Positions 1 to 64,000 of a stretch of DNA of 64,000 nucleotides are shown piece after piece. The notes under the pieces were generated by a model. That model was not told the origin of the DNA, did not search any database, and saw only the letters and a list, made by a program, of their open reading frames with translations. This DNA comes from Spirochaetota bacterium (GTDB lineage: Bacteria > Spirochaetota > UBA4802 > JAFGJZ01): the NCBI GenBank assembly GCA_035395685.1, contig DAOPBR010000002.1, positions 84,488 through 148,487 of the forward strand, written 5' to 3'. A program made the position numbers and the translations under genes. The stretch's first letter is position 1; every line of letters begins with the position of its first letter.

Positions 1-41
1 TTTATTATAAATGAAATATTAAGTAACCGGCGGAGATCAAC

Positions 42-2342
42 ATGAAAAGACTCAGAATCGGCCTCCAAACTGCGAGACTGGAATACGGGTACGGTGTAAA
101 ATTGTGGCAGGGAGCGCTGATTTCCGCAAAACAAAGAGATGCGGATCTAATAGTATTTCCAGGACGCAATCTGAATTCTCCCCATGGATATGATTATCAG
201 TATAACAGCATCTTCAGTTTGATGAATCTTGAAAATATTGATTCACTCATTCTGATTACAACACTTATCAGCAATTACGTTGACAAAGAAGAGTTAAACA
301 AATTCCGCATGAGATTTTCAGATCTTCCAATTATCAGTGTCGGAGCAAGGATTGAAAATACCCCCAGCATTCTCATAGACAACCGGTCCGGAATAAGAGA
401 TCTTGTAAGACATCAAATTGAAGTTCACGGTGCAAAAAGAATCGCATTTATAAAAGGGCCTGAAAATAATTGGGAAGCCGACGAAAGATATCAGGCATAC
501 AAGTTAGAGTTAGAAGCAAACGGAATTCCTTTTGATGAAAGACTAATTGGCAACGGAGATTTCACTTCTCACAGTGTAGCTCCCGCGATTGAGAAAATAC
601 TAAATTCAAACGATCTTCTTCCTGAAGTATTTATGTTTGCAAACGATGAAATGGCAATACATGGCATGAGGCTTCTCAGAGAAAAAGGCATAGATATTCC
701 CGGAGATACATCTATTACTGGATTTGATGATATACATGAGGCTGCATCGCAGTCTGTTCCGATAACCACAGTATCACAGCCCCTTGCGGAAATGATAGAC
801 CGCGCGGTAAATCTGGCTGTTGAACTTGCGCAGGGAAAGGAAAGCCCTTTTGAAACCATTCTTCCGACACACGCCGTAATCAGATCATCATGCGGATGCA
901 TTGCTCATTGCGTAAATGACGTTGTAAGTATAAGAAAAAACCAATTCATCAAAGATGATAAAGAAGATGTTTGCAGTCAGGTTCTCAAGATTCTTGATAA
1001 ATATCATTTTGAAAACTATTCCGATAAAAACACAAGGCGTACCAATGTCGAACAGGTAATTCGCAAGATTATTTCTTTATCATCCGGCAATGAAAACGAA
1101 ACAGCCGAAGAAAAAGACATTTATTCCTTTTTCAATTTTTTCAGCCGAATACTGATGGAAGAAGCTTCACAAGAACTTCCGCCGGAACATTGGGAGATTC
1201 CGCTTTCAATTCTATCTGAGTTAGTAAATTCCTCACGTGCAACAGATATTATGCTTGATCAGTTCAGATTTCTTCTGCGTGCATGCGCGGTTTTAACCCT
1301 TGATTCCGCGCTCAACATGCGCGTCGCGAATCATTTCGAATTTGAAAGAATAATTGAACGCATTCATGATTTAGAATATGATATCTCTTCTGTAGTCGAT
1401 TTGAATTCTCTCATACAAATTCTCGTAAGAAAGCTTCCAAGCGTGGGAATCAATACATTCATGCTGTCAAAATATAAAACCGATTGGGAACAGAAGCGCG
1501 ATGACGAATGGTCAGAACTCCCGGATCTGAAATGCGTGGCCTCTATGTGCGACAGCAGTGAAATGAATACACTTGAACTTAATGACAGCGGGGCATTAAA
1601 GTGGATTTCATCACCAGGCAGATCCGAAAATGACAGAAGCAGAGCTTTTGTCATTTATCCCCTGTTTTTCCGTGAAAATCATTACGGAATTATTGCCTAC
1701 GAACTTTCGCTTCAAAGCGGATTCATATACGAAAGTCTGACAACCCAGATATCAGGAGTTTTAAAACGTATATTTCTATATGACGCGAAAGATAAAGCCG
1801 AACAGGGGCTCCGTCAGGCTATGCGCGATCTTGAAATTTTTAATGCACAGCTTAGTCAGCTTTCAATAACGGATGAATTGACGGGATTATTCAACAGACG
1901 CGGTTTTATGAAAATGGCAGAACATTCATCCTTTCTCGCGCGCCAAATGGGACAGTCTTCGATGCTGATATTCGCAGATCTCGATAAACTCAAGAAAATC
2001 AACGACACTTACGGACATGATGAAGGCGACTGGGCGATAAAAACAGTTTCCGAAGCTTTGAAGAAGACATTCCGTTCCAATGATGTAGTTGCGCGTCTCG
2101 GCGGAGACGAATTTACAGTTTTCGCGACAAACATGAAAGAAGAACTTCTTCCAAGATCTCAGGCCCGTATAAATGATTTTTTAAAACAAAAATGCGCAGG
2201 AAAACAAAAGGAATATCAACTGACTATAAGCATCGGTCATGTTATATGCCCGGTTAACGAATCGCTAAGTATCGAAGAATATATGCAGATAGCCGACAGC
2301 CGATTGTATGAGCAGAAAAAAAAGAAACATGCTGGAAGCTGA
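42..2342 (+). CDS. Diguanylate cyclase: N-terminal periplasmic-binding-protein-like (LacI/sugar-binding fold) sensor, an unassigned middle region of about 280 aa, and a C-terminal GGDEF domain
   Basis: 766-aa ORF. The C-terminus carries the GGDEF signature (..DKLKKINDTYGHDEGDWAIK..RLGGDEFTVFA..). The N-terminal roughly 300 aa have a PBP type-I-like pattern (IAFIKGPENNWEADERYQAYK, GFDD) with an 'SSCGCI' motif. No signal peptide or TM segment is apparent, so the protein is predicted cytoplasmic. Confidence 0.85.
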   Translation: MKRLRIGLQTARLEYGYGVKLWQGALISAKQRDADLIVFPGRNLNSPHGYDYQYNSIFSLMNLENIDSLILITTLISNYVDKEELNKFRMRFSDLPIISVGARIENTPSILIDNRSGIRDLVRHQIEVHGAKRIAFIKGPENNWEADERYQAYKLELEANGIPFDERLIGNGDFTSHSVAPAIEKILNSNDLLPEVFMFANDEMAIHGMRLLREKGIDIPGDTSITGFDDIHEAASQSVPITTVSQPLAEMIDRAVNLAVELAQGKESPFETILPTHAVIRSSCGCIAHCVNDVVSIRKNQFIKDDKEDVCSQVLKILDKYHFENYSDKNTRRTNVEQVIRKIISLSSGNENETAEEKDIYSFFNFFSRILMEEASQELPPEHWEIPLSILSELVNSSRATDIMLDQFRFLLRACAVLTLDSALNMRVANHFEFERIIERIHDLEYDISSVVDLNSLIQILVRKLPSVGINTFMLSKYKTDWEQKRDDEWSELPDLKCVASMCDSSEMNTLELNDSGALKWISSPGRSENDRSRAFVIYPLFFRENHYGIIAYELSLQSGFIYESLTTQISGVLKRIFLYDAKDKAEQGLRQAMRDLEIFNAQLSQLSITDELTGLFNRRGFMKMAEHSSFLARQMGQSSMLIFADLDKLKKINDTYGHDEGDWAIKTVSEALKKTFRSNDVVARLGGDEFTVFATNMKEELLPRSQARINDFLKQKCAGKQKEYQLTISIGHVICPVNESLSIEEYMQIADSRLYEQKKKKHAGS

Positions 2343-2344
2343 TG

Positions 2345-2700
2345 GGATCAGTGATTGCATGGTGTTATGCAATCACTGGAAGGTGCTACAAGGCGAAGTC
2401 TTATAGAGTACGCTAAACTCGCAGGCAGTCGGAACGATCCCGACAACCGAGACGCTACAAATCCGGCAGGAAGCCGGTTTAAAAGCGTCTCGACAGGAGC
2501 GGCTTCCATGCGGATTTATTTTTGGAATCATTACGTTATAAGTTTTTCTCAGCGAACATCCTATTCGCTTCGATTATAACTTGAAATTAACTTAACACCT
2601 CAAACTCCAAGGTAATGCTTGCGTTTTCCCGCTGTGGTCTTCAACCACCTCGCGGGCTATCTTTCCGCATCCATGCGGAAAGTAAAATCAGCATCGCGGT
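2345..2700. repeat. Solo copy of the hairpin-rich mosaic repeat family (same family as 56.1-59.3 kb)
   Basis: The element begins right after the stop codon of the GGDEF gene. It contains these modules: a perfect hairpin gtgattgcat-ggtgtt-atgcaatcac (2351-2376); 'ctcgcaggcagtcggaacgatcccgacaaccgagacgct'; 'aaaagcgtctcgacag'; and a segment of about 130 nt homologous to the 58343/58803/59176 unit. That unit includes stems agcgaa/ttcgct, cccgctgtgg/ccacctcgcggg (2628-2656) and tttccgca-tcca-tgcggaaa (2662-2681). Confidence 0.7.
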
Positions 2701-3837
2701 AATGATTAATGATATTCCGCTTATTATAAACGAATGCTGATATCCGAGTGAATGACCTATTTTCGGATAGATCATCATTCCGAAGAGGCTTCCTGCAACC
2801 TGAGATATTCCCCATATCCCCATGTTTCCGCCGAGCTTCTTCTTATCAAAAAGCGAACCGAGTCCGTGAAGTGTTACAAGCAAAACCATTCCGTCGCTCG
2901 CGCCGTGAATCATTCTCATCGCTAATGAAAAATAATAGTTCGGATTTACTTTCAGTATCATCGTTAATCCTGAAAAAAATACGCCGATCATAAATAATGT
3001 CAGAAGCGACATCTTGCCCTTCTCTATTATTCCGGCAAAGAAAAATGCAGCTGCCGGAAACGCTAAAAACTCGCACATCATGTATACTGTTGTATCCACC
3101 ATTCCGGCGTGTAAATAATGCTTAAGAAACAACGCGTAGCATGTTTCTTCGGCTCCCCAGTGCGATGAAAAGAGAAATAGAATTATACAGAAAACAATTA
3201 TACCCTTGCCTGTTTTCGTCTTTCCGTATTCGCGCAGAGGAACTTTTGCCGTATGTGTTTTTTTAAGCTTGAACGCTATCAAAGATGAAACTGCGAAAAT
3301 CACGCATGCTGCAATCGTCATCAGCTTAAAATTGGAATTTTCGCCGTAAATAATCTGAAAAAGAAAAACCGAGGCCAATCCGATAAATCCGGCCGCTGCA
3401 GTCACAAACAAATATTTTACAAGATGCTTTTCAGAATGTTCACCGAGAAGACGCTTTATGAAAAGTGAATCGAAGCTTGACTGAAATAGACTTTTTCCGC
3501 AAGCGAAAAGCGCGAATACGGGAATAAGCACCGCAAAGCTTGAGCCGAAACTGAGCGCCGCGGCAAAACCCGACAGAAGAAGAAACGCAAATAGAATGAG
3601 TTTTCTTGATTCTACCCTGTCATTAATAATCCCTGAAGGAAAAGCGAGAAGAAAGCTTACAAGCGGAACCTCCGCCATCAATATCCCCGTATAGATTCCT
3701 GTAATACCTTTCTGCTCAAGAAATAGAGGAATAAACCATGAAAGCGGAAACACAACCGCCTTAAATATAAAAAAGGCCGAATACTCGGCAAAATTTTTCT
3801 TCATAATTGCACCGCCGCGTGCAATTATGAACCGCAT
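2641..3837 (-). CDS. MFS-type transporter (about 12 TM helices)
   Basis: Strongly hydrophobic 398-aa ORF with repeated TM-helix pattern. The likely start is the internal Met (MKKNFAEY, about 3804). The last 9 codons (MRKDSPRGG) plus the stop are encoded inside the mosaic repeat at 2641-2682. Confidence 0.7.
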   Translation of the reverse strand: MRFIIARGGAIMKKNFAEYSAFFIFKAVVFPLSWFIPLFLEQKGITGIYTGILMAEVPLVSFLLAFPSGIINDRVESRKLILFAFLLLSGFAAALSFGSSFAVLIPVFALFACGKSLFQSSFDSLFIKRLLGEHSEKHLVKYLFVTAAAGFIGLASVFLFQIIYGENSNFKLMTIAACVIFAVSSLIAFKLKKTHTAKVPLREYGKTKTGKGIIVFCIILFLFSSHWGAEETCYALFLKHYLHAGMVDTTVYMMCEFLAFPAAAFFFAGIIEKGKMSLLTLFMIGVFFSGLTMILKVNPNYYFSLAMRMIHGASDGMVLLVTLHGLGSLFDKKKLGGNMGIWGISQVAGSLFGMMIYPKIGHSLGYQHSFIISGISLIITAMLILLSAWMRKDSPRGG

Positions 3838-4030
3838 ATACTTTTGTCAAGAAACAATATGGTTTTCATTTGAAGAGTGCGGAAGGACTGAAATAAGTAC
3901 TCAAGGTACGTTAGGCATCTATGCCGTGTCTCTTCCGCACTGAAGCAGGGGATACTGACATTTAAACCTCGCAGTGCGCTTCTGCAATTAATATACAATT
4001 GACTGCAGAAACGTCAACCGTCGGATTAAA

Positions 4031-5008
4031 TTATTTTTCTTCTGAAGAAATTTTTTGCCAGATTTCCGGATTCTCCTGACCTATGCGCCAGAAAGCAATC
4101 TTCGCGGCCCCCGCATTTTTATATATGCCGAATTTTTTCCGAAGTGATTCCTCGTCATCATAATAAAGCGACACCTCAACAGTTTCGGTATACCTGACAT
4201 TCGGAATTCCGTCTTCAGTCCTGCTTATTGAAAGATTTTTCAACTTTATGAGATTTGCAACTCCGCGGTTGATGTAAGCCTTAGCCGGATTCTTATCAAT
4301 CCACGCCCTTCCGTAGAACGGAATTCCCATTACGAGCTTTTCTCGAGGTATATGTTTCGCGGCATAAGACGATACTTCCCGGCACCATGCGTTTGATGCA
4401 ACAGGTCCGGGTTTACTCGTGCTCCAGTGCTCGTCATAAGCCATAATAATGATGCGGTCTACTGATTTCGATATTTTTTCATAATCATATGCATCATCCA
4501 CTTTTTTTCTTCTCGCAGGAAGAGCAACACTCAAAGTCTTATCTTTAATTTTAGCCTTCAGCTCATAAAGAAAAGAAATGAAATTATCCCTGTCTGCCGG
4601 ACGCACAGCCTCAAAATCAATCTGAACCCCCGCAAACGGCTTCGACTTGACGGCAATGCTTTCTAAAAGTTCGGCTCTGAAGGGAAGATCCGGACGCAGA
4701 ACAAAGTGGGTCAGCGAATAATCCGAAGTTTCGGCTATAACAAGATGAACTCTTCTGCCGAAATGACTTATCGCTCCGACATCAGGAACGCCACGAAGAC
4801 TCCCGTCCAAAGAAACCTTTGCGGAAAAATATCCAATATCCGTAACCGGAGAATTTTTAGTAAAATATTTTTCTTCACCGCTCATCAGATATCCCCATAT
4901 TTCCGTAAAAAATACAGGAGACGCGGCTTCTGCTTCAATATCCGCACGGACGTAAGAAAACGCCAGGCAGAAGAAGCCTGTAACAGCACATAATAATAAT
5001 TTTTTCAT
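4031..5008 (-). CDS. Secreted glycoside hydrolase family 18-like protein (YdhD/chitinase-like fold)
   Basis: N-terminal signal peptide (MKKLLLCAVTGFFCLAFS). Contains the 'MGIPFYGRAW' motif typical of GH18 and a 'VQIDFEAV' catalytic-region-like segment. Confidence 0.5.
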   Translation of the reverse strand: MKKLLLCAVTGFFCLAFSYVRADIEAEAASPVFFTEIWGYLMSGEEKYFTKNSPVTDIGYFSAKVSLDGSLRGVPDVGAISHFGRRVHLVIAETSDYSLTHFVLRPDLPFRAELLESIAVKSKPFAGVQIDFEAVRPADRDNFISFLYELKAKIKDKTLSVALPARRKKVDDAYDYEKISKSVDRIIIMAYDEHWSTSKPGPVASNAWCREVSSYAAKHIPREKLVMGIPFYGRAWIDKNPAKAYINRGVANLIKLKNLSISRTEDGIPNVRYTETVEVSLYYDDEESLRKKFGIYKNAGAAKIAFWRIGQENPEIWQKISSEEK

Positions 5009-5068
5009 TTAAAGATCTTTAGAAATGGAATTCGGGGAGCTGCAAGAGCTCCCCGGGATTATCGTTGA

Positions 5069-5458
5069 TTACTTAGAAGTTCTTGAAGTAAACTTGTCCG
5101 GACCTGCAACGTCGATATTAACTACAGTTTTGATGTCTCCCTGAGAAACAACAAGCTCAGCAGCACCTTCAGCTTTAGCTCTAACAGCAGCTTTAGGACC
5201 TACTGGATTAACAAGAGTTATGATACCTGCGAATTTTTTGTCAACAGACCATGTAGGATTGATAACAACAGGATTACCTGCAGAATCAAGACCTTTAGCT
5301 GTAAAAGAGAAAACATTTCCTTTTTCAATCTGTGCAGATGAAGGATCTACAACGATTGTAGAAAGAACTCCTAGAGCAGTCTTAGGCTGTGCAGTTTCAC
5401 AAGCAGCGGCAACAGCAACAACTGTCAATAGAACCAAGCATACTAATGCTTTTTTCAT
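5069..5458 (-). CDS. Small lipoprotein with a bacterial Ig-like (Big_2-type) domain
   Basis: Signal peptide plus lipobox (..VAAACET). Beta-rich Ig-like sequence of 129 aa. Confidence 0.45.
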   Translation of the reverse strand: MKKALVCLVLLTVVAVAAACETAQPKTALGVLSTIVVDPSSAQIEKGNVFSFTAKGLDSAGNPVVINPTWSVDKKFAGIITLVNPVGPKAAVRAKAEGAAELVVSQGDIKTVVNIDVAGPDKFTSRTSK

Positions 5459-5584
5459 TTTAGTCTCCTTAATTTTGTCATTTAAAATTGGTTCGAAAAC
5501 CGAATAAACTATAGTAATAATCCCTTTATATTATTGTAAAGCATTTTATTGCCTTACATCTCAAAGAAATCAACTTATAAATTC

Positions 5585-6412
5585 TCACGGAACACTTTGA
5601 TTTAGAATCGAAAGAATCTGTTTGGCCGAATAACTGCTTTTCACATGATGTCTCCTTAAACAGAAATTATCCCTTGTTACGGGATTCATTCCGTATTCAG
5701 TGGTAAACGCTCTCTTATATCCGGCAAGACGCGCCATATTAACCAGATAAGAATTATAGTTCCCGTATGGAAAAGCAATAAACTCGCATTTATCTCCCGT
5801 TTCAAGAGAAATGATTCTTCTTGAAAGATACATTTCCTTAAATAATTTATGAAACGAATCAGGATTATCGGAAGACAATATCTTAACAAGATCGGCATGC
5901 GAATAAGTGTGTGATTCGACATCGATTCCGGATCTTTCGAGTTCGCGGATTTCTTCCCAGTTGATAAGGTTTTTTGAAGAAGGATGAACAAAATCGATAT
6001 AGATAAAAAGCGTTATAGGATAACCGAATTCTTTTGCAATCGGAATAAGTTTTTCATACATCGACTTGTATCCATCATCAAACGTTATTACGGCGGATTT
6101 TCGCTGGTACGGAGTCCGGCTTTCTATCCGGCTTACAAGATCACGAAGGGAAACTACATCAACCCCGCTCTCCCTTATAAGACGGAAATGCTCTCTCAGT
6201 TGTTCCGAAGTAACTGAAAACGGCCCCTTTCCGTCAATATTATGATATAGAAGAATGGGAACCGCAAATAACCGGTCAATTTTCTCTTTTTCACGCTCTT
6301 TGTACGATTCCGAGTATTCACCGCCCGGTTTTCCGGATGAATATATCCAAAATACCGCCAAACCCGAAAAAATAACAAAAAGCAGTGCTGTTAATAATCT
6401 AAATGTTTTCAT
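5585..6412 (-). CDS. Polysaccharide deacetylase (NodB homology domain), membrane-anchored
   Basis: Contains the TFDDG motif (VITFDDGYKSMYE), a His-containing motif (ESHTYSHADL), and an N-terminal TM anchor. Confidence 0.8.
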   Translation of the reverse strand: MKTFRLLTALLFVIFSGLAVFWIYSSGKPGGEYSESYKEREKEKIDRLFAVPILLYHNIDGKGPFSVTSEQLREHFRLIRESGVDVVSLRDLVSRIESRTPYQRKSAVITFDDGYKSMYEKLIPIAKEFGYPITLFIYIDFVHPSSKNLINWEEIRELERSGIDVESHTYSHADLVKILSSDNPDSFHKLFKEMYLSRRIISLETGDKCEFIAFPYGNYNSYLVNMARLAGYKRAFTTEYGMNPVTRDNFCLRRHHVKSSYSAKQILSILNQSVP

Positions 6413-6496
6413 GTTATATTATCGGACAAGAAAAATCCTTTACAATAATAATCGTCAAATAATAAACTTGTTTAGAAACTGACACCGGCAGGAAAC

Positions 6497-6856
6497 ATGA
6501 CACGACAGAACAGGCTTAATGAAGATCATATAGTAAACAGCATCATCGGTGAAGGCAGTGAATTCAAAGGCGAATTCAAGATAAACGGGCTTTTGCGAAT
6601 TGACGGCAAATTTACGGGAACTATTCAGACTGAAGGAAAGGTTCTGATCGGTCAGTACGGCGAAGCGCTTACCGACATTCAGGCTCGAGTTGTCATAGTG
6701 GGCGGAACCGTCAAGGGAAACATTCTCGCAAGCGAAAGAGTCGTACTTCTGGCATCCGGTGATGTTAAGGGAAATATCATCACTCCTTCAATCATAATGG
6801 AAGACGGAGTCAAATTCGACGGAAGCTGTGTAATCAACAAAGAACATCCGGTATAA
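6497..6856 (+). CDS. Bactofilin (CcmA-like polymer-forming cytoskeletal protein)
   Basis: 119 aa with a beta-helical repeat pattern (KINGLLRIDGKFTGTIQTEGKVLIGQYGE..VIVGGTVKGNILASERVVLLASGDVKGNI) characteristic of DUF583/bactofilin. Confidence 0.75.
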   Translation: MTRQNRLNEDHIVNSIIGEGSEFKGEFKINGLLRIDGKFTGTIQTEGKVLIGQYGEALTDIQARVVIVGGTVKGNILASERVVLLASGDVKGNIITPSIIMEDGVKFDGSCVINKEHPV

Positions 6857-6857
6857 T

Positions 6858-7298
6858 ATGCTGAGAGTAAATCAATTCAAATCGGCTGACTCGGCGAGAA
6901 TCAAAAGCGGTTCAGGCGCTTCATCGGCAAAAAAAACCGATGCATCTTTCTCAGCAGAGCTTTCAAACGCCGTCAGTGAAAAAAACATGCGCGATTTTCA
7001 GGATATGATGGACGATCTTCATGATCAGGAAAAACGCTTTCTCGAAAAACGCGATCTTGAAGAGCTGGCAAACTACAAGGCTCTTGTTCAGAAACTTCTT
7101 ACGTTCATAAGCGACAGCTCTTTTGAATCGAAGGAGCTTTCAAGACTTAAGTCAACCAAGGCTCCCTTTCTTATTACAAAAAAAATCAATGAAAAACTTC
7201 TCGAAATCTCACAGCAGATTTCACGCGGCAACAAGGCTTTCAATCTCCTCAAAGAGCTTGATGAAATCCGCGGTCTTATTCTCGATTATACAAAGTGA
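6858..7298 (+). CDS. YaaR-like (DUF327) protein
   Basis: 146-aa hydrophilic protein immediately upstream of holB, the same position yaaR holds in the Firmicute yaaR-holB-yaaT arrangement. The assignment rests on synteny and size only. Confidence 0.4.
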   Translation: MLRVNQFKSADSARIKSGSGASSAKKTDASFSAELSNAVSEKNMRDFQDMMDDLHDQEKRFLEKRDLEELANYKALVQKLLTFISDSSFESKELSRLKSTKAPFLITKKINEKLLEISQQISRGNKAFNLLKELDEIRGLILDYTK

Positions 7299-8269
7299 TT
7301 ATGATACCCCAAATAGAAGGCCACCAAAAGCAGAAGAATTATATCAAAAAAATAATAGCGTCACCGTCACGGCCGCATGCTCTGCTTTTCACGGGTGTCA
7401 ACGGAATAGGAAAAAGCGCAGTCGCAGTTGAATCTATTGCAGCGTTTTTATGCGCCGATGCAAACTCTCCATGCGGAAAATGCCGTTCGTGCCGTCAGGT
7501 ATTTTCTTTTTCGCACCCTGATTTTCTGATTCTCGAACCCGATGAAAAAGGCTCGATACCTATCGGCGACAAAGATAAAAAAGAAGAAGGAAGCGTTAGA
7601 GCGCTTCTAAGTTCATTAAGCGAAAAACCTTTCGGAGGAAAACGCGCCGTTTTAATAAAAGAAATCGACTGTGCGAAAACAGCCGGAATGAATGCTCTCT
7701 TAAAAACAATTGAAGAACCCTCTGAAAATACTCTGATAATTATGACGACTTCTTCCGAATCAAGAATTCTAAGAACAATACTTTCACGTTCATCAGTAAT
7801 CAGGTTCTCTCCCCTTCCCTTTGATTCAATTAAGAAACTGCTTGGAGATATGCCGGAAGCAGAAAAAGATTTTATTGCCGCGGCTTCGGGCGGATCAATG
7901 GAAAATGCAATCAGGTTTTCATCAGAAAAAACAAGAGAAGAACTTAAGAATTTCGCAGCTGGAATACGAAAAGCATATCTTTCAAATTCTTTCATAGAAC
8001 CGTCCTCTCTTTCCGCAATGTCGGGAAAAGACGGCTACGGTTTGATTGACGGAGCCGTAAATATTTATTCATTTCTTCTGAAAAACAAACTTACAGGAAA
8101 AGTGACCTTCAGCTCTTTTTTGAACGATTTATATATTGACGCGGATAAAACGCTTCACAACATTATCAAAATGCTTCTCTCCGCGAAAAAAGGCTCTGCA
8201 CGGAACCTGAATCCGGCTTTTTCGGTAAAAGCTCTTTCTTATAACTTACTCGCGGAGAAACTAATATGA
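7295..8269 (+). CDS. holB: DNA polymerase III delta-prime subunit
   Basis: Walker-A-like GVNGIGKS, a Zn-module CGKCRSCRQ, and the TTS/SRS motifs of clamp-loader delta-prime. Start overlaps the upstream gene by 4 bp. Confidence 0.8.
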   Translation: MIMIPQIEGHQKQKNYIKKIIASPSRPHALLFTGVNGIGKSAVAVESIAAFLCADANSPCGKCRSCRQVFSFSHPDFLILEPDEKGSIPIGDKDKKEEGSVRALLSSLSEKPFGGKRAVLIKEIDCAKTAGMNALLKTIEEPSENTLIIMTTSSESRILRTILSRSSVIRFSPLPFDSIKKLLGDMPEAEKDFIAAASGGSMENAIRFSSEKTREELKNFAAGIRKAYLSNSFIEPSSLSAMSGKDGYGLIDGAVNIYSFLLKNKLTGKVTFSSFLNDLYIDADKTLHNIIKMLLSAKKGSARNLNPAFSVKALSYNLLAEKLI

Positions 8270-8276
8270 GGTTTAA

Positions 8277-9140
8277 ATGGAATTTACCAGCGTAAAAATG
8301 CGCAACAACTGTGCCATATACAATCTTGACTCGAATAATATCTTTATCAATCCGGGTTCGGCATGCATTGCAGAAACCGAACACGGTGTCGACATAGGTT
8401 ACGTCTTGTCGGGTATTCCTGCATGTAAAAGCCAGGAATGCGAGGCCCGCGGAAAAATTCTAAGGCTGGCTTCTGATGAGGATATTGCTCAGGCCAATTC
8501 TCTTCTTGATCTCGAAAAAAGATCTTTTGAAGAGTGCAAACTGAAAGCAAAAGAAAAGAATCTCGATATGACGCTCGTCAACGTTAAGGCAATTTTCGAC
8601 AAATCGAAAATTATATTTTATTTCGTTGCAGAGAACAGAGTCGATTTCCGCGAACTTGTCCGCGACCTTGCCGGAATTTTCAAAACACGTATCGAAATGC
8701 GTCAGATAGGCGTACGCGACAAGTCACGTATTATAGGCGGTCACGGAACCTGCGGTCAGTCGCTCTGCTGTACAAAAATGCGCGGAGTATTTTCCCCTGT
8801 ATCAATTAAAATGGCAAAAGAGCAGAATCTGAATCTCAACAGTCAGAAAATATCAGGATGCTGCGGAAGACTGCTCTGCTGTCTTGATTATGAATATGAA
8901 GTATACTGCGATCTGAATATGGGTCTGCCGCAGCAGGGAACCGAAATACGCATCGGCGATAATAAATGCTATGTAGATTCAGTTGATACTCTCAAACAGA
9001 CTATCAGACTAAAATACATGGATGCATATCTTCATATTCAGAAAAATGACATCACTTCAGACGGTATCAATTTCTCGGTTTCAATGCCGGTAATTGAACG
9101 GTTGATGAATCACACAGATGAAGAAAAAGAAGAAGATTAA
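8277..9140 (+). CDS. PSP1 C-terminal domain protein (RicT/YaaT-like)
   Basis: Cys-rich PSP1 pattern (GTCGQSLCCTKM..GCCGRLLCCLDYE). Conserved position between holB and metG. Confidence 0.7.
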   Translation: MEFTSVKMRNNCAIYNLDSNNIFINPGSACIAETEHGVDIGYVLSGIPACKSQECEARGKILRLASDEDIAQANSLLDLEKRSFEECKLKAKEKNLDMTLVNVKAIFDKSKIIFYFVAENRVDFRELVRDLAGIFKTRIEMRQIGVRDKSRIIGGHGTCGQSLCCTKMRGVFSPVSIKMAKEQNLNLNSQKISGCCGRLLCCLDYEYEVYCDLNMGLPQQGTEIRIGDNKCYVDSVDTLKQTIRLKYMDAYLHIQKNDITSDGINFSVSMPVIERLMNHTDEEKEED

Positions 9141-9158
9141 TATTTACAGAAGGACATC

Positions 9159-11057
9159 ATGGAAAAAAAGTTTTATATAACAACACCGATTTATTACGTC
9201 AATGCGGAACCTCACATAGGCCACGCATACAGCACAATCGTCGCGGATTTTCTCAAACGTCATTACAAGCTCCGCGGTTTTGACACGTATTTTCTAACCG
9301 GCACGGATGAACACGGCGATAAAATTCAGAAAGCCGCCGATGAAAAGAAAACAGATGTTAAATCATATACCGACGATATAAGCGCTAAATTCAAATCAGC
9401 ATGGAAACTTCTCGGCATAGAATACGACGACTTCATCCGCACTACCGAAGAACGCCACAAGAAGGTTGTTCAAAGCGTGTTGCAGAAAGTTTTTGATACA
9501 GGCGACATTTATTACGGCAGCTACGGCGGAAATTACTGCTACGGATGCGAAAGATTTCTCACCGACAAAGACATCATAGACGGCAAATGCCCCGAACACG
9601 GAAAACCCGTTCAGTGGATTGAAGAGCATAATTATTTCTTCAAAATGAAAAAATACCAGTCGTGGCTTGTTGATCATATCGAAAAAAATCCTGATTTCAT
9701 CAGGCCGGAACGCTATAGAAATGAAGTACTTGCTTTAATTAAAAATGAGGAATTGGAAGATCTTTGCATATCAAGACCAAAGTCGCGTCTTTCGTGGGGA
9801 ATACAACTTCCGTTTGACGACAAGTATGTTACTTATGTCTGGTTTGACGCCCTTATAAACTATATAAGCGCCATAGAATATCCTGACGGCGAAAAATTTA
9901 AAAAATACTGGCCTGTAGTTAATCACATCATCGCAAAAGACATACTTAAGCCTCACGGGGTTTTCTGGCCGACAATGCTCAAAGCCGCCGGAATCGAACC
10001 ATATTATCACCTGAATGTTCACGGATACTGGAATATGGCCGAAGCTAAGATGAGCAAAACTCTCGGCAATGTCGTGAGACCGAATGATCTTCTCGAGAAA
10101 TACGGAAATGACCAGTCGCGCTATTTCTTCCTCAGGGAAATGACTTTCGGACAGGATGCTAAGTTTACAGACGATGCAGTAATCGACAGAATAAATTATG
10201 ATCTTGCGAATGACCTCGGCAATCTGATTAACCGCGCTTTCAACATGATAGAAAAATATTTTGAAGGCAAAATACCCGATCGCACAGCAAATATCGCGGG
10301 GCTTGATGAAATCAGGAATCTACTTGATAAAGCTGAAAACGGCATGAGAGAAAATACGGATAAATTTCAGTTCAGCAACGCACTCGAGTCACTCTGGGAA
10401 TTCGTACGCTTTCTTAACAAATACATCGATCAGAACAAACCATGGACTCTTGCTAAAGAAAATAAAACTGACGAGCTCGCATCTGTTTTAAGAAACTGCG
10501 CGGAAGCTATTTTTTCAGTAACGGCACTCATTTCCCCGGTCTGCTTCAATACGGCACCGAAAATACTCAAAGCACTCGGCGCAGAACTGCCATCTTATGA
10601 TAAAATAACTTCTATGAATAACTTAATAACAGGAACAAAGATCGAAAATCCTGGAATTCTTTTTCCTAAAATTGAAAAACAGGCAAAGGCTGAAGTTGCC
10701 GAAACAAAAACTGCAGCTAATGATTCGGAAAAAATCGAGATCACAGACTTTGCGAAAATTGAACTCAAGGTGGCACAGGTTCTTTCAGCGGAGAAAGTCG
10801 AAGGCTCGGCAAAACTTCTGAAACTTCAAATAGATACGGGTTCTGACAAACGTCAGATCATAGCCGGCATCGGTGAAAAAATGACTCCGGAAAATATAAA
10901 AGGTAAAAAAATAATCGTTGTTGCGAACTTGAAACCTGCAGAAATTTTCGGCAACAAAAGCGAGGGAATGCTTCTCGCAGCAAAAAAATCCAAAAAGGAT
11001 CTCCCGAGCGTCATCATTGTAGATGACTCGATTGAAACGGGAAGCCGGCTTTCTTAA
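9159..11057 (+). CDS. metG: Methionine--tRNA ligase with a C-terminal EMAP/Trbp111-type tRNA-binding domain
   Basis: HIGH motif (PHIGHAYS) and KMSKS motif (KMSKTLGN). Zn knuckle CYGCERF..CPEHG. The C-terminal ..AKIELKVAQVLSAEKVEG.. tRNA-binding domain is present. Confidence 0.95.
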   Translation: MEKKFYITTPIYYVNAEPHIGHAYSTIVADFLKRHYKLRGFDTYFLTGTDEHGDKIQKAADEKKTDVKSYTDDISAKFKSAWKLLGIEYDDFIRTTEERHKKVVQSVLQKVFDTGDIYYGSYGGNYCYGCERFLTDKDIIDGKCPEHGKPVQWIEEHNYFFKMKKYQSWLVDHIEKNPDFIRPERYRNEVLALIKNEELEDLCISRPKSRLSWGIQLPFDDKYVTYVWFDALINYISAIEYPDGEKFKKYWPVVNHIIAKDILKPHGVFWPTMLKAAGIEPYYHLNVHGYWNMAEAKMSKTLGNVVRPNDLLEKYGNDQSRYFFLREMTFGQDAKFTDDAVIDRINYDLANDLGNLINRAFNMIEKYFEGKIPDRTANIAGLDEIRNLLDKAENGMRENTDKFQFSNALESLWEFVRFLNKYIDQNKPWTLAKENKTDELASVLRNCAEAIFSVTALISPVCFNTAPKILKALGAELPSYDKITSMNNLITGTKIENPGILFPKIEKQAKAEVAETKTAANDSEKIEITDFAKIELKVAQVLSAEKVEGSAKLLKLQIDTGSDKRQIIAGIGEKMTPENIKGKKIIVVANLKPAEIFGNKSEGMLLAAKKSKKDLPSVIIVDDSIETGSRLS

Positions 11058-11069
11058 AAGCTGATAAAT

Positions 11070-11579
11070 ATGCTTATAGGGATAATCGCGGATACGCACA
11101 ACAATGTTGAAATGATAATCAAAGCGGTTTCGTATCTGCGCTCCCGCAGGATTAATACATTGATCCACGCGGGAGATCTTTCATCTCCCCAGATGCTGGA
11201 CTTCTTCAGAGGATTTGACCTGTATATCGTTCTTGGAAACGATGACTGCTCAAATGATGAAATGAATCAGAAGCTTGCGTCTCTAGGACTGGAACCCGCA
11301 TGCTGTGCCAAAGAATTTGAATTTGACGGCAAAAAATTCATTCTGTTTCACGGTGATAATGTTCCGATGTTCCGCGACGCTGTTAACTCTGAAAAATACG
11401 ATTATATCATCAAAGGTCATCTTCACTGCGTTGAAAACTATGAAAGAAAAAACACCAGAATAATCAATCCCGGTTCACTCCGCAAGGGTGAAGAGAATAC
11501 AATCGCAATTCTCGATACATCAACCGGTGATGTAACACATGTTGACATGAACGCAGTTGATCCGTATAATTACTCATGA
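11070..11579 (+). CDS. Metallophosphoesterase (YfcE/MJ0936-like)
   Basis: Motifs IIADTHNN, HAGDL, GNDD, GHLH. Confidence 0.8.
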   Translation: MLIGIIADTHNNVEMIIKAVSYLRSRRINTLIHAGDLSSPQMLDFFRGFDLYIVLGNDDCSNDEMNQKLASLGLEPACCAKEFEFDGKKFILFHGDNVPMFRDAVNSEKYDYIIKGHLHCVENYERKNTRIINPGSLRKGEENTIAILDTSTGDVTHVDMNAVDPYNYS

Positions 11580-11920
11580 TGCTGAAATCTTTATTCATAA
11601 TATTCGCAGCTCTTCTGGCCGGAAATACTCTTTCCGATCTGTTGAAACTTCCGTTACCCGGAAGTATAATAGGCCTGGTTTTAATAACCGCATTACTCGA
11701 ATTCAAGCTTATTAAACCGGAAGATATCCGCGAAGGTTCTAATCTTCTTATAAACAATATGGCTCTCTTTTTTGTGCCTGCCGGTGTCGGATTAATACTT
11801 TATTCTGAAGTGTTAAAAAAAGAAATTCTTCCGATCGGTGCTTCATGCGCAATAAGCACATTCATAGTCATCATTACAGTATCGTGGACATTTAAAAAAT
11901 TATCGCGCGGAAAGAAATGA
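11576..11920 (+). CDS. LrgA/CidA-family holin-like membrane protein
   Basis: 114 aa with 4 predicted TM segments. Translationally coupled to the downstream LrgB-like gene. Confidence 0.7.
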   Translation: MMLKSLFIIFAALLAGNTLSDLLKLPLPGSIIGLVLITALLEFKLIKPEDIREGSNLLINNMALFFVPAGVGLILYSEVLKKEILPIGASCAISTFIVIITVSWTFKKLSRGKK

Positions 11921-12621
11921 ACTATATAATAGACAGTCAATTATTCTGGGTGACGCTTACGATAGGACTCTTTATTCTTGGCAAATATCTAAGCGCAAAA
12001 ACAAAATTCATTCTTTTTAATCCCGTTCTTTTTTCTGTAACTGTTCTGATAATACTTCTCAAACTCGCAGGAATAGATTATTCATCTTATAAATCCAACA
12101 CGGACATCATATCATTTTTTCTCGCGCCGTCAGTTATCGCTCTTGCTCTTCCTCTTTACAAAGAACTTGAAGAAATAAAAAAAAATCATATGGCTATTTT
12201 TATTTCTCTCACGGCAGGAAGCCTTGCCGGTCTTCTAAGTGTTTCCGGAATATCACTTCTGCTCGGCGCCGATACGCTTACAGTAATATCTCTTCTTCCC
12301 AAATCTGTTACAAGCGCAATAGCGATAGAAGTCTCATCTAAAATCGGAGGAGAACCCTCACTTACTGCAGGATTTGTCGTAATCACCGGAATCATCGGCG
12401 CCGGCGGAGGACTCTTCTTTTTACGTTTGATAAATGAGCACAGCCATAAAGGCGGCGGACTCGCTATTGGATGCGCAGCTCATGCACTTGGAACCGCGGC
12501 AATAGCTGAAAAAGGCGAAACATACGCCGCTTACGGCGGACTTGCTCTATGCGTCACAGGAATAATAACTTCCCTTCTCGCTCCCCTTTTCGCTTATATC
12601 ATCAAATATTTATACGGATGA
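11917..12621 (+). CDS. LrgB/CidB-family membrane protein
   Basis: 234-aa polytopic membrane protein. 4-bp overlap with the LrgA-like gene, the classic lrgAB pair. Confidence 0.75.
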   Translation: MNYIIDSQLFWVTLTIGLFILGKYLSAKTKFILFNPVLFSVTVLIILLKLAGIDYSSYKSNTDIISFFLAPSVIALALPLYKELEEIKKNHMAIFISLTAGSLAGLLSVSGISLLLGADTLTVISLLPKSVTSAIAIEVSSKIGGEPSLTAGFVVITGIIGAGGGLFFLRLINEHSHKGGGLAIGCAAHALGTAAIAEKGETYAAYGGLALCVTGIITSLLAPLFAYIIKYLYG

Positions 12622-12704
12622 AGTTTTTCTATTCATTCACAGGCTTTGACTTAAAATAACAGAATCCTGTAATTTATTTAATTAATACAGGCACATCATA
12701 CAAT

Positions 12705-12739
12705 TTCACTAAACTCTTAAAAATCAAGAGTTTAGTGAA
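12705..12739. terminator. Perfect 14-bp inverted repeat (ttcactaaactctt-aaaaatca-agagtttagtgaa) between convergent genes; a bidirectional terminator or protein-binding palindrome
   Basis: Read directly from the sequence. It lies between the lrgB-like stop (12621) and the stop of the minus-strand flavodoxin-like gene (12752). Confidence 0.4.
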
Positions 12740-12751
12740 ATGCAGAATCTA

Positions 12752-14125
12752 TTATGCTTCTTTTACAATTTTAGAAAGACCGGCAATCATACCCTTCTTC
12801 ATATTTTTATTCATGCCGTTTCTGAGTGCAGGAATACGCATGAGTCTGGAAGCAAAAGGTATAACGGTTTTATTGATAAGCTTTTTTGTCGGAAAATCAA
12901 ACATCTTGTTCTTTTTATAGAACTTATAATCAGCGGAAAAAATAATCCGCATAAAGCCCCATATCTCGTCACGGAAAATTCTTCTGCCTCCGTTACCCAG
13001 AAAAGTATCCGGCGCAAGAAACTTCTCTTCATGAAAAAAAGCTGCGCGTTTAACAAGCAAATCAATATCCTTAGAAAAAGCCTGCGGATCATTTGATTCA
13101 GAAGAAACAATTCCGGCAATATTTGCTTGAGATACTTCTGAATATGCTTCAATGAACTGCCTTATATTCGGAATTGCGCTGAGTTCACCAACAACAACCC
13201 ATGCTGTCTGCTTCCCTGACAAACTCGGCATGTGATTTCTGTAAAAACTGCGGTCAAAGAACATCTTGAATCTTGAAGACAAGTATCTGTCGCGTATCTC
13301 ACCGACAAAAAATACGATATCGGCGTCCAGAATCATTTTCTGATGAAACGCACGGTAATCATCCGAACCGTCGTAAATGCACTCGCTTTTTAATCCGCAT
13401 CTGAGACATCCCAGACAGCCGCCTTTTATGTTAACTTCAGCAAGGTCTCCTGCAACAGCATTACTAAATCTTGCAGCAATTTGTAATGCTGTCTCTTTTA
13501 CTGAATTGTTACCGGTTGAATCATAGATAATACGCACACGGGCGTTTGAATCACTTACCGGAGTTTGTCCTCCAATTGAATTATAAGAAAAAGAGTTTTC
13601 CTTCAGTGTGTTAAATGCCCGTGATACAGGATTTTTCAACTCGCAATCGCTGAAAATATTTTTCGCAAAAGTAACAATCCCTTTTCTTATTTTTTCCTTC
13701 ATCAAATCATTCATCTCTGGAGTAAACGAAGCGCAGAAATTCATTCCCAAATCTTCGCTTACTGCGTGAATATAATTCTTGGCAATATGATCCTGATAAT
13801 GAATAGAAGTCATTATCGCTGCCGCATACTTTCCATTAAATGCATCAAAGGAATTCCTTTCGTAAACCAGTTCAATAAAACGCTTTATCTGATAAGGAAC
13901 AAGCAGAACATAGACCGGAAACGACCAAATAATAAAATCCGCTCTCCGAACAGAATCAATAACCGAATCAAAACGGGCTGAATCTTTTTCAATAACATTA
14001 ATCATCGAACCGACATTTTCGACACCCCATTCATGCTCCGGAAATTTCTTCATAAGAAATTTGGAATACTGCATAGTAACACTGTCTTCTCCCTTCGGAC
14101 TCCCGTGCAAAACCAATATCTTCAT
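12752..14125 (-). CDS. NAD(P)H-dependent oxidoreductase with two tandem flavodoxin-like domains
   Basis: The N-terminus (MKILVLHGSPKGEDS..ADFIIWSFPVY) is typical of the NADPH-dependent FMN reductase/flavodoxin-like fold. A second flavodoxin-like segment starts at VRIIYDSTGNN, and there is a Cys cluster GGCLGCLRCGLKSEC. 4-bp overlap with the upstream tetR. Confidence 0.55.
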   Translation of the reverse strand: MKILVLHGSPKGEDSVTMQYSKFLMKKFPEHEWGVENVGSMINVIEKDSARFDSVIDSVRRADFIIWSFPVYVLLVPYQIKRFIELVYERNSFDAFNGKYAAAIMTSIHYQDHIAKNYIHAVSEDLGMNFCASFTPEMNDLMKEKIRKGIVTFAKNIFSDCELKNPVSRAFNTLKENSFSYNSIGGQTPVSDSNARVRIIYDSTGNNSVKETALQIAARFSNAVAGDLAEVNIKGGCLGCLRCGLKSECIYDGSDDYRAFHQKMILDADIVFFVGEIRDRYLSSRFKMFFDRSFYRNHMPSLSGKQTAWVVVGELSAIPNIRQFIEAYSEVSQANIAGIVSSESNDPQAFSKDIDLLVKRAAFFHEEKFLAPDTFLGNGGRRIFRDEIWGFMRIIFSADYKFYKKNKMFDFPTKKLINKTVIPFASRLMRIPALRNGMNKNMKKGMIAGLSKIVKEA

Positions 14126-14772
14126 TTTTTTCCTCCTTTTTTTACTTTTTCAGAAATAATTGCATCACCGATCATATTCATCGATGTTTTGATAAAATCA
14201 TCAGCATTCACTTTGTAATACTTTTCAAGTGAGTCACCGCATGATGCGACAAAATCAAGAACACCGTTTGACGAACTCATGACAAATAAAGCCGCCGTAA
14301 CCGGATCTATATCTTTTCTCAAAGTTCCGTCTTTACGCCCCTCGACAAAACTGTCTGACATCAGCGAAAAAACTTCCGACCAGTATTTCTCAATTTTTAC
14401 CCTGTATTCACCGGGATGTTCGACGCCGCCGAAGCGCCGCATCGAAAGAATTTTAAAGCCGGCATTATATTCACGGTAAAAATGAACGTATGCATCGCCG
14501 ATTGCACTGATTTTATCCAATCCGGTCTTATTATTAACAAATACCTCGCTGAATATCCGGAAAAGGATTTCTGATGCTCTCAATATCACAGCTGCAAAAA
14601 GTTCATCCTTGGTTGGGAAATAGCTATAAACAGATTTTTTTGTAAATTCTGCCGAAGCTGCAATTTCATCCATCGTCGCCGATTCATATCCTCTTTCGAT
14701 AAACACTTTTTCAGCCGCATCAAGAATAAGCTCCCTTCGTGATTCTTTTTCCTTTTCGCGTCTCGACTTCAT
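14122..14772 (-). CDS. TetR/AcrR-family transcriptional regulator
   Basis: N-terminal HTH (ELILDAAEKVFIERGYESATMDEIAASAEFTKKSVYSYFPTKDELF). Confidence 0.85.
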   Translation of the reverse strand: MKSRREKEKESRRELILDAAEKVFIERGYESATMDEIAASAEFTKKSVYSYFPTKDELFAAVILRASEILFRIFSEVFVNNKTGLDKISAIGDAYVHFYREYNAGFKILSMRRFGGVEHPGEYRVKIEKYWSEVFSLMSDSFVEGRKDGTLRKDIDPVTAALFVMSSSNGVLDFVASCGDSLEKYYKVNADDFIKTSMNMIGDAIISEKVKKGGKK

Positions 14773-14814
14773 TTTTTCACCTTTATTATATTTATTTTAC
14801 TTTTCGTTTATCAG

Positions 14815-14831
14815 GTATACTATTAGTATAC
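14815..14831. promoter_or_regulatory. Near-palindromic GTATACtattaGTATAC site upstream of tetR; candidate TetR operator
   Basis: 17-bp near-perfect palindrome 43 bp upstream of the tetR start, in the divergent tetR/HK intergenic region. Confidence 0.35.
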
Positions 14832-14981
14832 TTTTTGTCAAGTGTTTTTAAATGATACGCCGTCTCTTTCTAAAATATTTTTGGATTGTAAAGTTGGTTC
14901 TTAAACCGGGGTATCTTTTATAATGGACTTTAGAATTATAATTGACCCATTCGTTAAAATAGTTCATAATACATTCAGGAA

Positions 14982-17582
14982 ATGATTTTACCAGGCTTCA
15001 GTTTTCTTCATGCGTATAAGCAGGGGGAAAACTTGATTATTCCGGAGCACCAAAGAGTGAGAACAAAAGCGGGCAAGCATACAATTGGATTTCTAACCTT
15101 TGATATAGCCGGCACCTACAATAACACCATGTGGCGCCATCTGTTTAATGCCGCCCGCAATAAAAATATTCAAATGATAACCTTCTGCGGCGGAGTCCTT
15201 CTTGACGAAAGCATTCTGCACCGGCAATGGAATAAAATATACGATCTGGCATCAACTCAACGCATCGATGGACTAATAGTTCTCTCGGCATCTCTGTCTC
15301 AAAGCTGCGGCAAAGACAAATTATCGGAATTTCTTAAACGATTTTCTCCCATACCGGTTGTCAGCATCGGAGTCGAACTGGCAAATGCCGTATCCATTCT
15401 TCTTGATAACAAAGAAGGAATGCGTCAAATCGTTAACCACATGCTTGACGAGCATGACACGGCCAAAGTGCTTTTTCTTGCCGGTCCCGAGAATAACGAG
15501 GAAGCTCATTTGCGTCTTTCTGTTTTCAAAGAAGAAATGCTTAGGCGGGGTATTCCGATTAATGATGAATTGATTCGCCATGTATCTTATAGATACGATC
15601 TGGCAATTGAAGCTGTTGAAGAAGTAATAAAATCAGAAATTGATTTCGATTCAATAATAGCAGTAAATGATGACAGCGCACTGGGAGCTTACGATGCACT
15701 TAAGAAACACGGAATAAAAGTTCCTCACGAAATTTCTCTCAGCGGATTTGACAACACGGATCAGTCGCAATCCAATGCCGTCCCCCTGACAACGGTTCAG
15801 CAGCCGCACAGGGAAATGGCAGAAAGCGCACTTGAAGCAATACATTCTATTCTATCAGGAGAAGCAGTTGAAAAACGCCGCTTGATACCGGCAAAACTTA
15901 TCGTGAGAAATTCATGCGGATGCATATTAAAGAATTATATCTCTCAAAAAGACTTCATAACAGGCCAAAACTCAAAACCTGAACTTATTAAAAATACTGT
16001 TTTTACCAAGCCCGAAAATCCTGAGATTCTAAATAAACATTTTGATGAATTCATAAAGAATGATGATATCTCAAAACTGCTTTATGCTTTTAATGAAGAA
16101 TTACTTACCTCGGCAGAAAGCAATAACAGTGACGAAGTTTTCACCGGATGGCACAATTTTCTAACAACATGGAGTGCGGATATTCTTGAATCATCAATTT
16201 ATAACAGCACTCAGAAAATTTCAGCAGCATCCTTCTTTGAAAGTGCACGCTTCATGATTATCGAAGCCGAAAAAAATCTGATTGCCGCAAAGCGGCTTGA
16301 AACACAGAAAAAAGATTATCTTTTTATCCTGTTCAGTTCATATTTTTCTCCGCTGATTGACATGAAAAACTATTTAAACCACATCTCAAGAGAATTACCG
16401 AAATTCGGAGTAACATCTTTTTTTATTTCATTATTTTGCGACAAAGAACTTTCCAAATCAAAAATAGTACTCTATTATCTGCCGAACGGAAACACATACT
16501 GGGATATTGACGGAAAAGAATTTCAAAGCAATAAAATTTTACCGGAAGAACTCATCACAGACAGCTCTTCGGATCTGGTAATCGAGCCTCTATTGAATTA
16601 TGAGGAAATCATCGGTTATTTCGTCTTTCAGCTGGCTGAACCGGCCGAAATAATTGAAAACATCCGGCAGCTCGTATCGAACTCATTTTTAAGCATACTG
16701 CTGGCGCAGGAAGTTATAAAAGACAAACAGCTCAAAACTCTTCTGCAGAATCTCGAAACAAAACAGGAACTTCTCGAAGAAGCCTATCATTCATTAAAGG
16801 AAAATCAGGAAAAAATGCTCGTCATTGACAAGATGGCCTCGCTCGGGAAAATGACTGCGGGTATTGCTCACGAAATGAATACTCCCGTAGCATCGATCCG
16901 CACTTCTCTCTCTGAAATATCAAGACTGACCGAAGAATATGATAAGTCAATCGGCGATCCTGATGTAAGCGATGAAGACCACCGCGAAATCGCCGCAGAA
17001 ATAAAACACTCGTTGAATCTGGCCGAAAAAGCAGCAGAAAAAGCAGCGGCTTTCGTTCACGGTATAAAATCGCAAACGCGCGATCTTGATCCGAAAGACC
17101 GTTTTAACTTCAATGCTGTAGAAGTAATACGCGAAGCACTTCTTCTGCTCAGTCATTCTTTAAAGCAGAACAAATGCGATATGGAATTGACATGTGAACG
17201 GGACTACATAGAAATTAACGGAGTTCCGGGGAGGCTTTCCCAGGTTATCACAAACCTTGTCAATAATTCAATCGAAGCATGTCCGAATGACGGAAGCGGC
17301 AGAATAGAAGTAAATATTACCGAAACAGAAAACGAAGTCATTCTGAGTGTAGCTGATAACGGCAGCGGAATAACCAAGGAAAACTTAACAAAAATATTCG
17401 ATCCGATGTTCACAACAAAACCTTTCGGTGTAGGAACAGGACTCGGTCTCACACTTGTTCACAACATAGTATGTGCAGAATTCGGCGGAAGCATTGAAAT
17501 AACTAACGGCATCAACGGCGGTACAAAGTTTATCATTCATCTCAAGTCAAATCAGGAGGATCACATTGGCTCGAAAATATAA
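14982..17582 (+). CDS. Sensor histidine kinase with an N-terminal cytoplasmic PBP-like sensor domain (paralogous to the ORF at 42-2342), an unassigned middle region, HisKA and HATPase_c
   Basis: H-box (GIAHEMNTPVASIRTS); N, G1 and G2 boxes (NLVNNSIEAC, DNGSGI, GTGLGL). The N-terminal PBP-like domain has a VRNSCGCI motif matching IRSSCGCI in ORF 42-2342. Confidence 0.85.
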   Translation: MILPGFSFLHAYKQGENLIIPEHQRVRTKAGKHTIGFLTFDIAGTYNNTMWRHLFNAARNKNIQMITFCGGVLLDESILHRQWNKIYDLASTQRIDGLIVLSASLSQSCGKDKLSEFLKRFSPIPVVSIGVELANAVSILLDNKEGMRQIVNHMLDEHDTAKVLFLAGPENNEEAHLRLSVFKEEMLRRGIPINDELIRHVSYRYDLAIEAVEEVIKSEIDFDSIIAVNDDSALGAYDALKKHGIKVPHEISLSGFDNTDQSQSNAVPLTTVQQPHREMAESALEAIHSILSGEAVEKRRLIPAKLIVRNSCGCILKNYISQKDFITGQNSKPELIKNTVFTKPENPEILNKHFDEFIKNDDISKLLYAFNEELLTSAESNNSDEVFTGWHNFLTTWSADILESSIYNSTQKISAASFFESARFMIIEAEKNLIAAKRLETQKKDYLFILFSSYFSPLIDMKNYLNHISRELPKFGVTSFFISLFCDKELSKSKIVLYYLPNGNTYWDIDGKEFQSNKILPEELITDSSSDLVIEPLLNYEEIIGYFVFQLAEPAEIIENIRQLVSNSFLSILLAQEVIKDKQLKTLLQNLETKQELLEEAYHSLKENQEKMLVIDKMASLGKMTAGIAHEMNTPVASIRTSLSEISRLTEEYDKSIGDPDVSDEDHREIAAEIKHSLNLAEKAAEKAAAFVHGIKSQTRDLDPKDRFNFNAVEVIREALLLLSHSLKQNKCDMELTCERDYIEINGVPGRLSQVITNLVNNSIEACPNDGSGRIEVNITETENEVILSVADNGSGITKENLTKIFDPMFTTKPFGVGTGLGLTLVHNIVCAEFGGSIEITNGINGGTKFIIHLKSNQEDHIGSKI

Positions 17583-19044
17583 AGTCAGCTCTGAGAAAGG
17601 CGGTGAAATACTTCTAGTGGATGATAATCTTGAATATCTCGAAGCAACACGCCTTTTACTTTCGCGCGAAGGACACAATGTCACAACCGCTCCGGGAGGA
17701 GCGGAGGCTCTGGCAATACTGGAAAAAAAATCTTTCGACTTGATTCTTCTCGACTATTTTATGCCCGGCATGACTGGAGAAGAATTTGTCTCAGAACTTC
17801 GCAAGAAAAATAAGATAATCCAGATAATACTTCAGACAGGATACGCATCAGAACATCCTCCGCGCGAACTGCTTCGAAGACTGGACATACAGGGATACTT
17901 CGATAAAAGTGAAGGCCCTGACAGGCTTCTGTTATGGGTTGAGGTAGGACTCAAATCCGCCAATTCAATAAAACAAATCAGCAAAAGCCGTGAAAGCCTG
18001 AACTATATTCTGAATGTAACACCGGATCTGCACCGCATTCAGCCATTAGAAGAACTTCTTAACGGAATTCTGATTCAGATTATGGGTCTTCTCGGTGTCG
18101 GGAATTCGTTTTTGGCTGTATTCGGCGACAACAACTCGATGAACGTTGAACAGCATGAAGATTCTTTTCTTGCGATGATGGATGATGAGGCGGGTCTTAT
18201 AATTCAGGCTGGAACAGGACGCTTCAATCCGAAACATCATATCAAAGATTTTCTTGAAGGAAATGAAACAGAAATCATAGGTAAAGCTCTTAACGAAGGA
18301 ATCGTTTATGTCAAAAACGGCAGAACGGCCATACCTCTAAGAGTCGCCGATTATAATGTAGGAGTCGTCTATGTAGACCGTGAAATAAGTCTCGAAGACG
18401 ACGTTTCGCTTCTAAGCGTATTCGCGAATCAGGCCGCTGTTGCAATTCATAATTCACGACTGCATCAAATCGCGACAATCGATCCTCTGACTGGAGTCTA
18501 TGTGAGAGGATTTTTCTTTCAATGCCTGCTTCGTGATCTTCGGGGAGCATTCCGCAACAACTACCCTCTCGTTCTAATGATGGTTGATATTGATAATTTA
18601 AAAATCATCAACGACGAACACGGTCACATCGCGGGGGATCAGGCAATTGCGCTTATAGGACGCTCTCTGCTTAAAGCAACCAGAAACACCGATGCGGTAG
18701 GCCGTTACGGCGGTGACGAATTTACAGTACTTTTGCCGCAGACAAATCTTGACTCCGTCGAGATTATTCTTAACCGTTTCTACCGCCAGCTTGAAGATAA
18801 TCCCATAAACGGCGACGCCGAACCTCTCACAATCAGATGCTCTATCGGAGTCGGCCTTCTTGATTCACCCGATTTTGATATCAACGAAATGCCGAAGCCC
18901 ATACCTCAGAGCTATTTTCAGAAGATGGCAGAGTCTTTTATCGATTTCGCAGATCATGTTTTATATAAAGCAAAGACAAACGGCAAAAACCGTTTTATGA
19001 TGTCTGAAAATACATTAAAATGGAACAAGGATTCTGATCAATGA
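17566..19044 (+). CDS. Response regulator with REC, GAF and GGDEF domains (diguanylate cyclase)
   Basis: REC domain (LLVDDN..DLILLDYFMPGMTGEE..), a GAF-like middle region, and a GGDEF C-terminus (RYGGDEFTVLLP). 17-bp overlap with the kinase gene. Confidence 0.9.
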   Translation: MARKYKVSSEKGGEILLVDDNLEYLEATRLLLSREGHNVTTAPGGAEALAILEKKSFDLILLDYFMPGMTGEEFVSELRKKNKIIQIILQTGYASEHPPRELLRRLDIQGYFDKSEGPDRLLLWVEVGLKSANSIKQISKSRESLNYILNVTPDLHRIQPLEELLNGILIQIMGLLGVGNSFLAVFGDNNSMNVEQHEDSFLAMMDDEAGLIIQAGTGRFNPKHHIKDFLEGNETEIIGKALNEGIVYVKNGRTAIPLRVADYNVGVVYVDREISLEDDVSLLSVFANQAAVAIHNSRLHQIATIDPLTGVYVRGFFFQCLLRDLRGAFRNNYPLVLMMVDIDNLKIINDEHGHIAGDQAIALIGRSLLKATRNTDAVGRYGGDEFTVLLPQTNLDSVEIILNRFYRQLEDNPINGDAEPLTIRCSIGVGLLDSPDFDINEMPKPIPQSYFQKMAESFIDFADHVLYKAKTNGKNRFMMSENTLKWNKDSDQ

Positions 19045-19532
19045 TCACATTTAAAAAACTTGATTCAAAAGAAGAACTTTCCGATGCTCTTTCTGTTTTA
19101 AAAAAATCATTTAAAACTGTTGCGGATGAATTCGGTTTAACAAAAGAAAACGCACCTACAAATGCCGCATTCATGACACTGGAAAGGCTTATCGAAACAA
19201 CCGGAGACGGAGTTTCACTCTTCGGTTTATTCGAGAATGGAATTCTTGTCGGTACCGTGGCTCTTGAAAAATCAAAAGAGAATCCGGAAATCTTTTATCT
19301 CGAACGATTGTCCGTTCTTCCGGAAAAACGTCATCTCGGCTACGGAAGAAAGCTCATGGATTTTGCCAAAAATCGGGCCGCTGTTGAAAAAGCAAAAAAA
19401 ATATCAATCGGCGTCATCGACAGCAACGAAATCCTGAAATCATGGTATATCGAATACGGCTTCAAAGAAACAATGATTAAAAGCTACGATCATCTTCCTT
19501 TTAAAGTTTGTTTTATGGAACTCAATATCTGA
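19041..19532 (+). CDS. GNAT-family N-acetyltransferase
   Basis: Acetyl-CoA-binding motif (LERLSVLPEKRHLGYGRKLMDFA). Confidence 0.7.
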   Translation: MITFKKLDSKEELSDALSVLKKSFKTVADEFGLTKENAPTNAAFMTLERLIETTGDGVSLFGLFENGILVGTVALEKSKENPEIFYLERLSVLPEKRHLGYGRKLMDFAKNRAAVEKAKKISIGVIDSNEILKSWYIEYGFKETMIKSYDHLPFKVCFMELNI

Positions 19533-19555
19533 GTTTTGATAGAACCTTATTAATG

Positions 19556-19590
19556 CGAAAAACCGGCTCAATGAGCCGGTTTTTATTTAT
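19556..19590. terminator. Bidirectional rho-independent terminator (aaaaccggctc-aat-gagccggttttt)
   Basis: Perfect 9-bp stem flanked by an A-run and a T-run, between the convergent GNAT and flaB genes. Confidence 0.65.
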
Positions 19591-19666
19591 TCAGAAAAAA
19601 TACTTTCGGTTTGCAACATACAGTTTATTCAAAAAGGGATGTTCTATTGTTCGCCTTCACTCCCGA

Positions 19667-20515
19667 TTATCTTAAAAGCTGGAGGACAGTCTGCGCTTTC
19701 TGATTAGCCTGAGCAAGCATTGAAGTGCCGCTCTGAACAAGAATCTGATCTTTAGTAAGATCAACCATTGTTTCAGCCATATCAGCGTCACGAATACGGG
19801 ATTCAGAAGCCTGAATGTTTTCATAAGCATTCATGAGACCTTTAGAAGCAAATTCGAGTCTGTTGTAATATGCTCCAAGATCCGCTCTCTGTTTTGCAAT
19901 CTTCTGAAGTGCTTCGTCGACAACACCGATTGTTCTGTTAGCTTTGTCAGCAGTCGAAAGATTTGCCAAGAATTCACCGGTTTTTTCTTTGAGGCTAAGA
20001 CCCTCAGCAGTCATAGTTCCGATGTAAACTCTTTCTCTCTGATGCATATTAGCTCCGATGTGGAACCACATAGAAGCCTTAGGATTAGTTCTGGAATAAT
20101 CACCAAGAAGAAGTTTAAATTTGTTAAACTCTGCCTGAGACGCAATTCTGTCAACTTCATCGATCAAAGCCGAAACTTCAACCTGGATGAGCTGGCGGTC
20201 TTCATTAGTATAAATACCGTTTGAAGACTGAACTGCAAGAACGCGTATTCTCTGAAGAATCTGAGAAGTCTGGTCAAGGTAACCTTCTGTAGTCTGAACA
20301 AAGCTCATGCCGTCTTCAGCATTTCTTTCAGCCTGACGAAGACCCTGAATCTGAGTTCTCATTTTTTCTGATACTGCAAGTCCGGAAGCATCGTCCCCTG
20401 ATTTGTTAATTCTCATACCGGAAGAAAGCTTCTCAGTAGATCTGTTAACGTCCCAGTGTTTGAACTTCAAAACACGGTTTGCATTAATCGCGCTCATGTT
20501 ATGGTTAATAATCAT
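19667..20515 (-). CDS. flaB: Flagellin FlaB (periplasmic flagellar filament core protein), copy 1
   Basis: [87 protein letters not shown]. Canonical spirochaete FlaB. An AGGAG RBS lies 8 nt upstream. Confidence 0.95.
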
Positions 20516-20954
20516 ATATACACTCCTTTGTATATTCTCACCCGATCTCCTTACCGGGCGCTATATATGCCGTTAGAACCAAAAGTATTCCGGCATAATG
20601 CCGGTCTGAATTTCAAAGAACATCCCAGTTTGCGTACAATATATTTGTAATGCCAAACCGGCTGGCGGAAAATCCGCCTTCAGCCGATTTCGCAATACCA
20701 CCAAAGTTATCCGCTTCCATCATCCGGAAGCATTTATCAGTTACAGATAACTATTCGGTGTCAGAGCACTGAATCTGGAAGGTGATTATTGTCGTTTTTT
20801 GGCGTTTATATGGATATATTTGCGTTTTTGAATCTTTTTAGGCATGAATTGGGTATTTATGGTTTTTTTCCGCTGTTCTCCCCCTTCATATATATAATCG
20901 GAATAACTCATTTTTTCCGTTAATTTTTTTAAAAAAAATGGCACAATTTATGCT

Positions 20955-20983
20955 TTGACAGCAAAATTATGAATTATTATACA
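20955..20983 (+). promoter_or_regulatory. Sigma70-like promoter candidate (TTGACA, 17-nt spacer, TATACA) for the HD-GYP gene, inside a 570-bp AT-rich divergent intergenic region
   Basis: Read from the sequence, about 105 nt upstream of ATG 21089. Confidence 0.35.
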
Positions 20984-21088
20984 CTTTAATAATGATTTAC
21001 TACTTTATATTTTTCAAAATGCTTTCAAATTTAAGACAAATTAATAATAATTATTTGAATTTAATAAATATTAGTGTAGAATAATAAA

Positions 21089-22246
21089 ATGAAGAAAGTT
21101 GATCTATTGTATATTTCACCCGGTTCCAGTTTTGTTAATCCGCTTTTTTCTGAAGACGGAAAAAAGGTGCTTGAAGCAAGGATTGCAATCACCAAGGAGA
21201 TGATTGAAAGCTTTCAGGCAAAATACGGAAAATATCTCTATTACGATTCTTCAAACGAAAAGGTAAAGATTCCGCATTACCGCGTCAATATTGTTTACAA
21301 TAACGCAAAAACAATTCTGGATGAAGTTGAAAAAACGAATAAGCTCAGCAAAACAGGCTATCGTGCAGCCGAACAGGTAGTTGACGAAGTTCTTTCGGAG
21401 CTCAATTCAATTGAGATAGAAGAAATTGACTTATTGAAAGAACTCAGCTCTTTTGATGATTATATTTATAACCATTCCGTTAACGTCGGATTCATGACAG
21501 CGGTGCTTGCCAAGCGCATGAAAAAATTCAATGAAGACGAACTTCGCTCCATAACGCTTTCGGCATATCTTCACGATATCGGGCATAAGCAGATAGACAA
21601 ACAATTACTCAACAAAGAAGGGGCATTCAACGTCTCTGAATTTCAAAAGGTAAAACGCCATCCCCAGCTAGGCTATGAGATGATAAAAAACGTAAACAAT
21701 ACCGACCCTATCATTCAGCAGGGAGTTTTGTTTCATCATGAGAAATTCAACAACAACGGCTATTATCAGCTCCCGTATGAAAATCTTCCGGTTTTTCCGA
21801 AACTGATTTCAATCTGCGATATTTATGACGCGCTAACTACGGTTAGGCCGTTCCGGAAAGAATCTTTCACGTCAATTCAAGCCGTTCACGCAATAATAAA
21901 CAGCATTGATACGATATTCGATTACGAACTCGTTTCTGATTTTATAAGCATAATGCCTTCTCTTCTTAACTGTACGGAAGATATTTTCAAAAAAAACGAC
22001 ATCTGCGCACTCAATTCGGAAGAACTCGCTCTTATTGATTCATACAATCCGGAGAAAATTCTTCATCCTGAAGTACGTGTTTTCTGCAAATTTAAAAGAG
22101 TTCAGGGAAAGATCGCGGCAAGTTATTATTCTGAAACAAAACCGGTAAAACTTTCAGATGACGGAATACATATCGTCAAAGTAATAAACAATGCAAATCA
22201 GCTTGATTCAATACGGCTCGCATTGAAAGAAAAAAAGCTTATTTGA
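21089..22246 (+). CDS. HD-GYP domain c-di-GMP phosphodiesterase
   Basis: HD motif (LSAYLHDIGHKQID), downstream HHEKFNNNGY, and the ..ICDIYDALTTVRPFR.. segment typical of HD-GYP. Confidence 0.8.
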   Translation: MKKVDLLYISPGSSFVNPLFSEDGKKVLEARIAITKEMIESFQAKYGKYLYYDSSNEKVKIPHYRVNIVYNNAKTILDEVEKTNKLSKTGYRAAEQVVDEVLSELNSIEIEEIDLLKELSSFDDYIYNHSVNVGFMTAVLAKRMKKFNEDELRSITLSAYLHDIGHKQIDKQLLNKEGAFNVSEFQKVKRHPQLGYEMIKNVNNTDPIIQQGVLFHHEKFNNNGYYQLPYENLPVFPKLISICDIYDALTTVRPFRKESFTSIQAVHAIINSIDTIFDYELVSDFISIMPSLLNCTEDIFKKNDICALNSEELALIDSYNPEKILHPEVRVFCKFKRVQGKIAASYYSETKPVKLSDDGIHIVKVINNANQLDSIRLALKEKKLI

Positions 22247-22274
22247 ATTATAACAAAATTCCGGGAATCGGCTC

Positions 22275-23108
22275 TCATCCGAAAATTGAAAAAATTTCGT
22301 TTCGGATGTTTTTTATTTCTTCAAAAACAACCTTTTCGTTTTCAACCGCAAGAGAAAGCGCTTTTTCTGCCGAGGCAGACTCGGCAAATAATACCATTTT
22401 ACGCTGAGAGGAAATCATAATTTCAACATCCGGGCATTTCAATTTGATGATGGATTTTATGCGGCTTAAAAGAAATATTGATTCAGGAAGTTTCTCCGAA
22501 TCAGAAAGAGATATAAGAAAAATCTTATCATAATAATCAGTAAGATGAATCATAATTTTTGAGAGAGCCGAAAAATCCAATTCATAAGTTCTGGATTTAA
22601 TTTTCCGTATAAGCACATCAACTGCAGCAAGTTTGCTGAAATCACTGCCGGAGGACACAACAAAAGGCGGAAAGTATTCATTATCAAATAATTCCGTAAA
22701 ATCAGAAAAAGGTAATATTTTTAAAACTGAACCTGAAAATGGATATTCAAAAGGCTTTTTTTTGCGAAGTTTGCGGAAAAAATCCTTAGTAGGGATAATC
22801 GATTTAGAAGAATTCGAAGAATAGAGCGACTTTTCACAATCATAGCAGTATATTTCAGCAGACGCATGGGATTCTTCCAAAAAAAAACGAAATTCCATGC
22901 CATCAATATAATCCGAATTCAAATACGGCCTATTCAACGCTCGGTAAAAAATATTTGATGCAGAATATAAGGGGTCCGGTTTTTTTACGGAATCTTCGGA
23001 ATGAACTTCCCTTGTGACTTTTGAAATAAGCCCCTTCAGCTCTGAACTGAAAGCCTTTTGCCTGATGCGGCTTAAATCTTCATCGGTAAAAGAATTTTCT
23101 TCAGTCAT
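22275..23108 (-). CDS. Hypothetical protein (no recognisable domain)
   Basis: ORF-caller start is 23189. The first 27 codons contain the terminator hairpin of the upstream gene, so Met28 (23108), preceded by GGCGGA, is proposed as the start. Confidence 0.45.
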   Translation of the reverse strand: MTEENSFTDEDLSRIRQKAFSSELKGLISKVTREVHSEDSVKKPDPLYSASNIFYRALNRPYLNSDYIDGMEFRFFLEESHASAEIYCYDCEKSLYSSNSSKSIIPTKDFFRKLRKKKPFEYPFSGSVLKILPFSDFTELFDNEYFPPFVVSSGSDFSKLAAVDVLIRKIKSRTYELDFSALSKIMIHLTDYYDKIFLISLSDSEKLPESIFLLSRIKSIIKLKCPDVEIMISSQRKMVLFAESASAEKALSLAVENEKVVFEEIKNIRNEIFSIFG

Positions 23109-23125
23109 TCGTTTCCGCCGTAATA

Positions 23126-23158
23126 CAAAAAAATCGCGCGCGGTAAAACGCGCGCACG
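23126..23158 (-). terminator. Rho-independent terminator on the minus strand (gtgcgcgcg-tttta-ccgcgcgcga followed by TTTTTTT)
   Basis: GC stem plus T-run immediately downstream of the deacetylase gene (stop at 23310). Confidence 0.55.
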
Positions 23159-23309
23159 AAACTGATAACACTTTTTCACAATCAGTCAATCAATTATTTA
23201 TCAGCTGTTAGTTGTTAATCTCAATATTAAAACCTACTCACAAGTTTAGTTTGAAACACGGATATTTTTTCAAGCTAAACTTTTAATATCAGAAAGAATC
23301 GAATCAAAT

Positions 23310-24260
23310 CTAATGTGCAAGAGTAAGCGAACCTGCATCTAAAGAGACTTCATAATATCCATGACCGTCCCATTCCAAAAGCTTGTCATTTTGATAGAGA
23401 GTACCGCCGTCAACCGTAACCCTTAAATATTTTCCTGGAGGGAAATGATCCGGCAAAGTCCAATTCCACGTAGTAGTATTACCGGAAAAAACCGGCGTAA
23501 CAGAGGATAATATTTTCTGAGCACGCCAATATGCTCCGATGTTGGTCACAGTATCAATCCAAATATCGCCTAATGATTTAGCATACACAACGCCGGCCGC
23601 AAACTGATCATAATTCACAGGCTGATATGCACCATCATTGCCTCCTGTAAAACCATGCACAAGAATAATTCTCCAGCCTTTGACACTACGAGCTGAATCG
23701 ACAACAAAATCCATTCGTGAAGTTGAATGAATATCACATTTAAGATTATAAGGGTCTGTGCTGTCATTAGGCAAAATATTTCCGCCTGAAACACCGCGAC
23801 CGATAAAAAAACGCGTCTTCGCTAATGGAATGTATGAAGTATCACCATAGGGATACGCTATAGAATAAACATCAGTACCAAATGTATTTTGAATGAAATC
23901 AGTCGCAATATCGATATTTGCCGCTGAAACAGTTGTGTGATCATTAGTATGATTACCAATCTCATGTCCATCTTTGACAATCTTAGACCAAAGTGCTGCC
24001 AAATCCACAGGTTTCATGGTTATCCGATTTGTTTGTATGTAAAATGTCATAGGAATACCAAGTGCCTGCAATTCAGCATAATTATCTAATTGGGATGAAG
24101 TACTGTCATCAAATGTATACGAAACAGCCCCCGTAAATCCTGCCCAATTGAGTACCTTTAAATTACCCGGAATGCCTGATGGAACCGGAAGATTATTCAC
24201 TCCCGGAGGAATCGGAAGACTGGATATAATATTTAATTTTACCATATAAGTTTTATTCAA
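23310..24260 (-). CDS. Polysaccharide deacetylase family protein (NodB domain)
   Basis: TFDD motif (YTFDDSTSS) and HTNDH motif. No clear signal peptide. The 260 bp upstream have atypical composition. Confidence 0.6.
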   Translation of the reverse strand: MNKTYMVKLNIISSLPIPPGVNNLPVPSGIPGNLKVLNWAGFTGAVSYTFDDSTSSQLDNYAELQALGIPMTFYIQTNRITMKPVDLAALWSKIVKDGHEIGNHTNDHTTVSAANIDIATDFIQNTFGTDVYSIAYPYGDTSYIPLAKTRFFIGRGVSGGNILPNDSTDPYNLKCDIHSTSRMDFVVDSARSVKGWRIILVHGFTGGNDGAYQPVNYDQFAAGVVYAKSLGDIWIDTVTNIGAYWRAQKILSSVTPVFSGNTTTWNWTLPDHFPPGKYLRVTVDGGTLYQNDKLLEWDGHGYYEVSLDAGSLTLAH

Positions 24261-24518
24261 CCATCTTCTGCCATCGCAATATATGAAACAGGACTTGCAG
24301 ACTTATTAGAATTTACCCAGCTCTGTTGACACACCCCAAGAATCGACACCGTCTAGTTCTGATCGGCATAGTCAATCACCTGGTTCGTGCGATACGAAAT
24401 CCGATTATGACTTCAGTGGACAAAGATGACGGAAGCAATTGCGTCAAACCGATCGCCAGATCCTCATCAGCGCTCAGATAATTTCCTCCGCGGTATTCGC
24501 GGCATGTAGCTGATTAAA

Positions 24519-25385
24519 TTACTTTTTGCTGAAAAAGAATTTTTTGACAAATCCGGCAGCCGCAATCAGACCTATTATGATAAATTTCTTGGCGGCGAGA
24601 ATGCCTACCCACAGACTTTTCAAAAGACCCGTCTTCGCTGCTGCCGCGGCTCCCCCGGCAATAAGTGCGGCGATTCCGAACTCTGCCACCCTGTCCTTTC
24701 CGGGAACATATTCTGCATAACGGTTACCATCCGAGAAGTTTACCGATGCAAGTAGCGGAGCCGATTTAGACTCTATGTCTTTCAGCTGTTTCATTCCCGA
24801 AACGGCATTAAGAACAAGGACTCCTTTGCGTCCTAAAATTCTGAAGTTATAATTGAGAGTGTTTTCATTGCTACCTTCGAACTTAAGTTCCTTCGCCCAG
24901 AATAGTTTATGCGATGCTTTGTCATAATGCGGCGGAGTCGCCCAGCCGACAAGCTCGATCGAACTGTATCCGGCTTTCTTCCGTTCGGGATTAGATTCTT
25001 TTATCTCCTCCTTCATCGTAGAGAGAAGTTCATCATAGTCAATCTTGTCCGCATCATCGTCCTTGACGAATCCGGAGTCCTCATAGGTAATAACGATCCC
25101 CCAACTGTCATCCGCTATCGGATTCATATTTGATGGAAAAATCATTCCGAGAACACCGTCAGCGGATCCCTCGGGATTTCCCCAAAGATCTTCGATTACC
25201 GTCTTGCTCTGTTTCGGATCGAGATACCTGAAATCGCCGGGAAGATTCATTACAGCTATATTGTCGCCGATTTCGATTTTACCTGTTTTCCATTTGAATG
25301 ACGGCGCCTGATCCGCCGCGAAAATATGAACAGCACCAACGACTAACGCGATCGCTGCAAAAAAGTATAACGATTTTATTTTCAC
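24519..25385 (-). CDS. Secreted, membrane-anchored hypothetical protein (signal peptide plus C-terminal Ala/Gly-rich TM segments)
   Basis: N-terminal signal sequence. C-terminal segment ..FGIAALIAGGAAAAAKTGLLK..IIGLIAAAGFV. Confidence 0.4.
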   Translation of the reverse strand: MKIKSLYFFAAIALVVGAVHIFAADQAPSFKWKTGKIEIGDNIAVMNLPGDFRYLDPKQSKTVIEDLWGNPEGSADGVLGMIFPSNMNPIADDSWGIVITYEDSGFVKDDDADKIDYDELLSTMKEEIKESNPERKKAGYSSIELVGWATPPHYDKASHKLFWAKELKFEGSNENTLNYNFRILGRKGVLVLNAVSGMKQLKDIESKSAPLLASVNFSDGNRYAEYVPGKDRVAEFGIAALIAGGAAAAAKTGLLKSLWVGILAAKKFIIIGLIAAAGFVKKFFFSKK

Positions 25386-25406
25386 TTGTTTTCTCCTTTT
25401 GCCTGA

Positions 25407-26057
25407 TTAAATGAAACCCTGAATGCGCTCAACAAATCTGCCGATGACATCCGGATCAAACGCAACAGTTATAAGGAATCCCGTGAGAGAGCCCCAGAAG
25501 TGAGCGGAATGATTTATGTTATCCCCCTGACGTCTCGACGCGTAGATGCAATATCCGAGATATAGAAAAGCGTATATGAAAGCGGGGATGCCGATAGGAA
25601 TAAACATAATATAAATCCGTGAAAGCGGATCGTATAGGATATATCCGAACACGACACCGCTGACCGCTCCCGAAGCGCCGAGTGACGCATATCGCGGATT
25701 GTTTTTGTTCTTCAGATATGATGGAATGCTTGCAATTATCATGCTCGCGAAATAAAGAACCGCAAATTTAGCCGGTCCCATTATATTTTCGAGAGGAAAG
25801 GCGAAAAAGAAGAAAGTAAACATGTTAAAGAAGAGATGCTGATAATCCGCATGAATAAATCCGCTCGTTATAAAGGTCCGGTATGACCCGCTGCGGCTGA
25901 TATCATAAGGAGTCAGCAGCCATTTCCGCATGAGATGTTCGTGTTTGAACGCGAGAATGCTCATAACTATGCTGACTGCGAGAATGGAAAGAGGAACCGG
26001 ATTAGGAATCATATCAAACATTAGTGCTTCTCCTGAAATAAAAATGCATCGGGGCAA
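25407..26057 (-). CDS. Rhomboid-family intramembrane serine protease
   Basis: GASGAVSGV (catalytic Ser) and AHFWGSLTG (catalytic His) on a 6-TM scaffold. Confidence 0.8.
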   Translation of the reverse strand: MPRCIFISGEALMFDMIPNPVPLSILAVSIVMSILAFKHEHLMRKWLLTPYDISRSGSYRTFITSGFIHADYQHLFFNMFTFFFFAFPLENIMGPAKFAVLYFASMIIASIPSYLKNKNNPRYASLGASGAVSGVVFGYILYDPLSRIYIMFIPIGIPAFIYAFLYLGYCIYASRRQGDNINHSAHFWGSLTGFLITVAFDPDVIGRFVERIQGFI

Positions 26058-26070
26058 TTAGCAACGCTGC

Positions 26071-26970
26071 TTATATTTTGTCTACCCGCGAATCAGGGCG
26101 GATAAATGGGCTGTTCACATTCTTTGAAAGAATATCATTATATGCATAAACCTTTCTGTAGGCATTTCCCCACACTTCTGACTGCCTGTATTTACGCATA
26201 ATGTCAAGATCGAACTCAGCAATGAAGACACCTTCGTCACTGCCGCATTCAAGTATGCAGTGATTTCTTGTTCCGTTTTCATCATCATTTTCACTGACAA
26301 ACGCAACCCCGTCAAAAGCAATAGAATGCCCCTTATAAATCTCACCTGCATAGTTTGCCAATGCAATACCTGTCATATTTTCAAAGGCTCTTGTCATTAG
26401 TTGATTTTTACGGTTTGTCTCGATACGGCATGCGTTTGGAACTAAGATAATTTCCGCACCCTTGAGCATCAGTATACGGGCCGACTCTGGAAGCTCCCGG
26501 TCAAAACATATCATAGCACCGATTTTAACCAGCCCTTGACTGGTATCAAGCTCATCTACGAAAAATTCATCACCAGGACGGCAGTACTTCTCTTCACAAT
26601 AATCGCAGGTATGGATTTTACGGTAATTAAATTTAATTTCACCGAATCTATCAATCAGCATAAGCGAGTTCGCCGGCAGAAGATCGCTTTTTTCAAGATA
26701 TGTAAAAGCAATCGACATATCTAATTCTTTTGCAAGCGAACAATATTGGCTGATCTCCGTTGAATCTCTCTCGATAGCACTCTGTTTCCACTTCAGAAGA
26801 GACGCCTCATCTGTAGGAAAAGAATAACCGACAGACCACATTTCGGGAAATAGTGCTAAATCAGCTCCAGCGTTTTTAGCTTTTCGGCAGTATTCAATTC
26901 CCTTTAGTATATTTTCATCAAAATTTGAATTTGGCTTCATCTGAAGCAATGCAACTTTCAGAATTTTCAT
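26071..26970 (-). CDS. Carbon-nitrogen hydrolase (nitrilase/amidase superfamily)
   Basis: Glu-Lys-Cys triad context (LALFPEMW; RKIH; AMICFDRELPE). Confidence 0.8.
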   Translation of the reverse strand: MKILKVALLQMKPNSNFDENILKGIEYCRKAKNAGADLALFPEMWSVGYSFPTDEASLLKWKQSAIERDSTEISQYCSLAKELDMSIAFTYLEKSDLLPANSLMLIDRFGEIKFNYRKIHTCDYCEEKYCRPGDEFFVDELDTSQGLVKIGAMICFDRELPESARILMLKGAEIILVPNACRIETNRKNQLMTRAFENMTGIALANYAGEIYKGHSIAFDGVAFVSENDDENGTRNHCILECGSDEGVFIAEFDLDIMRKYRQSEVWGNAYRKVYAYNDILSKNVNSPFIRPDSRVDKI

Positions 26971-27338
26971 TTAAAAAACCTTTTGTCCGAACATATAGCT
27001 ACAATTATATTCAGAAACATCCTGAATTTATAAAGAGGTCAATTAAAATTTACTGGTGGGCAAGCAAATACTTAGAACTCGCATTGAGTTCTACTATTCT
27101 GTTAATCAGATAATTGGAAACTTAGCTTATATTATTTCAATCATATGACACACTTTCCGCCTCTTGTGCCTTTTTCACACAGATGATGAGAACAAATAAA
27201 CCGTCTTAATCTTTTTAGATACTTGAACACATCTCCGGTTTTCATCATATTTCCCATTCACAAAACAGAACGAAGCATCTTTCACCGACTAATTGAAATT
27301 TCTTTCTGCTGCTGGCAGATATTCCATCAGGCAGTTCT

Positions 27339-28457
27339 TCAACCAGCAAAATCTTTTACCATCATTTCTAATTCGTCAGGAATTGCAATCTGCTGAGGAC
27401 AGTGGCTGACACAGACACCGCATCTTGTGCACTTATCGGCACGAACCGGGGCATCAATCCATTGCCATGCACCGCGGGCAGTTTCACTCTTGCCGAACAT
27501 ATACAATTCATTCCAAACCTTGAAATTACGGGGAATATCGACACCGGAAGGGCACGGCATGCAATACGCGCACTGCGTGCATCCGATACGGGTATTCTGG
27601 CGGTAAAGTTCTTCTGTTTTATCAATCAGCGCCAGTTCTTCGGATGTAAAGCAATCAGGTCCGTTTGAGCCGGCAATCGCGAGATTTTCAACCAGCTGCT
27701 CCATAGTACTCATACCGCTTAGAACAACACCGATGTCCTTATGGCTGAATATCCATCCGAGAGCCCACTCTACCGCCGACCGCTGTTTTCCGGCACTCTT
27801 CCACAGCTCTTTTACCGTTTCAGGAAGAGGCTCTACAAGATTTCCGCCGCGAAGAGGTTCCATTATAATTATATCAATATTCTTTGAACGTGCATAATTC
27901 AGCCCGTCGAGACCGGCCTGCTCTTTTCTGTCCAGATAGTTATACTGAATCTGACAGAATTCCCAGTTATATGCATCAACAATATCTATAAATACCGGAT
28001 GAGCATCGTGAAACGAAAAACCGAAATGCTTGATTTTACCTTTTTTTACCATTTTTTCGCAGAAATCAATCGCGTTATGCTTCTTACATGTTGCCCATGT
28101 CCCGCTATTAAGGGCATGCAGCAGATAAAAGTCAATGCAGTCCACCTGAAGATTTTCAAGCTGTTTGTCGAGATAATATTCGAAGTCTTCATCCTTCTGA
28201 ATAAGCCAAACCGGAGATTTTGTTGCGATAAAGCTCTTTTCCCGATACCCGCCTTTGAAGGCCTTTGCAACAAGATCCTCACTGGTACCGTTATGATAAA
28301 CCCAGGCGGTATCAACATAGTTGATTCCGGAGTCAATCGCATGATGAATCATCCGTATTGACTCTTTTTCATCTATTTGTCCTCCGATCTGCGGCAGACG
28401 CATTGCGCCGAAACCGAGCTGTGATACTTTTTCTCCGGCAAGTGTACGGTATATCAT
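27339..28457 (-). CDS. Aldo/keto reductase fused to a C-terminal 2x[4Fe-4S] ferredoxin-like domain
   Basis: AKR N-terminus (GFGAMRLP..DTAWVY). C-terminal CTQCAYCMPCP and CTRCGVCVSHCP motifs. Confidence 0.85.
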   Translation of the reverse strand: MIYRTLAGEKVSQLGFGAMRLPQIGGQIDEKESIRMIHHAIDSGINYVDTAWVYHNGTSEDLVAKAFKGGYREKSFIATKSPVWLIQKDEDFEYYLDKQLENLQVDCIDFYLLHALNSGTWATCKKHNAIDFCEKMVKKGKIKHFGFSFHDAHPVFIDIVDAYNWEFCQIQYNYLDRKEQAGLDGLNYARSKNIDIIIMEPLRGGNLVEPLPETVKELWKSAGKQRSAVEWALGWIFSHKDIGVVLSGMSTMEQLVENLAIAGSNGPDCFTSEELALIDKTEELYRQNTRIGCTQCAYCMPCPSGVDIPRNFKVWNELYMFGKSETARGAWQWIDAPVRADKCTRCGVCVSHCPQQIAIPDELEMMVKDFAG

Positions 28458-28741
28458 TGTTAATCTCTCCTGTTTTTACATATGGCTGCAATAAAGCTAA
28501 GCGTAAGATACCCGCCTGTGATCATGATGATCATCCTAGTTAATCCTAAGCGCAGCGCACCGATTGCTCTCGAAATGCTGCCTGAAAGCAGAACTTCGGA
28601 AATTGAACCTGATTGCTGCATGATAATCACCTCTATACTTTTTTCTGCCGCGGAAAACGGTGTCAGCCCAATGAGAATGATAACAGTTTCCGCAAATATT
28701 GTACACAACTAATACAGCGAAGATAACACTGATGAAATAAT

Positions 28742-29173
28742 TTATAAACCGGCTTCGGCAATTGCTTCAGTTACAATACTTAAATCCGTTGTACCTCTGA
28801 ATCCGCTAAATCCTATGGAAAGTTTAATTCCGTTCTTCAAAGTAACAGGCTGACCGCCTTCCCACCCGATAAAATCCGGCATATTAATTCCGTATTTGCC
28901 ATGATCAAGTTTATCTGAAAATACAAGTTTCTCATATTCGTTTGTTTTGTAACCTGTAATCCAAACTTGGTTTGCCTTTGTCCAGGCAATCTTAAATGAG
29001 TCCCTGCACCTGATTTTATCTTCACCCCAAAGTTTCCCGTAAATCTGACCGTTTTCATCGATGATACATACAGAAACAACACCTTTTGCAATTGCATAAT
29101 CTTCAGGTGTTTTCATGTGAACCGGCACAAGCTCATTCAGAGTATCGATTATTTTTTGAATTGTTGATTCCAT
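28742..29173 (-). CDS. GlcG/DUF336-like (heme-binding/degrading HbpS-like) small protein
   Basis: 143 aa. Family assigned from size and weak motif resemblance only. Confidence 0.35.
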   Translation of the reverse strand: MESTIQKIIDTLNELVPVHMKTPEDYAIAKGVVSVCIIDENGQIYGKLWGEDKIRCRDSFKIAWTKANQVWITGYKTNEYEKLVFSDKLDHGKYGINMPDFIGWEGGQPVTLKNGIKLSIGFSGFRGTTDLSIVTEAIAEAGL

Positions 29174-29494
29174 AAAATTATATGTTTTTATCCGGGAAAA
29201 TCACCCGGAAAAAACTGCCTCCGTAATATATTTAATGCGATACAAATGAGTCAAAAATAAGATTCATAAACTTCCTGTATAACATAATAATTAGATGGCT
29301 TTTATGTCAAAGAAGAATTACTCGGCAGAAGAAAAGTTTAATACCGCAAAAGTGGCGCTGATAACATAAAATAATTATATGTAATTATTTTATTTATTAC
29401 CCCAAAAAACTTCATAATATCATGATTATACTTGAAAGCATAAGAACTCTTCCGGAAGATGTCATTAAATTTCGAAAAGACAGCGAGGATCAAT

Positions 29495-29851
29495 ATGAGC
29501 AACGAACCTAAATGCCCGGAATGCAGCTCTGCAAATTCATACCATGACGGAAATCTATGGGTCTGCCCTGACTGCAACTTTGAATGGGACCAGACTAAAA
29601 CGTCCGATGCTTCCGAAGCTGAAGAAGAGACAAATACCGTACGCGATGCGCACGGAAATATACTTAATAACGGAGACTCCGTTACAGTATTGAAAGAATT
29701 GAAAGTAAAAGGCTCATCATCTGGAATAAAAGCGGGAACCAAAGTAAAAGGTATCCGCATCATCGAAAGCGATAACGGACACAACATCTCATGTAAAATC
29801 GACGGAATTGGATCGATGTACCTGAAGTCCGAATTCGTAAGAAAAGCCTGA
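29495..29851 (+). CDS. phnA: PhnA/YjdC-family zinc-ribbon protein
   Basis: CPECSS..CPDC zinc ribbon, then ..DAHGNILNNGDSVTVLKELKVKGSSS..KVKGIRIIESDNGHNISCKIDGIGSMYLKSEFVRK, closely matching E. coli PhnA. The start is reassigned to ATG 29495, preceded by GAGGAT. Confidence 0.9.
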   Translation: MSNEPKCPECSSANSYHDGNLWVCPDCNFEWDQTKTSDASEAEEETNTVRDAHGNILNNGDSVTVLKELKVKGSSSGIKAGTKVKGIRIIESDNGHNISCKIDGIGSMYLKSEFVRKA

Positions 29852-29961
29852 AAGAAAATTTGTTTCGAGATAGTATTCAACAAAAACAGAAAAAGAAGAA
29901 TAGACTTATTTCCATGGCGACGTGACAATGTAATAATTATATAATGATTTTTTAATATTAT

Positions 29962-30438
29962 TTAAAGAAAAATCTCATTTACTTTAATAACTTTTCCTTC
30001 AATATTGGATATAGACAAATAACCAAATGAACGGCTATCACAGGAATTCTCTCTATTATCACCTAAAACTACAATCACTCCCTTTGGAACCAAACCGTTC
30101 AAATCGATGTTGCCTTTAAGATACGTTTCACCTTTAACATATGGTTCATGAAGTGTTTTACCATTCAAAATGACTTTTCCGTTTTTAAACTCCAATTGAT
30201 CATTCTCTGAAGCAATAAATCGTTTGGCATATGTTTCTTTTTTCTTATCACAGATAACCAAAATATCACCTTTAGTATATTTTCCGAATTCATATTTTTC
30301 ATAAACAATAATATCTCCAATTTCCAAAGTTGGTTGCATTGAACCATTTGAAATTGCTGCTCTCATTCTGCATGCACCGCATGACAGTGACATAATTACA
30401 GCTACAAACAGATAAATTTTCTTCATATAGTTTTCCAT
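29962..30438 (-). CDS. lepB: Signal peptidase I
   Basis: Box B (NGSMQPTLEIGD) and box E (VVLGDNRENSCDSRSFGY). Confidence 0.8.
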   Translation of the reverse strand: MENYMKKIYLFVAVIMSLSCGACRMRAAISNGSMQPTLEIGDIIVYEKYEFGKYTKGDILVICDKKKETYAKRFIASENDQLEFKNGKVILNGKTLHEPYVKGETYLKGNIDLNGLVPKGVIVVLGDNRENSCDSRSFGYLSISNIEGKVIKVNEIFL

Positions 30439-30579
30439 TGTCTATCTAATATTTTCCACTAGCAAATCCTGACTCGCAACGGCCCAATTCAAATAAATAA
30501 AATCACATATTGTGTGATTAAATCTAACTATTCCATAATAAACGCCCGATGGCTCAGATCCATTAAAATTTAATACTTT

Positions 30580-31668
30580 TTATTTCTTCTGGAATGTCAT
30601 TAAGATATTCCCTTTTTTATCAATAAAGCCCCACTCTGTTTCTGATTCAAATCTGGCCAGACCATCATGAAAAGACCACGCCATGGTGAATTGAAAATCG
30701 ATTACTGTTTTATTATTTTTATCAATAAAGCCGTACTTCCCGTCTTTTTTTGCAAGAGCTAGGTCATCAAAAAACCAGTCGCATGATTCATATTGAAGTC
30801 CAATAACAACATTCCCCATATTATCAATGAAACCGTATTTTCCGTTTTTATTAACCAGGGCAAGCCCTTCGTGGAATATGGAAGCACGTTCATACTGAAA
30901 ATCCACAATAACACGGCCTTCGGTGTTGATATAGCCCCATTTCCCATTGCGGGCCACCGGCGCAAGTCCGCTTGAAAAGCCCATGGCATCATCATATTCC
31001 GTATTAATTATCAGCTTTCCTTCTTTGTTTATAAAACCGTACCTGTTTTTTTCTTTCAGTATTTTGACCATTGCGAGTCCGCCGGAGAACCCGGTTGAAA
31101 AATCAAACTCTGTTTCAAAAACGATTTTTCCTCCCTTGTTTATAAAATCAACACGCCCTTTTCTCCCGTTTCTCCAGACCGGTGCAAACCCTTCATGAAA
31201 ACTGCCTGCTGTGGCGAACTGATAATCGAGGACAACTTTCCCCTGTTTATCTATGTACCCTGCTTGTCCATCTTTTCTAACAGCAGCAAGACCTTCTGAA
31301 AAAGGTTTATAATCATCAAAGGTTTCAGAGGTGATTTGAATGCCCTTGTTGTTTATAAAAAGAAAAACATCGTGTTGTTTTACTTTGTCATACTTCGCTA
31401 CACAGAAGATCCCTTCAGAATAAAAGTCAGAGGGTATGTCTTTATAAACCGGGGCTATAACGATTTTCCCTTTTTTATCAATCAGTCCCCATCCTCTATC
31501 AGTAGCAATCGGTGCGAGCCCACCGGAAAAATTATAGGGTTTAACATACTTGAAAAGATTCTGCCATCGGGTATTGACAGTGGTTGCGGATTTGCTGCTG
31601 GCTGCACTAAACAGGGTTGTAATTAACAAACCTGTCATTGCGGCAGTAAATATTAATCTTCTTTTCAT
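30580..31668 (-). CDS. WG-repeat (KWG-type) beta-propeller-like secreted protein
   Basis: Signal peptide, then about 9 repeats of a G(K/Y)(W/Y)G(F/Y)I(D/N) motif. Confidence 0.75.
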   Translation of the reverse strand: MKRRLIFTAAMTGLLITTLFSAASSKSATTVNTRWQNLFKYVKPYNFSGGLAPIATDRGWGLIDKKGKIVIAPVYKDIPSDFYSEGIFCVAKYDKVKQHDVFLFINNKGIQITSETFDDYKPFSEGLAAVRKDGQAGYIDKQGKVVLDYQFATAGSFHEGFAPVWRNGRKGRVDFINKGGKIVFETEFDFSTGFSGGLAMVKILKEKNRYGFINKEGKLIINTEYDDAMGFSSGLAPVARNGKWGYINTEGRVIVDFQYERASIFHEGLALVNKNGKYGFIDNMGNVVIGLQYESCDWFFDDLALAKKDGKYGFIDKNNKTVIDFQFTMAWSFHDGLARFESETEWGFIDKKGNILMTFQKK

Positions 31669-32112
31669 ACTTCACCTTCAGAATAGTTTTTTAGATGTTT
31701 CCGGTAAAGAATTATATCTTTACGTGTCTGTTACTGCAATAAAACAAAATACAGTGAAATGGCTACCAATTAAATAACTACTTCACCATAGAACCCCGAA
31801 TCTATTCTCCTGATAAGCATCTTGTTAAGTTTATAAAAAGCTTCTTCGCACACAAGGGCATAACTTTTCCCAAATTTTAACAACTCATTTTCATGAGGTA
31901 CTTTTTGCAATGGAATGAACTTTCCGGCATTTATATAACCCATCATATTTCCCATACAGGAGGCATCTCATGAAACTACTTGTATCAATTTTAACATTTT
32001 ATGTCATCCTTTTTTTACATTTAGCAGGGGACAGTCATAGTAAGATGCAATTAAAACCCTCGTTCTTTTGAAACGAATGTTTTAATTGCATTAAGAAAGA
32101 TATAATAATATA

Positions 32113-32545
<433 letters not shown>

Positions 32546-32546
32546 T

Positions 32547-33881
32547 TTACTCTATTGCCTGCAAAGAACGTTTTTTTATTATATTGCTGTAATATCTTCC
32601 GCTCTTTTTAATAATTCTTTTTTGAGAATCATAGTCAACTCCTATAATTCCAAATCTTTTATCATATCCGAAAGCCCATTCGAAATTATCCATTAATGAC
32701 CAGACATAATATGCTATCACATTTAATCCTTCTTCATTCATTTTTACAACTGCCTCAAGATGACTTCTTAAATATTCCAGCCTTTCAGTATCTTCAATTT
32801 CACCATTTTTTATTTCATCTTTAAATGCTGAACCATTTTCAGTAATCATTACCGGAATATCAGTATATTTTTCTCTAATCTGTCTGACAATATCAATAAA
32901 ACCTTCAGGAGAAATTTCCCAACCCATAGCAGTCTTCTTTCGGCCCATGTCAACATGCGATCCCTGCAAGAATGCATCTCGGTCATAACGCATGTTAAAA
33001 TCCATGTAGTAATTAACTCCAAGAAAATCTGTTTCTCCATTTATAATTTTGAGATCATCATCCTGAATGTGAGAAAAATCAATATGATTGGACTCGTAAT
33101 AATCAAGCATATCAACCGGATACTGACCTTTAAAAAGAGGTTCTAAAAACCATCGATTGGCAAAACCGTCATATCTTGAAGCTGCGAGCTTATCCGTTTC
33201 TGTTTCCGAATATGGATATGCAGGTCCTAAATTTAGAGTTATTCCAATTTTTGATTTAAGCCCCGTTTGCCGGAATATATTCAAAGCTCTGCCATGAGTC
33301 AGCAAAAGGTGATGCGCGGTTTGAATAGCATCCTGAAGATTTTTATGCCCTGGAGCATGCTGACCATAAAGATGCCCAAGCATACTTATGCAATACGGCT
33401 CATTATGAGTAACCCAGTATTTTACCCTATCTCCGAATTTATTAAATAAAAGTTCTGAATAATCTTCAAAATATCCGCAGATTTCTCTTGAAATCCATCC
33501 GCCCTTCTCATACATCCATTGAGGCAAATCCCAATGATACATAGTCAGCATCGGACTTATTCCATTATCAAGAAGCTTATCTATTAATCTATTATAAAAA
33601 TCAATTCCCTTCTCATTTACATGTCCGGGATGAGGAATAACTCTCGGCCAGGAAACAGAAAATCTGTAAGAATCAAGCCCGATTTCTTTCATCAATGCAA
33701 TATCATTTTCATAAAGATGATAATGGTCGCATGCAACATCTCCATTATCTCCATTAGCAATTTTACCGGGAATATGCGAAAACACATCCCAGATAGAAGA
33801 AGTCTTTCCATCACTATCATGTGCTCCCTCAATCTGATATGCTGCAGTTGCTGCACCAAAAATAAAATCCTTCTCAAACAT
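32547..33881 (-). CDS. GH1 beta-glucosidase
   Basis: Catalytic motifs VTHNEPYC (acid/base Glu) and MITENGSAF (nucleophile Glu). Full-length GH1, 444 aa. Confidence 0.9.
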   Translation of the reverse strand: MFEKDFIFGAATAAYQIEGAHDSDGKTSSIWDVFSHIPGKIANGDNGDVACDHYHLYENDIALMKEIGLDSYRFSVSWPRVIPHPGHVNEKGIDFYNRLIDKLLDNGISPMLTMYHWDLPQWMYEKGGWISREICGYFEDYSELLFNKFGDRVKYWVTHNEPYCISMLGHLYGQHAPGHKNLQDAIQTAHHLLLTHGRALNIFRQTGLKSKIGITLNLGPAYPYSETETDKLAASRYDGFANRWFLEPLFKGQYPVDMLDYYESNHIDFSHIQDDDLKIINGETDFLGVNYYMDFNMRYDRDAFLQGSHVDMGRKKTAMGWEISPEGFIDIVRQIREKYTDIPVMITENGSAFKDEIKNGEIEDTERLEYLRSHLEAVVKMNEEGLNVIAYYVWSLMDNFEWAFGYDKRFGIIGVDYDSQKRIIKKSGRYYSNIIKKRSLQAIE

Positions 33882-34012
33882 AACGGCTCCAGACAGGTTT
33901 ATAACCTTAATTTCATTATCAGAAATAATTTTATATTTTGATCAATTCTTTTTTTGTTAGAAAATATTCGGAAAATATTTTTTTCTTTTTAGGAATATTG
34001 TGATAATTTTTA

Positions 34013-34684
34013 TTACTTTCCAATGATCTTTAAATATTCTTTTTCACTAACCGGCTGAATCACGATATTAACATCCACATTGGTCAAAGATGCTCTTAAT
34101 TCATCAATTTTCCATGTTCCATTATATTTACGTAACTCAAAACCGCAATAATAGGTTTGTGTACCACAACGGTATAATACTGTTCTGAAAGTTATACTCT
34201 CTGCGCCATATTTCTTACAGCGGGTTTTCAGTATATTTTTAAAATTATCAGTTCTAGTCTGTTGTTCATTCGGAACATCTATTCTTTCAATTGTTAAATC
34301 TTCAAGATTCAACTGCTGAAGCTTTATATCAATATCCTTAAGTATATTCTGTTCTTTATTGGCATCTGTTAAGGTAAATCCAATCAAAAAAGTAACATAC
34401 TGATTAACCATTCGACGGTGCTTTTCTTCATAAGCAGGACGTTTTGCATTATCTCCAAAATCTTTTTTTGCCATTTCCAGATTATAACCGTCGACATATT
34501 CCTGAAGATCAAAATACTGTATGATATTATCTGCATTTTTTTCTTTGGCAGCTTCCGTAAAATCCTGAAGCAGTTTATTGATACTTTCTTCATCTTTTAA
34601 ATTATCCGAAGATAAAGCTTTCGAGCAGGCAAATAATGATATCAGTGATATAAGGATCATCGTTACGATAATTTTTGCTTTCAT
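34013..34684 (-). CDS. Hypothetical lipoprotein
   Basis: Signal peptide with lipobox (LISLFACSKA). No recognisable domain. Confidence 0.45.
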   Translation of the reverse strand: MKAKIIVTMILISLISLFACSKALSSDNLKDEESINKLLQDFTEAAKEKNADNIIQYFDLQEYVDGYNLEMAKKDFGDNAKRPAYEEKHRRMVNQYVTFLIGFTLTDANKEQNILKDIDIKLQQLNLEDLTIERIDVPNEQQTRTDNFKNILKTRCKKYGAESITFRTVLYRCGTQTYYCGFELRKYNGTWKIDELRASLTNVDVNIVIQPVSEKEYLKIIGK

Positions 34685-35067
34685 CTAAATCTCCTCAATT
34701 CTGAGTATTTTTCAGTTTCTAATTTTACGAAATACTATTGTTTATCAGGTATTTATTAACAAAACAATATCATAATGCATAATTAGTATATATAGTCAAT
34801 TATTTTTTATAGTTTGCATAATTCAACGCCGTAATCGCTACATTAAACTCAAACAAAGAAATAATTGTTTGGATTAATTCCTATAAATTACGATGATAAC
34901 ATCGCCAATCAATGCTTTTAATCCTTTTTTGATACACATAACAATTTCATGCATTCAACAGCTTCATGTTTCTCATTTTACTGCTAAGGCATCATAATAG
35001 TAATAATTTTTTAGACTTCTTGTATCATAATAATTGACAAAACAAATGAATATGCTATAAAGAATAT

Positions 35068-35559
35068 ATGATTAAATTAATTGCTGTCTCCCTCCTTGCA
35101 ACACTGGTTTTTAGTTCCGAAATATTCGCAAACCAGATGGGCGCGTCAATGCCCGTCAAGGCAATTGGCACTTCAATTGATTATATTCATTCATTCGACG
35201 GCGATAAACGCAATGACGGTGCAGTATTTTTATCAGGAAAAGCGGGCTATTTCGGATTTTTCTCTTTTCTCGCATCTGCCGACGCCGGTTATAAAATCAG
35301 AGAAAAATCATACTCTGGAAAACTCGGACTTCAGACCATGATTCTATTTGCGGGGATTGAAGCCGGTTTCTCGTCAAAATACAAAACAGACGATGACTCA
35401 AAAAAATACTTTCCGGGTGCTTACACGGGTCTCTGCTTCACCTATCCTGCTAATAGCAGTTCTCTGATCTCTGCAGCCGCTGGATTCAATTTCTATTCGC
35501 GCAAATCTGAAAATGAATTCTATTTCAAACTCGGATATCTTTTCAATTTCGCCGATTGA
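35068..35559 (+). CDS. Putative small outer-membrane beta-barrel protein
   Basis: Signal peptide plus alternating hydrophobic beta-strand pattern with Gly/aromatic-rich strands. Confidence 0.3.
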   Translation: MIKLIAVSLLATLVFSSEIFANQMGASMPVKAIGTSIDYIHSFDGDKRNDGAVFLSGKAGYFGFFSFLASADAGYKIREKSYSGKLGLQTMILFAGIEAGFSSKYKTDDDSKKYFPGAYTGLCFTYPANSSSLISAAAGFNFYSRKSENEFYFKLGYLFNFAD

Positions 35560-35577
35560 TTATTTTCACAAAAGCAT

Positions 35578-36069
35578 CTACTTTATTTTTCTATGCATCC
35601 AGATTATATCGAGTTTTTTGCCGAATTTTTCCGCAATGGCGGGAAAATTTCCGCATTCATTAAAATCATGTTTCTTATGAAAATTTATGCTTCCATGGTT
35701 TTCAGAAGCTATTTCAGCCATAATATTTTCTATTCCGGCTTCTGCGGCATCTTCAATAAGTTTGCCGAGAATGGAGCTTCCTATTCCTTTGCCGGTAAAT
35801 GACGGATGCAGAAAATATGATACCGATGCAGTTTTCTTAAAAATCCCCATCGGGCTGTACGGCCGCATAAAACCGAATCCGGCAAAATTTGAATTTTGAT
35901 AAACGGCATACGCGGGATAATTTGCAACGGTCTTAAGCATCATCGCAAAATATTTATCCGGCATCCGTACATCGGCAAATGCCGAAAATTCATTCTCAGC
36001 ATAGTAATTAAAAATATCCATTACATCAACTGCATGATTTTCAGAAAGACGTTCAAATTTAATATTCAT
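35578..36069 (-). CDS. GNAT-family N-acetyltransferase
   Basis: ..SYFLHPSFTGKGIGSSILGKLIEDA.. acetyl-CoA motif. The start is reassigned to ATG 36069, preceded by AAGGAG. Confidence 0.8.
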   Translation of the reverse strand: MNIKFERLSENHAVDVMDIFNYYAENEFSAFADVRMPDKYFAMMLKTVANYPAYAVYQNSNFAGFGFMRPYSPMGIFKKTASVSYFLHPSFTGKGIGSSILGKLIEDAAEAGIENIMAEIASENHGSINFHKKHDFNECGNFPAIAEKFGKKLDIIWMHRKIK

Positions 36070-36160
36070 ATAAACTCCTTTTTCTTTCATTTTCTATACT
36101 TTTAAAAAGGAATTGCAATATGCAGTACAAACAGAATTCACATATAACAGTTGACATTTA

Positions 36161-37600
36161 TTGATTCTGTTATACTCAGGCGTAATGAAGAAATATCTGA
36201 CTGTTGCAGACCGCATAACAAAACTTATTGAAAGCGGCGTTTTAAAATCCCGCGATAAAATTCCTTCTATACGCGAAATGTCCGTTCAGATGAATCTCAG
36301 CATGATGACTATCCTGAACGGATACAGGCTTCTCGAAGAACAGGGAATTATCGCGAGCCATCCGCAATCCGGCTATTACGTGCGCCCCGAAAACATGAGA
36401 TTCAGTCATTCCGCCATCAGCAATTTTATCGAATCAGACACGAAAATAAAAATCTTAACCGATCATATAAAAATTTCTCCGGAGACCGAAAAGCTTCTTG
36501 AAGATTCAATGCGCGAAGACATCATCCCGCTCGGCATCGGATTCCCCTATTCGGACGAAAAAATAAATGAAGAACTTTCTCTTCACCTGTCGAGACGCAT
36601 ACGCGAAAATCCCGATAAAAATAACCGTTACAATTTCGGCAGAGGAAATAACGCTTTAAGGGAAATTTTTTCACGGAAGATGATCGAATCATTCTGCGAA
36701 ACATCATCCGATGAAATAATAATAACTTCCGGAGCAACGCCGGGACTTTTGTCGGCTCTGCTCGCAGTTACTAAAACCGGTGATTCGGTTGCGGTTGAGT
36801 CACCCGGCTATCACGGATTCTTCGGTCTGATATCAAAACTCGGTCTAAAAGCACTCGAAGTTCAAACTAATTCTGTTTCGGGTTTTGACGTTGAAACATT
36901 TGAAAAAACTGTTAAAAAGAAAAAGATTTCAGCAGTAATACTGTCACCGAATTTTTCGAATCCGACCGGCGCGAAAATGAGCGATCCGGCGAAAGAAAGG
37001 CTCGCCTGCATTTCAGCACAATACGGAATTCCTGTTATCGAAGACGACAGCTACGGCGATTTGTTTTTCGCGTCAAAGCCGCGCGCGATAAAATCATATA
37101 ATCCCGACAATACAATTTACGTATCCAGTCTCAGCAAATCAATCGCGCCGGGATATAAAACAGGCTGGGTTGCGGGGGGAATTTATCAAAAGGACATTCA
37201 TAAAATATTAAACACGGCCTACTCAGTTCCGTCGGCATTTATTCAGTCAGGGCTCGCTTCATTCATGTCTAAAAGCTTTTATTCTCATTCGATGAAAAAA
37301 CTCCGCAGAATTTACAGAGAAAACATATCGGCTTATCAGGCATTTTTCTCTGAACATATCCCCGAATGCGAAGTCAGCAATCCGGAAGGAGGATTCTTTC
37401 TCTGGATAAAAGCACCGGATAAAACCGATTCAAGGAATATAGCTTATCTGGCGGTTAAAAACGGTTTTACAATCGCACCTGGAATAATTTTTTCTGCAAG
37501 AAGCAATTTTGCTAATTATTTCAGGCTCAACTCCGCATGTCTCTTTTCTGAAAAAACCGAGAAAGCGCTTAAAATTTTCGCGGAACTTATCAGAAAATAA
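36161..37600 (+). CDS. MocR/GntR-family regulator (N-terminal wHTH plus class-I PLP aminotransferase-like domain)
   Basis: GntR HTH (KIPSIREMSVQMNLSMMTILNGYRLLEEQGII) followed by about 350 aa of aminotransferase fold (..SLSKSIAPGYKTGW..). Confidence 0.85.
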   Translation: MILLYSGVMKKYLTVADRITKLIESGVLKSRDKIPSIREMSVQMNLSMMTILNGYRLLEEQGIIASHPQSGYYVRPENMRFSHSAISNFIESDTKIKILTDHIKISPETEKLLEDSMREDIIPLGIGFPYSDEKINEELSLHLSRRIRENPDKNNRYNFGRGNNALREIFSRKMIESFCETSSDEIIITSGATPGLLSALLAVTKTGDSVAVESPGYHGFFGLISKLGLKALEVQTNSVSGFDVETFEKTVKKKKISAVILSPNFSNPTGAKMSDPAKERLACISAQYGIPVIEDDSYGDLFFASKPRAIKSYNPDNTIYVSSLSKSIAPGYKTGWVAGGIYQKDIHKILNTAYSVPSAFIQSGLASFMSKSFYSHSMKKLRRIYRENISAYQAFFSEHIPECEVSNPEGGFFLWIKAPDKTDSRNIAYLAVKNGFTIAPGIIFSARSNFANYFRLNSACLFSEKTEKALKIFAELIRK

Positions 37601-37660
37601 TTACTTTACATAAAATGTAACTGCTCAAATTCTGTTTTTGTTCATATTTTGGAGGAATAA

Positions 37661-38764
37661 ATGCAGCTTGAAACATTTGAAAAGAAGCCTCTCGGCGGGG
37701 CTGATTTGAAGGTTATCATGAAAACCCTCATGTCAGAGGGACAGAAAGGCGCAGACGAGCTTCTCGAAAAACAGATAAAAGAGATAAAAACTCTCGGCGT
37801 AAAACTTCCGTCAGACCATGTTGTGCTAATGCTCGGCGGATCAAACGGAATTCTCCGCGCAGTAACGCTTCAGCTTCTTTTCGGCGAAAAGATTCCGGTT
37901 TACGGAGTGCATTATGACAGAGCCAATCTTCAGATAGGCTACAATCATGTTGAATCTATCAAAAAAGAAGCGGCTAAACAGAATGTTGATTCAAGATGGT
38001 GGAATATTGACGCGACTGATCCTAAAGCAATAGAAGAAGTAGTTAACACAATCAAAGAAAAGTATTCAGTTGTTCATCTGATTAACGGAATTGCAGCCGG
38101 TGCAACAAAACGCTACGAAGAACACGGCACAATAAAAGTCAAAGATATCGATCTGTCTTATCATCCGGTTTATCAGTATCCTGATTTTTCAAAAATCGAC
38201 AATTTTAAAAAATTCGGAATGGTTGATGTTGCAGTAGCAAATGAGGGCGACATAGAAAGAACAAATAAGTTCATGGGAACTTCCACTACTCTTTGGGTTG
38301 AACCTCTTGCAAAAGCAGGTCTTATAAAAAAAGATGTAAGCATAGTTGCTTTCGCAGATTACGATTTCGAGAAAGATGATCCCGTCTACGGAATGGGCCC
38401 TCTTGCAGGCGCCAAAATTCTTCAGAGAAAAAGTATGGCTGACGCAAAGAACAATTTCGGTGTAAAAGCTGTCAGACTTTGCTATCCTGCGATGGATACA
38501 ACGGCAATTGGAGCAATCCCTGGCGGATTATTGATGCTTGCAATGACAAGCGTTGTTCTTAATGAAAAAGGTAAATTCAAGAATCTTCATACTCTTGCAG
38601 AAGAGACAATGGAAATATTCAAACCTGACTTCAATAAAGAAGAACTCCGCACTGATGATGATTTTCAGAAAATGCTTCCTGAATTCCATGCAAGAGTCGA
38701 CGCGCTTAAGGAAGAAGATTTTCCAAAAGCATTTGAATCTCTCACAAAAGTATCAATGCCTTAA
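37661..38764 (+). CDS. Divergent FabV/Ter-family trans-2-enoyl reductase homologue (short-chain dehydrogenase superfamily)
   Basis: Gly-rich cofactor loop VLMLGGSNGILRAVTLQLLFGE..GVHYDR parallels FabV/Ter (VLV(I/L)G(A/C)S.GYGLA.R...FG....GV.FE(R/K)). Tyr/Lys pair in ..DYDFEKDDPVYGMGPLAGAK. The assignment comes from motif recollection only. Confidence 0.45.
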   Translation: MQLETFEKKPLGGADLKVIMKTLMSEGQKGADELLEKQIKEIKTLGVKLPSDHVVLMLGGSNGILRAVTLQLLFGEKIPVYGVHYDRANLQIGYNHVESIKKEAAKQNVDSRWWNIDATDPKAIEEVVNTIKEKYSVVHLINGIAAGATKRYEEHGTIKVKDIDLSYHPVYQYPDFSKIDNFKKFGMVDVAVANEGDIERTNKFMGTSTTLWVEPLAKAGLIKKDVSIVAFADYDFEKDDPVYGMGPLAGAKILQRKSMADAKNNFGVKAVRLCYPAMDTTAIGAIPGGLLMLAMTSVVLNEKGKFKNLHTLAEETMEIFKPDFNKEELRTDDDFQKMLPEFHARVDALKEEDFPKAFESLTKVSMP

Positions 38765-38790
38765 CGGAATACCATATCTTTAAACAAATA

Positions 38791-38822
38791 AAAAAGACCG
38801 CGAAAGCGGTCCTTTTTATTTT
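38791..38822. terminator. Bidirectional rho-independent terminator (aaaaagaccgc-gaaa-gcggtcttttt)
   Basis: Perfect stem with flanking A-run and T-run, between convergent genes. Confidence 0.65.
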
Positions 38823-38830
38823 CAATCAAG

Positions 38831-39445
38831 TTATCTTCTTATTTTATCTAAAGAATAATTCTGATAAAACAATAACTCTCCTTCATTATCGAAAATATAA
38901 ATTGTGGCATAATTGAAAAACTGATACTTCTTTCTGTATTGCGACAGAAGCTCCGTTCTTACCGGAAGATAGCTTTCAAGAATATATGGTTTGCCCGTGT
39001 TAGGATTAATTCCGGTTTTGAAATCTTTCGGATATTTATTAATTACTTTTTTTCCGTCTTCTTCCTTTTCAAACTGTGTTTTATCATCAGGCGTAGACGC
39101 GAAATGTTTAATTATTATTTTCTTGAGAGTGACTTTTCGGTTGTTGAAAGTGTTCCAAACCCATTCCTTGTCCTCAACTGTGCCCATCATAAAAATATAA
39201 AGTTCAAGCGGCGAATCAGTATTATTTTTGAGGGCAAATTCGACCTGAAGAAGCTCGCCTTTTCCGGTAGGATCTATCTTTTTATTGAATGATAGATTTT
39301 CTATACCGAAAACATCGGTTGAAACAATCTGTTCAGGCTTTTCGATTTTTGTTTTATTCTTTTCGTCTTTTACCGCATCACTCTGGGAAAAAACGAAAGA
39401 CACGGGAACAATTAAAGCCAGCATTATATAAATTCTTCTAAACAT
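38831..39445 (-). CDS. Secreted hypothetical protein
   Basis: Signal peptide. The start is reassigned to ATG 39445, preceded by GGAGGA. No recognisable domain. Confidence 0.45.
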   Translation of the reverse strand: MFRRIYIMLALIVPVSFVFSQSDAVKDEKNKTKIEKPEQIVSTDVFGIENLSFNKKIDPTGKGELLQVEFALKNNTDSPLELYIFMMGTVEDKEWVWNTFNNRKVTLKKIIIKHFASTPDDKTQFEKEEDGKKVINKYPKDFKTGINPNTGKPYILESYLPVRTELLSQYRKKYQFFNYATIYIFDNEGELLFYQNYSLDKIRR

Positions 39446-39541
39446 CGAATCCTCCGGGACAGAATACATTCCGCTTCTTACTATATATCGGAAGATTAGC
39501 TTTTGCTTAAAAGAAATTTTCGCGTGATTTAAAATAATTTG

Positions 39542-40945
39542 CTAGAATCCGAGCGAAATTCCGCAGTCAAGTACGATATCATACTGTTTCTTAGAAGGCG
39601 GCACTATTTCGACTGAAAGCTTCTGATAGAATGAAGCCTGACCGGTCCTTTCTTCCAGTTTGCACGAAATTACATGAGAATTTGAATAATGTCCGCTCAT
39701 GGGAGACCCTTTGAACCACTTGAACCTGTTGAATCCGAAAAAACCCTGACCGTTCATGCCGGAATAAGGCTTCTCATTCAGGATATCTATCATGTATATC
39801 CGCTCGCAGAATTCCCCGAAAATACTGAAATTTCTATTTTGTGAGAAAAGTACACCCAAAGCAATATCATATGAACCGGCATAATTTGAAAGTTCCGCGC
39901 CGTGATCATAGAAAGTAAACCCGTATGTAGTAAAACGGGTCTTAATACCCAGATTCTTTATTCTGGACAGGTATTCAATATTCAGATGAGACACATCAAG
40001 AGTACGCACGGGACTGTAACCCGCATCATTGGGAATGAGTGCCGGATAAAACTGCAATATAAATTCACTCTTCTCAGAGAAAGTTTTCAGGGCGAAACCG
40101 ATTTTAAAATCATTGAATTTTTCTTTCTCTCCCCAGATTTCATCACCCCGGTAATGATAAGCGGAAAACCCGAGACCCAGAAAAACATCTTCCCGGCCGT
40201 AATATACCTCAGCTCTTTCATAGAAATTTAAAACTTCAGGCATCAGCGCTCCGAAATAAGGAACTCCGCAGACTGCGGCAAAAGACCAGTTTTCGGAAGG
40301 ATCAATGTTAACAGCTGCCTTTAATGGAAAATCAAGCGAACCCGGTCCCTCTGTTTTCACATACTTAAAATCTTTATCATCTCCGGAAATAAAAGCATAG
40401 CGCAGAATCCCTGAAAGTGAAATTCTGAAAACAGATTTCTTTTCATCAGTCTTCTCTTCCTTTGCCGATTCAAGAGATTTAGAATACAGTTTATCTTTTT
40501 CAAGCAGTGTAATTTCATTTCTCTTTACCCTGAATCTCTCAGAATAAGCCGTTTCAAGCCACGGTAGAACATTTTTATTCAAAGGATCCAGCTTAAGAAC
40601 TTTCTCTCCCGCGACAATTGCGTTCGCATAAAGACCCGATTTTGAATATAATTCGCATGCCCTTTCGAGAGAAGGAATCAAGTTAGGATCACGGCTCAAC
40701 GCCTCTTCGTAATATTTCAGAGCATTGGTCTCATCACCTTTCAGTTCAGCAACATGACCCATGTTGTGATATACTTTTGCTGAAGATATGTCATTTTTTT
40801 CTATAGCTGAATCAAAATCTTCAATCGCGCTATTCAGATTATTTGATTTTGCCTTTTCTACGCCTCTTCTGTTGAATTCGGATGCGCTTTGGGCGTAAAT
40901 AGAAAAGCCGGCAAGTATCATAATTAAAGGAATAATTTTTTTCAT
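39542..40945 (-). CDS. Secreted TPR-repeat protein with a C-terminal putative beta-barrel domain (paralogue A)
   Basis: Signal peptide, then about 3 TPR units (..AKVYHNMGHVAELKGDETNALKYYEEALSRDPN..), then about 280 aa of beta-strand-rich sequence ending ..LDCGISLGF. Confidence 0.5.
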   Translation of the reverse strand: MKKIIPLIMILAGFSIYAQSASEFNRRGVEKAKSNNLNSAIEDFDSAIEKNDISSAKVYHNMGHVAELKGDETNALKYYEEALSRDPNLIPSLERACELYSKSGLYANAIVAGEKVLKLDPLNKNVLPWLETAYSERFRVKRNEITLLEKDKLYSKSLESAKEEKTDEKKSVFRISLSGILRYAFISGDDKDFKYVKTEGPGSLDFPLKAAVNIDPSENWSFAAVCGVPYFGALMPEVLNFYERAEVYYGREDVFLGLGFSAYHYRGDEIWGEKEKFNDFKIGFALKTFSEKSEFILQFYPALIPNDAGYSPVRTLDVSHLNIEYLSRIKNLGIKTRFTTYGFTFYDHGAELSNYAGSYDIALGVLFSQNRNFSIFGEFCERIYMIDILNEKPYSGMNGQGFFGFNRFKWFKGSPMSGHYSNSHVISCKLEERTGQASFYQKLSVEIVPPSKKQYDIVLDCGISLGF

Positions 40946-42363
40946 AAACTTATTCCTCCTCCGAAACCGATCAAAAGCTCCTGATGATCTTCGTGACGGT
41001 CGACTATTTCAAGAATCAATTTCTGATAAAGATATGTCTTTGAATCTATTTTTTCGGAAGCTCCCATACGGATTATATTGCTTCTTGAACGCTGTCCCGA
41101 AAAATAAGAAGGGTCTTTCGATGAATCAAATCCGAGAAATCCCTGACCATTAAATGTTTTATATGGTTCATCTTCATTAAGTTTTCTTAGATTAATTCTT
41201 TTCGCATATTCGATATAAATAGAACCGCCTTTCATAAATTTTCCGGATTTATAATCAAGAGATAAGCCTATTGCAATTTCAAAATAACCCCAATAATGAG
41301 ATTGAACTGCATCATGATCAAAAACATAAAAATCGTACTCGGAAATTCTCGAATAATACCTGAGAGCCTTATGAACAGTATACGAATACGAAAACTCATA
41401 CATTCCGCAGTCAAGCGTTCTGCCGTCAGAAAATTTTTCCGTATCACGCAAAAATAGTCTGGGATAAAGGCGCACATTTGTCTCGGATTTTTCGTTGGCA
41501 TACGACATCAGTATTCCCATTTTGCAGTCATTGAGACTCTCAGAACTTCCAAAAACAAAATCATCCGTATAATGAGTAAACCAGAGACCGCATCCCAATG
41601 AAAAGGAACCGATCGAAAACATTCCTTCAAGAAATTCGTGCTGTGAAACAGCACGGTCAACAGCTGCCCCCCAGTGAGGATTTTCAGCCCTCATACTGAA
41701 CGTAAAAAAATCATTCGGACGGAACCACATATTCAGCGAGAAAGGTAAATTTATTGTTTTGGATTCTGATTTAATATAATACGGTCTTCCGCCTCTGACA
41801 TTTCTGCCGTAACGCAAATTGAGATCGAATGATAATCCGAAAAATTCAAACCCGTTATTAGTCTCAGCCGATTCTGCCTGCGGTGCTTCATCAGATTCTA
41901 TCTCTTCATTTGTAACTTTTTCGGGTTCAGATGATTTCGCCAGAAGATTAAGCCTGTAAGCCTCAGGAAGCCACTCATTCAGATACGGAACGCGCGGATT
42001 TATCTCAGCGGCTTTTTCTCCAAGTTCAACGGCTTTTTCATATTCGCCTTTTTTGTAGTGATGATAACCCAGTCTTTCAATCGAATCAGCCTGGGAAGGA
42101 TTTCTTTCAAGTGCCTTTTCGTAGAACCTTACAGCTTCTTCATTTTTTCCCTGAAGCTCCAGAGCCCATGCCTTATTATGATAATATTTGGCGCCTTCTT
42201 TGTTATACATTTCCGATGCTTCGGCGAATTCCTTCATCGCCTCGTCATATTTGCTCTGCTTGCCGAGCTCGGCACCCCTTCTGTTGATTTCCTGAGGAGT
42301 GTCCGCATAAAGAACGGGAAAAACAGTTATAGACAAAGATAGAATTAAAACAAGTCCGCGCAT
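40942..42363 (-). CDS. Secreted TPR-repeat protein with a C-terminal putative beta-barrel domain (paralogue B)
   Basis: Same architecture as paralogue A and co-linear with it (..AKYYHNKAWALELQGKNEEAVRFYEKALERNPS..; ends ..GFGGGISL). 4-bp overlap with paralogue A. The start is reassigned to ATG 42363, preceded by GGAG. Confidence 0.5.
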   Translation of the reverse strand: MRGLVLILSLSITVFPVLYADTPQEINRRGAELGKQSKYDEAMKEFAEASEMYNKEGAKYYHNKAWALELQGKNEEAVRFYEKALERNPSQADSIERLGYHHYKKGEYEKAVELGEKAAEINPRVPYLNEWLPEAYRLNLLAKSSEPEKVTNEEIESDEAPQAESAETNNGFEFFGLSFDLNLRYGRNVRGGRPYYIKSESKTINLPFSLNMWFRPNDFFTFSMRAENPHWGAAVDRAVSQHEFLEGMFSIGSFSLGCGLWFTHYTDDFVFGSSESLNDCKMGILMSYANEKSETNVRLYPRLFLRDTEKFSDGRTLDCGMYEFSYSYTVHKALRYYSRISEYDFYVFDHDAVQSHYWGYFEIAIGLSLDYKSGKFMKGGSIYIEYAKRINLRKLNEDEPYKTFNGQGFLGFDSSKDPSYFSGQRSRSNIIRMGASEKIDSKTYLYQKLILEIVDRHEDHQELLIGFGGGISL

Positions 42364-42449
42364 AATACTCCAGATAAAACAAGGCTCATAGCATTTTCGC
42401 ACTATTCGGAACATTTATAAAGAAATAAATATAAACACAGTCAGTTTTA

Positions 42450-43622
42450 TTATATCATTGATTCAATCATCGCCGCGAAATCAGCCGCAGAAGCCTTTAC
42501 CGGAGAATTCTTGCTTTCGGATGATTCTGCGATTTTAACGGCAGTCTGTGAGTCTATACCGAATGCTGAAAGTTTCGGAATCCCGGCTGTTTTAACTATT
42601 TTCTCAAGCCGGTCGATAAATTTCCGCGCACATGACATATCTTCATGTGAATGAGCTTCGGCCGAAATACATCCGATCATAGACATCTTCTTTACATAAG
42701 ATGAATATTTTTTATTATCTTCTGAAAACTTTTCAAGACTGTATCTTAGTGTCGGCACTATCATATTCGCGCACGCTATTCCGTGAGGGATATCCGTGAA
42801 TCCGCCCATGGGACCCGCAACACCATGGCAAAGCCCCAGACCTGCATTTGCAAGGGTAACACCCGAGATATAAGCGCAATATGCTAGCGATGAACGGATA
42901 CCGATATCAATAATTTCACCCTGTGAAATTTTTTCCAGGGATTCAAGAGCTTTGTTAATGGAAGGCAGCGCAAGTGAATCCGTAAATATATTCGATTTAT
43001 CCGACAGATAAGACTCGATGAGCTGTGAAAAAGCATCCAGCGCGCAGTAAGCAGTTGTTGCCGGCGGAAGTGTTGACGACAAAGCCGGATCAATGAGAGC
43101 AACATCCGGCACGAATAAGTCATGGCGTAAAGATTTCTTAAATCCGTGTTCCCCTCTTTCTGTTATAACGGCATTCTTGGTAGCTTCGCTTCCCGTTCCT
43201 GCCGTAGTCGGAAGAGCTATAAACGGAAGTTTTCTGCCCGATGGTTTGTGTTTCCCGACACCTTCGAGATAGTCGGTAACACTACCCGTTTCTTTAAGCA
43301 TACAGCTGATCGCCTTGCCGGCATCAATGGAACTTCCGCCTCCTATTGCAACAACACAGTCTATTCCGTGTTTGGAATGAATGGAAACAGCTTCATCTAT
43401 TATTGACGGCGATGGTTCGGCTGCAACACGGTAGAAATAAAGCTCAATCCCCTTTGCGGCAGAGTGTTCCATTAGAATTTGAAGATTACCGGATTTCTCG
43501 AAAGAAATACCGCCGGTAATAACCAGCGCACGTTTGCCGTAGCGCAGAATAAGATCGGTAAGAAAAGGAAACTTTCCCGCACCGAAATAGAGTTCAGGCA
43601 TTTTTGAAACAGAAAAATTCAT
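42450..43622 (-). CDS. Iron-containing (class III) alcohol dehydrogenase
   Basis: GGGSSIDAGKAI motif and metal-binding His pattern (..CHGVAG..). Confidence 0.85.
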   Translation of the reverse strand: MNFSVSKMPELYFGAGKFPFLTDLILRYGKRALVITGGISFEKSGNLQILMEHSAAKGIELYFYRVAAEPSPSIIDEAVSIHSKHGIDCVVAIGGGSSIDAGKAISCMLKETGSVTDYLEGVGKHKPSGRKLPFIALPTTAGTGSEATKNAVITERGEHGFKKSLRHDLFVPDVALIDPALSSTLPPATTAYCALDAFSQLIESYLSDKSNIFTDSLALPSINKALESLEKISQGEIIDIGIRSSLAYCAYISGVTLANAGLGLCHGVAGPMGGFTDIPHGIACANMIVPTLRYSLEKFSEDNKKYSSYVKKMSMIGCISAEAHSHEDMSCARKFIDRLEKIVKTAGIPKLSAFGIDSQTAVKIAESSESKNSPVKASAADFAAMIESMI

Positions 43623-43930
43623 TTCCAGCCCTTTTTATCAGAAGGCATTATTACCGAATGCGATACGCCTTCACGCGGTTTTTCCATCCAGGGAGCAACC
43701 GCATCACGCCATTTTAGATAATGGGCGGTTTCCTTATGTTTCGCCGCTGCGGCTTCCGATTCATACGCTTCATATAATGTAAAGCGGCACGGATCGGAAT
43801 TATTCTGAAGCACATCAAAGCGGAGATTACCATCCTCCATTACCGAATGAGTGTGGTTTTCAACAGTTGCATTTATAAAATCGTCCAAATGGTCTTTTTT
43901 AACCCAGACATTTACCAGTGTAACAATCAT
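43619..43930 (-). CDS. Antibiotic-biosynthesis-monooxygenase (ABM) domain protein
   Basis: About 100-aa ferredoxin-like ABM pattern (..FDVLQNNSDPCRFTLYEAYESEAAAAKHKETAHY..). The start is reassigned to ATG 43930, preceded by GGAGGA. Confidence 0.7.
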   Translation of the reverse strand: MIVTLVNVWVKKDHLDDFINATVENHTHSVMEDGNLRFDVLQNNSDPCRFTLYEAYESEAAAAKHKETAHYLKWRDAVAPWMEKPREGVSHSVIMPSDKKGWK

Positions 43931-44113
43931 TGTTCCTCCGAAACTAATAGATAATGATTTTATTTCATACGCTGATATAATCAAATCATTTTTATGCTCT
44001 TTTCATCATTAACCGGATTTTCAAACAGGAGTGCAATTCCGGAATACGAAATATTTATTGACGAAAAGACGCTTTTTAAGGAATCTCAATATCTGCAATA
44101 AACGGGGGAACTA

Positions 44114-46069
44114 ATGAACAAAATCTTCAAGCGTACCGCTTCGATAACACTTTTCACTCTGCTGTTTGTTTTCGGCTGCGGATCACGCACCGAAAAACTC
44201 AATCAGGGTGATATTATGCCGCTGATGAACCGCATTCTTTCGATGCACGTTTCCCAGCACAGTTTCAATGATGAAATTTCGGAACGCACACTGAATCTAA
44301 TGCTTTCATATCTTGATTCATCTAAGCTCTATTTCCACCAGTCGGATGTAGACGAATTTATGAAAGATAAAAATAATCTCGATGACTTCACTGCTTCAAG
44401 AGATTATACGTTTTTAAACAAGATTTTCGGTACATTCGTAAAAAGATTTTCCGAACGTATGAAATATTTTGACGAGCTCGTGAAAGCCGATCACAATTTC
44501 GATGTCGATGAGTATATCGACCTAGACCGCGAAAAGCTTCTCTATTGCTCGGATGAAAAAGAACTCAATGAAAGATGGCGCATTTTCGTCAAATATCAGC
44601 TTCTCAACTACATGAAAACAGGAAAGAATCTTGATGAGGCGAGAGAGAAGCTCTCTAAAAAGTATAATACAGTAAAAAAAGAAAACGAAGTCTTCTCAAA
44701 AGACAGGATTTTTTCGATTTATTTAAACATGTTCTGTATGGCTCTCGATCCGCACACGAACTATCTGACGCCTGAAGAATTTCAGGATTTCAGAATATCC
44801 ATGGAACTTCAGCTCTCTGGAATAGGTGCGGTTTTGAGATCAGAAGACGGATTCGTTTTTGTAGAATCCATCATTAAGGGCGGACCCGCATCTAAGCTTC
44901 CGGAGCCGACAGCACTTAAGGTAAATGATAAAATTATCGCTGTGGCACAGGGAAGCGACGAACCTGAAGAAGTTATAGACATTCCTCTTTCAAAGGCTGT
45001 GAGCAAGATAAGGGGAAAGAAAGGAACTAAAGTTGTTCTAACCGTCGTAAGAACAGATCCTGGAACAAAACAGGAAAAAACTGTTATCATTCCGATAGTC
45101 AGAGACACGGTTGCACTTAAAGACAAAGAAATCAAATATGATGTTTATAACGGCAAAAACGGAAAAATCGGATACATCAAGTTTCCTGAATTTTACGCAC
45201 CGGTAAAAGAAGGAAGCAAATACTGTTCACAGGATTTGTATAATGCTCTCGTTGAACTTCAGAAAAATAAAGTCAGCGGAATAGTAGTCGATCTCAGAGG
45301 CAATCCCGGCGGATCTCTCGCCGAGGCTGTAAGAGCTGTCGGGCTTTTCATAAAGAGCGGTCCGGTTCTTCAGGTAAAATACAGCGACAATATCGATATT
45401 CATAAAGATGAAGATTCGAATATTTACTATGACGGTCCTCTAACCGTGCTAATAGACAAAGGAAGCGCGAGTGCGTCTGAAATTTTCGCAGGCGCGATAA
45501 AAGACTACGGCCGCGGAATAATCCTCGGTTCATCAAGAACTTTCGGCAAAGGAACAGTTCAGGATTTAAGAAGCTTTGATTCAACCGGGGCGATTAAAGT
45601 TACCATTCAGATTTTTTATCAGCCTTCAGGAACTTCAAACAACTTAAACGGAATCGAAGCCGACATTAAGATTCCGGATCTCATGGAAGTATTTGATTTC
45701 GACGAAAGCAAGATGAAATATCCTCTCGCTTGGCAGCCGATAAAAAAAGCCGAATACCGTTCGGTGGCGAACAAATATCTCACTCCGGCAACTCTTTCGA
45801 TGCTGAAGAGAAATTCAGAAAGAAGAATCAAATCTGATAAGGAATTTCAGGATCTGAACAAGAAAATTGAAGAGTACAAAGCAGTTCTCTCAGCAAAAAG
45901 AGTCAGCCTGAAAAAAGATGCAAAAGCAGAAGCTGTTGAAGATGATATCAGAAAGATCTCTGAAGACAAAAGCAAGGATGAAAAAGTGTTCGACGTAACA
46001 AAGGACATTTTTCTCCGCGAAGCCTTTACAATCACCGAAGATTATGCTAAAATGCTCGGAGCAAAATAA
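44114..46069 (+). CDS. C-terminal processing (S41, Tsp/CtpA-like) protease with a PDZ domain
   Basis: VVDLRGNPGGSLAEAV (S41 catalytic Ser region), ..DKGSASASEIFAGA.. (Lys region), and a PDZ-like segment. Signal peptide/lipobox (FVFGCGS). Confidence 0.85.
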   Translation: MNKIFKRTASITLFTLLFVFGCGSRTEKLNQGDIMPLMNRILSMHVSQHSFNDEISERTLNLMLSYLDSSKLYFHQSDVDEFMKDKNNLDDFTASRDYTFLNKIFGTFVKRFSERMKYFDELVKADHNFDVDEYIDLDREKLLYCSDEKELNERWRIFVKYQLLNYMKTGKNLDEAREKLSKKYNTVKKENEVFSKDRIFSIYLNMFCMALDPHTNYLTPEEFQDFRISMELQLSGIGAVLRSEDGFVFVESIIKGGPASKLPEPTALKVNDKIIAVAQGSDEPEEVIDIPLSKAVSKIRGKKGTKVVLTVVRTDPGTKQEKTVIIPIVRDTVALKDKEIKYDVYNGKNGKIGYIKFPEFYAPVKEGSKYCSQDLYNALVELQKNKVSGIVVDLRGNPGGSLAEAVRAVGLFIKSGPVLQVKYSDNIDIHKDEDSNIYYDGPLTVLIDKGSASASEIFAGAIKDYGRGIILGSSRTFGKGTVQDLRSFDSTGAIKVTIQIFYQPSGTSNNLNGIEADIKIPDLMEVFDFDESKMKYPLAWQPIKKAEYRSVANKYLTPATLSMLKRNSERRIKSDKEFQDLNKKIEEYKAVLSAKRVSLKKDAKAEAVEDDIRKISEDKSKDEKVFDVTKDIFLREAFTITEDYAKMLGAK

Positions 46070-46079
46070 TAAACACTAT

Positions 46080-46103
46080 CACAGACGGCTCAACCCGTCT
46101 GTG
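46080..46103 (+). terminator. Hairpin (cacagacgg-ctcaac-ccgtctgtg) downstream of the protease gene; weak terminator candidate
   Basis: 9-bp perfect stem. The T-run is poor (ATTATAAAA). Confidence 0.35.
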
Positions 46104-46122
46104 ATTATAAAAGGGTAAATAT

Positions 46123-47106
46123 ATGCCTCCTAAAAAAACAGTTAAAAAGAAAACATATCTTTCGGTTGTTCTTCCTGTTTATAATGAAGAAGAAAATATC
46201 GAAATGCAGTATCAGAAGATCAGAGAAAACCTGAATGCGATTAAAAAAACTTATGAAGTAATTTTCGTGGACGACGGAAGCCGCGACAACTCATATTCAA
46301 TTCTTTCAAAAATTGCGGCAAAAGACAAAAACGTAAAACTAGTGAAGTTCAGACGCAATTTCGGTCAGACTGCGGCTATGGCAGCCGGAATTGATTATTC
46401 CGAAGGTGAAATAATAGTATTTATGGATTCGGATCTGCAGAATGATCCGTCTGACATAAAGACTGTTCTTGAAAAAATTGAAGAAGGCTACGATGTCGTA
46501 AGCGGTTGGAGAAAATTCCGCAAAGACAAAATGATTTCTAGAAAGATTCCTTCAAAAATCGCAAACCGCCTGATAGCGAAAGTCAGCGGCGTACCTCTGC
46601 ACGATCTGGGATGCTCGCTCAAAGGATACCGCGCTGAAGTTCTGAAAAAAGTGCGTCTATACGGCGAAATGCACCGCTTCATTCCGATTCATGCTTCTTG
46701 GGTCGGCGCGAAAATAATTGAAATTCCGGTTAAACACCACGCGCGTCAGTTCGGAAAATCAAAATACGGAATACAAAGAACTCTCAAGGTTCTTCTTGAT
46801 CTCATAACAGTCAAATTTATGAGTTCATACGCAACCAAGCCGATTTATCTCTACGGAGGAGTTGCACTTGGAGTATTTCTTCTCAGCATCATGTCGCTTG
46901 CCGGAACAATTCTCATGAAATATTTCAAGGGAATGAATATGACGGGGAATCCCCTTCTTATGCTTTCGTCGATTCTCTTTCTTCTCAGTGTAATAATGAT
47001 TCTGATGGGAATTCAGGCGGAAATTCTTATCCGCATTTATCACGAAACTGAAGGAAAAGAACTCTACTACGTAAAAGAAACCGCTAATATCAAAGAAAAG
47101 AATTAA
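46123..47106 (+). CDS. Family-2 glycosyltransferase (polyprenyl-phosphate glycosyltransferase, DPM1/ArnC-like) with C-terminal TM helices
   Basis: LSVVLPVYNEEENI..FVDDGSRDNS..DSDLQNDP (DxD). Two C-terminal TM segments. Confidence 0.85.
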   Translation: MPPKKTVKKKTYLSVVLPVYNEEENIEMQYQKIRENLNAIKKTYEVIFVDDGSRDNSYSILSKIAAKDKNVKLVKFRRNFGQTAAMAAGIDYSEGEIIVFMDSDLQNDPSDIKTVLEKIEEGYDVVSGWRKFRKDKMISRKIPSKIANRLIAKVSGVPLHDLGCSLKGYRAEVLKKVRLYGEMHRFIPIHASWVGAKIIEIPVKHHARQFGKSKYGIQRTLKVLLDLITVKFMSSYATKPIYLYGGVALGVFLLSIMSLAGTILMKYFKGMNMTGNPLLMLSSILFLLSVIMILMGIQAEILIRIYHETEGKELYYVKETANIKEKN

Positions 47107-47807
47107 TTGCTTCTCATGGTCTTATTCCTGAATTCTTCAGGAGTAAGACCTGTATATTTTTTAAATGTTCTGTTAAAATGACTCTGATCGCAAAAACCGC
47201 AGTCAAATGCGGTCTCAATAAGACTTCTGCCGTCAAGCATCATTGCTTTTGCTTTGCGAATACGCACAAGAATGTGATATACTGAAGGCGTAACGCCGAA
47301 ATCTTTCCTGAAAGAACGCAGTACGGAATATTTTGATTGTCCGTAAACGCTAACATCTTCAAGCGTATTTTTTTCTGAATAATTTTCACTGATTATATTC
47401 CGGATTCTTTCACAATCCGTTTCCGCAAACTGAAAAGACGGCTCAGCCTGTTCCATCAATATCTTCTCGATGAGTCCGGTATCAGGTATATTATTCTTAT
47501 AGACTGAAGGATATTGCCGGGCAATATCCTTCAGTATCAGATACTTCTTACGAGTCCGGCATAATGCATCCGCATTTTGCGCAAAGGTTATAACAGCGAT
47601 TGAAGCATCATCAAACGTCCTCGCTCTATGCGGAGTATAAGGAAAAATTATATAAGCATCACCGGAAGAAAGTTCATAAGATTCCTCTTCAAAAGAAAGA
47701 CGCACTCTCCCGGATGAAACAAATCCGGCGATTATTCTTTCGTGTATATGAAGCGGAAAAGAATGATCTTTTCTCGATAAATAAACTTCTTCCTTCCTGA
47801 GACTCAT
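47103..47807 (-). CDS. AraC-family transcriptional regulator (cupin N-domain plus HTH)
   Basis: C-terminal AraC HTH (..FDCGFCDQSHFNRTFKKYTGLTPEEFR). Confidence 0.85.
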   Translation of the reverse strand: MSLRKEEVYLSRKDHSFPLHIHERIIAGFVSSGRVRLSFEEESYELSSGDAYIIFPYTPHRARTFDDASIAVITFAQNADALCRTRKKYLILKDIARQYPSVYKNNIPDTGLIEKILMEQAEPSFQFAETDCERIRNIISENYSEKNTLEDVSVYGQSKYSVLRSFRKDFGVTPSVYHILVRIRKAKAMMLDGRSLIETAFDCGFCDQSHFNRTFKKYTGLTPEEFRNKTMRSN

Positions 47808-47812
47808 TTCTC

Positions 47813-48178
47813 CTAATTTAGGGGCGGAACAAATTTTGCAAGAAGTATTATACCGTCATGCCCTGCTTTTACTGAATGAAGAGTATCTTCAGGAATGAAA
47901 GCGGCGACACCCATTTCATAAGAGTATTCGATGCCGGCAAGATTAAAGATTCCGCTGCCGGCAAGCACTTCATGTGTTTCATTTTTCCCTTCATGCATAT
48001 GAGACTTAAGTTCAGCACCAGGTTCAAGACGTACTATATGACAGCTTATTTTCCCTCCGCTGTCTTTTGACGTGATGAGATTACGCATATAGACTCCGTC
48101 AAATGACGGATGCGGATTCCATGAATCATTTTCGTTCATGCCTGAAGATGTTATAATTTTTGATAAATCTGTTTTCAT
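47813..48178 (-). CDS. Cupin-domain protein
   Basis: HxH...E cupin motif (KSHMHEGKNETHEV). The start is reassigned to ATG 48178, preceded by AAAGGAG. Confidence 0.6.
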   Translation of the reverse strand: MKTDLSKIITSSGMNENDSWNPHPSFDGVYMRNLITSKDSGGKISCHIVRLEPGAELKSHMHEGKNETHEVLAGSGIFNLAGIEYSYEMGVAAFIPEDTLHSVKAGHDGIILLAKFVPPLN

Positions 48179-48278
48179 AAGTTTCTCCTTTTGATTGAAA
48201 AAACTTATAACTGCAGCAGTAAAATGTATTGGATTATATTGCAGAAACAAAAAAAGAACCGCTTACGCGATCCTTTTG

Positions 48279-48362
48279 TGCCCAGGACGAGATTCGAACT
48301 CGTACAGAAGAACTTCCGCTAGCCCCTCAAGCTAGTGTGTCTACCAATTCCACCACCTGGGC
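48279..48362 (-). tRNA. tRNA-Leu (anticodon GAG), type II with a long variable arm; CCA not encoded
   Basis: Reverse complement: GCCCAGG-TG-GTGG-AATTGGTAGA-CACA-CTAGC-TTGAGGG-GCTAG-(variable arm CGGAAGTTCTTCTGTACG)-AGTTCGAATCTCGT-CCTGGGC-A. Seven-bp acceptor stem, GAG anticodon in a 7-nt loop, TTCGAAT T-loop. Confidence 0.85.
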
Positions 48363-48405
48363 GATGGATACTTGATATAATTCAGTGCGTTTTCCGTCAA
48401 GAAAA

Positions 48406-48963
48406 TTATCGAATAATGCGGTGAATGAATTTGAAATCTTCACAGCCCGCGCGTTCTATAAGCATAAAAAGAATTGTCTCAGCCGGAAGAACTTTAACAC
48501 CTTCAGTAAGTAGTGATTTGAGAGCATACTCCATACTTTTTGAGTTTCTTGAAGCTACGGCATCTGCAACAACATAGGTTTCATAACCTTCAGCTAGAAA
48601 GGAAAGAGCCGTCTGATAAACGCATATGTGAGATTCAATGCCGCAGATAACGGCTTTTTTTCTATTGAGCTTTTTTACCGCGTCATTAATTGAACTCTCT
48701 TTGAGCGAATCAAAGTGAATTTTTTCCATAATGCGTACTTTGTCAAAACCCTCTGCGGTCTTTAATTTCTTTATCGTAGAACCTACACCGTTCGGATACT
48801 GTTCTGTCGCAATAACAGGAATATCGAATTTAGAATATGCAGTAACCATCATCTGAATGTTTGAAACAGCTTCCTGAAGATCAGGCTGACTCATTGCCGG
48901 AAGGAGTTTTTCCTGCATATCTATTATCATCAAAAAAGAATCTCTGAGCATGTCCCCTCTCAA
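48406..48963 (-). CDS. Isochorismatase-family cysteine hydrolase
   Basis: ..LMIIDMQEK.. and the conserved VICGIESHICV Cys region. The start Met is ambiguous (M1, M5 or M12). Confidence 0.75.
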   Translation of the reverse strand: MRGDMLRDSFLMIIDMQEKLLPAMSQPDLQEAVSNIQMMVTAYSKFDIPVIATEQYPNGVGSTIKKLKTAEGFDKVRIMEKIHFDSLKESSINDAVKKLNRKKAVICGIESHICVYQTALSFLAEGYETYVVADAVASRNSKSMEYALKSLLTEGVKVLPAETILFMLIERAGCEDFKFIHRIIR

Positions 48964-51492
48964 TTATTTAAGTAAGTCTTCGCCGATATTATCAAGAATC
49001 TTGTCGCCCTTCAAGGATTTTATTCCGCTGTTGATTTCGTTTTTATTCTGTTCAACAATACTTTCCTTAGGCCCTTTGATATTGAGATTATATCCGTTGT
49101 TTCTGTCTGCGCAGAATTTGCAGTCTTCTTTCGGAGTTTTTCCGGGAATAAAAACTTCTTTGATAATTTCCTTGCAGTCTGACGTCGGTTTCATTCCGCT
49201 GAAGGCGCAGACTTCCATTGACTCAAGTCCGGCAAACTCAGGGAAACCTGTAACAGGATAACGGCTCAAAGCCTGACGCATGTATCTGCCCCAAGTCGGT
49301 GCCGCGATTCCGCCCCCCGTCTGCCCTACACCGAGAGAAATACCCTGAGTGTCATAACCGAACCATATTGCGGTAGTAACTTCCGGAGTAAAGCCCACAA
49401 ACCACGCATCGCGCCATCCGCTCGTAGTTCCTGTTTTGCCGCACGCCGGACGTCCCGGATAAGCTCCGGCACCAGTTCCTGAATTGATGGTGCTTTGAAG
49501 CATGCTTATCATTATCTGTGAAGTCGCAGGCTCAAGAATCCGTCTGCGCTTTTCAAATTTCTTTTTCATCTCAGACTCGTAGTCTTTAATTATTTTCTTA
49601 TCGCGGTCTTTTATATATCTGATTCCGTAAGGAATAACTTCCATACCGCCGTTAGCTATAGCGCCGTAAGCGCATGTTATTTCAAGCGGAGTTACATCTA
49701 TTGAACCAAGTGCAATGGAGAAATTTCTCGGAATTCTTCTCTTCGCGCTTGATTTATCCATGCCGAAAAAAGACGCGTAATAATCCATTACATTCTGAAT
49801 GCCTATTGATTCGGCAAGCTTAACGGAAATTACGTTAATTGACATCGCAAGAGCGCGGCGAAGGGTCATCATGCCGTTATAGCCGCCCTCATAGTTTTCG
49901 GGAGTCCAGTCGCCGCCCTCATTATCCATATAAAATGCCGGCGAATCAAAGAAAGAAGATGCGGGCGAAAAATCACCTTTTTCAAAAGCTGCGGCATAAA
50001 GCAGAGGCTTGATTGAAGAACCCGGCTGACGGTACGACTGAACGGCGCGGTTCAGCTGATTTTGTCTTTCAAAAGTACTTCCCCCGATCATCGCTTCGAT
50101 ATATCCGTTAGACTGGTTGACTGAAATGAGAGCGCCCTGAACCTTCAAGAAATCCTTGTCCTGAAAGTTGTTGAACTTATACTCGGAAAAGGTTTCACCC
50201 ATATTGTCGCTTCCGAGAAAAAAGTTTATTATTTCTATTTCATCAAGCGCGTCCTGCTTGAAAGCGTCGTTTATTTTTTTGCCTTCAAGAGAACCCTTGT
50301 TTGATATTGAGTTCAGACCAAAAAGAAGTGTAAACATTTCCGCTTCTGCGGCAAACTGTTCTGTAATAACATCCTCTTTGAAAAAAAGGAGATTGGTTGA
50401 AACCGCGTTCTGCTGGCGTAAAGCGGAATCCATGACTTCATTAGCAGCTAACTGTTTATTAAGATCAAGCGTCGTATAAACCGAGAGCCCGCCGGAATAA
50501 AGTTCCTCCTCGCTCATTTCTTTGAGGAGCTGGCGTCGCACATATTCAGTAAACCATGGAGCCTTGTCAATACGTTCAGACCACGAACTTATGCTCGGAG
50601 AAACATCGCTTATTTCATAACTGTATTCCGGCCAGAACTCATTATAAGCATCTTCAGCTTCCTTGACAGTGATATAGCCGAGATCGGCCATTTTAGCGAG
50701 AGCAATGATATGCATCTGTCTGGAACGCTTGATATTTTTAATCGGCGAATAAAGGTTCGGCGCCGAAGGAAGAGTCGAGAGAAGAGCGCATTCCGCAAGA
50801 TTAAGATCCCTTACGTGTTTCTTAAAGTAAAGCTGTGAGGCCGCTTCGACGCCGTAGGTGTCGTGACCGAGAAAAATCTGATTAAGATACAGCTCCATGA
50901 TCTTGTCTTTATCATAAAAAGCTTCAATCATCAGAGCAAGAAAGACGTCTTTGATTTTTCTGAAAATGGTACGCTTGCCCGAAGTCATCAGAACCTTGGC
51001 AAGCTGCTGGGTTATTGTACTTCCGCCCTGCTTGATGCTGAATGACGAGATATTCACAAGCATAGCGCGGACAATCGCCTTGGGATTTATTCCTATATGA
51101 TCGTAGAAATCATTGTCTTCCATGGCAATGAAAGCGTTAACCAGATTTTTCGGCATATCTTTGTAAGGAACAACATCTCGCTTCTGGCGGAAAAGTTCAG
51201 AAATCAGAATTCCGTTTTTATCATAAAGCTTGGTAGTGGTTTCCGGCATGTATTCCGCAAGAGCGCGAACCTTCATAAAATCCATGACGAGAAATACGTT
51301 AAATATAAAAGCACCAGCGCTGAGCGCGATGATTATTCGGCGTTTATTTTTTTTGAAATTAAAATTGAGGACAAAACCAAGAACGGAAGCAAAAGTCGGA
51401 ATATGGATCTCGGGAAAATACAATCTCGTTAAAAACGAAGGAATCCGAATCATACTTAATTTCGCTTTGCCGCCGAATTTCCGACCAAACAT
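48964..51492 (-). CDS. Class A penicillin-binding protein (bifunctional glycosyltransferase GT51 plus transpeptidase), PBP1A-like
   Basis: GT51 motifs (AMEDNDFYDHIGINP..GGSTITQQLAK). Transpeptidase SSIKP (SxxK), SVN and KTGTT motifs. N-terminal TM anchor. Confidence 0.9.
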   Translation of the reverse strand: MFGRKFGGKAKLSMIRIPSFLTRLYFPEIHIPTFASVLGFVLNFNFKKNKRRIIIALSAGAFIFNVFLVMDFMKVRALAEYMPETTTKLYDKNGILISELFRQKRDVVPYKDMPKNLVNAFIAMEDNDFYDHIGINPKAIVRAMLVNISSFSIKQGGSTITQQLAKVLMTSGKRTIFRKIKDVFLALMIEAFYDKDKIMELYLNQIFLGHDTYGVEAASQLYFKKHVRDLNLAECALLSTLPSAPNLYSPIKNIKRSRQMHIIALAKMADLGYITVKEAEDAYNEFWPEYSYEISDVSPSISSWSERIDKAPWFTEYVRRQLLKEMSEEELYSGGLSVYTTLDLNKQLAANEVMDSALRQQNAVSTNLLFFKEDVITEQFAAEAEMFTLLFGLNSISNKGSLEGKKINDAFKQDALDEIEIINFFLGSDNMGETFSEYKFNNFQDKDFLKVQGALISVNQSNGYIEAMIGGSTFERQNQLNRAVQSYRQPGSSIKPLLYAAAFEKGDFSPASSFFDSPAFYMDNEGGDWTPENYEGGYNGMMTLRRALAMSINVISVKLAESIGIQNVMDYYASFFGMDKSSAKRRIPRNFSIALGSIDVTPLEITCAYGAIANGGMEVIPYGIRYIKDRDKKIIKDYESEMKKKFEKRRRILEPATSQIMISMLQSTINSGTGAGAYPGRPACGKTGTTSGWRDAWFVGFTPEVTTAIWFGYDTQGISLGVGQTGGGIAAPTWGRYMRQALSRYPVTGFPEFAGLESMEVCAFSGMKPTSDCKEIIKEVFIPGKTPKEDCKFCADRNNGYNLNIKGPKESIVEQNKNEINSGIKSLKGDKILDNIGEDLLK

Positions 51493-51822
51493 AACTCACC
51501 TTAAAATCATTATTTTTGAAACTGAATCAGAACCGTTGTTTTTCCGCATTTAATAGAAGAAAAGCCTAAAACAGCCCAGTCAAAGACATAGGATTAAAAG
51601 GAAGCGCGGTATTCAACAATAAAAACTAAGTTTTATATCTTTTTTGATTTTGTTATGTAAAATCCACATTTTGATGTCATATTTTCGTTTTTTTGCCAAT
51701 ATTCGCCATTAATGAGACCTAATAATCATTAAAGGATTATTCAATAACACCGACTCTTTATATGACAATAAGGAATTCTCAGTTATCACGGATGATAACG
51801 GTAATATTCAAGGAGGAATAGA

Positions 51823-52671
51823 ATGATTATCAATCACAACGTCAGCGCGATTTTCGCACATCGCACACTCAAGTTTCACGACTGGAGTCTCACTTCTGAT
51901 ATCGAAAAACTTTCATCAGGCTTGAGAATCAATAAGGCCGGCGATGACGCGTCCGGACTTGCAGTATCTGAAAAAATGAGATCACAGATTCAGGGACTTC
52001 GTCAGGCTGAAAGAAACACAGAAGACGGCATGAGTCTTATACAGACTGCGGAAGGATATCTTGAGGAAACTCACGGAATCATTCAGCGTATACGTGTTCT
52101 TGCGGTGCAGGCGGCAAACGGTATTTATACACCTGAAGACCGTCAGCTGATTCAGGTTGAAGTATCCGAACTTATCGATGAAGTAGACCGTATTTCATCA
52201 CAGGCCGAGTTCAACAAGATGAAACTGTTGACAGGTTCGTTTGCAAGACTCAGACCAACCGCTTCAATGTGGTTCCATATGGGTCCGAACATGCACCAGA
52301 GAGAAAGAGTATTTATCGAGACAATGACTACAGCGGCACTAGGACTCAGAAACCCTACAACGCTTACATTTATATCGATCTCGACTCCGGGCAAAGCAAA
52401 CAGCGTAATAGGACTCGCGGACGAAGCTCTTAGAATTATATCAAAACAGAGAGCGGATCTTGGAGCATATTACAACAGACTCGAACATGCAGCGAAAGGA
52501 TTGATGAACGCGTACGAAAATACACAGGCATCAGAATCCCGCATCAGAGACACAGACATGGCAGAGCAGATGTCTTCATTCACAAGATATCAGATACTCC
52601 AGCAGGCTGCGACATCGATGCTCGCACAGGCGAATCAGAAGAGCCAGGGAGTGCTCAGACTGTTACAGTAA
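51823..52671 (+). CDS. flaB: Flagellin FlaB (periplasmic flagellar filament core protein), copy 2
   Basis: [87 protein letters not shown]. About 70% identical to copy 1. A GGAGG RBS lies upstream. Confidence 0.95.
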
Positions 52672-52713
52672 ACAAATTAAATTTTGGCTTGAGCCAATTT
52701 CGCAATACCACAA

Positions 52714-52760
52714 CCAAAAAAGCCGGACATCCCATCCGGCTTTTTTATGTTGAGAGGGGG
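52714..52760 (+). terminator. flaB-2 rho-independent terminator (agccgga-catccca-tccggct plus T-run), which is also the left copy of an about 47-bp direct repeat flanking the R-M cassette
   Basis: Perfect 7-bp stem followed by TTTTTT. The same ggacatccc.tc.ggct.tttta..tt.gag.aggg string recurs at 55117-55166. Confidence 0.65.
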
Positions 52761-52801
52761 ATGAAAATGGGAGACAAATAGAACATTTAGAATTTAAGCA
52801 A

Positions 52802-53875
52802 TCAAGCCATTACGCTTATCTTCTCTTCATCTAAAAACTCTTCCGTTGATAAAGTATGCGATAAAGTAATCTTTTTATTCTTAAACAACTTAGAAATATC
52901 TTTTTCAATTTTTTTTGCTAAATGATATGCCAAATTAACCGGAACAGCATTCCCAATCATTTTATATCCTGCTGTCAAATTATTGTATTTGAACACAAAG
53001 CTGTCTGGAAAAGTTTGTATCCGAGCACATTCACGAATACTTAATCTTCTGTATAAATGCTCTTGTCCTGGAGAAAATATTCTTTTATTCTGTTCAACAA
53101 AAACCATTTTGGGAGCTTGCGGATGTAAAGGAGCATGCCTTCCACCAGCTTGGATGGTAAACGAAACTTCATCCCAAGATCTCACTCTATTGCGAGACAT
53201 GAAAATCGTAGAGAAACCTCCAGTCATATATTCATGATTAGGAATAACGCATTTATTTCCATTCGTTTTTTGGAGAGAAAGCGCCGGTAAAGCATTATCC
53301 TTTAAATCATAAATGACATCTTTAAGAAGAACTTTATCGTGTTCAGTAATTGGTTCTGGAAAATTAAATTCTATTCCCAGATCAGAGCGATAACCAATAA
53401 AGAAAACTCGTTTTCTATCCTGTGGTACTCCATAATCTGATGCATTCAGAAGAGCGAATGATAAATTATAACCGCTTTCAACAAACATTTCTTTAATATT
53501 TTGCAATGCCTTACCATGTGTTGGCAACAACATTCCAGATACATTTTCAGCTAAAAAAAACAATGGTTTTTTATCACGCAAAATTCTGATAAAATCAAAA
53601 AACAATTGTCCTCTTTTATCATTAATTCCTCGAAGAGCGCCTGCTTCACTCCAACTTTGACAAGGTGGACCTCCAATAATACCGATGCATTCAGGAATTT
53701 CATTAGATGAAATTTCCGTTATACTTCTTTTATCTAAAATTGTTTTTTTATGATTAGCTTCAAATGTTTCCCATATTTCTTTGTCATATTCATTAGCCCA
53801 GACAATATTAAATCCAGCTTTTTGGAAACCTAAATCAAGTCCACCCGCTCCTGAAAAAAAAGAAACAATATTCAT
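52802..53875 (-). CDS. DNA (cytosine-5) methyltransferase, M.HaeIII-like (predicted GGCC specificity)
   Basis: Motif [12 protein letters not shown], motif [11 protein letters not shown], motif VI ENV, motif [16 protein letters not shown]-terminal variable region (..[41 protein letters not shown]..) resembles M.HaeIII/M.NgoPII as recalled. GGCC specificity is not verified. Confidence 0.9.
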
Positions 53876-53885
53876 TTATTTCTCC

Positions 53886-54872
53886 CTAAATTGTATTAAC
53901 CGATAAAGTATTCTTAAAAAGAGTATGAGGCGCACTTAGCAAATTGATGTCAAATTTTAATGATGGCTCAATTCTTGAACTGGCATTATGTATTCGAAAA
54001 GAAAGCTCCCAACCTTTATTAAATTTTACAATTATAGTTGTTAAAGAATTCTCTTTAAACTGAACATCTATAATCTGATCAGGTAGCCCGACAATGGGCG
54101 TAACAAATTTTGGAAACTTATCCTTAAAAGGCAAATTTAAAGTACCATGCAGATTAAAAGCTTGAATTTCAATATGATTCGTACTTCTTATAACTTTATA
54201 AAAATCTTTGTTACCAACTAAATATTCTATCATTCTTGAAGCTACTTGTTTTTTATTCATACTATATAATTTCAACAACTCATTTCGGAATGCTTCCAAA
54301 ATCGGCTTATATATTGATTCATGGTAATTGCCTAGCGTATCCCATTTCTGAGTGGATTTACTATCTATCTTAATTTTCTTTAACAAATCAAAAACCGGAG
54401 CTACATTTTCAAAATACTCTGATGAGCAATTAACACCAAGCCATTTATCGCCAAAATCTATATCATTAGATAAACGCGAATGCTTTACTGCGTGATGATT
54501 ATTTTTTGCAGATATGCCAATTTCCCATTTTTGCATTAGACGAATCGCAAGAACATCTCTTACATCACCTTCTTGCCCATGATTATCTGTCAATATTTCA
54601 AGTTGAAGCAAGTCCTTTTTATTTATACCATTTGAAAGACGAGGTTCAATATCAATCATAAAATTGACAGCAAAACTTGCACTTAATAAATAACGACTCT
54701 TTTCATTTTTATCGATACGGCTAAAACATTCTTCGGCAGTTATATACGCGGCGTTCTCAATAACTTGAACAGTAGTTTCTTTGGATAACTTCTCAAAAAA
54801 TTCTTTCAACAAAGCATATTCAAATGCTTTTCCACTTATCATTTGTTTTGAATTTTCAATCATGGATAACAC
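53886..54872 (-). CDS. Putative type II restriction endonuclease partnered with the m5C methyltransferase (HaeIII-type suspected)
   Basis: 328-aa ORF 10 bp upstream of the methyltransferase gene on the same strand. Size and context fit R.HaeIII-like enzymes. No motif was independently recognised. Confidence 0.5.
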   Translation of the reverse strand: MLSMIENSKQMISGKAFEYALLKEFFEKLSKETTVQVIENAAYITAEECFSRIDKNEKSRYLLSASFAVNFMIDIEPRLSNGINKKDLLQLEILTDNHGQEGDVRDVLAIRLMQKWEIGISAKNNHHAVKHSRLSNDIDFGDKWLGVNCSSEYFENVAPVFDLLKKIKIDSKSTQKWDTLGNYHESIYKPILEAFRNELLKLYSMNKKQVASRMIEYLVGNKDFYKVIRSTNHIEIQAFNLHGTLNLPFKDKFPKFVTPIVGLPDQIIDVQFKENSLTTIIVKFNKGWELSFRIHNASSRIEPSLKFDINLLSAPHTLFKNTLSVNTI

Positions 54873-55116
54873 CTATAATTTGTTGAGAGTCAAATCCTCT
54901 TAACTTATTACAAACCATCGCTATCATCGTCAATACTAAAACCATGAACAAAGAACATGTTCGTCATAGTAATTTATAAACAAGAAAATTCTCACCAGTA
55001 ACCTCTCAGCGCCAAATTACTCGAATACTTTACAAAGGATATAACGTATTTTAGAAATTAATTATCAATATAACTTTTTTTTTGCAATCCGTTGAAAGCG
55101 GTCTGAAAATCAAGGC

Positions 55117-55166
55117 GAAAAAGGTGGACATCCCGTCAGGCTGTTTTACATTATTGAGGAGAGGGA
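55117..55166 (+). repeat. Right, degenerate copy of the flaB-terminator-derived direct repeat (R-M cassette boundary)
   Basis: gaaaaaggtggacatcccgtcaggctgttttacattattgaggagaggg matches 52714-52760 at about 70% identity. The stem complementarity is lost in this copy. Confidence 0.5.
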
Positions 55167-55260
55167 AATTAGAACAGGGGTCAGTCCGAGATAGTTATTT
55201 CCTCAAAAAAAGAAAGCTTCTATATTGAATCATTTCGTATTATATAAGATGGATAACATT

Positions 55261-55773
55261 TTAATTATCCTTTTCTGGAATAATCGAAGCTAAATCATCT
55301 TCAACATCAATTCCATATAAAGTTGCAATTTGAGCAACCATGATACCAAAATTACCTCTTAATTCTCCTAACGCAGAAGCAAAAGTCCAACTTGCCCAAT
55401 GACCCCAACTCCTTGCATTATCCATGAATCTATTATCTTCAATATTCATTTTATCAAGAAATTTCCTACAGGATATACGCATAGCTTTAACTGGATCATA
55501 CAGTTTTGATTTATTAGACAAACTTTGCAATTCCGTAGTTAAAAATTTACGAATTTCAATAATGGATTGAACACAGTGGTTGGGCACTTCCATTTCGCTC
55601 GGACTATATAAAACCCTGCGATCTTCGAGAAAACGAATAATCCGTTTTGCAATATTACATTCTGCCTCTGATGGATTCCAAGAAATTCCAAATACAGAAC
55701 AATTAATTCCGGTTATTCTTTCTCTGATTTCTGAAAATTTCATAATCATTCCTAAATCAAAATTTCTATCCAT
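55261..55773 (-). CDS. Hypothetical protein, orphan 170-aa ORF in the accessory island
   Basis: Clean ORF with its own 330-bp AT-rich upstream region. No recognisable motif (it lacks the Vsr, HTH and PIN signatures that were checked). Confidence 0.5.
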   Translation of the reverse strand: MDRNFDLGMIMKFSEIRERITGINCSVFGISWNPSEAECNIAKRIIRFLEDRRVLYSPSEMEVPNHCVQSIIEIRKFLTTELQSLSNKSKLYDPVKAMRISCRKFLDKMNIEDNRFMDNARSWGHWASWTFASALGELRGNFGIMVAQIATLYGIDVEDDLASIIPEKDN

Positions 55774-56099
55774 TTATCCTAAACATAGATGATACTTCTG
55801 TCACATACTCCACCAAAAATCTAATAATACACGAAGCTAAACCTATAAAATGTTTCAATCTCGCTTCTTTTGTTTTTTCATTTTAAAGTTGCGAACTGTT
55901 CAGCTTTAACCGATGAACACCCTAAGATCTTCCACTCAATGATTATTATGATCTTTATGCATAATGTTTTCATGAATGTCAAATCCAAAATAATCCAACT
56001 GTCACAGAAAAAATTACGCGTATGCTGAGCGCAGCGAATAAACGCGTAATGATATTATAAAATGAATGATTTCTAAAATCAAGAAAGTGCGCTAAGCAC

Positions 56100-56337
56100 T
56101 TCAAATAAAGACGGATGATAGCAATAACACCAAAACCGTCCGACGCAGTCGGACACCAAATAAGCGCAGATTATCGCAGTCATTTCGAAGAAATGCGCGA
56201 TAGTTCTGTCGCGACAAGCCCCGCGCAGCGGTGCCCTTTTCTTTCGCCGAATTTCTTTTGGGCACGCAAAAGAAATCGGCAAACGGATTTAAAAGGTGCG
56301 AAGCACCTTTTGTGTCTCGCATGACACCATGCGAAAC
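56100..56337. repeat. GC-rich, hairpin-dense mosaic element abutting the mazF stop codon
   Basis: Hairpins aaaaggtgc-gaa-gcacctttt (56291-56311), tcgcatg-acacc-catgcga (56317-56334, 3 nt from the mazF stop), gccgaatttctttt...aaaagaaatcggc, and gtccgac-gca-gtcggac (56137-56153). These modules are shared with the element at 57105-57488. Confidence 0.7.
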
Positions 56338-56661
56338 TTATTCTACCAACATTTCTTTAATAACTGCTTTGATCTTCGTGATCGTTTTCTTGTCAAGTTT
56401 ACCTAATTTTTTAATTATTCTTACTTTGTCTATCGTTCTAATCTGATCTATAACTATCCATCCATCCTTCAAATTAAAATTTGTCTTAACACGGGATGGA
56501 TAGTCATGTCCTTTTGTTGTCATTGGCGCAATGATTATTGTTGAAATATTATGATTCATTTCATTCGGCGAAATTACGGTACATGGCCGGCTTTTTTTAA
56601 TTTCATGACCGACTGTTGGGTCAAGATTTACCAACACAACATCATATTGATCTATTACCAT
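56338..56661 (-). CDS. mazF: MazF/PemK-family endoribonuclease toxin
   Basis: ..YDVVLVNLDPTVGHEIKKSRPCTVISPNEMN..STIIIAPMTT.. typical PemK/MazF fold. 7-bp overlap with the upstream antitoxin gene. Confidence 0.85.
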   Translation of the reverse strand: MVIDQYDVVLVNLDPTVGHEIKKSRPCTVISPNEMNHNISTIIIAPMTTKGHDYPSRVKTNFNLKDGWIVIDQIRTIDKVRIIKKLGKLDKKTITKIKAVIKEMLVE

Positions 56662-56924
56662 TCGAAATCTTCCTGCTCAATATCCAATGAATCATCAATA
56701 AGCAAAGAGTCGTGTTTATTTTCAGACATTTCTTTGAACTTTTTCGACCATTCTCTTCTGGGTGTTTCTTTTACAGGAATAATAATGATTTTCTGATTTT
56801 CAATCTTCATTTCAACTTCTGTTCCGATATGACATTGTGATAGAACTGAAGAAGGTATTCGTATCCCCTTTGAGTTTCCTATTTGTACAATATTGACTTT
56901 CATAATGAATAACCTATCGATCAT
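56655..56924 (-). CDS. mazE: MazE/AbrB-type (SpoVT/AbrB fold) antitoxin
   Basis: MKVNIVQIGNSKGIRIPSSVL.. swapped-hairpin AbrB N-terminus with an acidic C-tail. Confidence 0.8.
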   Translation of the reverse strand: MIDRLFIMKVNIVQIGNSKGIRIPSSVLSQCHIGTEVEMKIENQKIIIIPVKETPRREWSKKFKEMSENKHDSLLIDDSLDIEQEDFEW

Positions 56925-57104
56925 TTAACGTAATCACAATATAGTTACATGTCAACTGTTTAATTTCTTCAAATCAACTCTTCCCCTAACCTCATTCCGC
57001 CGCATTCGAACAAACCAAAATCAATGCAAGATTAAATCGCCATAAAATATACCGCTTCATAACGATTGAAATCTGCATGCTTAGTGATTACAGAAATTTC
57101 AAAT

Positions 57105-57488
57105 CTAAAAACAAACCGCCTGGCGTGGGGAAAAGATGAATGAAAACAAAATCATTAAAACGTCCGACGCAGTCGGACACTAAGGCGGTAGGAGAACCGC
57201 CACCGAGGCGCTTCACAAGCAAACAGGAAGTTTGCACAAAGCGCCTCGCAACGGGCGACCGCAGCATCCGGCAAAGCCGGTGCGAGGAATTCGCCCGACA
57301 AAAGCCAGGAGTGGGATCTCAAAGGGATGAGGAGCGGCGACTGAGCTCCTCGTCCCTTTGAATATTCTCGCATGATCCATGCGAAACCGGATTACAAAGG
57401 CGAAGCCTTTGACAACAAGTCCGGTGACCGGACAAATCGGATTTAAAAGGTGCTCTGCACCTTTTATGTATCACATGACACCATGTAA
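57105..57488. repeat. GC-rich, hairpin-dense mosaic element abutting the vapC stop codon
   Basis: aaaaggtgc-tct-gcacctttt (57445-57465); tcgcatg-atc-catgcga; caaaggc-gaa-gcctttg; gtccgg-tga-ccggac; a long stem aagggatgaggagc...gctcctcgtccctt; gaggcgctt...aagcgcctc (57205-57247) enclosing gcaaac..gtttgc; gtccgac-gca-gtcggac (57162-57178); and the aaaacaaaccgccWggYgtgg module (57107-57134). Confidence 0.7.
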
Positions 57489-57887
57489 TTAAACCCAGTT
57501 CTCCATTCTCAATTTCTTAACCTTTGAAAATTCCTTCAAATTATTAGAAACCAAAATTAAATCTAACGATATTGCCTGTGCCGCTAATAAATAATCCATC
57601 GCTCCGATCGGTTGACCGGATTTTTCCAAGTCCGATCTGATAATCCCATATTCTTTTGCCGCTTTAAAATCATAATCAATCAATTTAAACGGCAACAGGA
57701 ATTCAATTAATGCAATTCGGCTGTTATCAGGATTTTTACTTTTATTGATGCCGTATTCGAGTTCCGAAACCGTAATTGAAGATATGGCAATATCGTCTAT
57801 TTCATAATTCGACAACCGCTGTATAACAGAAACGGGTCTTTTATTGATAATATAAATACATATGTTTGTATCAAGAAGATACTTCAT
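57489..57887 (-). CDS. vapC: VapC PIN-domain ribonuclease toxin
   Basis: MKYLLDTNICIY.. with the conserved PIN acidic residues (D6, E42-like SSITVSELEYG, D-containing C-terminal region). Confidence 0.85.
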   Translation of the reverse strand: MKYLLDTNICIYIINKRPVSVIQRLSNYEIDDIAISSITVSELEYGINKSKNPDNSRIALIEFLLPFKLIDYDFKAAKEYGIIRSDLEKSGQPIGAMDYLLAAQAISLDLILVSNNLKEFSKVKKLRMENWV

Positions 57888-58129
57888 TCGATAATTTCTC
57901 TCGCTTCAATGGCCGGCTGAATCCGTTCAGACATAAAATTTTCAGGAAACTTCTCCAGACTTTTTGAAAAATTATCCCAAACTTTATCTTTCGGTATAAG
58001 AATAACCATATCATCAATCCGTTTAACAAATACAGATTCGGTTAAAAATCTATATTCCTTTGGCAATCTTACGGCCTGACTCCTTCCGGTTGTAAATATT
58101 TTTGCTGCGTCCATATAATTATCCCCCAT
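57884..58129 (-). CDS. vapB: VapB (VagC/AbrB-type) antitoxin
   Basis: ..TTGRSQAVRLPKEYRF.. SpoVT/AbrB motif. 4-bp overlap with vapC. Confidence 0.8.
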   Translation of the reverse strand: MGDNYMDAAKIFTTGRSQAVRLPKEYRFLTESVFVKRIDDMVILIPKDKVWDNFSKSLEKFPENFMSERIQPAIEAREIIE

Positions 58130-58283
58130 TCATCTGATAGATATCATGATACATATCTTTTGACAAAGTATCAAGTCTTTTTTTAACATTGAATTAAGTG
58201 ATGAGAATGGATTGTTGAAATGTTAGGCGGTAATTGCAGAAAAACAATTCGTCATCATCAGATGATTTATTGAATGCCGAATC

Positions 58284-59320
58284 AAAAACAAACCGCCAGG
58301 TGTGGAAAAAAAATACGTGCGCCCTCACCTCGGCTCCTGTAAAATTTACTCACAAATTCAGTGTCCCATTGCTTTATCTCCGCGAACTTCCTGTTCGCTC
58401 CGAATGCAACTTTAAATCAATTTAACACCTATATCTCCGAGGTAACGCTTGCGTTCTCCTGCTGCGGACTTCGTCCGCCTCGCAGGCAGTCGGAACGATC
58501 CCGACAATCGAGACGCTTCCCTCGCAAACTGCTCGACTCTTTTTGTGCCGTCCTGGCACAGAGTCTCGTTGCCATCATCGTGATGGCTCAAAGTTTGCAC
58601 AAAAGCGTCTCGACAGTTTCCGCCTCCGTGCGTTAGAGCATTTATGCTTGAATACAATTGTTGCTTTTTCTCAACGGTCATCCTTGACCGTTTCGATTAT
58701 ATCAATAATGCCAATTATCACCTCAAACTATGCGGTAACGCTTGCGGTCTCCCGCTATGGACTTCGTCCATAGCGGGCAATGTTTCCGCCTCCGTGCGGA
58801 TTTACTCACAAATTCAGTATACCATTGCTTTATCTCCGCGAACTTCCTGTTCGCTCCGGATACAACATCAAATTGATTTATCACCTCAAACTATGCGGTA
58901 ACGCTTGCGTTCTCCTGCTGCGGACTTCGTCCATCTCGCAGGCAGTCGGAACGATCCCGACAATCGAGACGCTTCCCTCGCAAACAGGAGGTTTGCACAA
59001 AAGCGTCTCGACAGTTTCTACTCCTCGGCGCGTTTGCCGTCCTGGCCGCGCCTCATTGCCGGAAGGAATCCGGCAACAAATCGCAACTTGTCGTCACGGA
59101 GGACGACACAAAGCGATTTGCAATGCACATCCTGTGCAAGCGCCTGCGGATTTGCTAATGACTTCAATCAAATGATTCGTTATCTCCGCGAACTTCCTGT
59201 TCGCTCCGAATGTAACTTTAAATCAATTTAACACCTATATCTCCGAGGTAACGCTTGCGTTCTCCTGCTGCGGACTCCGTCCGCCTCGCAGGCAATGTTT
59301 CCGCCTCCGTGCGGAAACTG
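58284..59320. repeat. ORF-less tandem array of the mosaic hairpin repeat family: about 2.3 copies of a 460-bp composite unit plus partial modules
   Basis: A unit of about 145 nt starts at 58343, 58803 and (5'-truncated) 59176. Each copy is followed by modules agtcggaacgatcccgacaatcgagacgcttccctcgcaaac (58487, 58947), gtttgcacaaaagcgtctcgacagtttc (58589, 58994) and gtttccgc-ctccgt-gcggaaac (58781, 59297-59318). A unique 60-nt insert occupies 58529-58588. A leader module aaaacaaaccgccaggtgtgg lies at 58284-58310. The ORFs the caller reports inside the array are artefacts of GC-rich repeats. Confidence 0.75.
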
Positions 59321-59387
59321 ATTGACAATATCTGCCTATAATTTGTGCTTATCCCAAATACTTCATAATTTCCGGAGGAACCGAACC

Positions 59388-59918
59388 ATGCCCCAAATAG
59401 GAATAATTCTCGGCAGCGATTCCGATCTCCCTAAAATCAGACAGTGCCCTGAAATTCTCGATAAATTCGGTGTCAGTTTTGAGATCATCTTCTCATCTGC
59501 TCACCGCACACCAGAACAGACCAAAGAATGGGTTGAAAGCGCGCGTTCACGCGGCATCAAAGTAATCATCGCCGCTGCAGGCGGCGCGGCGCATCTTCCT
59601 GGTGTTTGCGCGGCTCACACCACCCTTCCGATTGTCGGAATTCCGATTGAATCTCCGGTATCGGGCGGTCTCGATTCCATTCTCTCAATAATTCAGATGC
59701 CGTCCGGAATTCCGGTAGCTGCGATGCCGGCAGGTAAAGCGGGTGGAGCAAACTCGGCGCTTTTCGCTTTATCAATTCTTTCGGTTTCCGACTCTTCGAT
59801 TGCCGAAAAACTCGCGGCATACCGCGAAGAAATGAAAACTGAAATCAAAAAGAAAAATGATCTTTTAAATGAAAAAGGCTACAAAGAATATATTGATTCA
59901 CTCGGAGTTAAAAAATGA
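59388..59918 (+). CDS. purE: N5-carboxyaminoimidazole ribonucleotide mutase
   Basis: [34 protein letters not shown].. canonical PurE. The start is reassigned to ATG 59388, preceded by GGAGGA. Confidence 0.9.
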
Positions 59919-61465
59919 ATCTTCATGATGAAAAAGTTCTGATACTGGATTTCGGTTCGCAGTACACTCAGCTTATAGCCCGCAAAGTGCGTGAACAGAA
60001 AGTCTATGCGGAAATCGTTCCATTCAATTACCCGGTTGAAAAAATCAAAAACGAAAAACCAAGTGCAATCATCCTTTCAGGCGGCCCTTCTTCAACTTAT
60101 GACAAAGGCGCTCCCTTCGTTTCAAATGAAATCTTCAACTTGAATGTTCCAGTACTCGGCATCTGTTACGGTCTTTACATGATAGTAAACGGTTTTGCCG
60201 GAAAGAGCTCTTCATCAAACAAGAAAGAATACGGCAGAGCGGAAATCGTTATCAAGAAAGAATCCCCTCTTTTCAAGGGTCTTTCAGAACGCGAAACCGT
60301 ATGGATGAGCCACGGCGATAAAGTAACTGAAATTCCTTCCGGTTTTGAAATAGTTGCCGAATCAGAAAACACTCCGGTTGCGGCAATTCAGAACAAAGAA
60401 AAAAACATCTACGGCATTCAGTTTCATCCCGAAGTTTTTCACAGCGTTCACGGAAAAGAAGTCATCGCGAATTTCCTTTTCGAGATATGCAAACTCAAGG
60501 GACTATGGACGATGAAATCCTTCGTTGATTCGTCGGTTGAACAGATCAGAAGAGAAGTCGGAAACGGAACCGTTCTTCTCGGGCTTTCGGGCGGAGTCGA
60601 TTCTACCGTAACAGCTGTTCTTTTGCAGAAAGCAATCGGAGAAAAGCTTTACTGCGTATTTGTAGATAACGGCGTTCTCAGAAAAAATGAAGCCGAGAAC
60701 GTCATCAAGAGATACAAGGAAGGACTTAATCTCAACCTCATCGCTGTTGACGCGGCGGATCTATTTCTCAAAAAACTCAAGGGTGTGACTGATCCCGAAA
60801 AGAAAAGAAGAATTATCGGAAAAGAATTCATAAAGGTTTTCATGAAGGAAGCAAAGAAGATCGGACGTTTCGATTTTCTTGCGCAGGGAACATTATATCC
60901 TGATGTTATTGAGTCAGTTTCAATCAAAGGACCTTCAGACACCATCAAGAGCCACCACAACCGCGTTCCTGAAGTCCTTAAGCTGATTGAGTCAGGCAAG
61001 GTAGTCGAACCTCTCAAAGAGCTTTTTAAAGACGAAGTACGCGCTCTCGGTACCGAACTCGGCATTCCCCGCGAACTTATCGCGCGCCATCCTTTTCCGG
61101 GTCCGGGTCTTGCGATACGCATAATCGGCGAAATCACAAAAGCGCGCCTCGACATTCTCCGCGAAGCGGACGACATCATTGTCAGCGAAATTAAGAACGC
61201 CGGATACTATGACAAACTCTGGCAGGCATTCGGAATATTTCTTCCTGTAAAGTCTGTCGGCGTAATGGGCGATAATAGAACTTATGAAAACGTAATCGCA
61301 ATCCGTGCCGTCGAATCAACAGACGCGATGACTGCAGACTGGGCGGATCTTCCGCACGATTTCGTTAAAAAGATATCGAGCCGTATAATCAATGAAGTGC
61401 GCGGAATTAACCGTGTAGTCTATGACGTCTCTTCCAAACCGCCTTCAACAATAGAATGGGAATAA
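59915..61465 (+). CDS. guaA: GMP synthase (glutamine-hydrolysing)
   Basis: GATase1 domain (GICYG..H..E catalytic triad context), PP-loop SGGVDSTV, and the C-terminal dimerisation domain (..[17 protein letters not shown]..). Confidence 0.95.
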
Positions 61466-61470
61466 AATAA

Positions 61471-61501
61471 AAGAGGGGTAACGCCCCCTCTTTTATTTTT
61501 T
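61471..61501. terminator. Bidirectional rho-independent terminator (aagagggg-gtaac-gccccctctt plus T-run)
   Basis: Perfect GC-rich stem between the convergent guaA and ClC genes. Confidence 0.65.
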
Positions 61502-62860
61502 ATCTTCAATATGCATTATTTCTTTCATTCGCTTTTTTATTTTCCGCTGAATCTTCTTCTGGTTTATTTCGCATGAAGGCTTTATTTTTCCGAATGTCTT
61601 TCCGGTTTCGACATCTACTGATTCCGACTTTCTGACTGAAAGCACCTGCGAAGGATATATGCTTCTATGACCCGTCATCAGAAAACTGACGAGGCAGGAT
61701 ACGCATGCATATGGCGCGATCTCAGGGCCGAAAAGTTCAATAGCCATTACGCTGGACGCAATCGGAGCGTTCGTCACACCTGCCAGCATACTCACCAGAG
61801 CGACAGCAGCGAATGTCTGAGGATTAATTCCGAATAATGAAGCAAATGCCGAACCGAGAGTCGAACCGACATAAAGTATCGGCGTAATTATTCCGCCGAC
61901 GCCTCCGAAGGCAAGCGTGACTGCCGTCGAAACAGTTTTTACTATCGGTGCGTAAAAAGGAACTTCGCTCCCGTGAAGTGATTTTTCGACCGTATTCATG
62001 CCGAGACTTAAGTATTCGGGAGAGATAATGAATCCAATAAGACATAGAATCAATCCACCAAAAAAAGCTCTGATGATAATATTTCCTGAAAATTTTGAAG
62101 CTATCCGGTTGATGTATTTATTGATTTCTATAAACGCAAAAGAGCAAATACCGAAAAATACACCTGCGAGAATAATCTTCAAAAAGAATAATTCAGAAAA
62201 CTGCGGCACGAAGTTCAAAGGCTCGATAAAATACTTCGCACCAAGCATAGAAGAAACCTGATACGATGTTACACCGGCAACAAGAGACGGCAGAAAAACA
62301 TCATACAATATGCTTCCGACAAATAAAACTTCAACTCCGAAAATCGCACCCGAAACCGGAACACCGAAAACACCCGCGAATCCGGCGCTGACTCCGCATA
62401 TCATGAGCTTTTTGCGGTCAACAGTATTGAACTTGAATATCGCGGAAAATAATGAACCGAAACCCGCGCCGATATCCGCACAGGGAGCCTCCTTGCCGGC
62501 TGAACCGCCTGATGCTATTGAGATTATTGACAAAAAGAATGCCTTGATTATCGAAACCAGTGAAATCTTTCTTCCACTATGAATCACGTTTATAACTTTA
62601 TCTGTTGTAAAATCAAGTGATGAAGGAAATATTTTTAATGAAAGAAATGCGACACATGGAAGAACAAAAGGCAGAATAAAGTAATAGTAAGAAAATCCTT
62701 CCTGAAGTGCAATCGAAAAATCAAGAAGCCTGACAAACAATGACGACGCAACGCCGGTGAATATTCCGACAATCGTGGCAAGAATAACCCATTTGACTAC
62801 ACTCGCAAAAATAACAGTTTCTTCGGTAATTTTTTTCTTCATTCTTCTTTCCGTCAGCAA
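61493..62860 (-). CDS. ClC-family voltage-gated chloride channel / H+-Cl- antiporter
   Basis: GSAGKEAP (ClC 'GKEGP'-type selectivity motif). Polytopic membrane protein with Gly-rich helices. Confidence 0.8.
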   Translation of the reverse strand: MLTERRMKKKITEETVIFASVVKWVILATIVGIFTGVASSLFVRLLDFSIALQEGFSYYYFILPFVLPCVAFLSLKIFPSSLDFTTDKVINVIHSGRKISLVSIIKAFFLSIISIASGGSAGKEAPCADIGAGFGSLFSAIFKFNTVDRKKLMICGVSAGFAGVFGVPVSGAIFGVEVLFVGSILYDVFLPSLVAGVTSYQVSSMLGAKYFIEPLNFVPQFSELFFLKIILAGVFFGICSFAFIEINKYINRIASKFSGNIIIRAFFGGLILCLIGFIISPEYLSLGMNTVEKSLHGSEVPFYAPIVKTVSTAVTLAFGGVGGIITPILYVGSTLGSAFASLFGINPQTFAAVALVSMLAGVTNAPIASSVMAIELFGPEIAPYACVSCLVSFLMTGHRSIYPSQVLSVRKSESVDVETGKTFGKIKPSCEINQKKIQRKIKKRMKEIMHIEDKK

Positions 62861-62973
62861 ATCCGGCTTATAAACATCCGTTTTTATGGGATTATAGACA
62901 GAAAGAAATATCAGTCAATAGGTTTACTGAAAAACTGATATTTTTTATTCAGAATATTTTTTTATATTATAAT

Positions 62974-64000
62974 TCAATCAGATGACTTCACCGTAATTTC
63001 AACACGGCGGTTTTTCTGTCGATTAATTTCATTATCATTGTCGACAGCTGAATTAGAATATCCGTAACCCTTTGACGAGATACGGTTATTTTTTATACCA
63101 CGGCCGAAAAGATATTCAGCAACTGCTTCCGCTCTTTTTTTAGAAAGCTTCATGTTATAGTCCGGGCCGCCGACATTATCAGTATGTCCTGAGATTTCAA
63201 TTTTGACTCCGGGATTATTTTTCATAAAATCATAGAGCCGTTCAAGCGCAGGCATAGACTCGGGCCGTAGTTTAGCACTTCCCGAATCGAAATAAATATT
63301 ATCCGCGGAGAAAGTATATCCTGTCCGGACTTTTCCTTTATTCAGATAAACAGTCTTTGTAACGATATCATCAGCAGAACCGGTTTCAAAAGTTTCATTA
63401 TAATAAGCATATCCGTCGGCTGTAATTTCAGCCGAATATGATGTACTTTTTCTTACGGTAAACGCCGAACGTCCGCGAGTGTCAGCTGAACTTTTCAAAG
63501 CTATCCCGGAAGTTCGATCTCCTATTCTAACAAGTTTGACATTAGCCCGTATCGGAGACTTTGTCGCGGCATCAAGCGTGATTACATCAAAAAACATTAC
63601 AGGATAACCCTGACGAAATTCATCAGAAAGACTGCAGATTACCGAACTGTCATTTTTCCGGAATGAATGATATGCCTTTCGCGAAGTGCCCTGCACATAT
63701 ACCGGGAAAAATTCATTCCTGAATGTGTTAAGGGATTTCATGTTTTCGATATTATCAATTTTAAAGTTTCCTTTTAGTGATGAAAGCGTACCCGAATATA
63801 CATCATATCCTCCGCTTCCGCCTCTTCCGTTAGATGAAAAATAAACGGTTTCACCGTCAGGATGCAGATAAACTGAACATTCATCCATTGGAGTATTGAT
63901 GTTCGCCATAGGAACGGGATTATCCCATATTCCTTTTTCATCTCTGCGTGAAATATATATATCAAGACCGGTCGTGACATTTCTGTTTGATACAAAAAGA
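62974..64000 (-). CDS. OmpA-family protein with N-terminal PD40/TolB-like beta-propeller repeats (5' end lies outside the window)
   Basis: C-terminal OmpA peptidoglycan-binding motif (ISGHTDNVGGPDYNMKLSKKRAEAVAEYL). PD40-like repeats (..YLHPDGETVYFSS..GGYDVY..). The reading frame stays open to the window edge, beyond the first Met at 63909. Confidence 0.7.
   Translation of the reverse strand, partial: LFVSNRNVTTGLDIYISRRDEKGIWDNPVPMANINTPMDECSVYLHPDGETVYFSSNGRGGSGGYDVYSGTLSSLKGNFKIDNIENMKSLNTFRNEFFPVYVQGTSRKAYHSFRKNDSSVICSLSDEFRQGYPVMFFDVITLDAATKSPIRANVKLVRIGDRTSGIALKSSADTRGRSAFTVRKSTSYSAEITADGYAYYNETFETGSADDIVTKTVYLNKGKVRTGYTFSADNIYFDSGSAKLRPESMPALERLYDFMKNNPGVKIEISGHTDNVGGPDYNMKLSKKRAEAVAEYLFGRGIKNNRISSKGYGYSNSAVDNDNEINRQKNRRVEITVKSSD

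Follow-up and report, generated by a model that had tools for sequence, protein, structure and literature searches.

The Toxin-Antitoxin Locus

The window, i.e., the whole stretch of 64,000 nucleotides that was analyzed, belongs to a Spirochaetota MAG of anaerobic-digester and activated-sludge origin, and the same locus is present in GCA_035367765.1 (contig DAOSKI010000005.1), GCA_035377685.1 and several JGI samples. Two toxin-antitoxin (TA) gene pairs lie next to each other on its minus strand. The first consists of mazF (56338-56661, stop codon at 56338-56340), which encodes a PemK-type toxin of 107 aa (gene call and Pfam PemK), and mazE (56655-56924), which encodes an AbrB/MazE-type antitoxin (gene call and Pfam MazE_antitoxin). 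The second consists of vapC (57489-57887, stop codon at 57489-57491), whose product is a PIN toxin of 132 aa (gene call and Pfam PIN), and the antitoxin gene vapB (57884-58129, gene call). The likely mazEF promoter, TTGACA-N17-TACGTT, is located at 56925-56960 on the minus strand and overlaps the imperfect palindrome ACATGTAACTATATTGTGATTACGT, which is a candidate MazE operator.

Two other features of the window deserve mention. Positions 52802-55773, between a flagellin gene and the TA pair, have a low GC content (30-33%) and contain genes for a HaeIII-type restriction enzyme and a C5 methylase together with a DUF6650 gene; part of this region is replaced in other strains. At 32123-32450 on the minus strand, 328 nt match bacterial 23S rRNA (model positions 2045-2912, 112 bits); the match sits in an 879-nt gap between the ORFs 30580-31668 and 32547-33881 with no surrounding rRNA operon.

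Each toxin gene is directly followed, on the same minus strand, by a copy of a hairpin-rich element. The copy downstream of mazF (E2, 55935-56337) has a covariance-model match at 56207-56335 (142 bits), and its whole block is common to up to 28 other locus groups. The copy downstream of vapC (E1, 57131-57489) has a match of 57 bits at 57384-57489. The two blocks end exactly at the mazF and vapC stops. Both element regions fold far below shuffled sequence on either strand (z of -5 to -12).

The preliminary description of this DNA reported a hairpin, tcgcatg/catgcga, at 56317-56334, and this hairpin is confirmed, with a perfect 7-bp stem. As gene-strand RNA, it extends to a 10-bp stem, P1 (GUUUCGCAUG-GUGU-CAUGCGAGAC, 56314-56337; folding and covariation), with a dG of -15 kcal/mol, and its first paired base is the nucleotide right after the UAA of mazF, i.e., a gap of 0 nt. 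The closeness of the hairpin to both toxin stops also holds; P1 of the vapC copy (57470-57489; pattern and folding; dG -7.3 kcal/mol) takes the last base of the stop codon into its stem. The vapC coordinates given originally, 57445-57480, cover the second hairpin and only part of this first one. The similarity noted between the two elements is 86% over 51 nt in our alignment (56281-56331 versus 57435-57485, repeat family D5), and it is beyond chance. The module patterns occur at these two places only within the 64-kb window, with a chance expectation of 0.02-0.24 matches, well under one, and the two elements are copies of one repeat family.

The remaining parts of E2, all read on the minus strand, are as follows. 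P2, AAAAGGUGC-UUC-GCACCUUUU, is followed by the linker AAAUCCG (56291-56311; pattern and folding), and P3 is a stem of about 14 bp, GCCGAUUUCUUUUG...CAAAAGAAAUUCGGC (56246-56280; folding, alignment and covariation). The P5 module (56164-56215; folding and alignment) is one of three alternative versions in the family. Next comes a terminator-like terminal hairpin, GUCCGAC-UGC-GUCGGAC with a U-rich tail (56127-56155; pattern, terminator scoring, covariation and folding). Finally, a promoter module recognized by its motif (55951-55990) has TTGACA at 55977-55982, a 17-nt spacer and CATAAA at 55954-55959, and it faces the DUF6650 gene at 55261-55773.

E1 has the same beginning and end as E2, and the interiors of the two are unlike each other. 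Its P2, AAAAGGUGC-nnn-GCACCUUUU, is again followed by AAAUCCG (57444-57466; pattern and folding). The interior modules (57319-57433, from repeat and hairpin analysis) are of C type (57419-57433), of B type (57395-57411), a second P1 (57368-57384) and a long B type (57319-57361). The terminal hairpin (57161-57179; pattern and folding) is followed by UUUUAAU. The sequence GTCCGACTGCGTCGGAC plus a T-run is common to the terminal hairpins of both elements (56137-56155 and 57161-57179), and the hairpin at 56137-56155 with GTTTTGGTGT was scored as terminator-like; the U-runs of both window copies are short and interrupted. Two degenerate copies of the promoter module, recognized as repeat family D6 and by motif, are also present on the minus strand, one about 185 nt upstream of mazE (57107-57137) and one about 155 nt upstream of vapB (58284-58314).

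The second P1 of E1 at 57368-57384 is a variant, GCAUGGAUCAUGC, that also occurs in several other loci; it holds AUGGAU, which fits the AYGGAY motif of TwoAYGGAY RNA, and it has no Rfam match. TwoAYGGAY RNA has been tied to downstream REP arrays in Pseudomonas by a preprint (10.64898/2026.09.22.753630).

Between purE and vapB, on the minus strand, lies a third set of repeats, the S0 array (58330-59335; repeat analysis). Its long repeat units, three to four in number, draw on other hairpin modules of the family's repertoire, and further repeat blocks of the window were found within 58370-59319 and at 2418-2681. The S0 unit modules are GTTTCCGCACGGAGGCGGAAAC, CGAGACGCTT...AAGCGTCTCG and GCGAACAGGAAGTTCGC, and these also occur at window 2340-2690 and in L019, about 800 to 300 nt upstream of the search seed. 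S0-type modules precede the run of A, B and C hairpins in L019 and come after mazF in L053. A CRISPR-like array was considered for S0 and rejected; the hairpin GTTTCCGC...GCGGAAAC comes back at uneven intervals of 163-456 nt within long repeated units, and no regular array was detected by TRF. Spurious reading frames of up to 131 aa are present inside the array, and several assemblies break at it; for example, L090-L093 begin beside purE.

Dispersal of the Element

Copies from other places were gathered with one exact seed, the 25-base pattern AAAAGGTGCNNNGCACCTTTTAAATCCG, which spans P2 and its linker. The pattern was found at nine loci in three Spirochaetota MAGs, six of them on different contigs of one MAG, and at 58 loci in metagenomes from digesters or sludge. 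Together with the window and strain variants (L001-L016), the matches form 30 locus groups, and the collected loci amount to about 0.8 Mb from many genomes. The sample is biased by this procedure, and because P2 is the search seed its invariance is by construction. The blocks common to unrelated places are 230-990 nt long and are all intergenic, and the hairpin modules within them are 15-43 nt. The P1-P2 pair is mostly preceded by more hairpins and not by a gene end. Annotated plasmids and phages gave no match to the element.

Architecture and Polarity

Each copy is a polar string, which in the window is read in the direction of the TA genes. The 5' part varies and is made up of short G+C-rich hairpins that belong to three types, A (GCATGGnnnCATGC), B (AAAGG...CCTTT) and C (GTCCGGTCACCGGAC or CCGAGTGTCGG), separated by the conserved T-rich linkers AAATCCGGTTT and ACTTGTTGT. 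This run is followed by a conserved core, P1, P2, P3 (a 14-bp stem) and P4, then by one of three alternative P5 modules and, optionally, by hairpins whose loops read CUUCCUG or CCUCCUG. The copy is closed by the terminal hairpin and GTTTTAGGTGTTTTT. Many copies add further hairpins and a sigma-70-like promoter module of consensus quality, TTTTGGrTTTGACA-N17-(T/C)AT(T/A)AA-GATTTTAATGATCAT, which faces the next gene.

With a covariance model of the core, the forward direction reaches about 150 bits and the reverse echo about 28 bits, and so the element is strongly polar. The core is also supported by covariation. Among 25 distinct copies, 94% of the cells are paired, and nine pairs and 33 cells have double changes; none of 500 shuffles scored as high, and structures slid by one to three columns pair only 35-56%. 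In the terminal hairpin (27 copies), six of the eight pairs have double changes, e.g., CCGAC/GUCGG, CAGCC/GGCUG, CGCGC/GCGCG and CUGUC/GACAG. Since the copies of this hairpin were picked as hairpins in a conserved context, independent evidence comes from how diverse their stems are and not from the percentage paired.

For the 5' arm of P3, AUUUCUUUUG, two pairing partners are available, its own 3' arm and a near-duplicate, GAAAGAAAAGG, just downstream (alignment A2; window 56225-56280). RNAalifold pairs it with the downstream copy, and this pairing was rejected; the covariation backs the local P3 hairpin. The gene-direction strand, which is also the T-rich strand, folds lower in 25 of 28 blocks. 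Naming it the functional strand from folding energy was likewise rejected, since T-richness explains the difference and the single non-Watson-Crick positions in long stems are G.T in nine cases and A.C in eight.

Two observations concern individual modules. The hairpins whose stems are swapped between copies keep CUUCCUG or CCUCCUG loops, which are like an anti-Shine-Dalgarno sequence (window 57204-57248; L023, L027 and L080), and the loops of the S0 units have the complement, AGGAAG; the kept loops might mark a binding site. A separate module, CCCTCTCCC...GGGAGAGGGCGAGCCGAAGGCTGGGTGAGGGCA, is often found between the terminal hairpin and the promoter module (L017, L018, L021, L041, L049, L060 and L074; window about 58330-58345).

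The fixed module order and the conserved loops make the element look more RNA-like than classical REPs, which speaks against a REP-like reading. A rival explanation is a multi-copy family of autonomous structured non-coding RNAs, transcribed on their own, the loops of which would bind a protein or another RNA. Both order and polarity are fixed, the loops and internal loops are conserved while the stems vary (e.g., the CUUCCUG/CCUCCUG loops on swapped stems), covariation is present, G.U pairs are kept at helix ends on the forward strand, and a terminator-like hairpin ends the element. However, the 5' ends are variable, any module type may come first, and unsystematic inspection noted no conserved upstream promoter. 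Moreover, many copies directly abut the upstream ORF, and there is no excess of G.T over A.C. No Rfam family matched at gathering scores, and a permissive search (E up to 5) of 55700-59450 returned only two chance-level miRNA matches with E of about 1-2. An autonomous RNA family is therefore, in our view, quite unlikely.

Relation to Neighboring Genes

The genes that flank the copies include those for a DEAD-box helicase, a DinG-like helicase, an Fe-hydrogenase-like protein, glutamate synthase and IlvD, as well as rplT and accessory genes. By crude ORF calls, on which these counts rest, the upstream gene is on the same strand as the element at 11 places and on the opposite strand at 15; the downstream gene is on the same strand at 17 places and on the opposite strand at six. 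Six of the 11 co-oriented upstream ORFs end 8 nt or less from the element, namely the two window cases and those of L061, L074, L054 and L025; in L025, the stop codon is inside the loop of a B hairpin. Elsewhere an ordinary terminator precedes the element, for example after rplT. Such tight abutment to stop codons, which the preliminary description took as characteristic of cassette boundaries or of 3'-UTR structures, is already documented for REP families (PMC3733652).

The promoter module has 19 distinct sequence matches in the collected loci, and most of them have an ORF of at least 80 aa that starts 147-400 nt downstream on the same strand. Outside the window, the genes downstream of the module include those for HD-CE, a caspase, a WapI-like immunity protein, DUF5655 and ParE.

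The element was originally described from the two toxin genes, and it could have been a TA-specific 3' device that tunes the stability or termination of the toxin-antitoxin transcripts. Both window toxins carry it 0-1 nt from the stop, and a ParE toxin gene is near one further copy. However, the same motif occurs at about 30 places, e.g., after rplT and beside helicase, hydrogenase, glutamate synthase and ilvD genes, and most of these places are not beside TA genes. The ParE gene is 112 nt from its element and on the opposite strand. The expectation that further copies of the TA modules would carry the same 3' element did not hold either; mazF in another strain (L053) precedes a different module string. 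Because the elements adjoin both housekeeping and accessory genes, in both orientations, the link to TA systems is rejected, and a TA-specific role is very improbable. The junctions are those of a lineage-wide mosaic repeat that fills intergenic space.

A role as a 3'-UTR structure that stabilizes or terminates the TA transcript had also been proposed. For the mazF and vapC elements such a 3'-end role is plausible because a terminator-like hairpin closes each copy. A sense 3'-UTR role is not general, however, because about half of the copies have an upstream gene that runs the other way.

Variation Among Strains

The element between vapC and mazE differs between strains with 100% identical flanks; a whole stem is swapped with the loop kept (GCAAAC-UUCCU-GUUUGC versus CCGAC-UUCCU-GUCGG), loops vary, and about 100 nt of extra hairpins are inserted. 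In general, the changes between strains are confined to the element, which is rapidly reshuffled by replacement, gain or loss of whole modules while the flanks remain identical. After mazF, three strains have TAA-GTTTC and then three different module strings. The gene past the promoter module differs as well; it is DUF6650 together with a HaeIII-type restriction-modification (R-M) system in the window, DUF2971 in L024 and a gene with a weak SieB-like match in L053. Look-up of the exact PurE protein, made in search of a purE-flagellin locus that lacks the TA genes, gave nothing but the same arrangement or contigs that break off at the S0 array.

A second locus behaves in the same way. Four strains (L028, L035, L051 and L059) have a common upstream flank and element, and these are followed by four gene sets, i.e., PIN with an HsdM-like protein, another methylase, DUF5655 with a PglX-like methylase, and lipoproteins with an HsdR-like N-terminus. 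This looks like a defense-island hot spot that is bounded by the element. Over the whole comparison, 82 of 102 alignment break clusters, which are redundant across strains, are in or within 80 nt of the repeat blocks, and the blocks make up 11.7% of the collected sequence.

The preliminary description had suggested that the junctions are cassette boundaries. In the integron sense, the repeats would be attC sites in an integrase-less cluster (CALIN). TA cassettes are typical of chromosomal integrons, Treponema species carry integrons, and in the window the repeats begin at stop codons of co-oriented genes. However, no RYYYAAC...GTTRRRY pair 50-150 nt apart was found on either strand of either window element, and the element consists of many short hairpins in a row where attC has a single long imperfect palindrome. 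None of the genes called up to about 10 kb away in either direction encodes an integrase, and copies occur singly between housekeeping genes. The integron version of the boundary idea thus falls away, and attC sites are the least probable of the explanations considered, with hardly any chance of being correct. The looser version survives; gene-content breaks between strains coincide with the elements in two loci.

In this looser form, the composites would be the substrates of a dedicated recombination system, neither integron nor transposon, that swaps defense, R-M and TA units, and the TAA|GTTTC... junction would be a recombination scar. The units might be exchanged homologously through the linkers or by a putative hairpin-recognizing enzyme, and the element, as a junction module, would give the incoming unit an upstream terminator and a promoter. 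Several of the patterns above agree with this. Each TA operon has a promoter-module remnant upstream of it and P1 at its stop, bracketing it in one orientation, the gene past the promoter module after mazF varies behind one constant TAA-GTTTC, the second locus has four alternative R-M/defense sets behind one flank and element, and the genes downstream elsewhere include HD-CE, caspase, WapI and ParE. However, no recombinase domain turned up in the genes called for about 10 kb to each side, and homologous recombination between dispersed repeats gives the same pattern. Other accessory genes of the island were checked for the element at their stops and none has it. In addition, many elements adjoin housekeeping genes, and the variation was seen at the two loci examined. 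We consider a gene-exchange system of this kind unlikely.

Comparison with Known Repeat Systems

The closest analogues of the element are the REP/BIME repeats and the NIME arrays of Neisseria. Like REPs and BIMEs, the spirochaete modules are short G+C-rich extragenic palindromes that are highly repeated and form mosaics with conserved linkers, and strains differ in how many tandem units a locus has, as has been described for BIMEs (PMC3333891). Both are often a few bases from the upstream stop codon or overlap it; for most REPs the distance to the 3' end of an ORF is below 20 bp, and some REPs provide the stop codon (PMC3733652). The roles proposed for REPs and BIMEs include mRNA 3' stabilization and termination (PMC3733652, PMC3333891, PMC3184786).

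There are also differences. Of the tetranucleotides conserved at the foot of REP palindromes, GTAG occurs zero times in either window copy; CGTC is read on the opposite strand of the terminal hairpin in 21 of 27 copies and TGTC in four, although the stem lacks the A/T first positions described for CGTC REPs (PMC3733652). The spirochaete units are all head-to-tail with one polarity and their linkers are asymmetric and T-rich, whereas REP and iREP form inverted pairs, head-to-head or tail-to-tail. The spirochaete family also has many more module types, which follow a fixed overall order, and it adds a long conserved core, a terminator-like hairpin at the end and a promoter module.

NIME arrays are likewise long intergenic mosaics of many repeat families that keep syntenic positions while their composition and number of units vary, and they have been tied to variation or exchange of the flanking genes (PMC1797815). 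They are dynamic even though their positions are kept, and according to the same paper such arrays were not seen outside of Neisseria (PMC1797815). The dRS3 sequence (ATTCCCN8GGGAAT) was sought in the window and 93 loci with zero matches. Apart from the different phylum, the spirochaete units are the hairpins themselves, whereas NIME units are spacers bounded by one 20-bp inverted repeat, and the variable flanking genes are defense, R-M and TA genes in the spirochaete as opposed to surface antigens in Neisseria.

Individual parts of the element resemble other interspersed repeats that supply such parts to their neighbors, i.e., SPRITE (Rho-independent-terminator-like), Correia (promoter) and BOX (modular A-B-C) elements (PMC3184786). 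There is no sequence relation to any of them; the spirochaete element lacks terminal inverted repeats, and it joins terminator-like and promoter-like modules in one polar composite. With attC sites, it has in common structured repeats near the stops of co-oriented and often TA genes and a structure conserved beyond sequence, but it differs in lacking core sites, in its architecture, in having no integrase nearby and in the single dispersed copies.

Interpretation

Taken together, both elements probably belong to a lineage-specific family of uncultured Spirochaetota, made up of interspersed intergenic repeats that are modular and rich in palindromes, and functionally comparable to REP/BIME and NIME arrays. 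The modules would be shuffled when paralogous copies, of which there are many, undergo short-patch gene conversion or slippage by way of their common linkers. Where the upstream operon runs in the same direction as the copy, as in mazEF and vapBC, the hairpin string would be transcribed as a 3' UTR and might block 3'-5' exonucleases. The terminal hairpin would end transcription of mazEF and vapBC, and the promoter module would presumably restart transcription for the next gene. The terminator, stabilizer and promoter roles are drawn from consensus-level features. With a terminator and a promoter module that restarts transcription, the element would be expected to insulate neighboring units of a defense island.

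A stable hairpin 0-1 nt past the stop codon may also lower translation of the toxin. Liang, Rudd and Deutscher in 2015 reportedly found that E. coli REPs within 15 nt of a stop codon lower translation via ribosome stalling and tmRNA. If the hairpins at the two toxin genes act by analogy with these REPs, the hairpin at a toxin stop codon would offer a testable way of setting the toxin-to-antitoxin ratio.

Conclusions

Detailed descriptions of shuffling intergenic arrays come mainly from enterobacteria (BIMEs) and Neisseria (NIMEs). The spirochaete system would be an independent example of arrays that keep their position and shuffle their units, and one that is built from quite different units. 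A practical effect is that the arrays break metagenome assemblies. Finally, arrays with terminator-like and promoter-like modules at the edges of variable defense and TA islands could show how repeat arrays shape the turnover of such islands and insulate horizontally acquired genes.

Follow-up and report, generated by a model that had tools for sequence, protein, structure and literature searches.

Mosaic hairpin arrays in an uncultured Spirochaetota clade: intergenic repeats that may act as folded single-stranded DNA

BOX elements of Streptococcus pneumoniae are modular, built from boxA, a variable number of boxB and boxC, and have a predicted stable fold; Rickettsia palindromic elements (RPE) are small palindromic modules that are inserted in frame into protein-coding genes. 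Both are present in tens to hundreds of copies per genome. In Neisseria, the hairpin repeats of the NIME/dRS3-NTS type are recognised by the ssDNA nuclease SsnA (PMC11893778; review PMC3184786). For the UG27 reverse transcriptase (RT), variable arrays of structurally conserved, sequence-diverse units serve as templates for cDNA hairpins (bioRxiv 10.64898/2026.09.22.753630). Here we describe four arrays of small hairpin modules in a 64-kb stretch of Spirochaetota DNA, referred to below as the window. We suggest, at what we judge to be roughly even chances, that these arrays are a lineage-specific intergenic mosaic repeat of the BIME/NIME/BOX kind with hairpins that act as folded single-stranded DNA. 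If this is true, they are a clean natural case of covarying stems that result from selection on folded DNA and not on RNA, and a warning to RNA-discovery pipelines that take covariation as proof of an ncRNA.

Architecture of the arrays

The arrays are strings of hairpin modules at 2345-2700, 55978-56337 (E1, the Type I element), 57095-57488 (E2) and 58275-59320 (E3, the region originally flagged), all co-oriented on the plus strand. In a self-BLAST of the window every shared-module match is on the plus strand, and array-scale matches are confined to one strand within every contig. The earlier note had claimed that these loci share shuffled modules, and the self-BLAST recovers all of them; only the start of the 56.1 kb array had to be moved, to ~55978, as set by homology to other loci and by the conserved left-end motif CAAATCCAAAATAA (55980-55993). 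The hairpins quoted in that note are also where it placed them, with one slip, as the loop of 56317-56334 is ACAC (4 nt) and not "acacc". The arrays are indeed GC-richer than their surroundings, with a GC content of 0.44-0.51 compared to 0.29-0.35 in the toxin-antitoxin (TA) cassettes and spacers and 0.40 in the whole window. Since independent JGI, NCBI and ENA assemblies carry the identical array, the assembly artefact that the note had considered is ruled out; the contig itself is carried by the MAGs GCA_035367765.1 and GCA_035377685.1.

Hairpins with stems of at least 6 bp occur once every 79 nt in the arrays, compared to once every 381 nt in the remaining window. Stem lengths range from 5 to 17 bp, and reducing each hairpin to its loop and innermost 5 bp leaves 129 distinct ones, which belong to many types. 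Folded with DNA parameters and compared to dinucleotide shuffles, 55978-56340 has z-scores of -7.1 (plus strand) and -8.4 (minus strand), 57095-57490 has -13.5/-11.5, and the plus strand of 58330-59320 has -12.3. At its left end an array has a conserved motif, CAAATCCAAAAYAA, and at its right end a hairpin finishing in ...GCGRAAAC; the non-palindromic spacers CACCTCAAACT and TTGCGKT are conserved as well.

E3, with the vapB start on one side and the purE promoter on the other, opens with a variant of the left-end motif, GAATCAAAAACAA (58279-58291), and contains ~3.5 tandem Hp0-spacer-H1-(H2-H3)-H4 units, with extra hairpins at 59030-59150 and a terminal H4 hairpin. A covariance model of the Hp0-spacer-H1 unit (R1) identifies five copies in the window, all on the plus strand: the best-scoring one at 58376-58488 (130 bits), and sister copies at 58668-58779, 58832-58944, 59182-59294 and 2546-2658. 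H2 (gtcgg-AACGATC-ccgac) is followed by the long form of H3 at 58489-58612 (plus strand), in which a three-way junction occupies the loop of the H3 inner hairpin, and short H2-H3 forms are found at 58945-59010, 2428-2492 and 57184-57248. The terminal H4, gtttccgc-CTCCGT-gcggaaac, is at 59297-59318 (plus strand), with internal or truncated copies at 58617-58632 and 58783-58800; its 3' foot (...GAAAC) is a recurrent junction, after which differing modules, cassettes or host DNA follow.

E2 is bordered by the region upstream of mazE and by the vapC stop codon. It has a left-end motif variant at 57095 and contains the hairpin gtccgac-GCA-gtcggac (57162-57178), the H2-H3 variant at 57184-57248, in which the stems are fully covaried, a 17-bp hairpin (57319-57361), the hairpin caaaggc-GAA-gcctttg (57395-57411) and an end hairpin, acatg-ACAC-catgt, that abuts the vapC stop codon. 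E1, bordered by the region upstream of DUF6650 and by the mazF stop codon, has several c-GNA-g hairpins, a terminator-like hairpin aaaaggtgc-GAA-gcacctttt (56291-56311), and the end hairpin tcgcatg-ACAC-catgcga followed by AAC (56317-56337), which the mazEF toxin stop codon abuts. The cassettes in between are context and not part of the repeat: mazEF (PemK toxin, MazE antitoxin; 56338-56924, minus strand) between E1 and E2, and vapBC (PIN toxin, MazE-type antitoxin; 57489-58129, minus strand) between E2 and E3. The distant array, between the stop of a GGDEF gene (2342) and a convergent MFS gene, holds an inverted copy of the 56317-type end hairpin (2349-2378), which is not co-oriented, and continues with H2 (2428-2444), H3 (2448-2492), the single Hp0-spacer-H1 unit and an H4 variant (2661-2682) that encodes the last ~12 codons of the MFS ORF.

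Stem covariation and the Type I core

The compensatory stem pairing proposed in the earlier note was assessed for 19 distinct copies of Hp0 plus H1. Pairing is kept in 94.4% of cells compared to 79.3% after shuffling, a value that none of 500 shuffles reached, and 57 cells are changed on both sides, compared to 18.9 in shuffles; slid controls pair at 33-41%. The claim thus holds, and the double changes are a few whole-stem swaps common to related copies, not many independent events. A whole-block stem change also separates near-identical strains, in which gcaaac/gtttgc and tccgac/gtcgga stems alternate within identical flanks. By eye, the H2 stems gtcgg/ccgac and gcagg/cctgc share the loop AACGATC, while ggcggt/accgcc has TAGGAGAA, and at least nine different stems of the H3 inner hairpin keep an AGGAG or AGGAA loop. 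Stems are replaced with the loop kept, and loops and spacers are conserved where stems vary. Hp0 is ~82% identical to the reverse complement of the H3 inner hairpin, so that one hairpin type occurs both ways round.

Whole-block stem changes between near-identical strains are also what one would expect if the arrays were neutral palindromic debris, accumulating in tolerant intergenic DNA beside horizontally acquired cassettes, with hairpins that arise and stay perfect through quasi-palindrome correction by template switching, and through unequal crossover and gene conversion between paralogous modules, so that the "compensatory" changes would be mutational and not selected. Template switching is an established source of perfect inverted repeats, and H1 does contain reciprocal crossover chimeras, such as that at 58914-58942 with two broken pairs. 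Mismatches that are symmetric between the strands, and the lack of an associated protein in the 64-kb window and the locus flanks scanned, fit this explanation too. We nonetheless regard it as improbable: stems vary while loops and spacers stay conserved, end motifs are conserved in different contexts, and the triloop enrichment described below is strong and not what a purely mutational process would yield. The Type I core and a module insertion in a coding gene, both discussed below, also speak against it.

The core of the Type I element (56231-56282, plus strand) can be read as a pseudoknot with triplex-forming capacity. Its segments are GTGCCC (56231-36), TTTTCTTTC (56237-45), GCCGA ATTTCTTTT, the loop GGGCAC (56260-65) and AAAAGAAAT CGGC; the loop is complementary to the upstream GTGCCC, and the first pyrimidine tract would fit the purine strand in the parallel Hoogsteen code with seven T.A-T and one C+.G-C triples. 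The pseudoknot pairing covaries between copies (GTGCCC:GGGCAC, CGCCC:GGGCG, CAGC:GCTG), and the triplex tract is invariant across nine variants in which the flanking stem covaries. A plain duplex palindrome needs neither the covarying loop-to-upstream pairing nor the invariant tract, and together they point to a folded single strand. This is in line with the view in the earlier note that conservation of structure over sequence indicates a folded single-stranded nucleic acid. A pseudoknot with U.A-U-type triplex is classically an RNA motif, which we count against the single-stranded DNA reading.

DNA-type and RNA-type signals

Whether such a folded strand is DNA or RNA, two options that the earlier note had left side by side, can be addressed through the hairpin loops. 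Counted after collapsing to the inner 5 bp plus loop, triloops make up 52 of the 129 array hairpins (40%), compared to 18% in the remaining window (p=1e-7). On either strand, 31 of these 52 (60%) are GNA triloops, while the control has 13 of 102 (13%; p=3e-9), and the closing pair is C-G in 20 of the 31. For d(GCGNAGC) mini-hairpins a stability order has been published, and their RNA versions are far less stable (PMC13037366; PMC3201870); GAA is the commonest GNA triloop in the arrays and GTA is absent, which fits that order. Where copies differ in a triloop, the difference falls at the middle base, as in gtccgac-GCA/GAA-gtcggac and gagc-GCA/GAA-gc. GNRA or UNCG loops, on the other hand, account for none of the 25 array tetraloops.

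Stem mismatches do not betray an RNA strand either. G.T and A.C mismatches are equally common, both in all hairpins (GT/TG 9, AC/CA 11) and in the aligned Hp0-spacer-H1 unit (GT/TG 7, AC/CA 9), so that neither strand has a wobble signature, and the fold z-scores are alike on both strands. The GNA loops are likewise found on both strands (20 on plus, 11 on minus, p=0.15) and single out no functional strand, which we count against the single-stranded DNA reading.

The alternative that the arrays are one or several structured ncRNAs read from the plus strand must be weighed against these observations. In one variant the terminator-like hairpin 56291-56311 would close an sRNA-like gene formed by the Type I element, and a triple-helix pseudoknot would protect or regulate the RNA; in another, the tandem Type II units would display AGGAG or GGA loops to a CsrA-like protein or to the ribosome. 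Several features are in accordance with this: the covarying stems with conserved loops, among them AGGAG or AGGAA on at least nine different stems; the covarying pseudoknot, with pyrimidine-purine tracts that suit U.A-U/C+.G-C triples on the plus strand only; the resemblance of aaaaggtgc-GAA-gcacc-TTTTGTGT to an intrinsic terminator; and the position of H2-H3 on the mRNA sense strand of a DUF3467 gene. The strict co-orientation of all copies and the conserved non-palindromic spacers would also be expected of a transcribed element, and to that extent weigh against our preferred reading. However, the triloops are of the DNA type, G.U is not in excess over A.C on either strand, some copies are chimeric with broken stems, and module content varies among strains that are 94-97% identical, unlike what is seen for a conserved RNA gene. 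A promoter and terminator scan revealed no consistent array transcription unit and no convincing plus-strand promoter upstream of any array; the TA promoters map to unique spacers. A search of the whole window against Rfam 15 gave no array match at the gathering score, and even at E<=10 the region 55800-59450 yielded three chance-level matches only (CRISPR-DR at 21 bits and two miRNA models at ~19 bits). We thus consider the ncRNA reading unlikely, and of the two options in the earlier note the evidence favours single-stranded DNA.

A number of more specific ideas were considered and rejected. The minus strand reaches a lower minimum free energy with a larger number of G.U pairs, which might suggest an RNA read from it, but shuffles attribute this to base composition alone, and the z-scores are equal. 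A CsrA sponge acting through GGA loops does not agree with loops on both strands (the hairpin type occurs in both orientations) and the missing RNA wobble signature, and a kissing-loop pairing between TTCCT and AGGAG is lost in those units that have the three-way-junction form of H3. The left-end motif is not a persuasive outward -35/UP element, as better promoters sit nearer the genes. Coding potential was dismissed too, as the array ORFs are without Pfam match and the strain differences are module indels and not codon-wise changes.

Turnover, neighbours and comparison with known systems

The family is confined to one narrow clade of Spirochaetota, uncultured members of digester and activated-sludge communities, with JGI 3300025677 and 3300009767 among the source samples. 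It has no match in Rfam or in the plasmid, phage and viral collections searched (plasmids and phages were searched with the arrays by BLAST, viral contigs with three modules by exact pattern), and within these collections we consider it new, as the earlier note had proposed; 20-mer matches in a Chloroflexia MAG (L004) and in L020 are chance matches in unrelated high-GC coding DNA. Among strains with 94-97% identity, arrays differ by entire modules, through insertion (often into the loop of another hairpin), deletion, and unequal crossover between tandem units.

The clearest insertion is a 69-nt (23-codon) H2-H3 module within the DUF3467 ORF of L002 and L017, flanked on both sides by a direct CGCAG repeat. 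With the module deleted in silico, the ORF scores 33.1 instead of 21.2 bits against Pfam DUF3467. Between two lineages, identity is 96% for the insert and 81-88% for the flanking coding DNA, a difference that argues against neutral debris, and two of the three changes in the insert form one compensatory pair. This is the sole in-gene insertion site known here, and in some lineages it is disrupted or decayed. The CGCAG repeat, seen at this one insertion, may reflect a duplication, microhomology, or a target next to an element end of the same sequence. MITEs have terminal inverted repeats and a target-site duplication; terminal inverted repeats were seen neither at the array ends nor at the ends of the 69-nt module, and we count this, like the single CGCAG case, against our preferred reading.

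Arrays are found beside TA, restriction-modification (RM), DUF3800, HEPN, DUF6650 and HigBA cassettes or in front of purE and rplM; the cassettes they flank differ between relatives, and the arrays mark the sites of this turnover of TA, restriction and other defence cassettes. Many different neighbours follow one and the same 3' hairpin foot, and the left-end motif occurs in six sequence contexts; counted together with the window variants at 57095 and 58279, it stands next to five different neighbours. Flanking GC skew, considered as a pointer to replication-strand orientation and taken in array orientation, is negative for the intergenic loci and positive for the DUF3467 locus; these flanks are too short for that purpose and dominated by gene orientation. 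Copy number seems low, with two loci in 64 kb and ~5 distinct genomic contexts for the H2 20-mer across all collections scanned. As REP or MITE families usually have hundreds of copies, this counts against a mobile-repeat reading.

On our preferred reading, the hairpins would matter as folded single-stranded DNA and not as RNA, and replication, DNA uptake or strand transfer would expose them. We speculate that a trans-acting protein, possibly coded outside the window, recognises and moves them; candidate partners would be a HUH or RAYT-type transposase or a site-specific ssDNA nuclease. As portable homology blocks, the arrays might in addition ease the swapping of adjoining cassettes. No transposase, HUH protein, GIY-YIG nuclease, integrase or reverse transcriptase was detected in the 64-kb window (Pfam scans of non-overlapping ORFs of at least 90 aa plus mazE and vapB) or in the locus flanks scanned, which speaks against this proposal. 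If the reading is right, the arrays could lead to a protein that binds or cuts ssDNA and to the way in which such islands are assembled. A bolder and distinctly doubtful proposal is that they are the cis half of an unrecognised ssDNA-hairpin system, serving either integrase-free capture of TA and defence cassettes or as cDNA-hairpin templates of a reverse transcriptase encoded elsewhere in the genome; the GNA mini-hairpins and the triplex/pseudoknot module would then be recognised or functional DNA structures.

Similarity to integron attC sites, also raised in the earlier note, lies in structure over sequence, folded ssDNA function, and alternation with small cassettes that often include TA modules. 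One could imagine an integron-like or other ssDNA cassette-capture platform in which site-specific recombination inserts each TA or defence cassette at the hairpin foot (...GAAAC) and at the left-end motif: small cassettes (TA, DUF6650, DUF3800, HEPN) alternate with arrays, toxin stop codons exactly abut the end hairpin, two differing end hairpins precede the same mazEF cassette at an identical junction, the left-end motif stands beside its five different neighbours, and the hairpins are of the ssDNA type. We hold this to be very unlikely. The Pfam scan of the window revealed no integron integrase (IntI) or other tyrosine recombinase, nor was any other recombinase found there; the four arrays contain no RYYYAAC...GTTRRRY pair on either strand and lack the R''/R' boxes; and loop length varies from 4 to 6 nt, unlike a fixed crossover spacer. 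Instead of one imperfect hairpin of 55-140 nt with R''/L''-L'/R' architecture, each array has many short hairpins. Cassettes are not co-oriented with a site at the ORF 3' end; they are antisense to the arrays in the window and on the same strand for phd-vapC (L005) and higBA (L021). The exact MazF protein is found on at least 24 contigs, and among the matches listed all ten places are the purE island or fragments thereof, most of the others being grouped with these as similar places. The arrays upstream of rplM and after the GGDEF gene have no cassette at all. The attC version of the note's proposal is thus not borne out.

UG27 arrays, which have a DNA hairpin as their functional product, resemble those described here in their tandem, structured but sequence-diverse units and in unit gain and loss between close relatives, and UG27 clades are reported to be associated with Spirochaetota (bioRxiv 10.64898/2026.09.22.753630). 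Transcribed templates of an RT encoded elsewhere, copied into short ssDNA hairpins, would account for tandem, sequence-diverse and structure-conserved units that differ between close strains; folding both as RNA and as complementary DNA would explain the perfect Watson-Crick stems, the symmetric mismatches and the DNA-type loops. We nevertheless find this reading most improbable: no RT, sORF, bORF or other accessory ORF was found in the window or the locus flanks scanned, the units are not ~150 nt long, and the conserved motif AUCN7UANAG, which in UG27 arrays brackets the central hairpin, has six matches in the window (9.7 expected), none of them in the arrays. UG27 arrays lie beside the RT in prophages; those of the Spirochaetota are dispersed, lie in chromosomal DNA and are missing from the viral contigs that were scanned. 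IS200/IS605-derived PATEs have subterminal hairpins, no terminal inverted repeats, a short conserved target on the 5' side and a single insertion orientation. The arrays have an end hairpin and run in one direction, and their conserved left end could include a target; TnpA and TnpB are absent from the window, and there is no empty/filled site pair for a whole array.

Among mosaic repeats, BOX is similar in its modularity and RPE in its behaviour, given the in-frame H2-H3 insert in the DUF3467 ORF; there is no sequence similarity to BOX, the module set is different and far more varied, and only the single in-gene site is seen. E. coli REP/BIME are closer, being extragenic hairpins in mosaics with other short motifs, located between genes including after stop codons, with stems kept by compensatory change; RAYT-mediated ssDNA mobilisation of REP is the kind of mechanism that we propose. 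REP/BIME, however, repeat the same 20-40 nt imperfect palindrome, typically in alternating orientation, while the arrays have differing hairpins in one direction, the window has no RAYT (Y1 HUH transposase) gene, and GNA triloops, nested hairpins and the triplex/pseudoknot module are not REP features. The arrays are unrelated in sequence to Neisseria NIME, no GIY-YIG gene was found near them, and the degenerate SRM motif HGTCWYN(0-2)YYVSBRHN(0-5)WNVSBRGN(0-2)RNCYNB (PMC11893778) has no match on either strand of the window; the arrays consist of many different hairpins and not of one 20-30 bp repeat bracketing units, and copies seem far fewer. Both are nonetheless intergenic mosaic hairpin-repeat arrays clustered around variable genes (here TA, RM, DUF3800, HEPN and DUF6650), the setting described for NTS/SRM hairpins, and both are hot spots of genome plasticity. 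The Neisseria NTS hairpin, with a loop of G-M-A type, acts as single-stranded DNA, which is the mode that we favour for the Spirochaetota arrays. If our reading is right, the arrays extend the small set of intergenic mosaic repeats by a phylum, Spirochaetota, and by a distinct architecture in which hairpins of many kinds are nested, triloops are of the DNA mini-hairpin type and one pseudoknot module is triplex-capable.

Location of the arrays and anatomy of the repeat unit

The flagged stretch lies within an island bounded by a flagellin gene (51823-52671) and purE (59388-59918); the minus strand of this island carries a HaeIII-type restriction-modification (RM) pair (52802-54872), a DUF6650 gene (55261-55773), a mazEF cassette (56338-56924) and a vapBC cassette (57489-58129). 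Three non-coding arrays of hairpin modules lie between these genes: E1 (55978-56337), a Type I element, between the DUF6650 gene and mazEF; E2 (57095-57488), a mosaic of E1-type and E3-type elements, between mazEF and vapBC; and E3 (58275-59320), made of tandem units, between vapBC and purE. A fourth array (2345-2700), 54 kb away, follows a GGDEF gene and extends into the 3' end of a convergent MFS gene. Modules are common to the arrays, and in a self-BLAST all shared pieces are on the plus strand. The GC content of the arrays is 0.44-0.51, compared to 0.29-0.35 for cassettes and spacers and 0.40 for the window, in line with the earlier note, which had described them as GC-richer than their surroundings; the mosaic family of hairpin repeats that it reported is likewise real and well described.

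The low-GC block (0.32) of 52802-55773, with the HaeIII-type methylase and endonuclease pair and the DUF6650 gene, lies directly upstream of the TA cassettes and has the look of a defence islet gained by horizontal transfer; the arrays start only past DUF6650, and none flanks the RM pair. The flagellin gene has a counterpart on the opposite strand about 31 kb away (19667-20515), with 282 aa each and the same Pfam architecture. Between the two, in an 878-nt gap separating genes for a WG-repeat protein and a GH1 glycosidase, the minus strand at 32110-32600 matches the 3' part of 23S rRNA (190 bits against LSU_rRNA_bacteria, model positions 1885-2925), with an internal gap of 548 model positions that removes most of domain V; judged by this match, it looks like a decayed rRNA fragment and not a functional gene.

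The E3 unit begins with Hp0 (gcgaac-TTCCT-gttcgc), followed by an AT-rich spacer with conserved CACCTCAAACT and TTGCGKT, H1 (cctgc t gcggac-TTC-gtccgc ctc gcagg), optionally H2 (gtcgg-AACGATC-ccgac) and H3 (outer stem cgagacgct ... agcgtctcg around an inner hairpin gcaaac-AGGAG-gtttgc), and finally H4 (gtttccgc-CTCCGT-gcggaaac). The array at 2345-2700 is the same cycle with another entry point. Arrays start with CAAATCCAAAAYAA or a close variant, a motif that has six sequence contexts across the loci and, when the two window variants (57095, 58279) are included, five different neighbours; they end in H4, or in tcgcatg-ACAC-catgcga followed by AAC. Beyond this foot comes the next unit or some other module, the stop codon of a toxin gene, or the promoter region of purE or rplM. 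Reverse-complemented, the H3 inner hairpin (GCAAACAGGAGGTTTGC, 58980-58996) matches Hp0 (GCGAACTTCCTGTTCGC, 58838-58854) at ~82%; one hairpin type thus seems, from this match, to be present in both orientations inside a one-directional array, and this is why Shine-Dalgarno-like AGGAG loops co-occur with their complements TTCCT and CTCC.

Folding, covariation and the Type I core

With DNA parameters, the arrays fold with z-scores of -7.1 to -13.5 on both strands relative to dinucleotide shuffles. Among 19 distinct Hp0+H1 copies, taken from the window and from related loci, standard pairs occupy 94.4% of the pair cells, compared to 79.3% with shuffled and 33-41% with slid partners, and 57 cells are changed on both sides (18.9 expected), figures that reflect a limited set of whole-stem variants common to related copies. 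By eye, the H2 stem occurs as gtcgg/ccgac, gcagg/cctgc and ggcggt/accgcc, the H3 outer stem as cgagacgc, cgaggcgc and gcgatgcc, each with its complement, and the H3 inner hairpin carries an AGGAG or AGGAA loop on at least nine stems.

The Type I core (56231-56282) reads GTGCCC-TTTTCTTTC-GCCGAATTTCTTTT-GGGCAC-GC-AAAAGAAATCGGC. The upstream GTGCCC pairs, as read from the sequence, with the loop GGGCAC, and this pairing covaries among related loci (CGCCC:GGGCG in L014, CAGC:GCTG in L041, CGGC:GTCG in L034), as does the outer part of the long stem (CCGA/TCGG, TCC/GGA, GGTAC/GTACC). The tracts TTTTCTTT, TTTCTTTT and AAAAGAAA, arranged in this order with a spacer after the first and a loop after the second, are invariant in nine variants (in L001, L003, L007, L014, L017, L029, L034 and L041). 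The first pyrimidine tract can be laid parallel to the purine strand to give seven T.A-T triples and one C+.G-C, so that the core could form an intramolecular pyrimidine-motif triple helix; most variants combine these tracts with the covarying pseudoknot. The predicted fold requires a free single strand, and would be compatible with ssDNA or with RNA of the plus strand only.

Module movement and turnover between strains

In ten contigs the H2-H3 module has moved into a small DUF3467 ORF, where it forms an insert of 69 nt (23 codons), bounded by CGCAG and with the junctions CCGCAG/TCGG and GTCTCGCAG/TTTGCC. With the insert the ORF scores 21.2 bits in Pfam, which is below cutoff; once it is removed in silico the score is 33.1 bits, and the remaining 76 residues match 77 profile positions. 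The insert is in frame in L002 (1826-1900) and L017 (12635-12709), preceded by a TGA stop in one lineage (L021, 2554-2627; L022; L027), and partly deleted in another (L001, 1605-1638; L015). Between two lineages it is 96% identical, compared to 81-88% for the flanking coding DNA, and two of the three differences together turn an A-T pair of the inner stem into G-C, a compensatory change. The target GCAG/TTT resembles the H2-H3 junction in the arrays (GCAG...CAG/TTTCC). Two further variants of the Type I core, in L001 and L017, are on the opposite strand about 4-7 kb from the insert.

An exact H2 20-mer was found in four Spirochaetota MAGs, plus one chance match, among 185,579 species genomes, and in 23 metagenome contigs from digesters and activated sludge. 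The identical array, traced via the MazF protein, is present in JGI, ENA and NCBI assemblies; the arrays are therefore not an assembly artefact, an alternative the earlier note had raised. In relatives, arrays lie upstream of purE with a different cassette, RHH-PIN (L003, L011, L016, L025), upstream of rplM (L014, L023), or beside a type I RM system with phd-vapC and DUF3800 (L005, L007), a HEPN gene (L012) or higBA (L021). Whole modules set strains with 94-97% identity apart from the window. The differences are two blocks of extra hairpins (108 nt in total, one within the 57319-57361 hairpin loop), ~300 nt more after the E3 left end, one tandem unit fewer, and an inner stem gcaaac/gtttgc exchanged for tccgac/gtcgga, its AGGAA loop and flanks staying the same. 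Crossover chimeras with broken pairs occur at 58914-58942 and in L028 (12263-12376). Of the array at the MFS locus, a relative with 96% identity retains the last unit alone, with different modules upstream; in an 83%-identical orthologue a plain terminator takes the place of the array. H4 encodes the final ~12 codons (…WMRKDSPRGG, 2641-2700) of the MFS gene (2641-3837, minus strand), as it does in the 96%-identical relative; the orthologue without the array ends differently.

DNA or RNA, and relation to known systems

The earlier note had proposed a structured ncRNA or attC-like single-stranded DNA sites. A plus-strand RNA, the main rival to selection as DNA, keeps some weight, as the arrays are co-oriented, their spacers are conserved, and they include a terminator-like hairpin and the predicted triplex pseudoknot. 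Several independent observations nonetheless argue against RNA. The arrays have no Rfam match, and fold z-scores are equal on the two strands, the lower folding energy of the minus strand being due to base composition. On its own strand, a transcribed structure is expected to accept G.U much more readily than A.C; single mismatches in otherwise perfect stems are 9 GT/TG and 11 AC/CA, and those in the aligned unit 7 and 9.

The loops are of DNA type. Among 129 distinct hairpins (collapsed to inner 5 bp plus loop), 52 (40%) have 3-nt loops, compared to 18% in the rest of the window (p=1e-7), and 31 of these 52 are G-N-A on either strand, compared to 13 of 102 controls (p=3e-9); 20 of the 31 have a C-G closing pair, GAA is most frequent and GTA absent, and homologous triloops differ in the middle base only (GCA/GAA). 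None of the 25 tetraloops in this set is GNRA or UNCG, the loops favoured in functional RNAs (PMC13037366; PMC3201870). The d(C-GNA-G) 'mini-hairpin' is formed by GNA triloops only, in the stability order A>G>C>T, and depends on the C-G closing pair; its RNA counterparts are much less stable (PMC13037366; PMC3201870). The single-stranded DNA half of the earlier proposal is supported, and the ncRNA label is not.

Taken together, the arrays fit an intergenic mosaic repeat that is specific to its lineage and is under selection, module by module, for DNA hairpins. Insertion, deletion, unequal crossover and gene conversion account for module turnover, which takes place where defence and TA cassettes are swapped; a putative trans-acting protein might recognise the DNA-type hairpins as ssDNA, and the arrays may in this way promote cassette exchange. 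Pfam scans of the 64-kb window gave no partner protein for the hairpins and no integrase, transposase, HUH protein, GIY-YIG nuclease or reverse transcriptase gene, and the apparent copy number of the arrays is low; a cDNA product or an ssDNA enzyme dedicated to them, if one turned up, would make them far more interesting.

With respect to known systems, the attC label fails on its defining features (R-box test and Pfam scans for an integrase), and the arrays likewise lack the defining motif of Neisseria SRM/NTS and the defining features of the UG27 reverse-transcriptase ncRNA arrays. They are similar in kind, and in probable mode of action, to NIME/NTS-SsnA of Neisseria (PMC11893778) and BIME/REP of E. 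coli, but are members of neither.
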